From: Mytilus trossulus
Taxonomy: Eukaryota
NCBI RefSeq assembly: GCF_036588685.1
Contig: NC_086376.1
Location: forward strand, 64,356,001 to 64,420,000
DNA: 64,000 nucleotides
Direction: 5' to 3'
Within the stretch, counting starts at the first letter, position 1; each line of letters starts with the position of its first letter. This document shows positions 1-64,000 of the stretch, in pieces. The translations under genes and the position numbers were made by a program. The notes beneath the pieces were generated by a model that had not been told where the DNA came from, made no database searches, and saw nothing but the letters and a program-made list of their open reading frames with translations.

Positions 1-508
1 CGTGGAATCAACTTGTGATCGCTTTTATAAATGTTATTTGCTGAAAGTTCAGTGGAAAGTATTTGCTACCTATTGCCATGACGAAAACAAATTAAAAAGA
101 ATATATATGTTATATTGGCGATGTTCTTTACTGTTTTACATATGATAGGATAATCCCTTACTCCTCTATGACACAATCTATGGTTCGGTAAAAATGTCTT
201 GCCAACTAGAATTTAAAAAAATAAAGGTTTCTTTAATTTGTATAGTTGTAGCGAAACTTAATCAATTTGTCAAAGGAACAAACATAGTGGTGAAATAGAA
301 AAGCAGTATAATAGTTAGCTTTCAAATGGCCGACATGACAAAATATAAAAATGTTTAAACAAGAAAACCAACGATCTGATTTATGTAAATCAATATTTCT
401 TTACATCTGTTTTGGTGTCACATGTTGCGTGTCTCAGTAAAATCACGTGACGCGTTAAAAAGTTTTGAATTATTCAGCGGAAAAAAGGAATCAATTTCAA
501 AACAGAAG

Positions 509-3479
509 ATGGAGGGACAGAGCTCTGTTGAGAAGAGGGTAATTGTTGTGGCAATGGATGGCAGTACTGAAGCAGAATCAGCATTGCTGTGTAAGTTATT
601 TTAATCACATGGAAGTTAAACATGATTATTTATAGATTAATTTTGTTTATAAATAGCATAACGATTTGTTTATTTGCCACGAAGATATAAAAAAGGTTAA
701 GTAAGTTCAATGTCACAAAGTTTACCTGTGCATACATACAGAATGGACACTGCATGTAAATTGTGGTGTAAAGATTACAAAAATGTGAAACTACAAATGT
801 ATTGTAAAAGTTTGGAAGAAATTGTTTATATCAGTGACAGTTATAAATATTAAAGATTTGCGTCAACTGCAAATTCCATATAACATATACTTATATTTAT
901 ATGCATATGCATGCAACTGTTATAACTCATCGTTTTTGATGCGTTTTGTTATTTGATTCTGCCATGTATTATGGACTTTCCTAATTGGTTTTCCTCTGAG
1001 TTCAGTATTTTTGTGATTTTACTTTTCACATACACACACCATCGTCTTTTTAGAAATAAAAATTAATAAATAAAGAGACAATCACTAAAGCCACACACAA
1101 TAAAAATATATTTAGAGAGTACGTATACAGTAGACTGAATATATATGAAAATTACATAGAAAGGAAATAAATAATTCATCTCGAAACAAGAGTCGGAAGA
1201 TACTTTTACATTGAATAATCAAACATATTTTAATTCAGCTTTAAACGAGCGGAGGTTAATTTAATTAATGCTCGTACTGTTGTAATACAAACTTCGCTCG
1301 CCAATCGTTTTGTAGAATTGTATAATTTTTACAATAAAAATACGATTGATTAGCAATTGAGCTTGTTTTAAAAAGTCTGATAACAATTATTCCATTTTTC
1401 TATAATTAGGGTTCGCAAACAATATTTACAAGAAGGGAGACGAAGTTGTAGTTGTTCATTGTTTACACCACACAGCTCATTATACCATGGGATGTAAGTA
1501 TATTCATCATGATGCGATAAATTCATTCTATCTATATTTTACGATTTTTGTCTTTGATCTTGCTGACTGATAATTTCATTTTTCAGCGGAGTCGAGTGAT
1601 ATTTAAATAATAGCTAGAAATTAAGTGAACAATCGTGTTGTCAATGAAATTAACAACGTCTTCTTAGGTAAAATAGCGATAAACAGATTATCATTGGTCA
1701 TCTCAACTCGATTGCCTTTCTCACTTTCGCCCAACCGGCTCAAGCGAGAAAATCAATCTCTTTGAGATAACCAACGATAATCTTTAAGTATGTTACTAAG
1801 TTCATAACAATTCTGTAGAATCAATAAGTCGCATGAAATGGTGGAAAAGCATGACACATAGTAGCTTTTTGAATATGTGTTGATTAAACTTTTTATAGTT
1901 AACAGTTAATTCACCTTTATTTTTTCAAATTGTCTCTAAATTTACTATAGAATGAGGAATATTTATGAAAAAAATGATACTAAACGCGATTTAATTATAA
2001 AACATAGTGCTAAGTCTTGTTGTCTTGCATTGAATTTCAGTTACTTTAAATAATCTTCATTTCTCTCTTATGTGTTTAATGCTAAAGCATAATCTATAAG
2101 CTTTAATTTCATAATTTGACACTAGAACGCTTAATTATTGGTAAACACCCTTCTACATTGCCACACCATTTTTTGTGATAAATTTCCTACGGAGAAAGAA
2201 AAAGTATTCAAAAGACCGATTTCCGTTTCTTATTTTAATAGTATAATTGTTGAAAAATTTCAAGTAATTCTTTTAGCAAATTTTCGATTTATTCTTATGT
2301 TGTAGCAGTTTGGGCCCCTGTTGACGCACAGGCTGTTGCAAGGGCGTTTGAAGAAGAAAGTAAACATGCAACAAAAGTGTGTAGCCAGCTTACAGATTTA
2401 CTACATAAATATGAGGCAAGTAGTAGAAGGAATGTTTTACATCTCTTTAGTTAAACAATAGTGTACCAAGTATTGTAAATTAGGTCCTTTTGAAGGCTTT
2501 GAAGTATCAGCAGATGGATATTTGAAGGGAAAGAAACGGATATATATTAAAGCAAGTAACGCGATTGTGATCTATTCTTTTTGGAGACGTGTGCTGTCGT
2601 TGAAACATTCTCTCTTTGATAATGCAATGCTTTAACATAGACAATTTTGAGGTTTTTTACTGCTATGTAATAGAATACCAAAGTAATTTTCATAAGTAAA
2701 AATTGTGGCAAATGAATATTTTTTTTAGCCTGAATCAATAAGGATCATATTCGCTAGCCAAGGGTTATGATCCGACATCCTTACTGGTTTATGGAAAGGC
2801 GGGATCGCATGGTAACCATTGGCTTGAAAGGATTTTCCTTTAAATTAATTTTAATAAAATAGTAATAAAAAGATTTTTTTCTTTGTTTTTTTTTTTTCCA
2901 GTCGTGTTTTTTTCTTCTAAAAATACCTCTTTGTTTCTTCTAAAAATCACTTGGCTGCTGTATTATGTTTCACTGACGTATATTGCTTCTCTTATTTTTA
3001 TATCATTGTTTTTAGGCTATATAAATTCAATTCGAATGTAATCAGCAAAACAAGTAATACCAAGCAATTTGGAAATTCTCAACCTCGATGTGCATGATAT
3101 AGATATAGGAAGATGTGGTGTGAGTGCCAATGAGACAATTAACTCTCCATCCAAATATACATGTAACACATTATACACAACACGATTTAATATCATTACA
3201 TGTATATTCGTTAAATGTTCAATGCATTTATTAATGGCTGTGAACACCAAACATTTACGTTTAGCTTTGACCTTTACGTATTTTCAGATTGTCGGTAAAG
3301 TCATGCAACTTCAAGGGGACCCTGGACATCAAATAGTTACAACAGCAGAGGAGTGCCGAGCATCATTTATTGTCGTAGGGTGTCGGGGGATAGGAGTTAT
3401 CAGGCGGACAGTTTTAGGAAGTGTCAGTGACTATATTGTACATCATTCCAATATTCCCGTTCTTGTGTATCGTCATTAG
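509..3479 (+). CDS. Universal stress protein A-like (USP) gene 1, 4 exons, 155 aa
   Basis: Exons 509-590, 1410-1493, 2306-2415, 3288-3479 join in frame: MEGQSSVEKRVIVVAMDGSTEAESALLWFANNIYKKGDEVVVVHCLHH...GDPGHQIV...GCRGIGVIRRTVLGSVSDYIVHHSNIPVLVYRH*. It has the USP beta1 (VVAMDGS) and the G-2x-G-9x-GS ATP-binding motif. Intron 3 starts GCAAGT. AATAAA at 3496-3501. Confidence 0.95.
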
Positions 3480-3577
3480 ATTTATCTGTATTTTCAATAA
3501 ATGTCCATTGATACACGTATGCCAGTGTGTGTTATCTTGTCATAAAGTAATAAAATTATAATTGACACAATATCTAT

Positions 3578-3790
3578 AAAAGAGGGTTGAAAGATATCAG
3601 AGGGATAGTCAAACTCATAAATCGAAAATAAACTGACAACGTCATGGCTAAAAATGAAAAAGGCAAACAGACAAACAATAGTACATATGACACAACAAAT
3701 AAAACTAAAGAATAAACAACACGAACCTCACCAAAAACTAAGGGGGATCTCATGTGCTTTGGATTGGTAACCAGATCCTGCTCCTTAATG
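3578..3790 (-). mobile_element. 3' terminal fragment of Penelope-like element family
   Basis: Matches the terminal sequence of the RT-bearing copy at 61429-61640. Further copies at about 4885-5060, 30630-30740, 46440-46630 and 50178-50347. Confidence 0.7.
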
Positions 3791-5232
3791 TTTCCAAATA
3801 ATTTAAACACATGCAACTAAATATTACTGATATGAAACGATGGACATCCACGGTCCTAATGTTGGCAGCGTATTGATTGATATTTTAGACTTATAACTTT
3901 GAACTCGTTTTCATTAAATGACCAACATGTATAAAGGTGGAACATTGCTGTAAAATGTTAGTGTTTTAACTATTCTTTAAAACCGCCAAATATAGAGAAA
4001 ATTTGAAGATCAGAATGTTGATAAGTTCTGCTTATGTTTACTTCAAAATTGTCAGACAACTATAAAAAAAATAATCAACAAGTCAAGATCTTTGAACAAG
4101 GAAGTCAATGTGACAGTATCGTCAGCCGACTCCTTTTTAGGTATCATTGCCCTTAAATGAGGGAACTCTAAAAAAGCAAATACAATCAGAATAGATGAAA
4201 TTGTAATTTTAAAAGTTGTCTCCTTAAAGGATCATTTTCCTTGGTCAAACAAACTGAAGAAGATGCAGAGAAAGCGTTACAAACACTGATCAGCAATATA
4301 AGATCGACATGAAATACAGGATTTGTGTCATGATATATATTCTAGTCATCAATGTTAGAGGGAGTCCTTGTGTCCATTGTACATAGGCCTCCAGGTGGGT
4401 CACCACTATCTAAGGGGATGGATACCCGTTACCATGTTTCACCACGCTACATATTCTGTATGTGCCTGTCACAAGCCAGGATCCTGTAATTCAATAGTTG
4501 TCGATTGTTGCTGAATATTATATTTGTTTCTATAGTTTTTGTACACTAATGAAGCCGTAACGTTAGTTTCCTTGTCGAAATTGTTTTACATTTTTGTTTT
4601 CGGGCTTTTTATTGCTTGCTTTGCGGTATGGGTTATGCATGCACATTGTTGAAGCCGTTTAGGATATAGAATAGTGGCAATTTATGTTTTTTTTCTTATA
4701 CAACATTAAATCCCATATGATTTTTTTACACTAGTCATTTTGGGGCCCTTTATAGCTTTCTGGTCTGTGTTAACTGAGGCTCCGTGTTGGAAGGGCGTAT
4801 TTTAATTATTATTATTTAGTATTTACCTTTTAAATTTTTTTAATTAGTTAGAAGTTGTTCCATTGGCACATTTTCTTGTTTCTTTTGACAACGCCATAGC
4901 AAAAAGGGAAAAGACGAAAAAGGAAAAACAAAAGTATACAAAACACAACATAGTAAACTAATTTAAAGGACTGAGCAACAAGAACCCCGTTAAAAACTTG
5001 GGTGCTCTCAGGTGTCCTGGAAGGTAAGCAAATACTGCCCTACGCGCGGCACCGTCATGTTCTAATAATAAACTGTAGTGTTTAGATAATCTAACTTGTC
5101 CTTGAAAATCAAGTTAACATCAAGCAAATTTCAAATTTAAACTACATGGATTACTATATGGTTTGAAAAAGCCGCGTTATAACTTGAATTACACGTGACC
5201 TATTGACAACGATCAACTGCAGGATACCAAAG

Positions 5233-8193
5233 ATGACTGAAGGAAATAGAGTGGTTGTAATATCGATGGATGGAAGTGCAGATGCCGATAAGGCTCTTGA
5301 TTGTAAGTGTTTTAGTTTTTCTTATTCCTTTATTTAACCAATACCCTAACAAACACGAGGTACAATATTTGTCGTTTATCACAAACATTTTATCGACTTC
5401 AGATAATAAAAACTTGTGGAGTGACTGGATGTTTATTCATAGTACAAAATGCTTTTGGTCAAGTATTGAAATGGATACACAATATTACAGAATTTGCAGG
5501 AAATAATCAGTTTTTAAATCGTATTGTGAATTCTTTAACCTGCAGCTTATTCTGGTCAACAAAACTTTAATTTGTATGCAGACCAATGTCAACAAAAAAA
5601 CATATAATCAGTTACCAGTATAAAGTTTTATCAACGAGATAAAACACTATTTATAATCCATAAATCACATCTCAATTCGGATATTGCATGGTATGAATTA
5701 AACACAGGTTCAAAATGGGTACCTGTACAAAATAAATTCCAAACTATACAGAGATTACACGTACATGTATATACATTGGGTTAGTTAAGTCCACTGATAG
5801 AAAACAGACATCTTTCTATGTTCAACCACAAGGACAAACCACAATACATATAAATGCATAGCAAAGATGATAAACCGTTCGCTGAGTTCTTTTTATAGAA
5901 AAGATAATCCTCCGATCAACAAATGATAAAGAATCCTTTAAATCAGTTGCTTTAAATAGTAGACAGTGAAAAGCAAGAATTACAGTAAACAAATGCTAAG
6001 TTGGTACACAAAGCAGCGATGAAAAATTGATAAAAATATCTTCTATACTATAGCGTTGGAAATAACATGAAAATGATTTGTACATAATATACACCCAGGC
6101 AATATTTGAATCTGTCATTAAAATTGCAGAGACGGAAATAATTTTATGAGAAGCATTACAGCACATTTCAGTCAGTATGTAGCTAATGGTAATATTTTTG
6201 GTTAGCTTGCTTGTTAGCTGAACCGTGAAGTCATTGTTAGGTAAGGTAAACTTCCCTCCTTTAATAGTAGACTAGCCCAACAGATACAAAATCTATCTCT
6301 CTATAGGACTAAGCTACTTTAAAAGGAGGGAAGTTTACCTTACCTATCAATGACTTCACGGTTCAGCTAACAAGCAAGCTAACCCAAGATATTACCATTA
6401 GCTACATACTGACTGAAATGTGCTGTTAACAACTACAAGCGCTTGGGGAAATGACCCTTCCCTTTCCATATACAATTTTTTATTTACAAATGCTGGCCTC
6501 CTCACGTTTAAAAAAAACACATTAGTTATTGTAAGATTGTATTAATTGCTCATTCTGCTTTTTTTACTATAAACTCCTGTCCTGCCTTTTTTCTAATTTC
6601 GTCCTAACCCCCTTTAAAATCAAATGGTTGCTCCCTAACGAAAAAAGGGGTGTAATTCCAATTAAGCAAATACATATGAAAGGAATGAGGGCACAAACTA
6701 TAAACAATAATCAGCAAATAATAAGTAAAAATGGATTACTAAAATACTTAAATGTGACACAATACAATGGTATTCTTTTTTTCCAGTCTACAGCACGAAT
6801 TTGTACAGAGAAAATGACGACATAGTGATATTGCATTGTGTTCATCACAGATCTGTTTATACTTATGAATGTAAGTATACATCAAGGAATGTTCTTACAA
6901 GGTCAAAATCTGTTAATTGTAAGTTGAAACACTTCGGATAAAAGTCGATGTACGAGTGTGAAGCATATTGACACATCCGGGTTTTTTTCGTACTTATTTA
7001 AAGTTGGGATGCAATTTTTATTACATTTGGTTACTAGTACCCAGGATACAACAACTTTTAAAAACAAAACGACTTTCAGACTTAAAAGTAATATATTATC
7101 TTGAAACAATTAACTAACGGTTTATTTGAATCGACAGGAAAAGACGTAAGACAATAAATATATTGTGTGAAAGTGTCATAAATTTGTCGCTTAGCTCTGT
7201 CAGCTAGTTACACGATCAGCATGTTTTTTAAAGGTTACAAAACTAAAGAAAAGTAAAATAAATGATGGATAAAAAGCAATGAGACAGGATTAAAGCTTGT
7301 ACTCCGGAGAAAATGGTCATGCTTCAGGGTTTTTTTTAAACTTTCTTTCTCTTTTTCATAGCAATATGGGCCCCCACAGATCCAGGAGCAATATCGATTG
7401 CATTTGAAGAAGAAAGTAGGAAAGGAAACGAAGTATGCAAAACAATCGAACAAAAGCTTAAAGACCACAACGTAAGTATTTGTGATTTTAAGTGTTACAG
7501 TTCAGAACCCAATTAGTACCACAATAAGCCAATGAAGGAAGGACCGAACATCTTAACACTAACCAATAATAACAAGACTCAAGCTGGCAGCCACTTTTAG
7601 CAGTCAATCAAGGTCAAATATAGAGCTGTGCGGCATATCAGTTTCAACATGTATATACCCCGAACTTCTAAGAGTTTAAACGTATACTAAAATTCTATGC
7701 TTCCATTACTTTCATTTTTGGACTTTTTGGATGCCGACGATATGTTATTACCAACGATGGTCGATTGGTATCAAAACAGGAAAGGTAGACAATTACGGAA
7801 CGAAATATGTTTCTGATATAGTTTTAACTTTCGATTTGTTTTTCAGACGCTATGCAGTATCAAATACATTTTCAATAAAAGCTTCTAAAGAACGAAGATG
7901 CCATAAGATCACTCGTCTTTTGTATAAGCATTATCTACTCTTTTTAAACATTTTGACTTTTTTATCAGTTTTATTATATTATAAATTTTATAATTTAGGT
8001 AACAGCCAGAGTAATTAAACTTGAAGGAGGGGATCCTGGTCATACTGTCGTTCACAAGGCTAACGACCTGAATGCCGCCATGATAATTATGGGGAGTCGT
8101 GGTTTAGGAACAATAAGACGCACTTTGCTTGGAAGTGTCAGTGATTATATAATTCATCATTCAAAATGTCCTGTCTTTGTTTGCCGCCATTGA
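5233..8193 (+). CDS. USP gene 2, 4 exons, 152 aa
   Basis: Exons 5233-5302, 6787-6870, 7362-7471, 7999-8193, all GT-AG, with the same phases and internal exon sizes (84, 110 nt) as gene 1. MTEGNRVVVISMDGSADADKALDFYSTNLYRENDDIVILHCVHH...GSRGLGTIRRTLLGSVSDYIIHHSKCPVFVCRH*. Confidence 0.95.
6159..6425. mobile_element. Fold-back MITE (PIF/Harbinger Tourist-like) in USP2 intron 1
   Basis: Near-perfect inverted arms of >100 bp (CAGCACATTTCAGTCAG...CTGACTGAAATGTGCTG), flanked by TTA on both sides (6156-6158, 6426-6428). Confidence 0.8.
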
Positions 8194-9109
8194 GAAACGC
8201 TCATAATATAACCACCGTACTATACACATCTTCTATGTACAACATGTATTATTTTTTACTTATACTAACGATATATACAATGTATAGTAACACGAATAAA
8301 AGAAGTTTTATAGCCTGAATTTTTTTCTTACTTTAGATAAACTAATACTATTTTTTAACAATTAAAATAAATAAAATTAAAAAAATAAACCAAACACAGA
8401 TTTCAGCGCTTCAAGCAGTATTGAATTAATGCCTTACAGATATTTCAATTTTACTGGCCAACGGGGTCGAGCCTACAAAGGCTATTCTAACAGAATAGAA
8501 ATGAGGAATGTGTCAAAGATAAAACAACTCGACCAAAAGTGCAGCAAACAGCCCAAGGCAACCAATGGATCTTCAATACAGCGAGAAGTTCCCACAACCG
8601 GAGGCGGGTTTCAGCTGTCCTTCAAACTAAATGTGTGCTAGTTCAGTGAAAATGGTGTCACACTCAACTCAGACACATTTAAATGATCATATATATAGTA
8701 TTTGCTATAGAATGGTAATTTTTCGTGCGTTCTGTAGCTGTTTTCTGTAAAAAAAAAAAAAATAGAATAATTTCAGTGGGAGACATTTGGAATTTGATGA
8801 GACTGTCGTAAAAGTGAGAGATTTAGCGCTATAAAACCAGGTTCAATCCACCATTTTCTACACAGGAATTGGTTAAAAAACAAACTTTACGACAAAAGAG
8901 ATGATTTCAGGTTCCCAATAGTGAAGCATTGGGAAGCTGAAATCATCACTTCGTTCATTTTACGGACGCCATCAGGAGTTGGTTGACCATTATGTAACAT
9001 CTGTTATATAAATGATATCGGATATGTTCCTTATGTCGTAACTACAATCTCGTTCCCTTTTCACGAATGTGACCTCCCGAATTATACTTTTTACCTTAAT
9101 TTGTGACAT

Positions 9110-9370
9110 GTTTACCTATTGTGTCTGTTTCTTTTGTTTATGCATCATTATCAATATTATTAAACTTGATGCGACTGTCGTACAAGTAACAAGTTTAGCG
9201 CTATAAAACCAGGTTCAATCAACCATTTTTCTGCATTTAAAAATTCCTTAATCAAGTCAGTTCAAGTTGTTCATTCGTTTGATGCGTTTTGTCATTTGAT
9301 TTTGTCATGTGATTAGGGACTTTCCGATTAAATTTTCCGCGGAGTTCAGTATTTTTGTGATTTTTCTTTT
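9110..9370 (+). repeat. Abundant SINE-like repeat with tRNA box B-like motif
   Basis: Contains TAGCGCTATAAAACCAGGTTCAATC (box B-like) and a tail GAGTTCAGTATTTTTGTGATTTT. Related copies in both orientations at about 920-1025, 9730-9990, 20565-20900, 23015-23310, 27080-27250, 36845-36985 and 48000-48220. Confidence 0.6.
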
Positions 9371-10297
9371 TCCTTATTTGTATAATGTATACAGGAAACA
9401 GTAAGTAGATAGATTACTCACTGTTTTAGAAGTATTGGATAACAATATAAGGGAGCAACCGTTTAACTTCAAAAAGGAAGATGCTTTTTTTTGTCTGAGT
9501 CAGAAATTTATTTTTCGCGCCAAACATGAACAGATTTTTTTCTTTTCGATGATCAAATTAATATGTTGTTTTGTTTTTTTTGAATTTGACACGATATGAT
9601 GAAAATCTGTCGTCTGCTTTACATCAATGTAGTTAATATCATTAGATTTAGAACCATATTTTTTTAGGAAAAAAACGTACCCCCACCCCGCTGAGATCAC
9701 CCCCAGTTTTTCGTGGGGTTCGTGTTGCTGTTGTACCCCTATCTGTAACATTTTTACCTATTGTGTTCACACAACATTGTTGATATAATGGAATTTGATG
9801 CGAGGTTTAGCGCTTTAAAACCAGGTTTGATACACCATTTTTTACATTTGGTAATGCCTGTACATTGTACCAAGTCAGAAATGTGACAGTTGTTGGCCAT
9901 TCGTTTGATGTGTTTGAGCTTTTGAGTTTGCCATATGACTTTCCGTTTTAAATTTTCCTCAGAGTTCAGCATTTTTTGTGATTTTACTTTTTTCTTTGAA
10001 GTTAATATTAAAAACCGTATTGCTATCTTAGATTGCTATAAAAGACTATTATATTTCATTAATCCCATATTTCGATGAAAAACGTGATTGTACAAAATGT
10101 AATTGCGGAGTAACATCCTTTTAAACCACAACTGCAAATCAATGCACAGTGTCTCTGGTTGTGTAATTTACTACAAGGACATCAATATTAAACTGCGCAG
10201 TATACATTCAGCTGTAGTGAGATCAATAGACAACATTTATTTTTAGACTGTCACACTTGACCTATCATAGTTTTACTTTATCGCGACTTTCGATACA

Positions 10298-13275
10298 ATG
10301 GCAGATGCATCAAAGGGACCAGCTAACAGGATTGCTGTTGTGGCTATGGACGGCAGTGAAGCATCGGAAGCAGCACTAGATTGTAAGTAAAACGCACGAA
10401 ATGTAAGTTAATCGCACGCAAAAATTATCATTTGTATACAATTGTTATCTTTTTGTGCGATATACGTGTACTTGTCATATCGGTGTTTAAACTAATGTGA
10501 ACGACCTCTCTATCATATTAATTTGTCATTTATAATGTGGAAAGCGACAAAATGCACCTTTGTACATAATACGTGAGATTTAACATGTTAAATCATAACA
10601 CCTCTATTCAGTGAAATTGTTTATGTTTAGAAAGTCATAATAAGCCCGAAATACATTAATGCAACGCTTCGAGGCAGTAACAATATAGGTTCAACATGTT
10701 CAAGGATTCGTGACTATAAATAATGTGTAATCTACGAATCATAGATAGAAGTCCTTTAAGTTATTTTGTTGATTGTATGCATTCAACCTCATTTGGGTAT
10801 AACTGTGTATTATTCAATAAACCTAATGTAAGACTTTTTTTCAAACAACTTTGAACATGACCTCTTAAAATTAGTTCGGCAAAAACGTTTTTTTAACATT
10901 TATGCAATCGAATTTTGTACGAAACTGTACCTTTGGTAAGAATACTAGCATCTGTATTTAAATTTAAAAAAATGTATTTAACATTTTCTTCGCTAGACAC
11001 ATGCGAATATTTGTATATTTCCAGCCTCCTCAGCATATAAATTAATAAGGTCTAAAAAGCGGTAAATTTCTAATTTTTGTTTATATTTCTAACAAAAAGG
11101 AATTCATGGTCAACATATATTACTTTTATCGTAATATTTCATCGATAAGAGCAAGAACACATATTTTAAGAAAAGTTCAACTAAAAAAATGAAAAACACC
11201 AAAATAAATTTATATATAAAAGAGGAAGGAACCATTCCTCGAGCGTCTGTGTGTTTGACCAGTTATACATGTAACTAGAAATCGCATTTAATCCACAAAT
11301 AGTAAGCCAGTTCATATATACAGTGTATGTGAAGCACTTGTTATCATCTTTCTACAGTTTTTGCGGCAGAATATATACAAAGAGTACGACGATGTATTGT
11401 GTTATCAATCACCTTTGAGCACAATATATGAATATGAGTTCAAAATAACTTTTTTGTGTGTTTTTTTTATTTTCAGTTTTTGTAAAGAATGTTTACCACG
11501 AAGGCTTCGATGTTGTACTTATGTATTGTGTTCACCACCGAGCACAGAACACATATGGATGTAAGTAACAATTTTGTTTCCTTTATTTATTTTCAGATTT
11601 TTCATAATGTGTGAAAGAGGATGTGGGATGAGTGCAAATGTGACAATTCTTTATTCGAGTCACAATTGGAAATATTAAGCAGTTGTGTGTCTAAGTACGG
11701 TCGCCGTGGTTCACACCGAGTATCAAGCTATAATGGATGAAGCTTTTATATGTATAAAAAATAAGATGTGGTATGATTGCCAATGAGACACCTCTCCACA
11801 AGAGTCCAAATGACACAGAAATTTACAACCACAGGTCATGTGTTATTTTATCTGTATCACTGCTAGCGAGGGTTTTGAGATGTTGCGGCTCTGTACTCAT
11901 ATGCATATTCTTTTTTTTTCAAACCACGTCTATTTGAAATGTATTTTGGTTTGTCTATAGTCATGGTAGTGGGCATATAAAACTGGATTATTTTGCATTT
12001 TGAACTGTATAACGAAAAGGACAAAATATCCTAAAAATAAGTGTGCGATTCCAATAGACCTATATATATTTATATGTGAATGTGTCAATTGCGTGTTATT
12101 TGCTATTTTTTATTGAATTGATATGCATATATTAACAGTTGATAAAGTAATAGATTTATACAATTTAGACAGATAAGGGATATTTATATCCAAACAAATA
12201 ATCTTTTGGTTTTACAGTGTGTCTAGACTGAATATATTATTGTCCTGCAAATTTTTGTATTCATATTTTGTATTTGTTAAATTCAACCCTGGTAAGTTCA
12301 CCAGTTCTGAATCAAATTCTAATTGATTATCGTTGCTCTAATAAATTGTAGCTGTCTGGATGCCTGTAGAACCACATTTGGTTGTGCATGCATACCACGA
12401 AGAGAGAAAGAAAGGAGAAGAGGTCTGTAAAAAACTGAAAGCCAAACTAGACACGTACAAGGTATGAATTGGTAGATGTCGTATCTGAAGAAGTTTGCGA
12501 ATTGTTTTTTTTTATTATTATTAATTTCATAAATAACATATCAGTCCCTTTTGAAATATTTGAGGACCGTTGTCATGTTTTGTGATAAAATTGAGAAAGG
12601 AAATGCAGAATTTGTCAAAGAGACAACAACCCGACCATAGAAAAAAACAACAGCAGAAGGTCACCAACAGGTCTTCAATGTAGCAAGAAATTCCCGCACC
12701 CGGAGGCGTCCTTCAGCTGGCCCCTGAACAAATATATTAGTTCAGTGATAATGAACGCCATACTAATTTCCAAATTGTAAGTATAGTTTTGCCTCCATTG
12801 AAATCATTTTCAATATTTTATTCATACGCCACAATTCCTGATTTTGTATGCGCCCTAACACTAGTCGTATTCGATTTGGCCTCCTTACCGTTTTGATTCG
12901 AGCGGACATGCAACTGATGAGTCTGGTGTACCTAATTACAAAATTTTTTAAAGTATTGTAAATATTCAATTTGAGAAATTGTATCTACACTGATCTAATT
13001 TGTTCAGACTACAATTTGTGTGGTCTAATTATAAAGAAAATACATATACAAATAATATATATGTTTTATTCGTTCTTTAGATTGGTGGACAAGTAATTCA
13101 ATTAGATGGTGGTGATCCAGGCCACACAATAGTTCAGAAATGTGAGGAATTAGGGGCCAGTGTAATTGTTGTTGGCAGCAGAGGTTTAGGGGCTATTAGA
13201 CGTACACTTATAGGAAGTGTTAGTGAATATATACTCCATCATTCAAACATTCCTGTGTTCATTTGTAAACATTGA
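10298..13275 (+). CDS. USP gene 3, 4 exons, 157 aa
   Basis: Exons 10298-10382, 11477-11560, 12352-12461, 13081-13275, all GT-AG. MADASKGPANRIAVVAMDGSEASEAALDFFVKNVYHEGFDVVLMYCVHH...GSRGLGAIRRTLIGSVSEYILHHSNIPVFICKH*. Confidence 0.95.
11358..11433 (+). pseudogene. Degenerate duplicate of USP exon 2 in intron 1 of USP gene 3
   Basis: An acceptor (TCTACAG) is followed by F-A-(fs)-QNIYKEYDD...MYCV-like sequence ending TATGAAT|ATGAGT. It is frameshifted (76 nt vs 84) and the donor GT is replaced by AT. Confidence 0.7.
12585..12780. repeat. Dispersed repeat (second SINE-like family)
   Basis: AAAATTGAGAAAGGAAATG...TGTCAAAGAGACAACAACCCGACC is shared with about 8495-8690 and, inverted, about 35740-35800. 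Confidence 0.55.
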
Positions 13276-14859
13276 TTAAAATATACATATTTGATGGACT
13301 GTTTGTAATTGGTTTTTACCTGTGTCGCCAACGGTGAATCCGTGTCTATAAACCTTTCGACTCCATCCGTTTGTCCGAAAAACGTTTAGAAGAATGTTCC
13401 GTCAAACTTTTCTTTGCTACTATGAAAGGGAATGATTTTATATTTGGGTTGCTGCTTCGTAATGTTGAGTTGTAGCGTTTATAATTCAAATAACTGTTTT
13501 GCAGCTAATTTTTGGTGTTTCTAATAGTTTGGAATTTAACGAAATTGTTAAAATTTAAACATTCAGCTATGTATGGGAAAGTAGAATACTTTTGCTACGA
13601 AGTTATTGGCGGGTTTTTTATGACAATATAATGCACATGCATCAAATATAACATCATTGATTATAGTATCCATGCGAACTTCAATTTAACTCTTAGCTGG
13701 AGATGGATTACACATGTGCTAAGCATGTTCAGTTATCAAAAAACAAGAATGTCAAACATTAAAATTACAACTAGGAAGACATCGAGAACAATTTCGTAGA
13801 CTGATTCGGCCAAATAATTCTTATACAAATAAAATAATAATTTACGTGTTTTTTTTTTAGATACACAAGACATGAATCGTCATGCAATTACACGTGCATG
13901 TCTTTGTATTTTTATGTAGGTTTATATCGGGGCATTTGACCATCAACATTCTTCGGAGGTCACTTAGATGGCTAGTTATATGACGTCTCTGGTCTAACAT
14001 ACACATAACACGCACGAAATGTAAGCCCATTATAATTTGTCCAGCTGCCATTTATTTATTGTTTCATTTTGTGATTTGAATGCCAAGAACATTTTAGTAT
14101 ATCTTATTAATGAAATATAAGTTGATAGTTTGTGAGGCCACTGCAGCTATATGCGTCAGAATACTACATCTTGTTGTCACGGAATAGAAGTTCCTTCATA
14201 ATGTAAGTTCCAAATGGAAAATTTATTCTGGAATATAACTTCCACAGGAATAAATATAACAGTAGATGTTCCGAACGGAATAAATAGTATAGAATATTTG
14301 TTCCATCAGGTACAGGTATTATGACATTGTTTATAATAAAGTTTCCACTGGATCTTCTGTAAGGTGGAACAAATATACGTTGACAACTGAAGCAGGGGTA
14401 TCAATCCTGCCGAGGGAAGAACGAAATGTATTAGCGTTGATTTGCTTCATACTTGGTCACAACTCAACTTGACAATGGTGAGTTGTAATGCAACGTGTAT
14501 GCTGATCCGCCCGTCCATCTGTTTGCCAGACAAATATCTTCTTCATATTTAAATCAAACACTACTAGACAGGATAAGAAAAGCAAGCACGACAATGTATG
14601 CATTCTTATTCTATTAGAAAACTCTAGCTGAGAACATACAATTTCAGTCCCTCTTTTGTGCAAAAGTATGACGCATTGTCAATTAACTCTTGAAGACTGA
14701 TACATTTATCCCCATAGTACCAAATATATCTACTGGCTATGGAATAGAATAGTAAAAATGTAGTTAGTCATAAGAAATTGGAACTTCATAAGTTTAAAAA
14801 TACACTTAAATTAAGGTTTTCATAATACTGAAAGCATATTGCAATAACGATTTACTGAT

Positions 14860-15055
14860 GTTCTTATCTCAGGCATAGATTACCTTAGCCGTATTTGGCA
14901 CAACTTTTTGGAATTTTGGATCCTCAATGCTCTTCAACTTTGTACTTGTTTGGGTTAATAAATATTTTTTATTTGAGCGTCACTGATGAGTCTTATGTAG
15001 ACGAAACGCGCGTCTGGCGTACTAAATAATAATCCTGGTACCTTTGATAACTATT
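14860..15055 (+). ncRNA. Retrozyme fragment with intact type I hammerhead ribozyme
   Basis: Core CTGATGA 14983-14989, stem II GTCT-TATGT-AGAC, GAAA 15003-15006, minimal palindromic stem III CGCGCG, cleavage triplet GTC 15012-15014, stem I GCGTCA/TGGCGT. Confidence 0.85.
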
Positions 15056-16017
15056 TTCTGGTGGCGTTAGAAGCAAATTTGTAATATTGTATTGATAACA
15101 TTTACACGAGACGTTTCATTAAACTCATTGTCCAATATAAAGATAAGGGAGACATTGGTATACGTTTGTTGATAAGAAGCGATATCCTATAATTGACAGA
15201 ACAGAATGGGACATGTAACACTTTTTTGTCTCTTTTTTAAGGTTTGTTTACATTTAAATTAAGAGAATTAATTATAAGTCTTTATAAGAAAATTGTTCTG
15301 CCATTATAGATTTGATTGCGCAAAGGGCAATATCGCAGGGACTTGCATTCAAAACACTGTATATTGTTGTTAAAATAACATACTATCTATAATCACTTGT
15401 GGTATATAGTAATCCGCAGAAACACATTATATTTTATTGTGGGTAAATTTTTTAATTTGTACATGTGTAATGTATGTCAAGAAAATATAATAATGGTTGG
15501 GAAAACGAAATTTATCGAGATTACACTATGCGATTCTCTAATTTATTGGTGCTTCCTTAATTGTCCGTCGATCTATTCGGCTGATATATAATGCGTTGTT
15601 CGGCTGTGCTTTTTTTATGTGGTGATATATGTTCTTTTACGTATTCGTTTTTTGGGATACGATTTCTTTCAAACAATCTGTAGACTTATACCGGTGGCTC
15701 CGAGCAATGCCCTCACGTCAATCGTTTTATTCTAAACATTAAGGGATATCTCACCTTTTTATGATTGCCTTGTTTTAAAAGGTAAAAACAAACAAAGGGA
15801 TTGAACTTATTCAACTTTCCTATAATATTCTTTTCATAATCTTCATGTTTGATAATTCCCTTGACTTATATACGTGTTTTTAACAACGCGGAAAATCAGA
15901 TTTAAGCAGTATTTATATTTAGTGTTTTTATAAATTTAGAAACACGTTAGAGGGAAATCCAAGTTTTGATTAAATGTGAGAGTTCTCTGAATTCCGATAA
16001 ATCTATTTCTGTCATAT

Positions 16018-16470
16018 GGCCCGAGAACACAGTTATTTCGTAGTGCATTTCTTTTAGACTATAAACTCAAATTAAAAAAATCGCACCTGCTCTTTCTCAG
16101 AAAGATTTTTACAGTGTAGTGTACTACCAGTGAGACAAATTATATCAAAATTATAGAAACTTCTACCAGCTCTAACTCAAAATATCGACAATTCTGTGTT
16201 AAGGGGGTGTAAAATTCAGTTTGACACTTTCAGACGTGATAAAATTTGACCTTTTAGAACTGGACCAATTCACTACTTAACATAAAGATTCAGCACCAAA
16301 AATATTTTGACATGTAAATACATACCCCTACTTAATATTTCATGCATTTAATAGGAAGAACTTAATTGAGAAAGTGTATCAAATAAAACATGCAAGTTAT
16401 ACACTGTTTACACTAGGGACTATATTCGTAGACAACGAAAACCAAAGGACGATAACTGTGTCCTTGGACC
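16018..16470. mobile_element. Non-autonomous TIR element, GG..CC termini, AT/ATAT flanks (ISL2EU-like or TA-targeting MITE)
   Basis: GGCCCGAGAACACAGTTAT ... ATAACTGTGTCCTTGGACC, with ATAT immediately outside both ends. Confidence 0.7.
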
Positions 16471-17022
16471 ATATAAGAATTGAAGTGGGGTTTTTCTAAC
16501 TGTTATGAAACTGATATTTGAGATTGTACTTCCATAAAGAAATAGAGAACCATTTAGGTCGTTTAATAAACATTTAATTAATAAATATTCTTGCTCCAGG
16601 GTTTGTTTTGGAAATTATGAGCATGCGTATAGATTTCTTGACTTCAAGGGGTTTTAGATTGAATGGTTGCTCTGTATTTCCCACTCAATTAATTAATTTA
16701 TAAGTCATGGGATCTTTTCAACGTATGTCTGCTATTGAGGGTTTATTGTTGTTGTATATCTTTAAATCATCATCTTCGCTAGCCAAGGGTTACGATCCAC
16801 TCCCGCTCTCTTCACCCTTGGCGGATTGAGCCAACATTTGTGATAACAATAGGCCCAATTACATTATTATTACACTTTTATCCGGGATTGGCTTTTTTCT
16901 AACTATTTTACATATGCAGTTGAATTAGTTTTGAAAATAATATTATCCAGCTACATGCATACATGCGTCAATGAAACAACGGCAATCGTATCCCTCAGAG
17001 CAATCTGCTCTTTGATTATTCT

Positions 17023-17240
17023 GTAGTTAGCCACCACTTCGATGTTAACATGTATATCAATTATATAGTCATTATTCTAAATACTTAGGACTTTCTTATC
17101 CCAGGCAGATAACCTTAGCCGTATTTGGCGCAACTTTCATCTTTGTTTGGCTTTCTTTGCTATTTTGACAGGAGCGTTACTGGTGAGTTTTATGTAGACG
17201 AAACGCGCGTATTAAATTATAAGCCTTTTATAACTATTAG
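17023..17240 (+). repeat. Degenerate retrozyme copy
   Basis: Same family as 14860-15055 and 56427-56750; hammerhead core mutated to CTGGTGA. Confidence 0.7.
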
Positions 17241-17746
17241 CTTTTCGGAATGTTCTATTGTATTGTTAATTTGTGTGTTTCTCTGTACTGTATGTTCTGC
17301 CATACATTTGTATTGTAGTCAAGTCATGCAATGTTGTCATTTTAGTGTTATGTTCAATTTTGCCATTAAAGTGGGAGGTTTGGCTAGCCACAAAATCAGG
17401 TCCAACCCACCATTTTCTTAAAATGTCCTGTACCAAGTCAGAAACATGGCTATTGTTATCTTATAGTTCGAGTCTGTGTGTGATGCATTTTAGTGTTTCT
17501 GTTATGTCGTTGTTCTCTTTTATTTGATTTCCCTCAGTTTAAGTTTGTAACCCGGATTTGTTTTTCTCAATCGATTGACGAATTTCGGACAGTGGTACAC
17601 TACTGGTGCCTTTATTTATACATATGATGCCAATAAAAACGACAAAATCAACATCACAATTATATCATAATTTTCATTCAATATATGAATAAATCAACAA
17701 CGATTAAGTTTGACATTGTAGTACGATAGTTTGCCTTTCATTGCAG

Positions 17747-20700
17747 ATTTGTATTATGTTGTTGGTACACGTAAACGGACAACATTCTGTCAATGACGCT
17801 ATTTCGTTTAGATATCTTGCGAATGTGGTGAGTATGAGATATTTTGCAGATGTAAACCATCTATATATGATAAAGAATTAGTAATACGATGAGCTGTGAG
17901 GTCACACAATAAGTTGAATAACTCTTATATTTACTTCAATTTTATCTTATTGTATCTGGTGATGTGAAAATAAAGTTAAGCACAATCTAATTTAGCTGTT
18001 TTGGAAGCACTATTTAAGTTTGATTATTTTACGGAACACTCTGAATCAAACACCGAAAGCAAAATACCAAAAGTTTTGCAACAATAAAATTTCTACGTAA
18101 ACCTTTTGGGGTCAACTTTGTATTAATGTGCTAGTCTTGTAGCTATTGTTGATGTGTTTGGAAACACCAATATCCGCAATTTTTGCCCCAAAAGAATATT
18201 TTTAGTTCTCGAGACAAATTAACTATCTGAATTAAAGAATGCTTATGTTGACTTCTATTCAACAGAGACAGAAGCCGAAACAATGTTTGTTTGTTAAGCA
18301 CCATTAAATCATGCTAAATTACTAAAATCTTCACAATTCCAGCATTTTAGTTCAATTTTAAACGGGTTCCGTGTAAAACCAAAGTGGCCGCATTCGTGTT
18401 CATCCAAAATATTGAAATGGAAGTTGTATTCGATGATCATACATAATATATATAAAGATTGAGAATGAACACGGATGCGGCCACTTTCGTTTTTGACAAA
18501 AACCATCTGAAAAGTGTAATTTGTTTTGCATATTTGGTCGATTTTTCATATTTGAGCTTGAATCAGATCGTTTTAAATGACTATATAAGTTGTTTTTTTT
18601 TTTTTTAAATAAGTTAAAATCTTTCACATAAATTAATTGAATCATATGAAATAGACACTAAAGCGCATACGATACAGTTTTGATCCTGTATTTACAAGGT
18701 CATGAAAATGTGCATATAGGCTATTTTTTACCTGATTAAATCTGTTTGATATGTATAAAGAATATAACTTCATGTGCTACTTTTTGAGTAAAATGAGGTC
18801 GAAATTTTGTAGATTTGCTCAAAATTCAGATTTGTGGCCGTAATTTCTTTTTCGAAAGAAAGACATAACTATTTTGTTATAAAGGATAAACACAAATTGT
18901 TTTTTGTTAAATAATCGGTAATTTGTGTATTTTATAAGTATCATAAAAAAATACGCATTTTTTTATTCAGAAATATCTTATTTTTATCAAATGTTCATGA
19001 ATTGAGAAAAATACGTTATTTTTTACTGCATGTTTATCAAAATTCCAAAAAATCCTCTATTTACAGTTTTATAAAATTTGGGTCACATAATCTCCCTTCA
19101 AAATGAAAAAAAGTGCCGTTTTGAAAAATAGGGGTCCATGAACGCGTTTTCAAATTAAATCAGTTTGAATGATAAAAATCAGTCGAAAAATGCATCTTTT
19201 CCCGATATGTCACAGTTTGACGTCGCGAAAATAACATTTTACGTTAGCAACGTCACTACCTCTACTGTAACTGTATCGTATGCTCTTACGTGTTTAAAAA
19301 GTGGTCAAAATCCTCCGTCAGATGAAACTGAAATTTGAGGCCAAAATAGGTCCTTACCGGACCTACTCCTTTGATTTGCTCTTCAATAGTTGTTTTAGAT
19401 TTGGGATATTTAAGTGTTTTTTGGCCTAAAGCGTCACTGAAGAGATATCAATATCGAAATGTGAATCTGGTGCCTTAGAGTTGATATCGTTTATATTATG
19501 GTAGTCGATGATCCATTTTAATGTTAAGTTTTTTTTTAGCAATACAATAATACTCTTTGAAAAGCATTTTCACGCATAGACTAGTTTTGCTATACAATTG
19601 TAATACACTTTGTTAATTAACAATATTTTATCAGACAGTTAGATGCATTCCTAATTAAACTTCTCGTTTCAGAATTGCCTATTTTAAGTATTATGTAAAA
19701 GCGAAGGTAATATCCGGTATATTGGATACACTGTGCTAGCCAGAGCATAGAAATCTGGCTTATATGAATAACCAATAATAACCAGTCCTTACGTTTTTTC
19801 TGGTGTGTTTTTTTTACATTTTCGCGCTTGCTAAAGATAACTTGTGGTTTTTATACGACCATACATGAACTCACATTGCAGGATGTACTTTTGATAAATA
19901 TGCTTTTTTTTCAGAATCATCTGCTATGCCTTAAAATATACCATGACTGTTACATGTATAACACTACGAAACAGGATCAGATTGACATGCACGGCACACT
20001 AACAATGATGGGCGTAGAGGTAATTTATTATACTGTAGGAAAACTACATAACATAGTAGACTAATGTCATAAGTATTATTGAAACAATTCTTCTATTTGG
20101 TTTATTATAGATTTTCTTACTTTTTGCTTTAGTTCTCTTTCTGCTTTGCCGATACAGATTTAAAAATAAAATAAGCGTTGCTGGTTTTATTTTCTGCTAA
20201 ATATCTATAAGATGGGAGTTAAAAAAATGTAGAACTGTTCCAAATAACTATTTTTTTTAATAGTTTGATATATTCAGCCGTTTGAAAAATTATTTTAGAA
20301 CGAATGTTATCATCTGGGTGTCACCATTCTATCCAATCCCCTTATTTCTTATCAGATCGTCTTCGTATGTAACTATGAAGGCTTTTTGGATTTTTTTATA
20401 TACAACTTAGAGTTTGTCAAAAACCATTTGTATACAGTGTTTGATTCTACAGAGGCAGTTTCGAATTTTTAACATTTACTTATTCTAATAAGAGATCTGA
20501 TAACTATAAACGTACAAAATGTATAATATGCAGTAAGCCTTTTGAAATTTCGCCATAAAATTAGGAAAAAGTAAAATCACAAAAATACTGAACTGAACTG
20601 ATAGAAAATTCAAAATGGACAGTCCCCAATCAAATGGCAAAATCAAAAGACAAAAAAACATCAAACGAATGGATAACAACTGTCATATTTCTGACATGGT

Positions 20701-22886
20701 ACAGGCATTTTCTTATGTAGAAATTGGTGGATTGAAGCTGGTTTCATATCGCTAAACTTCTCACTGTATGACAGGCACATGCAATTACATGATAGTGATA
20801 ACGGCCATCATAACGCTGCGTGAACAAAACAGACATAACACGTTTATTTGTCAGCAGTCATCACTGTGTTACAATCTAAAAAAAAAAAACAACAAACAAA
20901 CAAATATTTAACAAAGAAGAACTTGAAACTGGCAGTTGTTTTGAATATGTGCCTAGTGGTGGTGCTTTAAAAGCAACATAACAGACCACTGTTTAATACA
21001 ATAAAAGTTCACAGTAGAATATATATTTTTTTTTTTATTCACAAATTTGTATGAAATTATGAACATTACCACATTTATATTAACAAGTCCGCATCTACGT
21101 CACGCGTTTTCACACGCTTTTTGACATATCATGTCATGTCATGACATGATTTCCCATTGTCAGAGGTTGACATGTATGGATCATAACGCTGCGTGAACAA
21201 AACAGACATAACACGTTAATTTGTCAGCAGTCATCACTGTGTTACAATCTAAAAAAAAACAAAAAAAAACAAACAAATATTTAACAAAGAAGCACAACGA
21301 TGTTGAACTTGCAAATGAGTCAACGATCTACTGGCGACTGATTAGCGAGGATGGTTAAACTATAAATTATCATACGACCTTAATTCATGAGCAATTATGA
21401 TATTCTGTAAAACAATAAACTACAAAAGGAAAAGCCATATGAACATCATAGTCATGAATATCGACTTGAATTATGCTTGGAACACTAAACGAAAATTTTG
21501 TTTCCGATTTCACCGATTGTATTTCTCATTCTGTAGACTCTTATCATAACTAAAACTAAAATGAAAACTTACTATTTATAAATCTATACACCTTATCGCT
21601 ATTTGTACGCCATTACTGGACATCACACAGGTTCCCGTAAAACTTTGACGTCATACTACAAAATATCTGACGCCACAACGGAAAAGAGATTATTGTATTG
21701 CGTCAATAGTTCAAGCGGGACATAATCTCGGGTCAGCCGTGAGAAGCGATAAGGTGTATTAGATGGGTAATAAAGATAATCAACTACCCTGCTTACTACT
21801 GTGAAAGTACTTTTATTCGTGGGGTACCAATTTTCGTGGTTTTCGTGGATGACTTTATCCACGAATTTTAGTGTCCAACGTAATAAAACAACAATTGTCC
21901 AAATCAAAACGGGGAAAGATCCCCATTGGTAGGTTTGACTACTAATATGATCTAGAGAATATATTGAATAACACCAAATCTGCGAATACTTTAATAGCAG
22001 GCACAGAACTGCAACCGCATGCAGGATTATACCCATTTAATATTTTACAACCTAAACTGCACAACTTTTGATCTTTTAATTTTCATAAAAAATATTTTTG
22101 ATCGATGAAAGTCAAGTTTCCAGTATTGATATGCTTGAATGATAAAGTGTTCATTTTATATCCTCATAGTTCTGTTACATATTGTTATTTCCTTCAATCC
22201 AGACTGTTTGTAACCTTTCGTTTCTAATGGCTTTAATTTTTAATTTTTTATTTTAGAAAACTAAAATCCACGAATTTAAAAACCCACGAACATGTAAATA
22301 GTGCTCAATCCAAGAAAATTGATACCCACGAATTAAAGTACTTTCACAGTATTTGAAATGATTGTCGAACTGCAAATATATACGTGCATGAAATACATAT
22401 GTTAGAAGCACTGGTTTTCTGATAATCGATTCATTTAATAGTAAAGGTCTTGTTTGCGATAAAAAATAATGCAAAATAATGATTATTATCACCATCCTTT
22501 TTGTGATCACTATTCCTGTACTACAATAAGGTTTTGAAAACGTTCAGTTTCCCATATAGTGATAAAGATAATCTTTCTCAGAGATGTTTATACTAAACAA
22601 GAAAATGCACAAAGGATATTCAGCAAACTAAATAAAAATTGGAAATAGTTTTTTTTATTACCTACAACAAAAAATGTAATTCATTTAAACAACTGCTGCC
22701 TCTTAGTGTGTCAATGATATTACAATTCATTTGCAGGCAAAAGTTTTGAAGATGGTCACTGAAGATCGTGCAACTCACTTCAAAACTGCATCTAAGGATC
22801 ATTACAAACATGACTTAAGGTCATTTAATGGTTATTGTCTGCATGGAAGTGCCAATCTATGGGTATATAAAAGTCCTGTGTTTTGA
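17747..22886 (+). CDS. Small secreted protein A, divergent BRICHOS-like (first exon unresolved)
   Basis: Three open phase-0 exons with canonical splice sites: 17747-17827 (ICIMLLVHVNGQHSVNDAISFRYLANV), 19915-20019 (NHLLCLKIYHDCYMYNTTKQDQIDMHGTLTMMGVE), 22737-22886 (AKVLKMVTEDRATHFKTASKDHYKHDLRSFNGYCLHGSANLWVYKSPVF*). AATAAA at 22913. Each exon aligns with the corresponding exon of the paralog at 30333-32912. The gene model is well supported; the BRICHOS label is inference. Confidence 0.85.
18340..19372. mobile_element. Kolobok-type non-autonomous element remnant hosting a nested insertion
   Basis: Ends in TCCTTACCGGACCTACTCCT. Internal inverted repeat AAAGTGGCCGCATTCGTGTTCAT / ATGAACACGGATGCGGCCACTTT. 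The left end is not resolved. Confidence 0.5.
18663..19285. mobile_element. Nested ~620 bp TIR element at a degenerate TTAA site
   Basis: GCGCATACGATACAGTT ... AACTGTATCGTATGCTC; flanks TAAA / TTAC. Confidence 0.7.
20808..21292 (+). repeat. Local direct duplication of ~110 bp
   Basis: CATAACGCTGCGTGAACAAAACAGACATAACACGTT...TTTAACAAAGAAG occurs at about 20808-20920 and 21182-21292. Confidence 0.8.
21799..22349. mobile_element. Tc1/mariner-type MITE with TA TSD
   Basis: TA|CTGTGAAAGTACTTT ... AAAGTACTTTCACAG|TA. Related elements at 48832-49031, about 39470-39627 and about 41502-41691. Confidence 0.8.
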
Positions 22887-23604
22887 TTTCTGGTGTTGAG
22901 ACAAGTTTGATAAATAAATAGTGAATTAGTATTTTTCTATGTTTTGTTTGTTTTGAAGGGGAAGCGAGTAGTTTTATATTTAAATTAAACTTTATAATGA
23001 TGCTATAAAATGTATAATATCAAAAATACGGAACTCCGTGGAAAATTCATAAAGGAAAGTCCCTATAATCCAATGCCAAAATCAAAAGCTCAAACATATC
23101 AATCAAATGAATCACAACTGTCATATTCCTGAATTGGTACATGCATTTTCTAATGTAGAAAATGGTGGATTAAACCTGGTTTTTAGCGCTTAACCTCTCA
23201 CTTGTATGACAGTCGCATCAAATTCCACTATATTGACAATGACAACAAAACATACATGATAGCTGAAATTGTCAAAAAAGGGGTACAGCAGTCATCATCG
23301 TGTCAAAATCTCAAACACCAATGGTATCGACTTGGTGATTTTTTTAAATGAAATCTGTAGCACATTTTATGATTGAACTCTTAACAGGAACGCTCACAGC
23401 AAGAAAAGTTTGACAATCAAAATTGAAAAGTGTTTCAAAATAAGCTTAAATACCACATCTTCCTATATCTATTAAATAAAAATCTTAATGCTCCTTTAAA
23501 TATTAAAAACAATAGGCAAATTTGCCTGTTGTTGAGAGTCAGGACATCAAGGGGTCAGTCTACAGGCGTACAAATTGTTGAAATGTATACAAGACCACTT
23601 TTAA

Positions 23605-25060
23605 AAGAAAAGAGGGCGAAAGATACTAGAGGAACAGTCGTACTCATAAATCGAAAATAAACTGACACCGCTTTGGCTAAAAATGAAAAAGACAAGCAGA
23701 CAAATAATAGTACACATGACACAACATAGAAAACTAAAGACTGAGCAACACTAGCTTCAAAAACTGGGGGTGATCTCAGTTGCTCTGGAAGGGTCAGCAG
23801 ATCCTGATGTGACACCCGTCGTGTTGATCATGGAATTATTAAGCCGGGGTGGTGTTCTCGAAAGTATCCTAAGATTCGTCCTAAAGCACATCTTTTAAGG
23901 ATGGATTTAGGATCAACTTAGGACACTCTTAAGTTGTTTTTCGAAGCTATCTCAGACGAATCTTATGTTAGGACGTCCTAAACATATCCTAAGTCGAAAT
24001 TTTAAATCGTTAAGGTAAGGTAATTTTTTGATAAAACATCTACAGAATTAAATGCATAAATAACAATGTAATTATATCAAAAATGTTTGTTATTTAAACT
24101 GGAAAACAATTTGTTTTGAAATGATAATTAAATTTGTAGTGTAATCGTATCGTGAAACACGAAGTTCAACGTTTAAAATCATGCAAAATATCTTTCTATA
24201 CGAGTTAATAACCGATGGTGCGTTTCATTTCATGTTCATTTTCACGTAAAATAATGAGGAAAAAGCGAAATCCAAACTTTATTACACTAGGATGCAGATA
24301 TGATGCTCTTAAGACACCTTGTTGGGTGTCATAAAGTTAGGACGAAAAATGAGATATATCATAAGTTAAGAGAGCTTCGAGAACACAAAGAGTTGTCATA
24401 AGATAGACTTAGGACACGTCCTAATCCTAAGATAGCTTCGAGAACACCACTGACGGTAAATAGTCTAATTCGTTAGGTCACATTCATGAAAAGAAAAGGG
24501 TATTGTAGTAACGACATAAGAAACATATCAGATATGATCTGTGGAACGGTAATTCTATAGCGATCAACTTGGAAATCTTGGTTTAATAGCTTTCTTGTGA
24601 GCAGCATTCCTCTATCAAGGAAATCATGATAGGAAATACAAGCGCAAGAATATCGTATCAATTGAGAGATATATACTCTGTATGCAGGCGCTATAGGAAT
24701 TTTACCACATAGAAATGAATGAATACTTTATTGCAAAAAGCATATATATTCTATAGCAACGAAAAACATATTTACAACATGACAAATGATAAACAGCAGA
24801 GATCAATACATATAAATCATTACAAGAAATTAAATAACACTAAGTAGCAATATATGATCTGATTAACCACGCAGATTTAATGTAGTCACAATTTTTTTTA
24901 ATATGTAAAACAAACTTTAATTTAAATCGATACTGTAATTTAGTAAGAGAAATAGAAAGTTCACATTAAGGAAGCTAAAATCATCTCGTTTATTGTAAAG
25001 TTTTGTTTCCAAAAGACCCTCATTATCAATTTCTAGATGTAAGTCAAGATATGAGGCAGA
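23605..25060 (-). mobile_element. Penelope-like element 3' fragment interrupted by nested insertions
   Basis: Colinear with 61429-62100. The minus-strand ORF 24473-24661 (IRYSCACISYHDFLDRGMLLTRKLLNQ) is PLE C-terminal coding sequence. It is interrupted at 23846-24452 and about 24715-24950. Confidence 0.75.
23846..24452. mobile_element. MITE nested in Penelope-like fragment
   Basis: TIR GTGGTGTTCTCGAA ... TTCGAGAACACCAC, with subterminal TTAGGA/TCCTAA repeats. Host sequence resumes after the element. Confidence 0.75.
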
Positions 25061-26739
25061 CTGTAAATTAGCTCAAATGAGATTACAAATACCAAAACCG
25101 ACATCAACTAATACATAACGAACACCAATTTACACTATCAAGATCTACTCTGTTCATTAATCTGTAAATTGTTTTAGAAATGCAAATATAACGTTCATTA
25201 ATATCTTAGACATTTTATGAGCTAAGAGAACAACACAATCAAGGACAGGAAATATTCTCATAGACTGGAAATGATTGGTATTTTGGTTGCATGTAACTTT
25301 GCCTCTCTTACTGCTGATTCATTTCTCATTTGCTCATATCTCCACTGTTTCATATAAACATGTTTTGCTGACTATGCAGCATGGTTCTTTTCATAGTTGA
25401 AGGTCGTACGGTGATTTGTGGCTTTTGGTCTCTTGATACATATATATTAGTATGTATTCATTATAATCTTACCTCCTATACATTTCTAGGAATATGATTG
25501 GTTAAAAGCGACCTCGTGGAGACCGTGTATATTCAATATAAGGTTAGTAGAGAGGCGGGGATTATTTCATACACGGTTAGTTGTGATTTACAACTTGAGC
25601 CCTGTTTGATTTATTTAAAACTATTAAAGTTCTGTTTAATATTGTTGATGTCAAGGTTGTTGATAATAAATCTTTATCGTTTACATTAGTTGTTTAGTGC
25701 AGACTAATTAAAGAAGCTTCAAGGTTCTTAAAATTTAACACTTGAACACTTCAATACAGAAATAAGAAGATGTGTATGCTAGCAAATAAAGACAACTTTA
25801 GTCTAAATTCAACAAATGAAGATAATCAGTAAGATAAATTTGTTACATAGTGTGTAAGTGATCTAATATGATATATACAGGGTAAGTAAATTCCATATAA
25901 GGTTCGAGCTTCGCTAACATATACTTTAAAAACAACTAGTTTGTATTGTGACGGCTTGTATGTTCAGTTACTGTTTCGAAGTTTGTGTAGTAAGGCTAAT
26001 GGCATTATCTGGAAAATTGATGGTATATCTAAGAGATAATGAATGTCGTATATGTCAAAATGAAAGATATAAGACATTCAATTCTTTTGTCAACGGTTTG
26101 TAAATCCAATCTAGTTATAGAACAATATACGAATTCTTCATATTATGTAACTTACTTTAAGTTAGATAATACTTAATATAGGAATCGACAAGTTCTATAT
26201 GTTTTTAATGATAAACATGCGCTTGTAATCATGATTTAAAAATAAGTGTAATACTGTTAAAAGATTTATTTCTTTAATCATACTATTTTTGGGGGTTGTT
26301 TTTGTTTTGCTTGGCAATCCAAGAGTTGAAACATTTGTTTCGTTAACGAGGACCCCAACTCATTTCCTATATGTGAATAGATATTGTAAAGTTGATATTT
26401 TGATATAAGAAAACTTGAATTATTCGAATCCCATGATAGATGACAATGCAATCTATGGTTATATTCTACAAAAAAAATGTAGTAAAAGTTTCCTTGAAAT
26501 GCAGTTAGTGCTTTGAAGAAAATGTTTGTTTCTCGTTTAAAATGTGTCTACTACTACTAAAATAGAGATTAGTAGGGGTGTTGGTTATTTATAATACAAG
26601 ATATACATGAAAGATGTACCGATACGTATAAAATACTCTTGATTAGACATATTTGACTTTTCCAAATATGCAAATGCTAGAAGGGTCTGACATGTTCTTG
26701 TACATTGTATATGCATTAATACAATTATACCGCGGTTCG

Positions 26740-26885
26740 TAAATAAACTCATCATAGATACCAAATTTTGTATATACGACAGCACGGGTTTCGTCTACAA
26801 AAGACTCATCAGTGACACTCGAATCCAAAAGAGTTTAAAAGGCCAAATAAAGTACGAAGTTGAAGAGTATTAAGGACCAAAATGT
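26740..26885 (-). repeat. Retrozyme fragment with damaged hammerhead
   Basis: Minus strand reads CTGATGA-GTCTTTTGTAGAC-GAAA, but stem III and the cleavage triplet are altered. Confidence 0.7.
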
Positions 26886-27368
26886 TTTACACTTTGTCAT
26901 GTCTTTTTTAAAGCTTGTTATGAGGTATGGGTTTTGCTCATGAAAACCGCACAGTGATCTATAGCTAACCTCCAAGTGAATTATTTTGTCTCGGTGGATA
27001 TATCTAATGGGTAATCATGCCATATGTTCTTATTAACTTACCTGTTTTGCGCAAAAGTCAATGTTTTGCTGATGGAAATTAAAAGTAAAATAAGAAAATA
27101 CCGATTCCCAGGATAATTCATAAACAAATGGCAAAATCAAAAATCCACAAGCGAATGGATATCAGCCTGTCATACATCTGATTTGATACAAGCTTCTACA
27201 ATATATAAAGAATGGAAGATAAACTCTGGTGTTAAGGCATGATAAACCTCTTACAATTCCCGACTTTCGATATACAGAGTTATCGGTCGTTATCGGAGTT
27301 GTCTTTCTTGCGTGAAGGTGACGACACTTCCTTCTCTTCCGTAACGAGTGTAAACAATCAGTAAACTA

Positions 27369-29430
27369 ATGAAAATAGAAGACATAAATGATAAAACTAC
27401 GGTCGAGGACTTTTTAACTTTGAAGAAAAGTGATTTGGTACTATTCCTGCGATCAAGCAGTGCAAAGATATCTGGGAATAAAGACGAACTTACACGAAGA
27501 GCCTTTGAAACTAATCAAACAAACAATGTCGTGACTGCGTCACTGTCGACAGTTCTTGTTTCTTAAAACTCTTAAACTAATGACAATGTTGATATTCCCC
27601 CTTATAATGAACTATACTCTGGGTGGACTAGTGATCTATCTTTGCTGCCACTTGTTTCCCATCAGGATGTGGAATCCTTTCTCATTCACAGCAGTCACAG
27701 AACTGGAGACAATGAGCAAATGTTATGCTATCGCCAGTTCATCCGTGGATATAACTTTTTTAAAGAGAACTATGTTCATGACTTAATGATAAACAGTATT
27801 GATGATGATTGTGAAAGTTGTTACATCAGATCAAAGTGTTATACTTCCATGAAACAACAGGGACCATATCAACAATGGATTTTAATTTCAAAGAAAACAC
27901 CTGTTGTAGTTTTCAAAGCCAACTGTAGTTGTCCAGCTGGGTAAGTGTGTTTTTTTTATTTTACACTTTCATTATATCAAGTTGGGCCTTATAAGTGTTC
28001 AACACAAGACTTTCTTTTATTTAAAACCATCACTGTCTCCATGATTCAAATTTGCCTTCATTTAACATACATGACTATTTGCTAAGTTTGGTTTTATATG
28101 GCCATGTGGCTTTTGTAAACACGTTTTATGCCGGCAGACTAAGGCCGCAAGTGAAGACTATAATGTTGCTCACATTATCCTTATGGTCAGGCGAGCTAAA
28201 AAAATATAATATAAATAAGAAAATGTGGTATGAGTGTCAATGAGACAACTTTCCATTCAAAACACAATGTTGTTAAAGTTTAGCTTGCTGGTGGTTTAAA
28301 CCATTATTGTTCAACTTCAAACCAGTTTGTGATTTTACTGACTCTTAACTGCCCTTGTCATTTCTTCTTAAATGAACAATAACTCTGATTTCTATTTTCA
28401 GCCTAGGTGAAGGATGTACCCATATCGCAGGTCTTCTCTTCAAGCTTGAGGCATGTGCACAAGAAAAAGAAAATACTGCATGTACTTCAAAACCATGTAA
28501 TTGGAATAAGGGAGGTAAAAGGAAAAAAGATCCTCAAGAAGTCCTAAACATATCTTTCAAAAAGTTAAAATATGGTGGAAATGAACCATGTGCAAATGAA
28601 AAGAAAAATATATTTACTGTGAAAAATTCCATTACTGACCAAGGTCAGGATTTCTTATCACTATTAACAGCTAAATTTGGAAATTTGAATTATTCTCCAG
28701 CAATTTTTGATTTAGTTGCCCCAAGTTGTGAAGTTTATGATATTAATAGTGACATAAATGTAGATAATTTTGAAGAAGTTGAGACCTCTGAATATTTACA
28801 TTTTGAATCTGACAGCTACATAGACATTATGTCAATTGTTCAAAAAGAACCAGCAATAAATGAGACCATACTGCTCGACAAATTTATGAATATTCCCCAG
28901 ACAGTAATTGATGAGATAGAAAAAAGAACATTAGGTCAATCTGAAAATCAACTTTGGTTTGTTACCAGAAAATTTAGAATAACAAGTTCAAATTTTCACT
29001 CTATTGTTTCACGCAAAAAGGCAGATGTCGATAAATTAGTGCAATCTTTTTCTAAGTCGGCTAAGGTAATCAATGTAGCACCATTAATTTGGGGACGAAA
29101 GCATGAACCGATAGCAAGAAAAAAATATATTGCTCACAGAAGATTAAAATATGGTGAACAAAAATTTGTAAAAGAATGTGGTATATTCTTATGCGACAAA
29201 TTTGGATTTCTTGGTGCTTGGTGCTAGTCCTGATGGACTTGTTAAAAAGTGCACAAAGCTTGGTGAGGAAAAGTGTGTACTAGAGATAAAATGTCCATGG
29301 AAATGGAGAATGAAAACAATCAGAGAGGCATGTGCAAGATTTTTTCCTTGAAATTGATGAACAAAACAATATGCAATTGAAAAAATCCCACAAGTATTTT
29401 TCTCAAATACAAGGACAAATGGGAGTTGCC
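27369..29430 (+). pseudogene. SAP + SWIM zinc finger + YqaJ/lambda-exonuclease protein, disabled (DNA-transposon accessory gene type)
   Basis: Exon 27369-27940 has a SAP-like motif (LKKSDLVLFLRSSSAKISGNKDELTRR), two in-frame TAA at 27564 and 27573, and ends CSCPAG. A GT-AG intron spans 27941-28401. The next exon completes SWIM (LGEGCTHIAGLLF), then CTSKPCNW and the YqaJ motifs TLGQSENQLWFVTRKFRITSSNF, WGRKHE, GA(fs)SPDG, LEIKCP and HKYFSQIQGQM. There are two frameshifts and a 3' truncation. Confidence 0.85.
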
Positions 29431-29706
29431 ATTTTAATTCTATATAGGTATGTTACAAATCATTTCAGCACTGAAGCTCTGACTAGTGAGCTAAAAAGGT
29501 ATACCATTCTTTATGTTCGATTTGATTTTGTATTTTAGAATTTTTATTGTCATGTTGTACAACACAAGAACGACGAGAGCATTAATCGAAACTAAATATC
29601 CTATTTCACATTGGTATTATCAGTCGTGTCTTAATCACATATAAGAATGTGTAGAGAAAGATAATAAAGAAAGATAAAATAGAGTCCTCAATGAACTTAC
29701 GAGGAC

Positions 29707-32700
29707 ATGATGCGTTCAAAAGCACAACGTACTTTTAATCAACTCTTCAGGGTTTGTATTTACTTTTTAACATATCAATATTTTTTATTTACGAATTATC
29801 ACTTGTTACATTTGTAGCTATTTTGTTCGTTTAAAATATCAGAGCTCAAGTGTTAAACGAACAGTCATAAACAGTTTTGTATAGCAGTTTTCTAAAGACC
29901 TTTGAACTTTAGTCCCCACAAAAAAAAAACGGACGTAAATGCAAGTTGTCAATTCCTGATCAACTAAAGTGACTTCTACCGTGTTACTCCGGTTTAAATT
30001 AGTTGGTGAAACGTTTTCAGTGATTTTGCATGATACAATTGCAGACTTATTAATCAAGCAATTACTCAATTTATTATTTATCAGTAGTTGATGGATGTCT
30101 CTTAAATAACTGTATAACTATAATAATCTAAGTGTGATGTTAATTAAGCAAACATTGAAGGTTTAGAATATGAAAAAAGTATATCAGTGTTACTGTTTAG
30201 TATTATGATTCTGTTGTGTCGTAGTTCTCCTCTTATATTCAATTAGTTTCCCTCTGTTTCAGTTTGTAACCCGGATTTTTGTTTCTCAATCGATTTATGA
30301 ACAACGGTATACTACTGTTGCTTTTTTTGTAGGTGGTTGTATTGGCATGCATGTTATTCGTTGTGTTCGTGCAGACTGAAAACAATCAAGGCGAGACTGT
30401 AATTTTCAGATATATTCCCTATGCAGTAAGTAGTTAAACATTACTTCATTATTATTTATATATTATAAACTTAAAGATTTCCAAGTTCAAATTCGACAAA
30501 GAAAGAAGCTATAGTTCAAGGAGACAGCAAGTTAACGGCAAAATAAATGTAAAGACGATGTCCAAGTCCTTTATGAACCAAAACATCTTTTTAAGTGTGT
30601 TACTTTTTGAACGAAATACTCTCTGCAAAATAGGGGCGAAAGATGCCAGAGGAACACTTTTAAAAGTTCATAGATTGGAAAAAAAATGACAAGGCTATGA
30701 CTATAAAAAAGAAAGAAAAAACATACAAATAATAGTACACATGAAATGATCGTCTATTTCCTAGTGCAAGTTTTTTTTTAATATATCATGTATATACGCA
30801 ACCCGTTCGTTCGGAATGGAGAGGTTAGAAAAACACCGATTGGACGAGATAATTAACATTGTCTGCACCTTAAATTAACCTTAGTACTTATATTTGAAGG
30901 CTTCACAGGTCGACAGTTGCACTGTTTATTTCTTACCAGCTACAACATACCTCGTATATTAAAGTTACAGTCTAAATACAACCCCTTTAATTGGCGGATC
31001 CAAGGGTGGGGTGGGTGTCCGGGGGTTGGATCACTCCTTTTTTTTTTACGATCTATGCATTTGAATTGGAGCATATAGTTGGGCCCCTACACTTTACTCT
31101 GAGATGGGACCCCCAACCTTTTAAAACGGCTGGATCCGCCCCTTCCTTTTCCTTTTTAAGTATGCAGAATATATCAGATGGAAACATTGTTAATTTGTTA
31201 AAGACCTGCTTAACATAAAATATTAGCCATTGGATGTTCACCACGCAGCATACACTAATTGATGAATCTATGAGTGCCTCAGAGAAGATTAGTTTATTGT
31301 TACTAACTGAGTTTACCCTCTTTAAATAAAGAATTTATTATTATAATTATGAAAATTACTTTTTTATGGTACAGTCAACATTAATTTTGTAGTCACTCTA
31401 ATTAAGACAACGGAGTAAGTACTGTAAGGGCTATGGATGGCCCCGATTAATAAAATTGGATGGTACAAGATAAAAAAAAATTAAACTGTCTTTAAGACAT
31501 GTTAAAAAGTTTCATATTACTATTTGAGTCAAAGTTAAATTTAAAGCCTTGATTTCTAAATGCAAAATAGGTCGACATAAGAGATTTTAATGAAATTTGA
31601 CAAAATTGGCCGGATTTAAACCAAAATTAGGACTAGGAAACATAGAGTGCAGGAGTAGACACACTTTATATTCAAGTTAAACATGCCAAATGTCAGTGCA
31701 AACATTGTGTTCAAAGATCTTTTTTGTTGACGTATGCGCTCTATGTTCCCTGTCCAATAACCAATCAATGGAAAGATTTTTCGTGGAAAATAACAATGAG
31801 TACTGTTTGTGACGTCATCAGTAGAATGCAGGAACGTGAATTCTGAACAAAAAGGCTCACTTCCTATCCAGTCAATATGTTAGCTATGATTCATTGTGAT
31901 ATTGGTCAATAAATCATAATTTGAAATTTAAGAAAAATAAGAGGGCCCTTGTATGGCCGTATCGAACTTACAGTGTATTCATTTGTCTATCGTATCAGCC
32001 GTATACATTTTGGTTTTACGTCGTGTGGCGTGAATCTATTTTAGAATCATTTGTTCGCAGTTAGAAAGGGTAATCAGGGATGCTTCTTTTACAACACCAC
32101 TATACAAGAGAGAGCACAAATACATCACCCGGTAGACGTCTATGCTTTTGAGGTACGGCTAGAATTACTATTCTAATGTTTAGTAATGTTGTTTTTTTAA
32201 GTTTAAGGTATCATTAACATTTAAAATCAGTGATTCGACTATTTTCTCACACTGATTTTTATCTTTTATAATTCAATACTAGTATTGAAAGTGTTCTTTA
32301 AATGAAAAAAAAAGTGTATTCTTCAAATGAATGAAAAGAAAACAGCCACAAAATGTATTATTCTTACCAATATGACCTCCTTTTAACTGTACCATTGAAA
32401 ATATGTCATATGCTTTAGATAAGTTAAAAAAAAATAGATTGTACTCAAAACTATAAGATTTAAAGTAAGCGGTGAAATCGAACATATTATATGTATATAT
32501 TGTGCCCAGATAAGATAGATTAGAAACATTAAAACAAGACGCAAAATGTTCATGCATCCGAAACTCTTTTCTGGATTTGCTTTTATCAGGAACGTTCAAA
32601 GCCGAATATTTGAAAGCCGAGGATTTATAAGTTCACAAAAAAAGAGAATCTTTAAAAAAAGATTTAACAGTAGTAAATTTAATTTAAAACAAACAATACC

Positions 32701-32912
32701 TATCCATTGAGTTATCCTAGTGGGTTTTTTTTTTTGCTGATACTTTGCTTTTTTTTTTGCAGTTAAAAGTCTTGAAAATGGTACATAACTACACGTCATA
32801 CTTTAGAGCAGCGCCTAAGACTCTTTATCATACTGATCCGGATATCAAAGTATACATTAACTTTTGTAACAAGGGAACCTTTCCTGTATGGCTTTTTAAA
32901 GGTCACACCTAG
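29707..32912 (+). CDS. Small secreted protein B, divergent BRICHOS-like, 4 exons, ~131 aa
   Basis: Exons 29707-29751 (tentative, MMRSKAQRTFNQLFR), 30333-30425 (VVVLACMLFVVFVQTENNQGETVIFRYIPYA), 32045-32152 (NHLFAVRKGNQGCFFYNTTIQERAQIHHPVDVYAFE), 32763-32912 (LKVLKMVHNYTSYFRAAPKTLYHTDPDIKVYINFCNKGTFPVWLFKGHT*). All are phase 0 and GT-AG. TATAA at about 29640. Paralog of 17747-22886. Confidence 0.85.
30990..31143. mobile_element. Short hAT-like MITE
   Basis: GGCGGATCCA ... TGGATCCGCC inverted termini; no clean TSD. Confidence 0.55.
31428..31967. mobile_element. Possible ~540 bp Kolobok-type insertion in gene B intron 2
   Basis: Imperfect inverted ends (ACTGTAAG-GGCTATGGATGGCC / GGCCGTATCGAA-CTTACAGT) and a composition distinct from the flanks. 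Confidence 0.35.
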
Positions 32913-35900
32913 CAACGCCATGCTCGTAATTTTTGACGAATTCGAAATCTATGTTAAGTGTTTATAAATTAAACATTATAAACTATTAATTGTTTTGGTT
33001 TTTCTTTCATTTCCTGAACCTCGACTGCTGATCAACAGAAAAAACATTTAGACAACATATATAAAAAAAAAATCAGAATTTAAATTACAATTAATATATT
33101 CATTGTTTATCAAACATGACATATAATGGCTTTGGCTGTAAGGGTAAGCATCAGAAAATACAATACTGCTTGCAAATGATTCACTCAATTCAATACTATA
33201 TAAGATTCCTAGTATTTTTGAGGAACGAAACCTGGCCCAATCATACTGCGTCGATAACATGTAGCGGAGCTAATCAGTAGCCAGGACCCCAGGCTAATGT
33301 ACACCCGAGCTTAGAAAATTTGGGCCTTAGTAATGGCGTCTTGTCTATTTTGAGCAGCTGTTTGAACACATAAAACTTAGCAAAATTGGTGCCGTTTATT
33401 TTATTCTTATACCATGTGATTGCGGATTTCGCATTTTAATGGCGGTTTACGATAATTATCAATGACAATAAAAATGGAAAACATTTTGATAACGAAAAGG
33501 GTATGCGTACATTTTGTAAGAGTGGTACTCTCACCTTTAATTAGACATAAACCAAAAGTGTTGGCAATGTTAAAAAGGATGACATAATATGGATAATATC
33601 AAATTTATAGTTTGATATGAATAAATAAGACAGGAATTACTCACCATCCTTTGATAATGGACCAGGATGTCAACCAATGATGTCATTTACTCCTTTGTTT
33701 CTTGGGGTTTTTTTTGTTTTTTTTAGGGAGGTAGCTGTAGATGTACTGATTTTTGTCATAAATGGATAACCATATTCTTTCTGATTTTCTTTTGGCATAC
33801 TAGAAATATCTTAATCTTAGCATATGTTCTTAAAACGTGTAAAAAGTACACAGAAGTCATCTGATTTCGGGATTAAACATTATTATAAATTTCTTTTTAA
33901 ATACATTTTCCAGTGTATATTCTGTTCGTTTGTTTATATTTTTTTATTTCTCTTTTATTCTGTTAAATACTTTCACAATATATTTTTTATGTATCTTGAA
34001 AGTATTATTTTAAAGTAAAATATTCACAGAATACTAACTACTTAGTTAAAAAATACTTTTAAATTAATGTCACCTCGATATATCTGTACTTATGTAAAGT
34101 GTTTAGTACATATCAAGTTCAAGATGTAGATCAATATGTTTGACACTTTTGTACTTTTAACATAACATTAATAAATTGTCCTGTAATAAACAAGTGACGT
34201 GTAAATGGTTCGAATACACTTTTGAAGATATAGTTTGGTATCGTTTACCTCTGTTCTAACTCTTGAAATACAAACTTTTATGCTTTATTTCTACGGTTTA
34301 TATTGGGGAAAATAATTTCAAGTAGTGATAAATTGTAAAGAGCAAAAATGGCTGAAAATGGATAGGTATATGCTAATTTTTATTAAAAATTATCTTTTGG
34401 CAAACTAGGCGGTACTATAGAAAGCGGAATAACTCTTTGCCTTTATATTGGAGAAATGCTAATACTTAGTTCCTTCCCCTGATCATGTAATCTGATCTCA
34501 GAAGGCGTTTCAGTGCAGATATAAAAAAGTGGCAGGGAAAATTTGGAACTGAAATAGTACCCACCATCCCTCCCTTGATAAATCATTTCAATAATATATT
34601 ATTTTCAAAATAAATCATTTTAAAATTGAAATATTTTAACTTAATTCAATTTGAGTATTGTTATTCCACATAATTCGGTAAAGAACATACCTATTTTTAC
34701 TTGGATATACAAGATGTCAGTGTTATATTCGAATATAACTTCATCCTCGATGGGCGAATGTAACTCAATCTTTGATGGAATTGGTCAATAAGTTTTAGTC
34801 ATTATGAACATATATGTTGTTTATAAATATAATTTATTGATTTTATTACACATGTTGATCATTTTGTTGATTCTTCGTCATTTTAATATTAATTGACAGT
34901 TTTTAATTCATACATAATGTTTGTTTGTCATTTTTTCATCCCATCAAACAGAACAAGCCTGTGTTGACAAAAAGTTGGTTTATTCAGGGTTTTAGCATGT
35001 TTATGTGCCTTTATTGGTGTACTTTTAAAAATTGCCACTTAAACGGAGAGTTGTCTCATTGGCACTCATATCACATCTTCTTATATCAATTTGGTTATTT
35101 GCTTGATGAAACGATAAAAGCATAATTTATGACATTGTTTACTAACGTTTTATTTAATATTAAGGACAATACCGACGATTGTTAAAATCGAAAAAAGACT
35201 ATCTTTCACATTGAAATAAGCACTCGTCAAGCACTCTTGTGTATCACTTATTGGAATGTAAAGAAATAGATAATAGATTTAGATAAATTTAAGTCCGTAA
35301 TAACCTCACGGAACCATGATACGATCAAAAACACCAAGTACATTTAATCAACTCGTCAAGAATTGTTTCCTCTTCAGATCATGTCTGATTTTTTACATGA
35401 ATTATCACAACTCATGCCATTACAAAATTCATAAACGAGTTATATCTGGAAATCATTTTAACCTCTTATATGACCTTATATGAATTTTAAAATGAGTACA
35501 TGATGTTATATGAGCAAAAGATATTCATATTCGTTACCGTTATCAACAATACTTTTCTACATCATGAATAGATTACCTTAGCTGTATTAACAAAGCTTTG
35601 AGGAATTGTTGGTCCTCAGTACTGTTAAAGTTCGTACTTTATTTTGCCTTTTTAATTTTTTTTATTCGAGCTACACTTGTGAGTCTTTTGTAGACAACAC
35701 GCGCGTTTGGCGCAAATACAAAATTTTAATCATGGTATCTTGTCTTTGGTTGGGTTGTTATCTCTTTGACACATTCTCCATTTTCATGCTCAATTTTATC
35801 TATGATGAGTTTATTCAATGACATTGAAAGGTAGGTAGAATACTGCAATATTGTAACATTTAATAAAGATGAGTAAATAACGGCACAAGCGCCTTTCAAA

Positions 35901-36664
35901 ACGAATACTGATGTAGATTGAGACAAAACATTGAGGGTTTGGGAAATAAAAAAAAGTATCATTGATTTTTAAGTTGGCATTTCTCCTGGTGTTAGTCAAG
36001 ACTGAAAACACACAGCACGAGGATTTAGTTTTTAGATATTTTCCTTCAACATTTAGTATTTCTTATGTCAACATGCGTTTAAAGATTTAAAACACATAAA
36101 TTTAGAAAATCAGTAAAGAAATATTTTAGTGAAATTAGATAAACCTATTTTAGGTATAACCCTAATACTTTGTTGGTTTCAAGTAAATGTCTTCCAAATT
36201 ATTTATTTGTTGTTTTTCGTGTTGTTTTTCTTTTTTCTTTTTTTTTCAGTAATTGTCTGAAAGGGGAAGCCTATTCCATACAAATTTCTCAACGAGCAAT
36301 GATTTAAGCTTTTTTATAAGTTATGTACTACAGCGGGTCGTCCGTTTGTTTGTGTGGGATGTTTAAATACACAAACACGTCCGGTTGAAATGGGGATATT
36401 AGATACAAAGTTATGGTCAAGAAGTGTGCATTTACTATTACTGTGTCTGAACGTTCATGTAATCTAAAAATATTTCTTGGAATGTTTCGTAGATCGGCAG
36501 TTGTAAGGCACGAGACAGGATTAATAGCTCGCTAAAGCTTGCATTACACCAGTGTCTCAGCCTCGCACAAAACAACTGATGTTCAAAGACACTTAACAGT
36601 TATTGTCTGTATCATTGAGAGACTTTTGAATTCAAAATGTGAAAATTACTAAAAAGAAGTATAA

Positions 36665-37197
36665 ATAAACTCATCGTAGATACAAGGAATAAAATTTAAT
36701 ATTTACGCCAGATGCTCGTTTCGTCTACAAAAAAACTCATCAGTGACGCTCGAATCAAAATTTTTATAACGGCCAAATAAAATACGAAGTTGAAAGCATT
36801 GATGACCAAATATTCCTCAAAGTTTTGCCAAGTGCAGCTAAGGTAAAAAGTAAAATCACAAAAATACTGAACTCAGAGGAAAATCAATTTGGAAAGTCCA
36901 TAATCACATGGCAAAATCAAAAAACAAAAAAACAAAACGCATCAAAAACGAATTGACAAGAACTGTCATATTCCTGACTTGGTATTCCTGAGGTAGAGAA
37001 GCCTTAATTTTTTTCAAAATTCAAAGTTTTATTAACAGTTGATTTATAATTATAAACATATCAATGATAACTCAAGTCAACACAGAAGTACTGACTACTT
37101 GGCTGGTGATACCCTCGGGAAAATAAATCTCCACCAGCTGTGGCATCGACCCAGTGGTTACAAATGAACTCATCGTAGATACCGGGAATAAAATTTG
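36665..37197 (-). ncRNA. Retrozyme monomer, longer (~390 nt) family, with ~135 bp SINE-like insertion
   Basis: Begins and ends with AACTCATCGTAGATAC..GGAATAAAATTT (one full period). Hammerhead on the minus strand at about 36705-36750; insertion at about 36845-36985. Confidence 0.7.
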
Positions 37198-37212
37198 AGA
37201 TTTATAAATATA

Positions 37213-37660
37213 CACCAGGATTATGATATAGTACGCCAGACGCGCGTTTCGTCTACATAAAACTCATCAGTGACGCTCATATCAAAATATTTATAAAGCC
37301 AAACAAGTACAAAGATAAAGGGCATTGAAAATCCAAAATTCCCAAAAGTTGTGCCAAATACGGCTAAGGTAATCTGTGCCTGGGATAAGAAAGTCCTTAG
37401 TTTTTCGAACGATTGAAAGTTTTATAGACAGGAAATTTATAGAAATGACCACATTATTGATATTTATGTCAGCACAAAAGTGTTGACTACTGGGCTGGTG
37501 ATACCCTCGGGGACGAAACGTCCACCAGCAGTGGCATCGACCCAGTGGTGTAAATAGTTTTCAAAGATACCAGGATTATAATTTAGTACGCCAATCGCGC
37601 GTTTTTCTACATTAGACTCATCGGTGAAGCTCATATGAAAGTATTTATAAAGCCAAACAA
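37213..37660 (-). ncRNA. Retrozyme tandem repeat, ~354 nt period, one intact and one degenerate hammerhead
   Basis: Intact minus-strand core at about 37233-37277 (CTGATGA-GTTTTATGTAGAC-GAAA-CGCGCG-TC-TGGCG). A second, mutated core lies at about 37588-37632. Confidence 0.85.
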
Positions 37661-37759
37661 TCTATTGCAATAGATTTTCATTATACATAAATTCAATATT
37701 CACATAATATTTCGCATTCTACTACTATTGTTTAATATCCATTTAGTCATTACCATTTA

Positions 37760-38697
37760 TTAAGGTCTTTCCTTTTTCTATAAGGAAAGACCTTACTGTA
37801 TTTCTTCTGACTATTATTATTCTTTTTGTTCCGCCAAACTTTGACGAAGTTAGCAGCCTTAACCGTAAGACGTGTCGCTTTCATGTTCACACTTTATATT
37901 GGTGTCATGAATATCTATCTGGAACTCACCCTGTTAGTCAAAATATTTTGTCGGTTCGGAGTAATCCCTCCGAAACCAAAAAACCTTGTTATCGTTCCAA
38001 CACCGTAACCGTAATAGGTAGAAAAAAAACAAAGGGTGAAATTTGTTCAGGACCAGACACCGGTTCTTCGTTACATTTGGATCGAAAAGATTCAACGACT
38101 CATTGGTAGGGTTATGCCCCTATGAAAATTAACCGGTGTCGGTTGTCCACCAAAACTCAGAAACCGAAAGTCGTAGACACCTAGGATCTTCACCAATCAT
38201 CATCAATTCATGTATCTTTGCAAAATACCTCAAGGTCAAATTTGTATGTTGACCTTGACCTTTGACCTAACACCTTGTTATGGGATAATCTCAGAAACCA
38301 TTATACTTACAGAAGTTTTAAATAGTGGAAAATGTTTGGGTCAGTACGGCGCACATTTGTTACATTTTGACCGAAGAGATTTGACCTTTTTTTAAGGGGC
38401 ATAAAGCCTGTTTTAGGTTTCTGAAAAGACAAAATCAGCTTTTACTACATAACAAAAGGTCCTAGACCCATGGGGTCTTCAGCAATGACATTGGGGACTA
38501 ATGAACTTGACAAAGGTCAAAAGGTCAAAGGTCAAGGTCAAGTCAAATATAGCTAATTATGTGTTTTTGACCTTATTTAAAGGATTTTCAGAGTGTTTTA
38601 AAGCTTTTCAATACATTTTAAGTCTATTGGAACATGTATTTTACATTATAAAAGGAAAGACCTCTCAATTGTTCAAGAACAATTGACATTTTAATTA
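37760..38697 (+). mobile_element. Helentron/HINE-like non-autonomous element
   Basis: 5' inverted pair TAAGGTCTTTCC / GGAAAGACCTTA followed by a short (TTA)n. The 3' end has subterminal GGAAAGACC plus the palindrome CAATTGTTCAAGAACAATTG. Internal TGACCT motifs. Confidence 0.6.
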
Positions 38698-41133
38698 TAA
38701 ATGCGTTTGTGCCAATATTAAACATATTTTCTATCGACTATTGAATGATGTAGTGACAGAATATGCACGTTTATCCCGAAAAAATATACAACTCGGTAAA
38801 ACAGTAAAGATACGTTTTTGAATATAAAAAAAACATATTTCTGAAGAGTCACTAGATATTAAATTCAGTACCATTAAAGCTTAAATATTGAGTGGGTCGT
38901 GTTTATAAACTCATCATAGATACCAGGATTGAAATTTTATATTAACGCCAGATCCACGTCGACTTTTAAAGAATCAGCAGTGACGCTCTAATAAAAAAAA
39001 TATTAAAAAAAGCATAATAAAGTATTAAGCTGGAGAGCATATCAAGGACCAAAAATGCCTTCAAGTTTTGCCAAATACAGCTAAGGTAATCTTTTCCTAA
39101 GGTAGAAAAAGCCTTAGTTTTTTTTAAGATTCCAAAGTTTTGATAACAGTCAATTTCCAATTATGAACCTATGAATGATAACAAAAAGATTTCTAAAATT
39201 TCAACCAACCAGTTTCTCAGAAAAATTACACTGATTATATAACAGTTTGACAAACGATCTTTTTGATCATTGAGAAGCTTAATATTCCCTTAACAACACT
39301 ACTTAATTAAAACGTTTAGCTGGTTTTACAGAGTAATCTCCATATAGTGTTCGGTACCACCTTAAGGAATGACTGTAATATTTTTTCTGTCTATGAAGAA
39401 ATAACATAAAAAATTGGCGCGTAGCGAGTTATTTTACAGTGTGCACCACATATTTTATGTTATTTCGAATACTGTAAATTCTGAAAAATTCTGAACTCGC
39501 ATTTCCTAAAATTGTGTATGAATCAAACAGGATTTTTCTCAAATTCGTAAAAATTAAAATCGCATTTAAGTCTTAAATGACAAAATCGCAATAATAAATG
39601 CACGCGATAATTTCTGAATTTACAGTAAACAGAAAAAAAATTACAGTCATTTCTTATAATTTAATTCTAAATTCCATTTTGAACCGTAGAAAATCATGAA
39701 AAAAATGTTGATTACGTCACACGGTCACATGACTAAATTATGTCTATGGGCTGATAACAAAATAACGTCAGCCAATCAGAAGACGCGTTACATCCTAAAT
39801 TTGATTATTAATAAATAACCATACATAACACAACATAATATGCATATTCTGCAACAGAAAAAAAAGGATTCGCGTATAAGCCTGGTACCTTTGATAACTA
39901 TGTACAAAAGTGTAAATAAATTTCAGCAAAGCCGAAGAAAGCAAATAAGATGAAAATAATAGTCAACCCAGAAACAAATAAACCTGAGTGTCCTCCTTCC
40001 TCTCCCCAAATGATCAATCGGTCGTCCCCTCAATATATCCGTGTGTCATTGTATCCTGGTCGTGAAACTTGTTTAAGCCACAAAATTGTATCAGTTTAAA
40101 CCTGTTGACTCTCAATATCGTTTATTCTAAAGCTATAATATTTAACCCAAAACCTAAACACATTCACTTGTTCATAATTCATTACAGTATAAATAAGCAG
40201 AATACTTAATCTTATTTTTAGGAGGGATGGGGATTTATTTGTGGGACATTTGACACATTTCATAAAATGAGTGTGAATTCGCATTGCTGGTGATCCAGTT
40301 CAAAGTCACTTAAATATACCAAAATATGTGCATAAGAAAAGGGAAATCAATCGACTATTTTTTTTAAACTATCTGCTTGAAAAAAAACTTAAAAAGATAT
40401 AAAGATCCAGTTATAAGGTCACAGATATCTATTGATGTTGAGGTCAAAACGTGGAGGCCATCGATAAAAAAAAAGTGCAATAAAAATGGTGTTCAGATGG
40501 TTAATCAAGACCATTTTCTATCTGATTTCAACTTCGACAGGATATATTGTATAATGTAATAAGAGGAAAATCTTAATTAAATTTGAGGTCAAAGTTACAG
40601 CTCAAGGTCATTAATACCTGAAAATATAATGGGGATGAGCAAAATTGTAAAGTTTCTGAATCATAACCAAAACAATCGTAACTTTAGATAAACACTAGTA
40701 CCTTTTCATTGTTAACCTAATATCAGAACCACGAAATCGAAAACCGTGGTATGTTGGTTCGTTCATCTCGAAGTGTGAACTAATTCTCTTCATGAGGTAG
40801 TAGTATGTAATCAAATAAGATATAATAACAAATCATAATTTGAATTTTCAAATGTTTAAGTGACAAACATATTTTCAAAAATGTCAATACTATTACTGCT
40901 TTTGGTTGAAAAATCTCATTTATTAGATACTTTAAAATTAAAATTTAATAATTAATTATTATTTTTGTTAAGGTAATATATTTTATTCTCTTAAGTGCTA
41001 TATATTATAATTGTTCGATATCCTGTGTCTTTATACATCTTTCATACTGTTCATAGAATAGTGTTATAGATAATATTGTATACGCGAAAATCTAATTGTT
41101 GTCTTTTGATAATAAAACACAACTTATAAAAGG

Positions 41134-44100
41134 ATGATACCAAAGAATTGGATAATAATTGTGAACTTTGTCGTGCCAAGTTTGGGTAAGTTTTTCCATA
41201 TAAAACTTTCATCGATATGAATACGCGAAAAATACAGTACAATCTCATATTTAAAAGAATAGGATAAACTTATTTAAATGTTAACTTCTAATTTTACATG
41301 TCCCAACTAATTCAACTATCAACTCCATCATGTGTTACGTTATACTGACTACAGCGACTTCACGTCAAACAGCTCAAAGTCTGAAAAGACCATGTTGTGT
41401 GCTCGACCAGTGGAGTCTGACTCAAAACTTAATAATCTTGGTAAAGTTTGAATTGGTCTTGACCAGTCTTGACCTTCAAATTGAGTTTATCTGAAATTAT
41501 ATACTGTAAATTCAGAAATTTTTGCGTGTATTTATTTTTTGCGATTTTGTCATTTAAGACTTGAATGCGATTTCAATTTTTACTATTTTGAGAAAAATCC
41601 CCTTTTAAATTATATAAAATATTTCAAAATGCGAGTTTAAATTATTGTGTCTGTCGGTTTTATCGCAATAATAAAAAGATTTTACACAGTAACATTTAGT
41701 CGTAACTCAAACTATACAAACTATTTCCCAATGATAAAAAAAAATGTAGGATGAATGCCTGTCCCAAGTCAGGAGCCTGTAATTCATTGGTTGTCGTTTG
41801 TTTATGGGTTACATATTCAATTTTCATTCATTTATTTTTACATAAATAAGGCCGTAAGTTTTCTCGTTTGAATTATTTTACATTGTCTTATCGGGGCCTT
41901 TTATAGCTGACTATGCGGTATGGGCTTTGCTCATTGTTGAAGGCCGTACGGTGACCTATAGTTGATAATGTTTGTGTCATTTTGGTCTTTTTGTGGGTAG
42001 TTGTCTCATTGTCAATCATACCACATCTTCTTTTTTATATTGTTACTTTATTCATGGTAATACAGTTAAAACTTAAGTATATGTTCAATACCACTTTTAA
42101 AAATTCTGCTGATGGAATCATTATTCCACACTGAATCTCTAAAATATATCATGTATATGTGCGGTTTTTTTTATTGCGATGAGATCAATTTTATCATTTA
42201 TATAAAATTATTTATATACATGAGTTTTGAATCTGATAGTGATTTCTTTCAACACAGCACTTAGAGTGAACATAGCCGTAAACAAGGAAACTACGCAAAG
42301 CTCGACTACAACGGATGCAGCCGGTCGGCCAGCGATATCGTCCCTTGGTAATGATGGTAGCAATGAACAAAACTATAAAGCTCCGGGCGGACCAACTTGC
42401 ACTCACACGCTAGCGGATGAGGAAAACTATTGGTGGGCAATTGATCTTGGACAAAAGTATAACATTAGCACTTTAACAATATACAATAGAAAGGACTGCT
42501 GTGGTGAGTGATGTCTGCATAATAACAGATATCAAAGAAATGTGGTATGATTGTCAATGAAAATTCAAACACTAAAGGGTGTATTATTGTATAATTAATC
42601 TGCCTACTATCAGTATGAATTTTTTTAATCGTATGTATATTCTTTTGCTATACTTTATGTATTTTTTTTTGCTTTGTAAATAGCTCTTCGTCTTTATTTT
42701 AAGCTTTCGATTTTCAAGTATTTTGGACTCGAGCATTTCTGAAGAGACATTGATTGTCGACTTGCACATCTAGTGCAGATAACATGGTACTGTTGATTGC
42801 TACCACTGGTTCGATGCCTCTGCTGGTTGAGTGAGTCCCCGATGGCATATCAAGCTTAGTAGCAAGTACTTCGGTACTGGCATTAAAATACTTATTTTGT
42901 ATTATTGAAATTTCCTGTTACAAATTTTTAGAATTTTTAGAATTTAAGAATGTATCTACCTAAGACAAAGTTCATTTCCATGCTTTGGTTCCATTTTTTT
43001 TTGGTCCTTTTTTATTTAGACTTTTTAACTATGTAATAAGCTTTTAATTTTGTAATGATGTTGGCCTCGGGCATCACTGGAAGGATGATTGATTGGTGAA
43101 TGAATGGTACCGTTTTTGGGCGCATTGCATTTTTATTTGCGCCGAAACATGTTACTTCATTTGCGCCATTTTACAGGTAAAACAGGTAATATATTACAGA
43201 TAAGATAAATTCATTGCTCTATCAAGAATAAGATGTGTATTGTGCCTGGGTTTTCAGTAATTTCATACTGATTTCTAATACAAAACTGAGGTGTCGAATT
43301 TTAAAGTGTTCACATGTTTCAGGTGTTACGATGATGGACATTGTCAATTCAGAGACAAGGCGTTTAACGTTTCCGCGAATTGGCATTACTTTTCCGAAAA
43401 AAAAAGATGACGTTTCCGGAAAAAAATGTTTACGTTTTCGCAAGTAAATATCTTTCATTTCCGAGGAAAGTAACTATTTCGGAAAAAAAAATTGTTACTT
43501 ACTTGTTAGCAAATAATTATGGAATATATGTTAATCGAAAGTAAAGCCATTATGAAAAAAAAATTATTATTAAGTTAAATGTCGTCATTACATGCAAGTA
43601 AAATTCATCATTAAAACATATGTTCAACACAAACTGATATATCTTTCGAGTTCATAAGTTAGTTCTTGCAGAATATTTGTAGCCAAACACGTCGTACAAA
43701 GTCCACAGTAGTACATTCGCTATTTAAGTCCATCTTACATTTCCGAACGAGTGCATTTACAGTTATGGTTCTCATCTTTATGTAAGATGTTGTTTGCAGT
43801 TTCAATAACACATCGACCAAGAAAAAAATGTTAGGATGGCTAGCGTAAAACTGCTCGTTCAGATTGGCGTTAAAAGACTCGGTGTTCTCTTTTCCGCGGG
43901 GCAGGAGGTGATGCCCAAATGGAAACCTCGAATTGCCATCTATATAAAATTCCAATATATAATCGACAAATTTCATGCATTTATCGTCGGATGGAGCATC
44001 GGCTATTAATTCAACAAAGCATTCTTCAATCATGTCAGTTGGCAAGTAAGCCAAACCAAAGAAAATCCGAATCTTTGTTTTTGTAATTTGACTAATCCTT

Positions 44101-47100
44101 ACAAGAGTCAACTAGTTATATCTAGTTTACTGTAGATATAGGGAAATATAAGATCAGACATTTTTTATGAAAAAATTAAAAGAAATAATTTATCTAATAT
44201 ATATTGAAATACTTATAACTCACCAGGTAAATTTCTGGAAAAGTAATAAATACAACTTGCTGAAACGTATACTTTGAATTAGCGGAAACGTAGTACTAGG
44301 AGTTTGAAAAATTAGCGGAAATGCAATACGCCCAAGAGACATACAGAGGAAATGTACTTACAACCACTTTGACGATGCCTCTGTAGATGTTATTATAGTC
44401 ATCGAGGGTATCAACAGCCAAGAAGCCAGTACTTCGGTCTTAGTGTTGAAATACTGATTTTGTGTTATTGAAATTTCCTATTACAAAATTTGGGAAATTA
44501 TTCAAAATTAAGGAATGTATCTCTCTCATGCAAATCTCTGATCTTTTTAAAAAATTTGGATTTTAAAATATTTTGGCCTCGATCATCATTGAAGAGACAT
44601 TGATTGTCGAAATGCGTATCTGGTGCAGAAAAAAAATGTTACCATTTTTGTTATTTAATAAGATAAAGATTAATTCTAATTTTACTTCTGCATTTGAGTT
44701 TCAAACAAGTTATGGTTTTTCATGTTTATTCTAGCATTTATCATTCATAAATAATTCTACACTTCCGCCGCACTTTTGTGGTCCCAAGCGAGATGAATTA
44801 TTAACACACATCAATTTGTTTTATGTTTTTGTTGAATTGTTCGATATTGTGAGTCATAACTAAACAGGCGGAAATCCAGTTGAATTGGAACAAAAGAATC
44901 GAAGCTCTTTGTCAGAGAATGCGATAACTGCTGACTGCAATGTTTACTATAGGAACTCTTTTTTTTAAGTTAAGGAAGCACAATACAAAGATTTTTTAAC
45001 TTCCAATCACTAACCTTTGAAATGCTGTAACTTTCTTATGAATGCATAGAAAATAATAAAAGAGGTACATATGAATAGACAAAAGATTAATCTTTTAAAT
45101 GAATACAATATTTTTATTATGCAATCATTATGTAATCAATAATTATGTAATTAGTGGCAAAATCTGGATAAGTTCACTTGAATGCATTAAGCTCTATCAT
45201 CTCTTTAACTATACAGAAAATTTTAACGAAATCTTAATCAACACACCATGGGCTTCAAATGGGTGTCTCAGATTGTTCCTAAGGTTCTCCATACTCTCAT
45301 TAATCTCTAATTAGTGTAAACATCCTAACCACATAAAATGTTTAATTAGGTGTAAAATTTGATCTATACATTCTATCTGAAATCTGAGACATCATTTTGT
45401 AGATAATGGCCATAGGAACAACATGTAATATAATCAACTCTCTAGGGATACCTATGGAGGAGCTTATTTCATTTGAAAGTGGAAATTTGGTGAAAAATAT
45501 TTTAGACACAGTTAACATTATAATTGGTTACATAATTGTTGCATAAAACTAACATTGCATTAATTTGAAAGAGTTATCTGTTAGCTATCAAAAACTACCA
45601 CTTTTATAAATATTTAAGCATTATTAAGAATTACAGCATTTTAAAACTTGGGAGTGTGAGTTATAAAATATTTGTATTGTGCTACCTTAATAGAAACAAA
45701 TAAAAAGTCTTCTGCTAAATTGCTTAGTAATTTATCATAAAAACACCATTATTATCATATATTAATTTTTATTATATTGATATTTTGGGAGGCAACTGTT
45801 CTGTTATTGAACTTGGGCAATACATGTATATGTAAAATAGACTAACATAAAAACACCATTTGCATAAGTTTTCAATTTATTAATTGGGAGGCCTGGTGGG
45901 TTATTTTCGTTCTTCGTGATCGGCGCATTTTTGCTATCGTGATCCGCTTTTCTAGAAATGTTTCATTCTTTTTTATATTTTCGTGATCCGTGATCATGGA
46001 AATGTATTTTCTGTGACTTGACAAGATACTTATGATACTTAGAAAGAATGCAAAATTTAAGACCACTATAACAATTATTTAAGACCACTTGTCATAGAAC
46101 AGAAAGTTCAGTATTTCAAAATCACTAAAGTGTAGCGGTACGTTGTCATGATAACCGTCTCTTCTTTAATTTGTATTAAACAATAATCAAAGGGAGAAAC
46201 AACATATATTCAAATTCCTTATTATATCTATTGGAAATACTTTTAAACCTTATATCATATCAGAAAATATCATTTTTTTTTCTCGATAAAATAGATAAAT
46301 TCTGTCACTACGAAATATATAACAGCGTTTTAGATAGAAGCTTAATATGTGTTTACACTTATTATTACTAACCCTCTATGAACATACCACCCTCAAATGC
46401 TACAAACACAATGTCGGTTTTCTATTCCGCGAATGAGCAATTGGACTGGGCTATTATGTGGAGCAGGATCTGCTCAACCTTCAAGAGCATCTGAGATCAT
46501 CCCAGTTTTTGGTATGATTCGTGCTGCTTAGTCTTTAGTTTTCTATGTCGTGTATTGTGTTCTATTATTTATCTGTTGGATTTTTTTTTGAATTTTTATG
46601 AATTTGACTGTCCGTCTGGTATCTTTCGCTATAAATTTTTGAACTGCTACTGTAATTACTAAATATCTATCATAAATATTTTACTAAATAAAGTTTGTAA
46701 TTTGGTAGATTTAAGATAAAGATGTGCTACTATGTTTTTAGAGCAAATATTGATATCAAATATGTTCTCCTATTTTTTTAAAACATTATAAGGCACTGTG
46801 TAAAATTTCAGGTAATCGTTTGGCGGATTTCTTTATATTCATCTACAACCCGCAAATCAACACATGGACAAATTTTGACGATGAACAAGGCCAGCTCTGT
46901 TTCTATCATAATGGAGCGGCTCCAGCTGTACTAAGTATTGCCTGCAATAGAATTATCCGTGGCAGATTTGTCAAAATATTTAAGGAGTATAAATATGTCT
47001 ACAACACGGACGCGCTAACTCTGTGTGAAGTTGAAATATTTGCTGATCACACTCCAGATGAAGGTATTGATTAACTCGGTCCATAAATTCCTTTATTTTA

Positions 47101-47797
47101 TGTTGAAGATAGTAAGAATTATCTTTGCTACCTTAATTTCCAACATAAAAAAATATTAGTTCTTACAAAACTAGAGGTTCCAAAAAGGCTGTTGCGCTAA
47201 ACAATACAACCTTTTGGTATAAATCATCATTAAAACACTCTACTGATAATTTCAGTTATGTTGACAAAGTTATAGATCTAATTCAGCAGATTTTTTTGGT
47301 TTTTGAAAGTTTCTGTCTATCATTTGTATGTTCTCAAATAATAGGCAAACATATATTCAAAATAATCCTTATTTAAGGACAACTCTTATATGGAGTTGGC
47401 TGGCAATTTTTGTCATATTGAGTTATAACTCCAGTAAAATGTTGACATAGGTGTAATTGATTTTTTGTCAAATTTAACTTTACTGGATCATATCTATTAT
47501 GTATTTTCATTCACAATATTTTGTGTAATTAACTGCAGGACTTGTATACTGAGAGTATATATTAAATTATTTTATTTTGACATTATCACAGGAAAATTCT
47601 GCAAGCAGAACAACAAACAAGCAGTGTTGAGTCTTCAAAAGAATTTGGAAAATGCAACAATAATACGGTGCGCCCTTTACTGTAGAAACTCTGATAACTG
47701 TCTAGGATTTCAGATGGCGACTGGTGGACAATGTTCTCTGTTTCAAACAAGTATGCACGTTAATGGTATCAGTGATGTGTTTTATGAGCGATGCTGA
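41134..47797 (+). CDS. Secreted F-type lectin (fucolectin domain) with C-terminal PAN/Apple-like domain, copy 1, 251 aa
   Basis: Exons 41134-41185 (signal-like MIPKNWIIIVNFVVPSL), 42258-42503, 46812-47063, 47592-47797, all phase 1, total 756 nt. F-type motifs NIAVNK..QSS, NDG, CTHT, WWAIDLG, RKDCCGNR and LTLCEVEIF. The last exon reads RCALYCRNSDNCLGFQMATGGQCSLF. Confidence 0.92.
42690..44650 (+). repeat. Old, degenerate retrozyme tandem units flanking the MULE remnant
   Basis: GAGCAT..CTGAAGAGACATTGATTGTCGAAATGCG variants of the hammerhead region. Orthologous units lie at about 60880-61320 in the duplicated segment. Confidence 0.6.
43118..44333 (-). mobile_element. Mutator/MULE transposon remnant
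   Basis: TIR GGGCGCATTGCATTT / AAATGCAATACGCCC. ORF 43659-44111 (FFGLAYLP...FVDYILEFYI...ESFNANLNEQFYASHPNIF) resembles the C-terminal part of MULE transposases. Absent from the duplicated copy. Confidence 0.8.
44974..45686. mobile_element. Kolobok-type non-autonomous element with TTAA TSD
   Basis: TTAA|GGAAGCACAATACAAAG ... TTTGTATTGTGCTACC|TTAA. The paralogous empty site has a single TTAA at 63353-63356. Confidence 0.9.
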
Positions 47798-49580
47798 ACA
47801 ATACATCGACCGTTTATGTAGCTAAGTAAAGTATTTTTTCAGGAGGTCCAAGTTCCTAGCGGTTTAACTAATCCGTGAGATTGAATGAAGAAATCCTTTG
47901 CAAGACGTTTATGTTAAAGATGATCATATACTGGTATCTGCATATGCTAGTGATTAGAATTATAACACAATGTTGACTGCTGTACTCCCATTTTTTTACA
48001 GTTTTACCTACCATGTCCGTTTATTTTGTTCACACCCTGTTGTTTAAATAATGAAATATTATGCGCCTCTCATATTAGAGAGAGGTTTGTCTAGCTATAA
48101 ATCCACCAAGTCAGCAATATGACAGCTGTTATCCATTCGCTTGATTTTCACATTTGATTATGGTATTTACGTGTTTTATTTTTCTAAGGAGTTAGGTATT
48201 TTTTGTGATTTTACTATTTATTCTTAAAATCAATTTGTTTTAATGATACTTAAATTAGCGATTTTTTTTTTATTTCAATACTCCTGCCCTTCAGAAACAA
48301 CCGAGAATGTTTGCTATTTTTCAACTTAAAACACGTTTGCTTTTCAAAAACAAAATGGGAAGTATATATATGCATGATTCATGATCTTAAAATGTCCTTT
48401 ACCAAGTCAGGAAAATGGCAATTATTATCTTATAGTTCGTTTTTGTGAGTGTTGTTTTGTCGTTTGATTTTTGTTGCACATTAGTGTTTCTGTTGTTTTC
48501 CTTTTCTAGTTGATGTGTTTTCCTTGGTTTTGGTTTGTAACCCTGATTTGTTTTCTCTCAATCGACTTTAAAACAGCGGTATACTGTGGCCTTTATCTAA
48601 CTGGAAACGTGTAAGTTCAAATGTAAAGCACTATATTAACACGCTTCAACATAAGGTTGAGGTGTGTTCATCATTTTTAAGTTTGAGTCAAAAGATTTAG
48701 TTTGAATTTAATTCCCTTTACAGAAAATTCAATGAAACAATAGAATTTAAACAAAATGATGAAAACAAAGAATGGATTTCATATATTTTTCATTTTTTCT
48801 TTTTGCAAGGAATCTATGAGACGGTACATTACTATGGATTCATTTTTATTCTATGGATAACAATTTTAGTGGGTTTCGTGGGTAGAAGGGAACTACGAAT
48901 TCAAATGTTCAACAAATACCATATTTTCAATAGGCTTTGTATACAGATATTGGCAAAATTACGAAATCAAATATCCACGAAAGTGCAAATTTCCAGCAAT
49001 CCACGAAAATTTATATCAAATAAATCCACAGTATAATAAGCTGAAATATATACAAAATCCAACCACTTATCAGCAAGTGCAATCTTTAAGCTCCTTTATT
49101 TAAAAGTCGATGGAACTGGAAACAGGGGGCAACTTAAGGTCATTTGGTGTGTAATGTTTTGGTTTATTTTCATTTTTTCATGTAAATTTTAATGTCGTAA
49201 TAAGAATATTGTCAGCTGCTTTTGACTATTGAAACTAGTGTTTTTTTGTATTTCATAATTGTTTATTGAACTATGTAATATATTAATTAGTGAGGGATTA
49301 TAATCCTATTGTTTAATTGTAATTCAAAGTTAAAGAGGCTTTACTCTAATATCAACTCGACATGATCTCTAATTGAAATATTACTTAAACATTGAGCTAA
49401 TATACATTCCCATACTTAGAACCTATATTCATTTCAAATATAAACAATTATAAAGCAGCCTTTATTGCAAAACTAGTATCAATCTCGAAGAACAGCATGT
49501 GCACCTCTACAATTCCATTCGGTCTCCTTATTTGTGGCAGAAACTGGTCATTCGAAGGACATTTAAAAGAATGTCATTAA

Positions 49581-50173
49581 GGTAGATTCATGGTATACCG
49601 CCATCTTGGATTGTACAAATACAGTATAAAATCGGTCTAGTTATTTGCCTAATTATGCAAATTTGAAGACAGATTTGTAATTGAATTGTTTGAATGTTTT
49701 TTTCTATATACAGAAAACTTGTAAATTAATTGTATTATACGAAATATTTTAACACATATCAAAGTTTTTGGTTTAAAAATCATTTTTTTTCAAATTAGCC
49801 ATTTAAGGGGAGATAACTTTTAGTACAAAATTTATACTAGGCTTATAGCGATTTTTTTCATTTTTACTTGTAGCAAGAAAACAAGTTCGGTGACACCATG
49901 TTTTCTATTTATTTTCTTAAAACATATTATGAAACCTTTCTTCTCACAATTTATTTCAAAATTCTATCTCATAGAGTTTTTTGTATGCACACTAATGTGT
50001 TTTTTCATGAACAAACTTACCAAGTTTTGGCAATTTTCAACCACTCATAGCTTGAAAAATAGCACGGTGACCCATACTTTTTATTAATTTTTTGAAAAGA
50101 GCATAGTAAAATCTTCGTTTTGGCAAATTATAAAAAAAAATCTGTGTCAAAAAATATACACTTATGATCTACC
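49581..50173. mobile_element. Kolobok-type element (593 bp) with TTAA TSD
   Basis: TTAA|GGTAGATTCATGGTATAC ... TATACACTTATGATCTACC|TTAA. Confidence 0.8.
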
Positions 50174-51229
50174 TTAATCACCCTTAGTTTTGGGTGGGGT
50201 TCGTGTTGTTTATTCTTTAGTTTTCTATGTTGTGTCATGTGTACTATAATTTTTAAGTTTGTATTTTTCATTTTTAGCCATGGCGTTGTCAGTTTGTTTT
50301 AGATTTATGAGTTTGACTGTCCCTTTGGTATCTTTCATCCCTCTTTTAAATATATTATTCTATGAAAAAGTACAATAATAAAAATACCGACCTCCAAGGT
50401 ATTTTTGATGGGATGGGTCAATAAGGTTTTGTCATTATAACCATATATGTGATTTATTGATTTCATTATACATATTTTTCATTGTGTTGCTTCTTCGTCA
50501 TTTTAATAATAAATGACAGTTTTCAATTCTTAAATATTTGTTTTTCATTCTTTCACCCCATCAAACAGAGCAAGCCTGTGTTGACAAAAAACGTCTTGGT
50601 TTATCCTACTTAAGCTATGAAGGATATTTTAAGAGTCTTCAAATTAGCATTCTTATTCGGTTTCAATTGGGCTTAGATTCACACTGGCACGTCAAAATGA
50701 AGCGCCGCATGGGGCGATTATGCTTTTGCCAAGTGACACATTTTTTAAATTAACCAACGAAAAACTGCTCCAAAAGGTAAATCAAATCAAATTCATGGTG
50801 TACCTTTGAAGTTTCATTACATCACATATTTTTGCCTCAAAGCTTTAGAGACTTTTTAAGTACGAACTTTTTTCATTTGCAGTTAAAATATAGAGTGGCA
50901 TCGGCGACATCTGACATCAGAAATGAAGGAGATCTGAAACAATAAATCAATGAATTAATAACCATCATAAGGATATTCCTCTATCCCCCCACAAGTCATT
51001 GGTATGTCCATCTGAAATATTACGATGACTGGTGAATAGTAGACCTCTCTTATGATCTACTGTATTAACAAAGTGTTTATATGAAATGTATTGTTCAAAC
51101 TAATGTTCGTAATCTTGGAGCAATAACGGTTCTTTTCTTTGACGACTGGAATGTCTGATTAGATTGAAGCTGCTTTAGGCGGCAAAGAATTATCTTGTGT
51201 CAAATTTTGGTTGATATCTTTTCTGGGTA

Positions 51230-51791
51230 TTTGTTCACTGGTTCGTATTTCCGAATAAATTTTCTGTTGCGAAGTGTAAAACTACCCGATCCATCAACCC
51301 GTATTACATATCAGTGAACTTGTCCTGTTTTGTCCCATTTCAATTGATTCGCACCAATCTGATTTTGGATTGGAACATGGTCGCCAATGGTCAATGGAGG
51401 TAGTTAATTTGTGTGTTCAGAAAGTTTTTCATGTGTCTATGCCTCAAAGCCTCCTCGCGTTTCGATAAAGTGTCATGCCATGTGTCATGCGGTTTATACC
51501 GAACAGGAAGAATTGGAATGAAATCACGTTTTAGAGGCAGTAAATTCTGGTCCTCCGTCTGAAGATAACTCATCTGGTATTCCGTAAGTAACAAATGTTC
51601 TTCGTAGACAGTCAAGCAGACCTTGTTCACAATTGTGGGCCCTCTCAATGATTGGCCAGTTAAAATATATATCTACGACCACCAGGTAGTTGATGCCTTT
51701 AAAATGGACTAAATCAGCGACAAACATTGGATAGGTAAATCTGGGTACACAGGTGGTGTTGGTAGAGTGGAGCACATGGTTGTGATGGTGC
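51230..51791 (-). mobile_element. Ty3/Gypsy LTR retrotransposon integrase fragment
   Basis: ADLVHFKGINYLVVVDIYFNWP...TFVTYGIPDELSSDGGPEFTA is the integrase core. Downstream RDFIPILPVRYKPHDTWHDTLSKREEALR; frameshifted and deleted. Confidence 0.85.
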
Positions 51792-53604
51792 CACTGGTAT
51801 TAAAAAGATAATAGTAACTGCAATTACGATTATCCCAATATGGCGTCGGTTATGGTAAAATCTTTACGCTCGTTTTTCTTTAATGTAGCATGTATTTGTC
51901 AATAGTTACTCAGCTGCAAGGTTTATCTATACCATTTCATCATATTTGAATCTTTACGGTGCACTGGAATTGTCTGAGCGCTGTGAAAATAGCCGTTGAA
52001 AAATTCGGGATGATAATAGTAACTAGGAAAAAAGACAATCGTGATTATGGTATCTAAAAATAAAAAAGATAATAGTAACTGGAAACTGTTTTATTGATAT
52101 TGACACTAAAAACGTAAATCTGATAGCATATTATGAAATTATGGCGATGAATTATTTACGAAACGTACCAACATCTTATGACATTTCTTTTTATGCATAT
52201 ATAATTAATAGTCCTTATGAAAACATCAACATACTAGTATATCATAAAATTGGAAGGGTGAACAAGCTTCAAGAAATTTGGTAATGGGAAAACACGAACT
52301 TTGTTAATTTACAGAAATTTCCAAACACTAGGTATGCCACAAAATATGTGAATGAGCGATGAAAATTATGATACATGACAATAATTGTCAGGCGACACGC
52401 ATGTGTCACCTTATATCAGATTTCTGATTAAGACAGTAAACAAAAATCTATTTATCCTGAAGTAAATAGTAAATATAGTTATTATTGATTAAATTCATTT
52501 ATTGCAGGTGGTTATATGTGCTATTTCTGCCCCCGGGAAGCCACTGCTGATTTAATTCTAGAACATACCCTTTTATGCCATAACGAAGTAGGAAAGACAT
52601 TTAGTATTCGTCAAAAACCGTTTGACGAGAAATTAGTTGCTACAGTTTTCATGTCACTTCGATCATTTTTCATGGATGATATCACAACTTAAAAGTTATG
52701 ATAAACAAGGGATAACTTTGAAAAATGTTTTACAGTGTCATTTCGGAGTCTTTTATAGCTGACTATGCGGTATTGGCTTTGTTCATTGTTGAAGACCGTA
52801 CGGTGACCTATATTTGTTAATGATGAGTCCTGTTGGTCTCTTATGGAAAGTTGTCTCATTGGCAAACATACCACATCTTCTTATTTATATTGGCTACTTC
52901 ATGACTGTCACTGAAATTTCAGTATCTCAGATATAAACTATAAAAAACACAAATTTAATTTTGAATTATGATAATATGACATCCTTAAAACATTTAATGC
53001 TATATAAGACTAGAGAAAGATTGGCCCTACATGGGATTCTTTGTGTATTATGAAATTAAGTAACGTGGAGTTCATTGATAAACATGGATTTGTGTTCTTT
53101 TATAGTTTGGCCAAAAGCCCGACAATCAAGAAATAAAATTGATGTGGCTTTAAATTTTCTTACAAGAAATACTTATTCAAAGAATGACTGCAAAGTTAAG
53201 AATTAAATAACGCATATTCCGCAAAATAAGAAACAAACTTATTAAAAATTCATAAATACTCGGTATATGAAAAGTATGCTGCATACATATGCATGGAAGA
53301 TATTGTAGAGAAAAATATTGAAGGTACTAAACAAGGAACATTTTTGTATTTGCATGCTTGCCATATAATTAGAACTTTTCTATTAAATGAAAACAAAAAT
53401 TAGCCTTACCTAATTTTCGTGCATTTTTCTGAAGCACAAAATATTTGTTTCAAAATCTATAAAAATATTTGTAATTAAACCAGTTCCGACTGTGATGATC
53501 TATATGTTATGCCCTTTGATGTAATTTATCAATATACATATTTGTGTTTTTTTCTCGTCTGTCAAATGCTTCGTAAGACTATAGGTAAGGCTAATAAAAA
53601 CCAA

Positions 53605-53710
53605 AAACAAAAGTAACAATAAACAAAAGTAACAATAAACAAAAGTAACAATAAACAAAAGTAAAAAAAAAAAAAAAAAGTGACAATAAACAATAGTAAC
53701 AATAAACTGG
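53605..53710 (+). repeat. 16-bp minisatellite (AAACAAAAGTAACAAT)n
   Basis: Several direct copies, interrupted by a poly-A run. Confidence 0.8.
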
Positions 53711-53944
53711 TAACTATTCTAGATCCTTTACCATTGCACTGTTTTAAGAAACGTCCTAAAATACATGGGTATAATTTGATCAAAACATTTGAAATTAATT
53801 TTTAAAATCATATATTATATCAGTATAAAATAGAAAAAAGTGAATCCAAGGGAAAATATGGACGGCCGGTGAATTTATTGAATTATAAGGAAAAGGGAGA
53901 TATGGGGGGTCAGATATGAACAGTAAATCCGATAATGCAGTTTT

Positions 53945-54230
53945 ATAGATTATCGTTGATTATCTCAACGAGATTGATTTTCTCGTTTGAGCTGGTACAG
54001 CGAAAGTGAGAAAAGCAATCGAGTTGAGATGACCAATGAGAATCTGTTTATCGCTATTTTACCTATGACGACGTTGTCAATTTCAATGTTAATTTCGTTA
54101 GCAACGCCACGTGGCCTCCTTAGTTTCTAGCGATATTTTTTCCATCTCAAGCGAGAAGCATGATTTGAAAATTATCACAAAAAAGATCTAAGGAAAAATG
54201 CACAAAATAGCGATAAATAAAGATATTGAC
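53945..54230. repeat. Dispersed repeat also present inverted at ~1610-1790
   Basis: GATTATCGTTGATTATCTCAACGAGATTGATTTTCTCG... is the reverse complement of about 1680-1785. Confidence 0.75.
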
Positions 54231-55164
54231 GGAAACTTTTGTTCATTTAGCACAAAATTTGAGTATAAACGTGATATAAGAGTCAAACAACATATGACAT
54301 ATGAAAATGTGGTATACGTGACTTTCATTTTGAGCAATGAATTGAAAGGATTGCACTTTAGAATGGGATATAGTTTATCCATCCCTTTTCTCATCAAATA
54401 GAGATATATAGGTAAATTTATCCTAGATATTAACCTGTTAGTTTCTTCATTTATTTTTATATGCGTTAATGTCATCGTTAAACTGGGCATTTACATTTTT
54501 AACACGCAAAATACCATTGAAATGCTGAAAGACACATTTATTATGTTTCAGTTACTATTATCCGATTAAGAAAATTACGATTATCAAAGAAGAAAAAGAC
54601 CATAGAGTTACGATTATCATCCATTTTTCAACGGCTATTTTCACAGCGCTTAGACAATTTCAGTGCACCGTTACGATTCAAATATGATGTGATGGTATAG
54701 ATAAACCTTGCAGCTGAGTAACTATTGACAAAAGCATGCTACATGCTACATGTAAGAAAAATGAGTGTAAAGATTTTACCTATATCTACCGACGCCATAT
54801 TGGGATAATCGTAATTGCAGTTACCATTATCTCTTAAATACCAGTGATTTAATCTACCTGTCGGAAAACACCTCTACTTATTTAGATCGCGTCGGTAGAC
54901 CTTTATTCGGAAACGACTTATTTAAAAAAAAATCGACTGATGCATGAAAAATAAAATTCGGCCCAGAATTAATTAGTCTACAACGATTTGAAAGTGAGAG
55001 AAATTATTTTATTAGATTGTGGATAAAATTTAAATCGTGGTTCAGGTATAATCCGGTTACCGCCGGTTAACGATAAATATATTTGATAAATATTAAATCT
55101 ATGAAGTTTTGAGTAATATATATGGTTTAGTGACTGGATAAACCTGGAATTTAAAGTAGAAACT

Positions 55165-55333
55165 TACAGACTGGTACTTTATGTCTATTTAGATCATTTG
55201 TGCTATTTCCTGACGATCATTTGTGCTATTTCCTTTACAGACTGGTACTTTATGTCTATTTAGATCATTTGTGCTATTTCCGGACGATCATTTGTGCTAT
55301 TTCCGGACGATCATTTGTGCTATTTCCTGACGA
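55165..55333 (+). repeat. Compound minisatellite (23-bp unit with higher-order repeat)
   Basis: GATCATTTGTGCTATTTCC(T/G)GAC repeated five times, with TTACAGACTGGTACTTTATGTCTATTTA present twice. Confidence 0.85.
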
Positions 55334-56187
55334 GAAAAACCCCTGTTACATTAATTCCGCCAGTGTTTTTTCTGTTGAAAAACTGTCTAGTTTTCAGGCC
55401 ATAGTGGATAGAAGTTAAAGGTTATGCCATCTCTATGATCTGCTGATATCGGTGACGACTTTCACTATACGTGTATATTATGTCATGTAGGCTAGTGCTC
55501 TCCCAGAAGAGTGGGAAAAAAACTGTTATTACATCAATGCTTGAGTCCTAAACTTCAACAAATTCAAGCAATAAATGAGCTGAAATAACCATATGATTCT
55601 TGAACCAGATGTTCCACAGGGCGCAGAGGTCAAACCCTGAACAGTTGGGGCAAATATGGACACAACATTCAAGCTTGATACAGCTCTGAATTTGGATTGT
55701 GATTAAAAAGTCCATACAGAATAGGTTTCTGACACAGAATTAATGTTGTCTAAGCTATTAAAAAAATGGACATTTATCATGGTCAAATATCCAAAATCTA
55801 CATACTGTGTATTCTTAAATTTTAGTCCCGTTTTCAAATTGATCTACATTAGGGTATAAAGGAGCCTAACTTAAAGTTAGTTTGATTTTAACAAAGAATT
55901 AATTTCTTGGGGTCAGTCATAGCCGGTCAAATTATCAGAATGCTATTCCCAGTCTAAAAATAAGCCTGAAAATATGCAGTGAAATCCGATTGATATGTTT
56001 CTAAGTTTATATTTATCAGTCCACTGTATATTAAATGAGCGAACATGCAACTTATGTTGATGCTTTAAGAAAAAGATTAAATCGATCATCATGATTATGA
56101 AAATTAAGAGTCGGGTTGGATGTTTCCACTGGATACATGCGCTGTCAGATATAAAGACATATATATTGTTTCATGTTTTAAAATGCA

Positions 56188-56274
56188 CATATTTGCTAGC
56201 CAAATGTTACGATCCACTTCCGTTCTCTTCAACAGAGAGCGGGAGTGGATCGTAACCCTTGGCTAGCGAAGATG
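56188..56274. mobile_element. 87-bp hairpin MITE with 9-bp TSD (Mutator-like)
   Basis: CATATTTGCTAGCCAA...TTGGCTAGCGAAGATG, flanked by TAAAATGCA on both sides (56179-56187, 56275-56283). Relatives at about 2746-2830 and 16771-16830. Confidence 0.85.
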
Positions 56275-56426
56275 TAAAATGCATAATAAATTTTTAAAGC
56301 TGCAAGACAAATTCAAAAGGGGAAAGTCCAAAAAACTGTCAAAATCAATCAAAAGGACAAGTGAAACCAAACTGCTATAATCCTGACAGTTGTTCCACTG
56401 TTGTTGTATTATTCATATTATATATA

Positions 56427-56750
56427 TGACGTTTCGTCCCCGAGGGTATCACCAGCCCAGTAGTCAACACTTCGGTGTTGACATGAATATCAATAATGTG
56501 GTCTTTTTATAAATTTCCTGTATACAAAACTTTGAACTTTTTGAAAAACTAAGGATTTTCTTATCCCAGGCATAGATTACCTTAGCCGTATTTGGCACAT
56601 GTTTTTGGAATTTTGGATCCTCAATGCTCTTCAACTTTGTACTTGTTTGGGTTTATAAATATTTTTGATTTGAGCGTCACTGATGAGTCTTATGTAGACG
56701 AAACGCGCGTATGGCGTACTAAATTATAATCCTGGTACCTGATAACTATA
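56427..56750 (+). ncRNA. Near full-length retrozyme monomer with intact type I hammerhead
   Basis: CTGATGA 56680-56686, GAAA 56700-56703, CGCGCG, cleavage triplet GTA. Also carries the hairpin GTCAACAC-TTCG-GTGTTGAC. Confidence 0.85.
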
Positions 56751-57106
56751 TATTGCAGATGTTGCTTTTTGAGATTTACTGACGAACATCCTATACAAAA
56801 CAATTGCATTTTTACGCATAAAGGAAAAAGGAGCCGAATATTCATCTTTTTTTTCAATTTCTTTCTGAAACAAATTATTTTTTGTTTAAAAATACATAAT
56901 CAAAAGCCTATTTTTTTTTAAACACACACAAGATTGGGCTTTAATACGTTTAGCTTAAGAGTTATTCAAATGATATTGATGGTGATCAAGGTCAAAGTCA
57001 TTTAAATAGACAAAAATATGTGCAGAAAAGTGGTTTCCTGATGTAAAATCAATCGATTAATGTTTTTACACTATCCACAGATCCAGATATAAAGTCACAG
57101 ATATCT

Positions 57107-57222
57107 TATTTGGGTTTTTTTACACTTTTTTGGATTCGAGCGACACTGATGGGTCTTTTGTAGACGAAACGCGCGTGTGGCGTATATATAATATTTAGTC
57201 CTGGTATCTATGACGAGTTTAT
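57107..57222 (+). repeat. Short retrozyme fragment inserted after the segmental duplication
   Basis: The hammerhead is mutated (CTGATGG, GTG triplet). The paralogous site near 40430-40460 lacks the fragment. Confidence 0.75.
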
Positions 57223-57867
57223 CCATCGATAAAAAAAAAGTGCAGGAAAAATGTTTTTCCAGATGATTAATTAAGTTCATTTTCTATCTGATTTCAACTT
57301 CGAAAGAATATATTGTAACATGGAGTAACTCTAATTGAATTTGAGGTCAAAGTTTTATCTCAAGGTAGTATTTACATAAAATATAATGATGATAAGCATA
57401 ATTGTGAAGTTTCTGAATCATAACAGAAATAACCATCACTTAAAACGAACACCTAATGGAAAAAAAAAATTAAAAAAACGTGTTGGTTCGTTCATCTCGG
57501 ACAGTGTCAATCAATTCTCTTCAATAGTTAATTGTACATATTTTAAAAAACATAATTTGAATTTTCAAATGCTTAAGAGACAAACATATTTTCTAAAACG
57601 CTCAATATTATTTCGAAGTAGAAAATTCTAATTTTTTATATACTTAAAATTAAAATTTAATAATTAATTATTATGTTTGTTAAAGAAATAGTGCTCCGTG
57701 CTATATATTAATTGTTATTCGGTAGCCTGTGTCTTGGAAAAAATACTTCTTTATACATCATTACTTGAGAACGCATATTCATAAAAAAAAGTTTTTCGTA
57801 TAGGTAATATTGTGTTCGCGAATATTAAATTGGCGTCTTTTGATAATAAAACACAACTTATAAAACA

Positions 57868-60318
57868 ATGATAACAAAGAATTGGATAATAATCGTGAAC
57901 TTTGTCTTGCCAGGTTTGGGTAAGTATTTCAATATTAAAACTTTTCTCGATATGAAAACGCGAAAAATACAGTACAATCTCATATTTAAGAAAAGGACAA
58001 ACTTATTCAAATGTTAACTTCTATTTTTACATGTCCCAACTAATTCAGCTCTCAACTCTATCATTTGTTACACTGACTACAGCGACTTTACTACAAACAA
58101 CTCAGAGACCAAAAAGACCATGTTTTGTGCTCGACCAGTAGAGTCTGATTAATCTTGGTAAATAAAAGATAGATTTTTTTCAGTTTTGATTTAATTCAGA
58201 TAGTCACCTTCAATTTTTTTCTTAACTTTTTCAAATCTACTAATGTTTTCATCAAACCTTTTAGTTATCTCAATTATATATTTATCTATTCGTGTTTGAT
58301 AGTTTAGTGTAATAATCTTAAATCGAAGGATTGAATTGATACGACAAATAAACTAGAACTTTCGATTCTAACTTAATTCAGAAAAAAAAAATCGATTCAA
58401 TAAAACAAAGGAAAATTTAGTCGTAACTTAAACGAAACTATATAATGTAGTCCCACTAGGCCACGATCGCACTCCGATCTTTGAAAAAATGCAAATTTTG
58501 ATGATCGTAGTACGATCGTGTAGATCGCAGTAAGGTCGTATTACGGTAGTGGCGAGGTCCTAGAGATCGTGATGAGAGTGGCCAACTTTGAACATTTTCT
58601 AAACAATCATGGCGAAATCAGAAGCTTAGTGAGAGCGCACTAATGTCATAGTAAGATCGCAAAGGTCGCTGTACCATCGCAGCGACAGCGTATCAAAAGC
58701 TTGATTATATTCGGAGAGACTGCACAACGATCTCACAGCGACGTTATTAAGACCTCATTACGGCCATCACGTTCTCATTGCGACCCAACTACGCTTCCAC
58801 TACGACTATACAACGTTTACATCACGCTGTGCAAGACCATAGTACAATTCTAGCACGCCCTTGCCGTCCTTATTACGCTCTTCTTACGACCTGACTAAGT
58901 TCATACTACGACCTTCATTCTCATTGTCATTTTCACATAAAATATATTATATATCTCTAAGTTTTGTTTGTCTGTATGTAGTTCTTGTCCATTTTCTCTA
59001 ACGACTCAACCAGGTTAGATAAGACAGTTTGTTTTCTCGTTTGAATGGATTTACACTAGTTATTTAAGGGCCATTCATAGCTTGCTGTTCGTTGTGATCC
59101 ATGACTCCCTATTGATGGCCGTACAATGGCATATAATGGTTTACTTTTTTAAATTGTTACTTGGATGGAGAGTTGTCTCATTGACACTTATACAACATCT
59201 TCCTATATATATTGACATATCTGTGTCATCTCTGCTTTCATTCACTATTGTCATTTGAGCCTTAAGGACCAGTAAAAGGTTGTAACTTAGGTTGGATTGG
59301 TCGGTCCGAAATTTCTGCTTGATCAGTATTCGTGACTATTAGAGCTCCCTCTGCCTCTACATCAACCCCTACCACCACGCCCACGTGTTCTAGAATATTT
59401 AGGTTGCATGACTATAAAAAAGAAGATGTGGTATGATTACCAATGAGACAACTGTCGCGGTTTGAACGTAGTATCATCGTGGTAAGAATGTACTATCATT
59501 GCAGTAAAAGCGTGATAAGATCGTGTTGCAATCGGATAACTCGTGGTATGGTCGTAGTGAGATCGTGATGAGCGTAGAAAGATCTTGATAAGCATAGAGA
59601 GGTCGCTGAATACGCGCGGTGAGATCGTGGAATCAACGTAGCGGGATCGTTGTAGAAACAGCATCGTGAAAGCAACGAAAATTTACATTTTCATGCCGCT
59701 CATACATGATTTGAATTTATTTTAGATCGCGTTGAGCGTAGTGCAATCGTGGTCTAGTGGGACTGGGGCTAACGAATTAATCTCCAATAATAAAACATGT
59801 AGTGATTAAGCAAAACTTCTATTATTAAAGCATTCACCAGGATGAACGCTAGACTTGTTATTGTATTCATGATAATACAGCTAAACCCGAAGAACATGTT
59901 CCATACCACTTTTTTAAATCCTGCAGATGGAATAATTTTTATACGATGAAATACCAATTTTATTAATGAATTTTATAATTAATATATAATTATTTATGTC
60001 GTTTTTTTTTAATTCTGATTATGAGTTTTGAACAGCGGTATACTACTGTTGCCTTTATTTCTTTAAACACAGCACTAAGGGAGAACATAGCCCTTAACAA
60101 GGATAATATGCAAAGCTCGACTTTAGTGGAGAATGCCAATCGACCAGCAATATCGTCTCTTGCTAATGATGGTAGCAATGAACAAAACTATATGGCTCGC
60201 GGCGGACCATTTTGCAGTCACACGCTAGCGGACGAGGCAAACTATTGGTGGGCACTTGATCTTGGACAAGAGTATAACATTATCACTTTAACAATATACA
60301 ATAGAAGGGACTGCTGTG
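57868..60318 (+). CDS. F-type lectin copy 2, exons 1-2 (remainder expected beyond window)
   Basis: Exons 57868-57919 (MITKNWIIIVNFVLPGL) and 60073-60318 (ALRENIALNKDNMQSS...CSHTLADEANYWWALDLG...NRRDCCG), the same lengths (52, 246 nt) and phases as copy 1. Confidence 0.9.
58449..59770. mobile_element. Harbinger-like non-autonomous TIR element in lectin copy 2 intron 1
   Basis: AGTCCCACTAGGCCACGATCGCACT ... AGTGCAATCGTGGTCTAGTGGGACT, rich in ACGATC/GATCGT motifs. Absent from copy 1. Confidence 0.75.
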
Positions 60319-60339
60319 GTAAGTGATGTCTGCATAATA

Positions 60340-60730
60340 ATTATTATCCTGGTTTAGAGTAGTTTTTCCAGATTTGATTGGCTGATATTGTCCTAATAAA
60401 TTTCAGTACAATTTTTTATTACGTCAATAGGAATGATCTCCCTTATTTATTACGTCAATCGTGATTATTACCCTTGTAGCATTGACCTTATAAAAAAGAA
60501 AAAAAAAGAGTTGCTTTATAGTCATAATTTTTCACAGTTTTAGATTAAATATCTGAAATATATTTGGTTGATATTGTCCTTATATTGAATTTGAATATAA
60601 AAATATATAATATAACAAAATATAGGATAAACTCGTTACACAATGTTCGATTGTCCTCGACCCGATATGAATTTTATTGACCCGATATATTCTCGTATTA
60701 GGACAATTGTACACTGTGTAACTAATAATA
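60340..60730. mobile_element. ~390 bp insertion specific to lectin copy 2 intron 2
   Basis: Copy 1 reads GTCTGCATAATAACAGATATCAAAGAAATGTGG without it. Internal inverted motif TTGTCCTAATA / TATTAGGACAA. Confidence 0.6.
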
Positions 60731-61428
60731 TTAAAGAACTGTGATATGATTGTCAATGAGACAAACATCTATCACAGTTCAAACACTATTTGTTTTATAA
60801 AGCCACCAACTATCAGTATGGATTTTCTTTTGCTTTACGTTTTGTACTTTTTTGTTTTGTTTTTGTAGCTCTCCATTTTTTGCAAAAAGCTTTTGATTTT
60901 CAAATATTTTGGCCTCGAGCATTACTGAAGAAACATTGATTGGCGACATGCACATCTGGTGTAGATAAAATTACAACCACTTGGACGATGCCTCTGTAAT
61001 TGGACTTATAGTCCCCGATGGTATCACCAGCCAAGTAGCCAGTACTTCGGTCTTGGCATGGAAAGACTGATTTTGTGTAATGGAAATTTCCTATTACAAA
61101 ATAATGGAAATTATTCAAAATTAAGGATTGTATCTCTCTCATGCAAATCTCTGATTCTTTTCCCGCCTTAAGTTTTACTTTTTTTTTTGTTATCCTTTTT
61201 GGTTTCAAGATCTCTATCTTTTTAATAAATGTTGAATTTTAAAATGTTTTTGACTCGAGTATCATTGACGTAACATTGGTTTGTCGAAATGCGTATCTGG
61301 TGCAGATAGATTGTCACTTTTTTTTGTTATTTGATAAGATAAGGGTTAATTTTCACATTACTTCTGCATTTGAGTTTTGTTCAAACAAGTTATGGTTTTT
61401 CGGGTTTATTCTAGCATTTATCATTCGT

Positions 61429-63125
61429 AAAGGAGGGACGAAAGATACCAAAAGGACAGTCAAACTCATATATCCAAAACAAACTGACAACGCCATGGCT
61501 TGAAATGAAAAAGACAAACAGACAAACAACAGTACACATGTCACAACATAGAATAAACAACACGAACCCCATCAAAAACTAGAGGTGATCTTAGGTGCTC
61601 CGTAAGGGTAAGCAGATTCTGCTCCACATGTATCACCCGTCGTGTTGCTTATGTGGTAACAAATCCGATAAAAAGTCTAAATCAGTAGGTCACATTCATG
61701 AAAGAAAAGGGGTTTGTAGTTACGACATAAGGAACAAATCCGATATCATTTGTGAAACGGTTATCACATAACTGTCAACCAACTCGTGATGGCGTCCGTA
61801 AAATTTACGAAGGGATGATTTTCAACTTCACCATTTGGAACTCTTGGTTTAACAGTTCCTTGTGAGCAGCAATTCTCTATCAAGAAAATCATTATTAGGA
61901 AAAGGAAATGCAAGCACGGGAATATCGTATCAGTTGGGAGATATATACCGCGTATGCAGGTGTTGCTTGAATATTGCTACTTAAAAATTGAAAGTTCACA
62001 ATTGGAAAGCTGAAATCTTATCTTTTGTCGTAAGGTTTTGTTTTCAACCGACCCTCATTGTCAATTTATATATGTAGGTCAAGTTAAGAAGCCGACTTAA
62101 CTTATCTGTAGTATCCTTTATCTCTAGTTCAATGGGATAGATGCGTTCCACATAGTCACCAAATTTTAAGTTATTTAGTGAAAGAACATCATCTATATAG
62201 CGGAAAGTAGAGTTAAAGCATATTGCTAACTTCTTAACTTTCTTCCTAAGAAGTTCCTGCATGAAGTCAGCCTCATAATAATAAAGAAATAAGTCGGCAA
62301 ATAGAGGGACACAGTTTGTTTCCATTGGAATGCCGACAGTCTGTTGAAAAACACGTCATCCGAGCGTAACATATATGTTATCAATCAAGAAATCAAGCAT
62401 CTTGATAGTTTCAGAGAATTTTTTTTTGAATCAGAGTGATCCTTTACAAAGTAAAATTTATTCCACCCTAAAACAAGATACTTGTATCTACGTTGGCCAT
62501 TCTTTTTTATGAAGCAAAGCAATACCAACTCTTTCAATTTGTCTTTTTGTTTGGAATGTGGAATACTTGTGTAAAGAGTATAAAAGTCAAATGTTTCAAT
62601 ACTGTTACAAGATGAAAGAGAGCTAGATTGTACATGTATGTACTCTAAAAGATCTTTGGAATTTTTAAGTATCCACACCTGATTCACGCCACCTCTAAAA
62701 TAGGCAGTTTTACAATAACTTTGAAGCCCGTCTTTGATTGCTGATAAAAAAAGATATGAATCATTTTGAAAGAGGTTTCGTGGAGCACTTGGAAGACCCA
62801 GCAATATAATGTTGTTTGTAAGGACACTTATGTAGTTTAGGTATCCAATACAGTGATGGAAGATCCAGTTCTTCACCTTTGGTTGAAATTCCAAAAGAAC
62901 AAAGAACAAACCTATGATTATCCAGGATTTCCTCTTTGGTAAGTGTCGTGAGGGTATATGTTGAGTTTCCAAGTGAATTGTCAATACCTAATTCGTTTAT
63001 CAAACAGTTAATGTAATGACTTTTACACACAAAAACGATGTTATTTGGGGCTTTGTCTGCGGAGACAACAACATATTTGTCATAGGCGTCGGATAGGTGT
63101 TTTGCAACATTTGGGTTTTTAAATG
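61429..63125 (-). mobile_element. Penelope-like retroelement, 5'-truncated, frameshifted reverse transcriptase
   Basis: ADKAPNNIV, LPSLYWIPKLHK, FDFYTLYTSIPH, GIPMETNCVPLFADLFLY and FRYIDDVLSLNN across three frames. Absent at the paralogous site near 44745. Confidence 0.88.
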
Positions 63126-64000
63126 TAAATGGTTCTAAACACCCTGCGCCAAGACTTTCGCCCCAGGCCAGATGAATAATTAACAAGCATCAATTTGTTT
63201 TATGTTGTTGTTGCATTGGTCAATATTTTCATATATAACTAAACAGGCGGAAACCCAGTTGAAATAGGACAAAAGAATCGAAGCTCTTTGTTAGAGAAGG
63301 CGATAACTGCTGACTGCTGCAATGTTAAACATAGTAGCAAATTTTTTAAATGTTAATAGAAACAAATTAAATGACTGTTTTCAGCTAAATTACGAAGTAT
63401 TTTATCATAAAAACACCATTATTATTATTATTATTATCATCATTATTGATGTTTTGGGTCGCGACTTTCCTGATATGAAACTTGCGCCCTATATGTTGAA
63501 TATCATTTGCATAAGTTTTCAATCTATCTTTTACATAATTAAGCAGAACAATTATCTTGTCAAGTAGAATTAATAATGAAATATCATGCTATCTTAACGT
63601 GACAAGTTGAATAGACTATGGCACTTCAGAGCAATATCTTGACTTTTCATCAAGAACACAAGATAATTATGTCGACTTATTATCATGAAACATATCGTTA
63701 AGCAACCAACAATCAATCAATCAATTTAAATCCTTAAATTTGGATTTTTAACAAATAATGCATGGAACAAACAAATATTTTCTTATGTTACTGAAACTTC
63801 ATTCAGCAAACACTACATCATTCTTTGTCATTTAGTTAAAGAAAAGGGAAAGTGATCGAGATTGGAAATTTTGTAAAATAAAATATGTTTTGGCAGAGAT
63901 GCGTCTTTAGCATGTGTGTAAACATGACTAATGAAATAGGTTGATGATGTAGACTATATTGTGTGCAAATCCTCAGATTAACAACATGCAGAAATGACGA

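Follow-up and report, generated by a model that had tools for sequence, protein, structure and literature searches.

The client of a BRICHOS domain usually lies C-terminal to it after a furin-type site, or is a transmembrane helix as in proSP-C. An N-terminal signal peptide or transmembrane anchor brings BRICHOS domains into the ER lumen or out of the cell. Gastrokines, which occur in vertebrates, are about 180 aa long and extend beyond the domain by a C-terminal segment, and arenicin is one of the annelid antimicrobial peptides (AMPs) whose precursors contain a BRICHOS domain. A conserved Asp, D105 in proSP-C, ends the strand that leads to the Cys-bearing hairpin and gives canonical BRICHOS domains their pH sensitivity. 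Only this Asp and two Cys are near-invariant; among 1908 single BRICHOS domains, Asp occurs in 97%, Asn in 2.7%, and Glu or Ser in the remainder, and in some GKN1 domains, too, Asn stands in place of the Asp (PMC9627735). The disulfide bond links the sheet to helix 2 (PMC10182729, PMC9714404). The domains are always accompanied by an aggregation-prone region that they chaperone, and proSP-C, with its poly-Val SP-C helix, is the sole BRICHOS protein with a client N-terminal to the domain (PMC10182729). Marine annelids possess BRICHOS-containing AMP precursors (the AMP BRICHOS group; PMC9627735, PMC5431198), of which alvinellacin is one case (PMC5431198). Out at first (OAF) is a BRICHOS family that was recognised only by comparison of AlphaFold models (PMC9714404).

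Here we describe two genes of Mytilus trossulus, located in a 64,000-nucleotide stretch of contig NC_086376.1 (the window, which contains no N), whose products have a predicted fold closest to that of BRICHOS, an anti-amyloid chaperone domain. They are two of three paralogues, and each has four coding exons with phase-0 introns. In the following list, P0006 and P0002 are the database proteins of genes 1 and 2, and X1, X2, and X3 are three runs from two organisms that provided transcript contigs of gene 1.

15206..15241, + strand: gene 1 exon 0; ATG and 11 codons, first part of the predicted signal peptide, donor GT next; piecewise match to the P0006 N-terminus
17747..17827, + strand: gene 1 exon 1; end of the predicted signal peptide, likely cleavage at VNG/QH, first predicted strand with F-R-Y; joint 17827/19915 in X1, X2, and X3
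19915..20019, + strand: gene 1 exon 2; two predicted strands, first conserved Cys (C51), invariant N-T-T sequon, start of helix 1; from predicted secondary structure and spliced contigs
22737..22886, + strand: gene 1 exon 3; helix with KVLKM, helix 2 bearing C108 as second conserved Cys, last strand LWVYK, all predicted; joint 20019/22737 and piecewise match
29707..29751, + strand: gene 2 exon 0; ATG and a 14-codon basic N-terminus, donor GT next; identical to the start of P0002, a RefSeq protein
30333..30425, + strand: gene 2 exon 1; Val-rich hydrophobic stretch, first predicted strand with F-R-Y; piecewise match, start 12 nt before 30345
32045..32152, + strand: gene 2 exon 2; predicted strands, conserved Cys (C59), N-T-T sequon; from model secondary structure and piecewise match
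32763..32912, + strand: gene 2 exon 3; helix with KVLKM, helix 2 bearing C117 as second Cys, last strand VWLF, all predicted; from the model and piecewise match

The initial annotation had regarded these genes as hidden. However, RefSeq already lists both as "uncharacterized protein" (LOC134714106, gene 1, 123 aa; LOC134714107, gene 2, 131 aa), so they are hidden solely from the open reading frame track. All eight peptides quoted there lie on the + strand where they had been placed, and the proposed exon borders are all canonical (AG before, GT after) and in phase 0. The ATG-bearing exon 0 of each gene had been overlooked, and gene 2 exon 1 starts at 30333 rather than 30345. The junctions foreseen for gene 1 are joined exactly in spliced transcript contigs, where the joints 17826>19914 and 20017>22735 (GT..AG) equal 17827/19915 and 20019/22737. 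Read depth in the gene 1 introns is zero except in repeats. The genome holds no intronless copy of gene 1; therefore, a retrocopy cannot account for the joined form. The X3 contig includes 30 nt upstream of 17747, and exon 0 of gene 1 is conserved in blastn against exon 0 of the third paralogue. For gene 2, the junctions 30425/32045 and 32152/32763 are identical to those of RefSeq model XP_063431424.1, which is a match to a model and not to reads. The exon translations match the database proteins piece by piece (gene 1 with P0006; gene 2 with XP_063431424.1, which is P0002). Full-length searches and folds used database proteins identical to the models, which were retrieved by the exon 3 profile, and exon identity was checked piecewise. 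The genes in the window are real and spliced, and the splicing of gene 1 is seen in transcripts.

The family is larger than the two genes first proposed. M. trossulus has three intact genes, the third (XP_063431334.1) lying on the same chromosome 9 Mb away, and copies are present in M. edulis and M. galloprovincialis. Across 118 aa, the proteins of genes 1 and 2 share 30% identity (E 3e-19). The two Cys residues and the N-T-T sequon, noted initially as conserved, do not vary among the four family sequences. Purifying selection, also proposed at the outset, is borne out by a dN/dS of 0.27 at a dS of 0.69 between gene 1 and the third paralogue; dS to gene 2 is saturated. Exon-2-like relics with in-frame stops are scattered elsewhere in the genome. 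The weak exon-2-like matches on C6, C13, and C10 were rejected as genes, as local HMM scans of the surrounding 10–20 kb revealed neither an exon 1 nor an exon 3 to go with them; two contain stops, and they were treated as relics or chance. A search with the exon 3 profile matched only this mussel family among 1.84 billion representatives, and word-based homologue searches with the family proteins returned only the family itself. The nearest neighbours in the ESM Atlas are three mollusc-only clusters of "hypothetical proteins" of 127–150 aa, with 62–118 members.

The small proteins of these genes have the hydrophobic N-terminus, the Cys pair, and the conserved sequon that had been described. 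The precursors (122–131 aa) comprise a predicted N-terminal signal peptide and a single basic domain of ~100 residues (pI 8–9.2). The hydrophobic run at the N-terminus, the only such segment in the family proteins, is 13–16 residues long and is followed by small residues at −3/−1; it may be a cleaved signal peptide or an anchor. The proposal that no C-terminal client peptide is attached holds, because the family proteins stop 4–5 residues past the last strand (ends SPVF, GHVF, and GHT). In gene 1 the stop TGA (22884–22886) follows LWVYK by 4 residues, and in gene 2 the stop TAG (32910–32912) follows VWLF by 4 residues. The family proteins contain no dibasic or furin site, mature peptide, or aggregation-prone tail. 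We infer that the mature proteins are secreted free, glycosylated, and with a single disulfide.

The structure models were built on a four-sequence alignment and reach pLDDT values of only 60–72. The AlphaFold2 model of P0002 (pLDDT 72) has the element order β-β-β-α-β-α-β. The models display a central β-sheet flanked by two α-helices and superpose on solved BRICHOS structures. With the P0002 model, Foldseek placed 2yad chains at ranks 1, 2, 5, 9, and 10 of 350,542. In a ranking of 48,161 chains, a BRICHOS chain came first for both paralogues, with a second BRICHOS entry third; for the weaker P0006 model these were 2yad_A and 8ox2. The 2yad match takes in about 89% of the ordered part of the 2yad chain, at a structural identity of 9–11%. 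In the ESM Atlas, the top named cluster was GKN1/BRICHOS for both paralogues (0.89 and 0.88; 186 and 182 shared features), and the Atlas model of P0002 gave TM scores of 0.52 with an SP-C BRICHOS cluster and 0.51/0.57 with a gastrokine-2 cluster over 90–92 residues. In the P0002 model, Cys59 lies within strand 58–63 and Cys117 just after helix 108–116. These positions agree with the published location of the BRICHOS disulfide, the bond itself being predicted. The aligned ranges (35..127 and 97..197) place Cys59 near Cys121 of proSP-C by range arithmetic rather than residue alignment. The BRICHOS-like identity first suggested was thus partly upheld: BRICHOS is the best fold match of both paralogues, but no sequence method ties them to PF04089.

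At E values up to 10, neither the exons nor the full proteins P0001 and P0002 matched PF04089, for which the membership threshold is the curated cut-off of 25 bits. The Pfam annotation field is empty ('-') for P0001, P0002, and P0006, and a six-frame PF04089 scan of the genome matched other loci and not the window genes. Pfam searches yielded only DUF3724 with single exons (E 0.068; chance) and BRCA-2_helical, COX14, and DUF3724 with full proteins (E 0.16–0.34; noise), and the sole match of a PDB sequence profile search, a pollen allergen (E 1.6), was likewise rejected. Foldseek with the weak P0006 model gave no match. Alignment by hhalign of the family profile with exons of Pfam-positive mussel BRICHOS genes was not significant (E 0.076, 0.32, and 0.6), and of these alignments only that at E 0.076 pairs Cys with Cys. 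Motifs that appeared by eye to be shared with the C3 BRICHOS gene (A.VLK, DL.RF, and KGH.F-stop) gave p values of 0.12–0.78 in shuffle tests and were therefore dropped. The middle exon of the C3 gene has 37 codons vs. 35–36 in the mussel family, both with flanking phase-0 introns, and the 3' intron of this exon lies at Cys+24 vs. Cys+23. The C3 exon borders are without transcript support; therefore, this likeness of intron positions is suggestive at most. A length-limited word-based homologue search with the C3 BRICHOS exon returned nothing.

We favour the reading that the three M. trossulus genes encode secreted, client-less, minimal BRICHOS-like domains, proposed to act as chaperones in trans, and put its probability at about 0.6. 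A somewhat unlikely alternative is that the genes encode secreted, lineage-restricted proteins of mussels, with a small α/β fold of their own and a role in, for example, the matrix, mucus, or immune defence as effectors rather than in chaperoning; the BRICHOS likeness would then be an analogy or an artefact of the shallow alignment or the language model. The failure of every sequence method to reach BRICHOS, the restriction of the exon 3 profile to this family, the empty Foldseek result for P0006, and the missing hallmark Asp and client region all fit that account. It has more difficulty with the first place among 48,161 chains, reached in both 30%-identical paralogues by a domain that had been named beforehand from the DNA. 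The agreement of Foldseek with both the features and the structures of the ESM Atlas, the coverage of the 2yad chain, and the location of the Cys pair on the expected structural elements also argue against it.

The BRICHOS-like proteins might instead carry a client, if the N-terminal Val-rich stretch were an uncleaved type II anchor and the domain's own client, as in miniature proSP-C-like membrane proproteins. P0002 opens with a 15-residue basic segment followed by VVVLACMLFVVFV, proSP-C offers a precedent for an N-terminal client, and SP-C clusters are found among the structural and feature neighbours. However, the hydrophobic runs have the length of signal peptides and are short for a membrane span, plausible −3/−1 cleavage sites follow them (VNG/Q and VQT/E), the gap from the stretch to the first strand is 6–10 residues vs. 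a linker of ~30 residues in proSP-C, and conservation within the family is lowest in the signal sequences. We regard this arrangement as quite improbable. The relics with in-frame stops might suggest that the exons are non-functional, as parts of pseudogenes or of a spliced non-coding RNA with open frames by chance. This is effectively refuted by the four exons that stay open in three paralogues and in M. edulis, the low dN/dS, the invariant Cys residues and sequon, and the existence of spliced transcripts and RefSeq protein models.

Compared with the BRICHOS domain of proSP-C (PDB 2YAD; PF04089), the mussel proteins have no Pfam match, carry Arg or Lys at the position of Asp105, and have no predicted strand before the F-R-Y strand, which is preceded by only 6–10 residues after the predicted cleavage site. 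They also lack the second, proSP-C-specific disulfide, the linker, and the SP-C transmembrane client. As in the gastrokines GKN1 and GKN2, a signal peptide is predicted directly before the domain, and the proteins are predicted to be secreted. However, gastrokines are recognised by Pfam, whereas the mussel proteins end almost directly after the last strand and are basic where the Asp would be. The link to BRICHOS was found, as for OAF, by structure comparison and not by existing annotation, and OAF clusters are among the ESM feature neighbours of the mussel proteins. Like the annelid AMP precursors, they would be secreted BRICHOS proteins of a marine lophotrochozoan that diversify by gene duplication, but the annelid precursors carry a C-terminal β-hairpin antimicrobial peptide as the client and the mussel proteins have none. 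The mussel family is predicted to retain the BRICHOS fold and Cys pair while lacking the Asp and the client.

The replacement of the conserved Asp, as initially proposed, is found throughout: the motif is F-R-Y in P0006 and P0002, with Arg at the Asp position in exon 1 of gene 1, and F-K-Y in P0001 and P0003. The site was placed from the D-aromatic motif together with its distance from Cys (17–18 residues vs. 16). Because a permanently charged Arg or Lys takes the place of the Asp, any chaperone activity would be without a pH switch.

In the proposed mechanism, removal of the signal peptide would release a free, glycosylated, single-disulfide BRICHOS-like domain without a client of its own. 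Its fold would begin with three antiparallel strands in succession and continue with helix 1, a short strand, helix 2, and the last strand. The first Cys would sit on the strand that leads into helix 1 and its partner at helix 2, the positions of the BRICHOS disulfide. The exposed face of the sheet may act in trans by binding β-prone segments of other secreted proteins, much as an ATP-independent chaperone does; such a trans-acting anti-amyloid function is purely something that we infer.

If the fold assignment fails, an ordinary small family of lineage-restricted secreted proteins remains; if it is true, it provides the first functional lead for three "uncharacterized" mussel genes. A broader and unlikely extension is that minimal, secreted BRICHOS proteins without a client form a clade across the molluscs, in which the Asp was exchanged for a fixed positive charge and the domain became a free extracellular trans chaperone for byssal, mucus, or shell-matrix proteins. 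Such a clade, if true, would be an exception to the rule that a BRICHOS protein always has a client of its own. A family that combined the BRICHOS fold and Cys pair with the absence of both the Asp and the client would be a natural test of the role of the Asp, and of whether BRICHOS can evolve into a stand-alone secreted chaperone.

The initial annotation described these genes as a hidden two-gene family. All eight peptides quoted in support were found on the + strand at the coordinates claimed, and each proposed exon is preceded by an AG acceptor and followed by a GT donor, with all introns in phase 0. The window does not contain any N. The genes are real; however, they are not hidden, as RefSeq already annotates them as LOC134714106 (gene 1) and LOC134714107 (gene 2). 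Exon translations from the window (G000:C4:64356001-64420000 of the 1.3 Gb assembly) agreed segment by segment with the corresponding proteins, P0006 and P0002. When 1.84 billion representative proteins were searched with an exon 3 profile, exactly two matched. Together with one word-based search, this profile recovered three full-length family proteins, each named 'uncharacterized protein [Mytilus trossulus]' in RefSeq:

P0006: 123 aa, LOC134714106, gene 1 of the window
P0002: 131 aa, LOC134714107, XP_063431424.1, gene 2 of the window
P0001: 122 aa, LOC134714009, XP_063431334.1, same chromosome, 9 Mb upstream

The family therefore has three intact members instead of two. The gene of P0001 is located at G000:C4:55417366-55423335, 9 Mb from the window. 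In the cluster of this protein, M. edulis is represented by one full-length protein and M. galloprovincialis by two fragments.

The exon structure required the following corrections, all on the + strand:

15206-15241 (+): ATG exon of gene 1, added to the earlier model by piecewise match to P0006
29707-29751 (+): ATG exon of gene 2, added to the earlier model by piecewise match to P0002
30333 (+): exon 1 of gene 2, start moved to this position by piecewise match to P0002

A missed 5' exon was suspected in gene 1 because one contig continues for 30 nt on the 5' side of 17747. Contigs from four public runs, presumed to be RNA, were aligned to positions 17050-23040 of the window. A contig joining the gene 1 exons with GT..AG ends was found in three of the four runs, from two organisms, and the joined contigs differ from the exons at 0-3 positions. 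Contig joints at 17826>19914 and 20017>22735 match the proposed junctions 17827/19915 and 20019/22737 within the stated ambiguity. In this alignment, the depth over the introns is zero except at repeats. A family-profile search of the whole genome, with exons matched one by one, gave no intronless copy; therefore, the joined form is a spliced transcript and not a retrocopy. The gene 2 junctions (30425/32045 and 32152/32763) agree with the RefSeq model XP_063431424.1, which is their basis here. The genes are transcribed and spliced, as the contigs show for gene 1; for gene 2 the splicing is that of its RefSeq model.

Repeats occupy 17050-17650, 18250-19450, 20450-20850, and 21450-22450, within the introns of gene 1 and upstream of the gene, and each run aligned here has thousands of contigs that match them. 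These stretches are abundant transcribed repeat families, and the unique intron sequence between them is at zero depth. An ORF fragment with a viral alkaline exonuclease / YqaJ recombinase domain (27369-29538, +, mainly 28619-29224; E 2.5e-13) lies between the two genes and stops about 170 bp 5' of the first coding exon of gene 2. Further short ORFs adjoin it, and it resembles a degenerate gene of mobile-element type. Isolated exon-2-like pieces were found elsewhere at C6:7934947-7935090 (+), C13:13821802-13821879 (-), and C10:29600631-29600738 (-). They are weak matches, two with an in-frame TGA and one open, and neither an exon 1 nor an exon 3 was found in the surrounding 10 kb or so. They probably represent remnants of dead copies or matches by chance.

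The proteins of genes 1 and 2 share 30% identity over 118 aa (E 3e-19), while gene 1 and the third paralog share 68%; therefore, the dispersed copy stems from the younger duplication, and the tandem pair from an old one. The family genes are under constraint. The proposal that the open frames are kept by purifying selection was borne out by the latter comparison (dN 0.19, dS 0.69, dN/dS 0.27); dS is saturated in the comparison with gene 2. Four of four family sequences keep two cysteines (C51 and C108 in P0006), an N-T-T sequon directly past the first of them, F.Y in the first strand, NHL, KVLKM, and W..K close to the end. The precursors begin with a hydrophobic run of 13-16 residues followed by plausible cleavage sites, and the mature parts are basic (99-101 aa, pI 8.0-9.2).

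The BRICHOS label gave negative or inconclusive results at the sequence level. The Pfam profile PF04089 matched neither the exons nor the full proteins up to E 10. A six-frame genome scan with it found Pfam-positive BRICHOS exons on contigs C14, C3, C9, and C10 and no match in the window. A search of PDB sequences with the family profile returned nothing of interest, and hhalign against exons of the Pfam-positive mussel BRICHOS genes reached only E 0.076-0.6. A by-eye motif likeness to the C3 gene failed shuffle tests (p 0.12-0.78). The middle exon of that gene has 37 codons, compared with 35-36 in the family, and phase-0 introns flank both; little weight is given to this likeness because the C3 exon borders are without transcript support.

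The C3 gene itself (G000:C3:70093015-70094305, -) has a last exon ending only 17 residues past the domain, with a dibasic KK and then 13 terminal residues that could serve as a very short client or peptide. A search for the exons upstream of it found none. A tandem array with a unit of about 98 bp lies upstream (G000:C3:70097600-70099300), where each of the three frames shows the same kind of recurring short ORF motif.

Predicted structures and learned features gave a positive but modest result. AlphaFold2 models built from the four-sequence alignment had pLDDT values of 60 (P0006) and 72 (P0002), and the P0002 model comprises the following elements:

37-43, 48-54, 58-63: strands
66-71, 75-90: helices
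96-98: short strand
108-116: helix
124-127: last strand

This order is the same as in BRICHOS (PMC9714404, PMC10182729), but no strand is predicted ahead of the F-R-Y strand. Foldseek of this model against 350,542 chains placed chains of the proSP-C BRICHOS structure 2yad at ranks 1, 2, 5, 9, and 10, although with E only 0.54, and the P0006 model gave no match. Among ESM Atlas features, the top named neighbour of both paralogs was a gastrokine-1 (GKN1)/BRICHOS cluster, at 0.89 and 0.88 with 186 and 182 features in common; SP-C-like and OAF clusters ranked lower. The P0002 Atlas model gave TM 0.52 with the SP-C cluster and 0.51/0.57 with gastrokine-2 BRICHOS over 90-92 residues. Taken singly, each of these scores is of a size that the tools themselves rate as unreliable. 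Their weight lies in a family named beforehand coming first for two 30%-identical paralogs, independently, by three methods. The nearest Atlas neighbours overall are three mollusc-only clusters of hypothetical proteins (127-150 aa, 62-118 members), which hints at a wider mollusc family.

Set against a list of BRICHOS features (PMC9714404, PMC10182729, PMC9627735), the outcome is mixed. The predicted fold agrees, as does the modeled cysteine pair of P0002, with C59 in strand 58-63 before helix 1 and C117 after helix 108-116, and an N-terminal targeting sequence is likely present. The BRICHOS HMM was not matched. The conserved Asp is replaced, as initially noted, by Arg in P0006 and P0002 and by Lys in P0001 and P0003, the fourth aligned sequence; among 1908 single BRICHOS domains, Asp occupies this site in 97% and Asn in 2.7%, the remainder having Glu or Ser (PMC9627735). 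The processing site and C-terminal client are also absent, as the proteins end 4-5 residues past the last strand. We therefore call the family BRICHOS-like in predicted fold, probably very divergent BRICHOS relatives, with membership in PF04089 undemonstrated.

A lineage-specific fold unrelated to BRICHOS is the most serious alternative, though an unlikely one; the sequence searches that did not reach BRICHOS speak for it, and the recurrence of BRICHOS in the structural comparisons against it. It is improbable that the proteins are built like proSP-C, with the Val-rich segment at the N-terminus as both an uncleaved anchor and the client; plausible cleavage sites follow the hydrophobic run. Non-coding or pseudogene status is hardly credible for genes that are spliced and constrained. 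For the favoured BRICHOS-like reading, the predicted product has a signal peptide ahead of a minimal BRICHOS-like domain that carries one disulfide and one N-glycan. This domain may be secreted free and, acting in trans, bind other secreted proteins at their beta-prone segments. In proSP-C and Bri2, Asp supplies a pH switch (PMC9627735); binding by the mussel proteins would proceed without one.

The initial observation is thus confirmed with corrections, and its interpretation is partly supported. The genes were already annotated, though uncharacterised; they probably encode a divergent form of a known kind of domain that has no client of its own.
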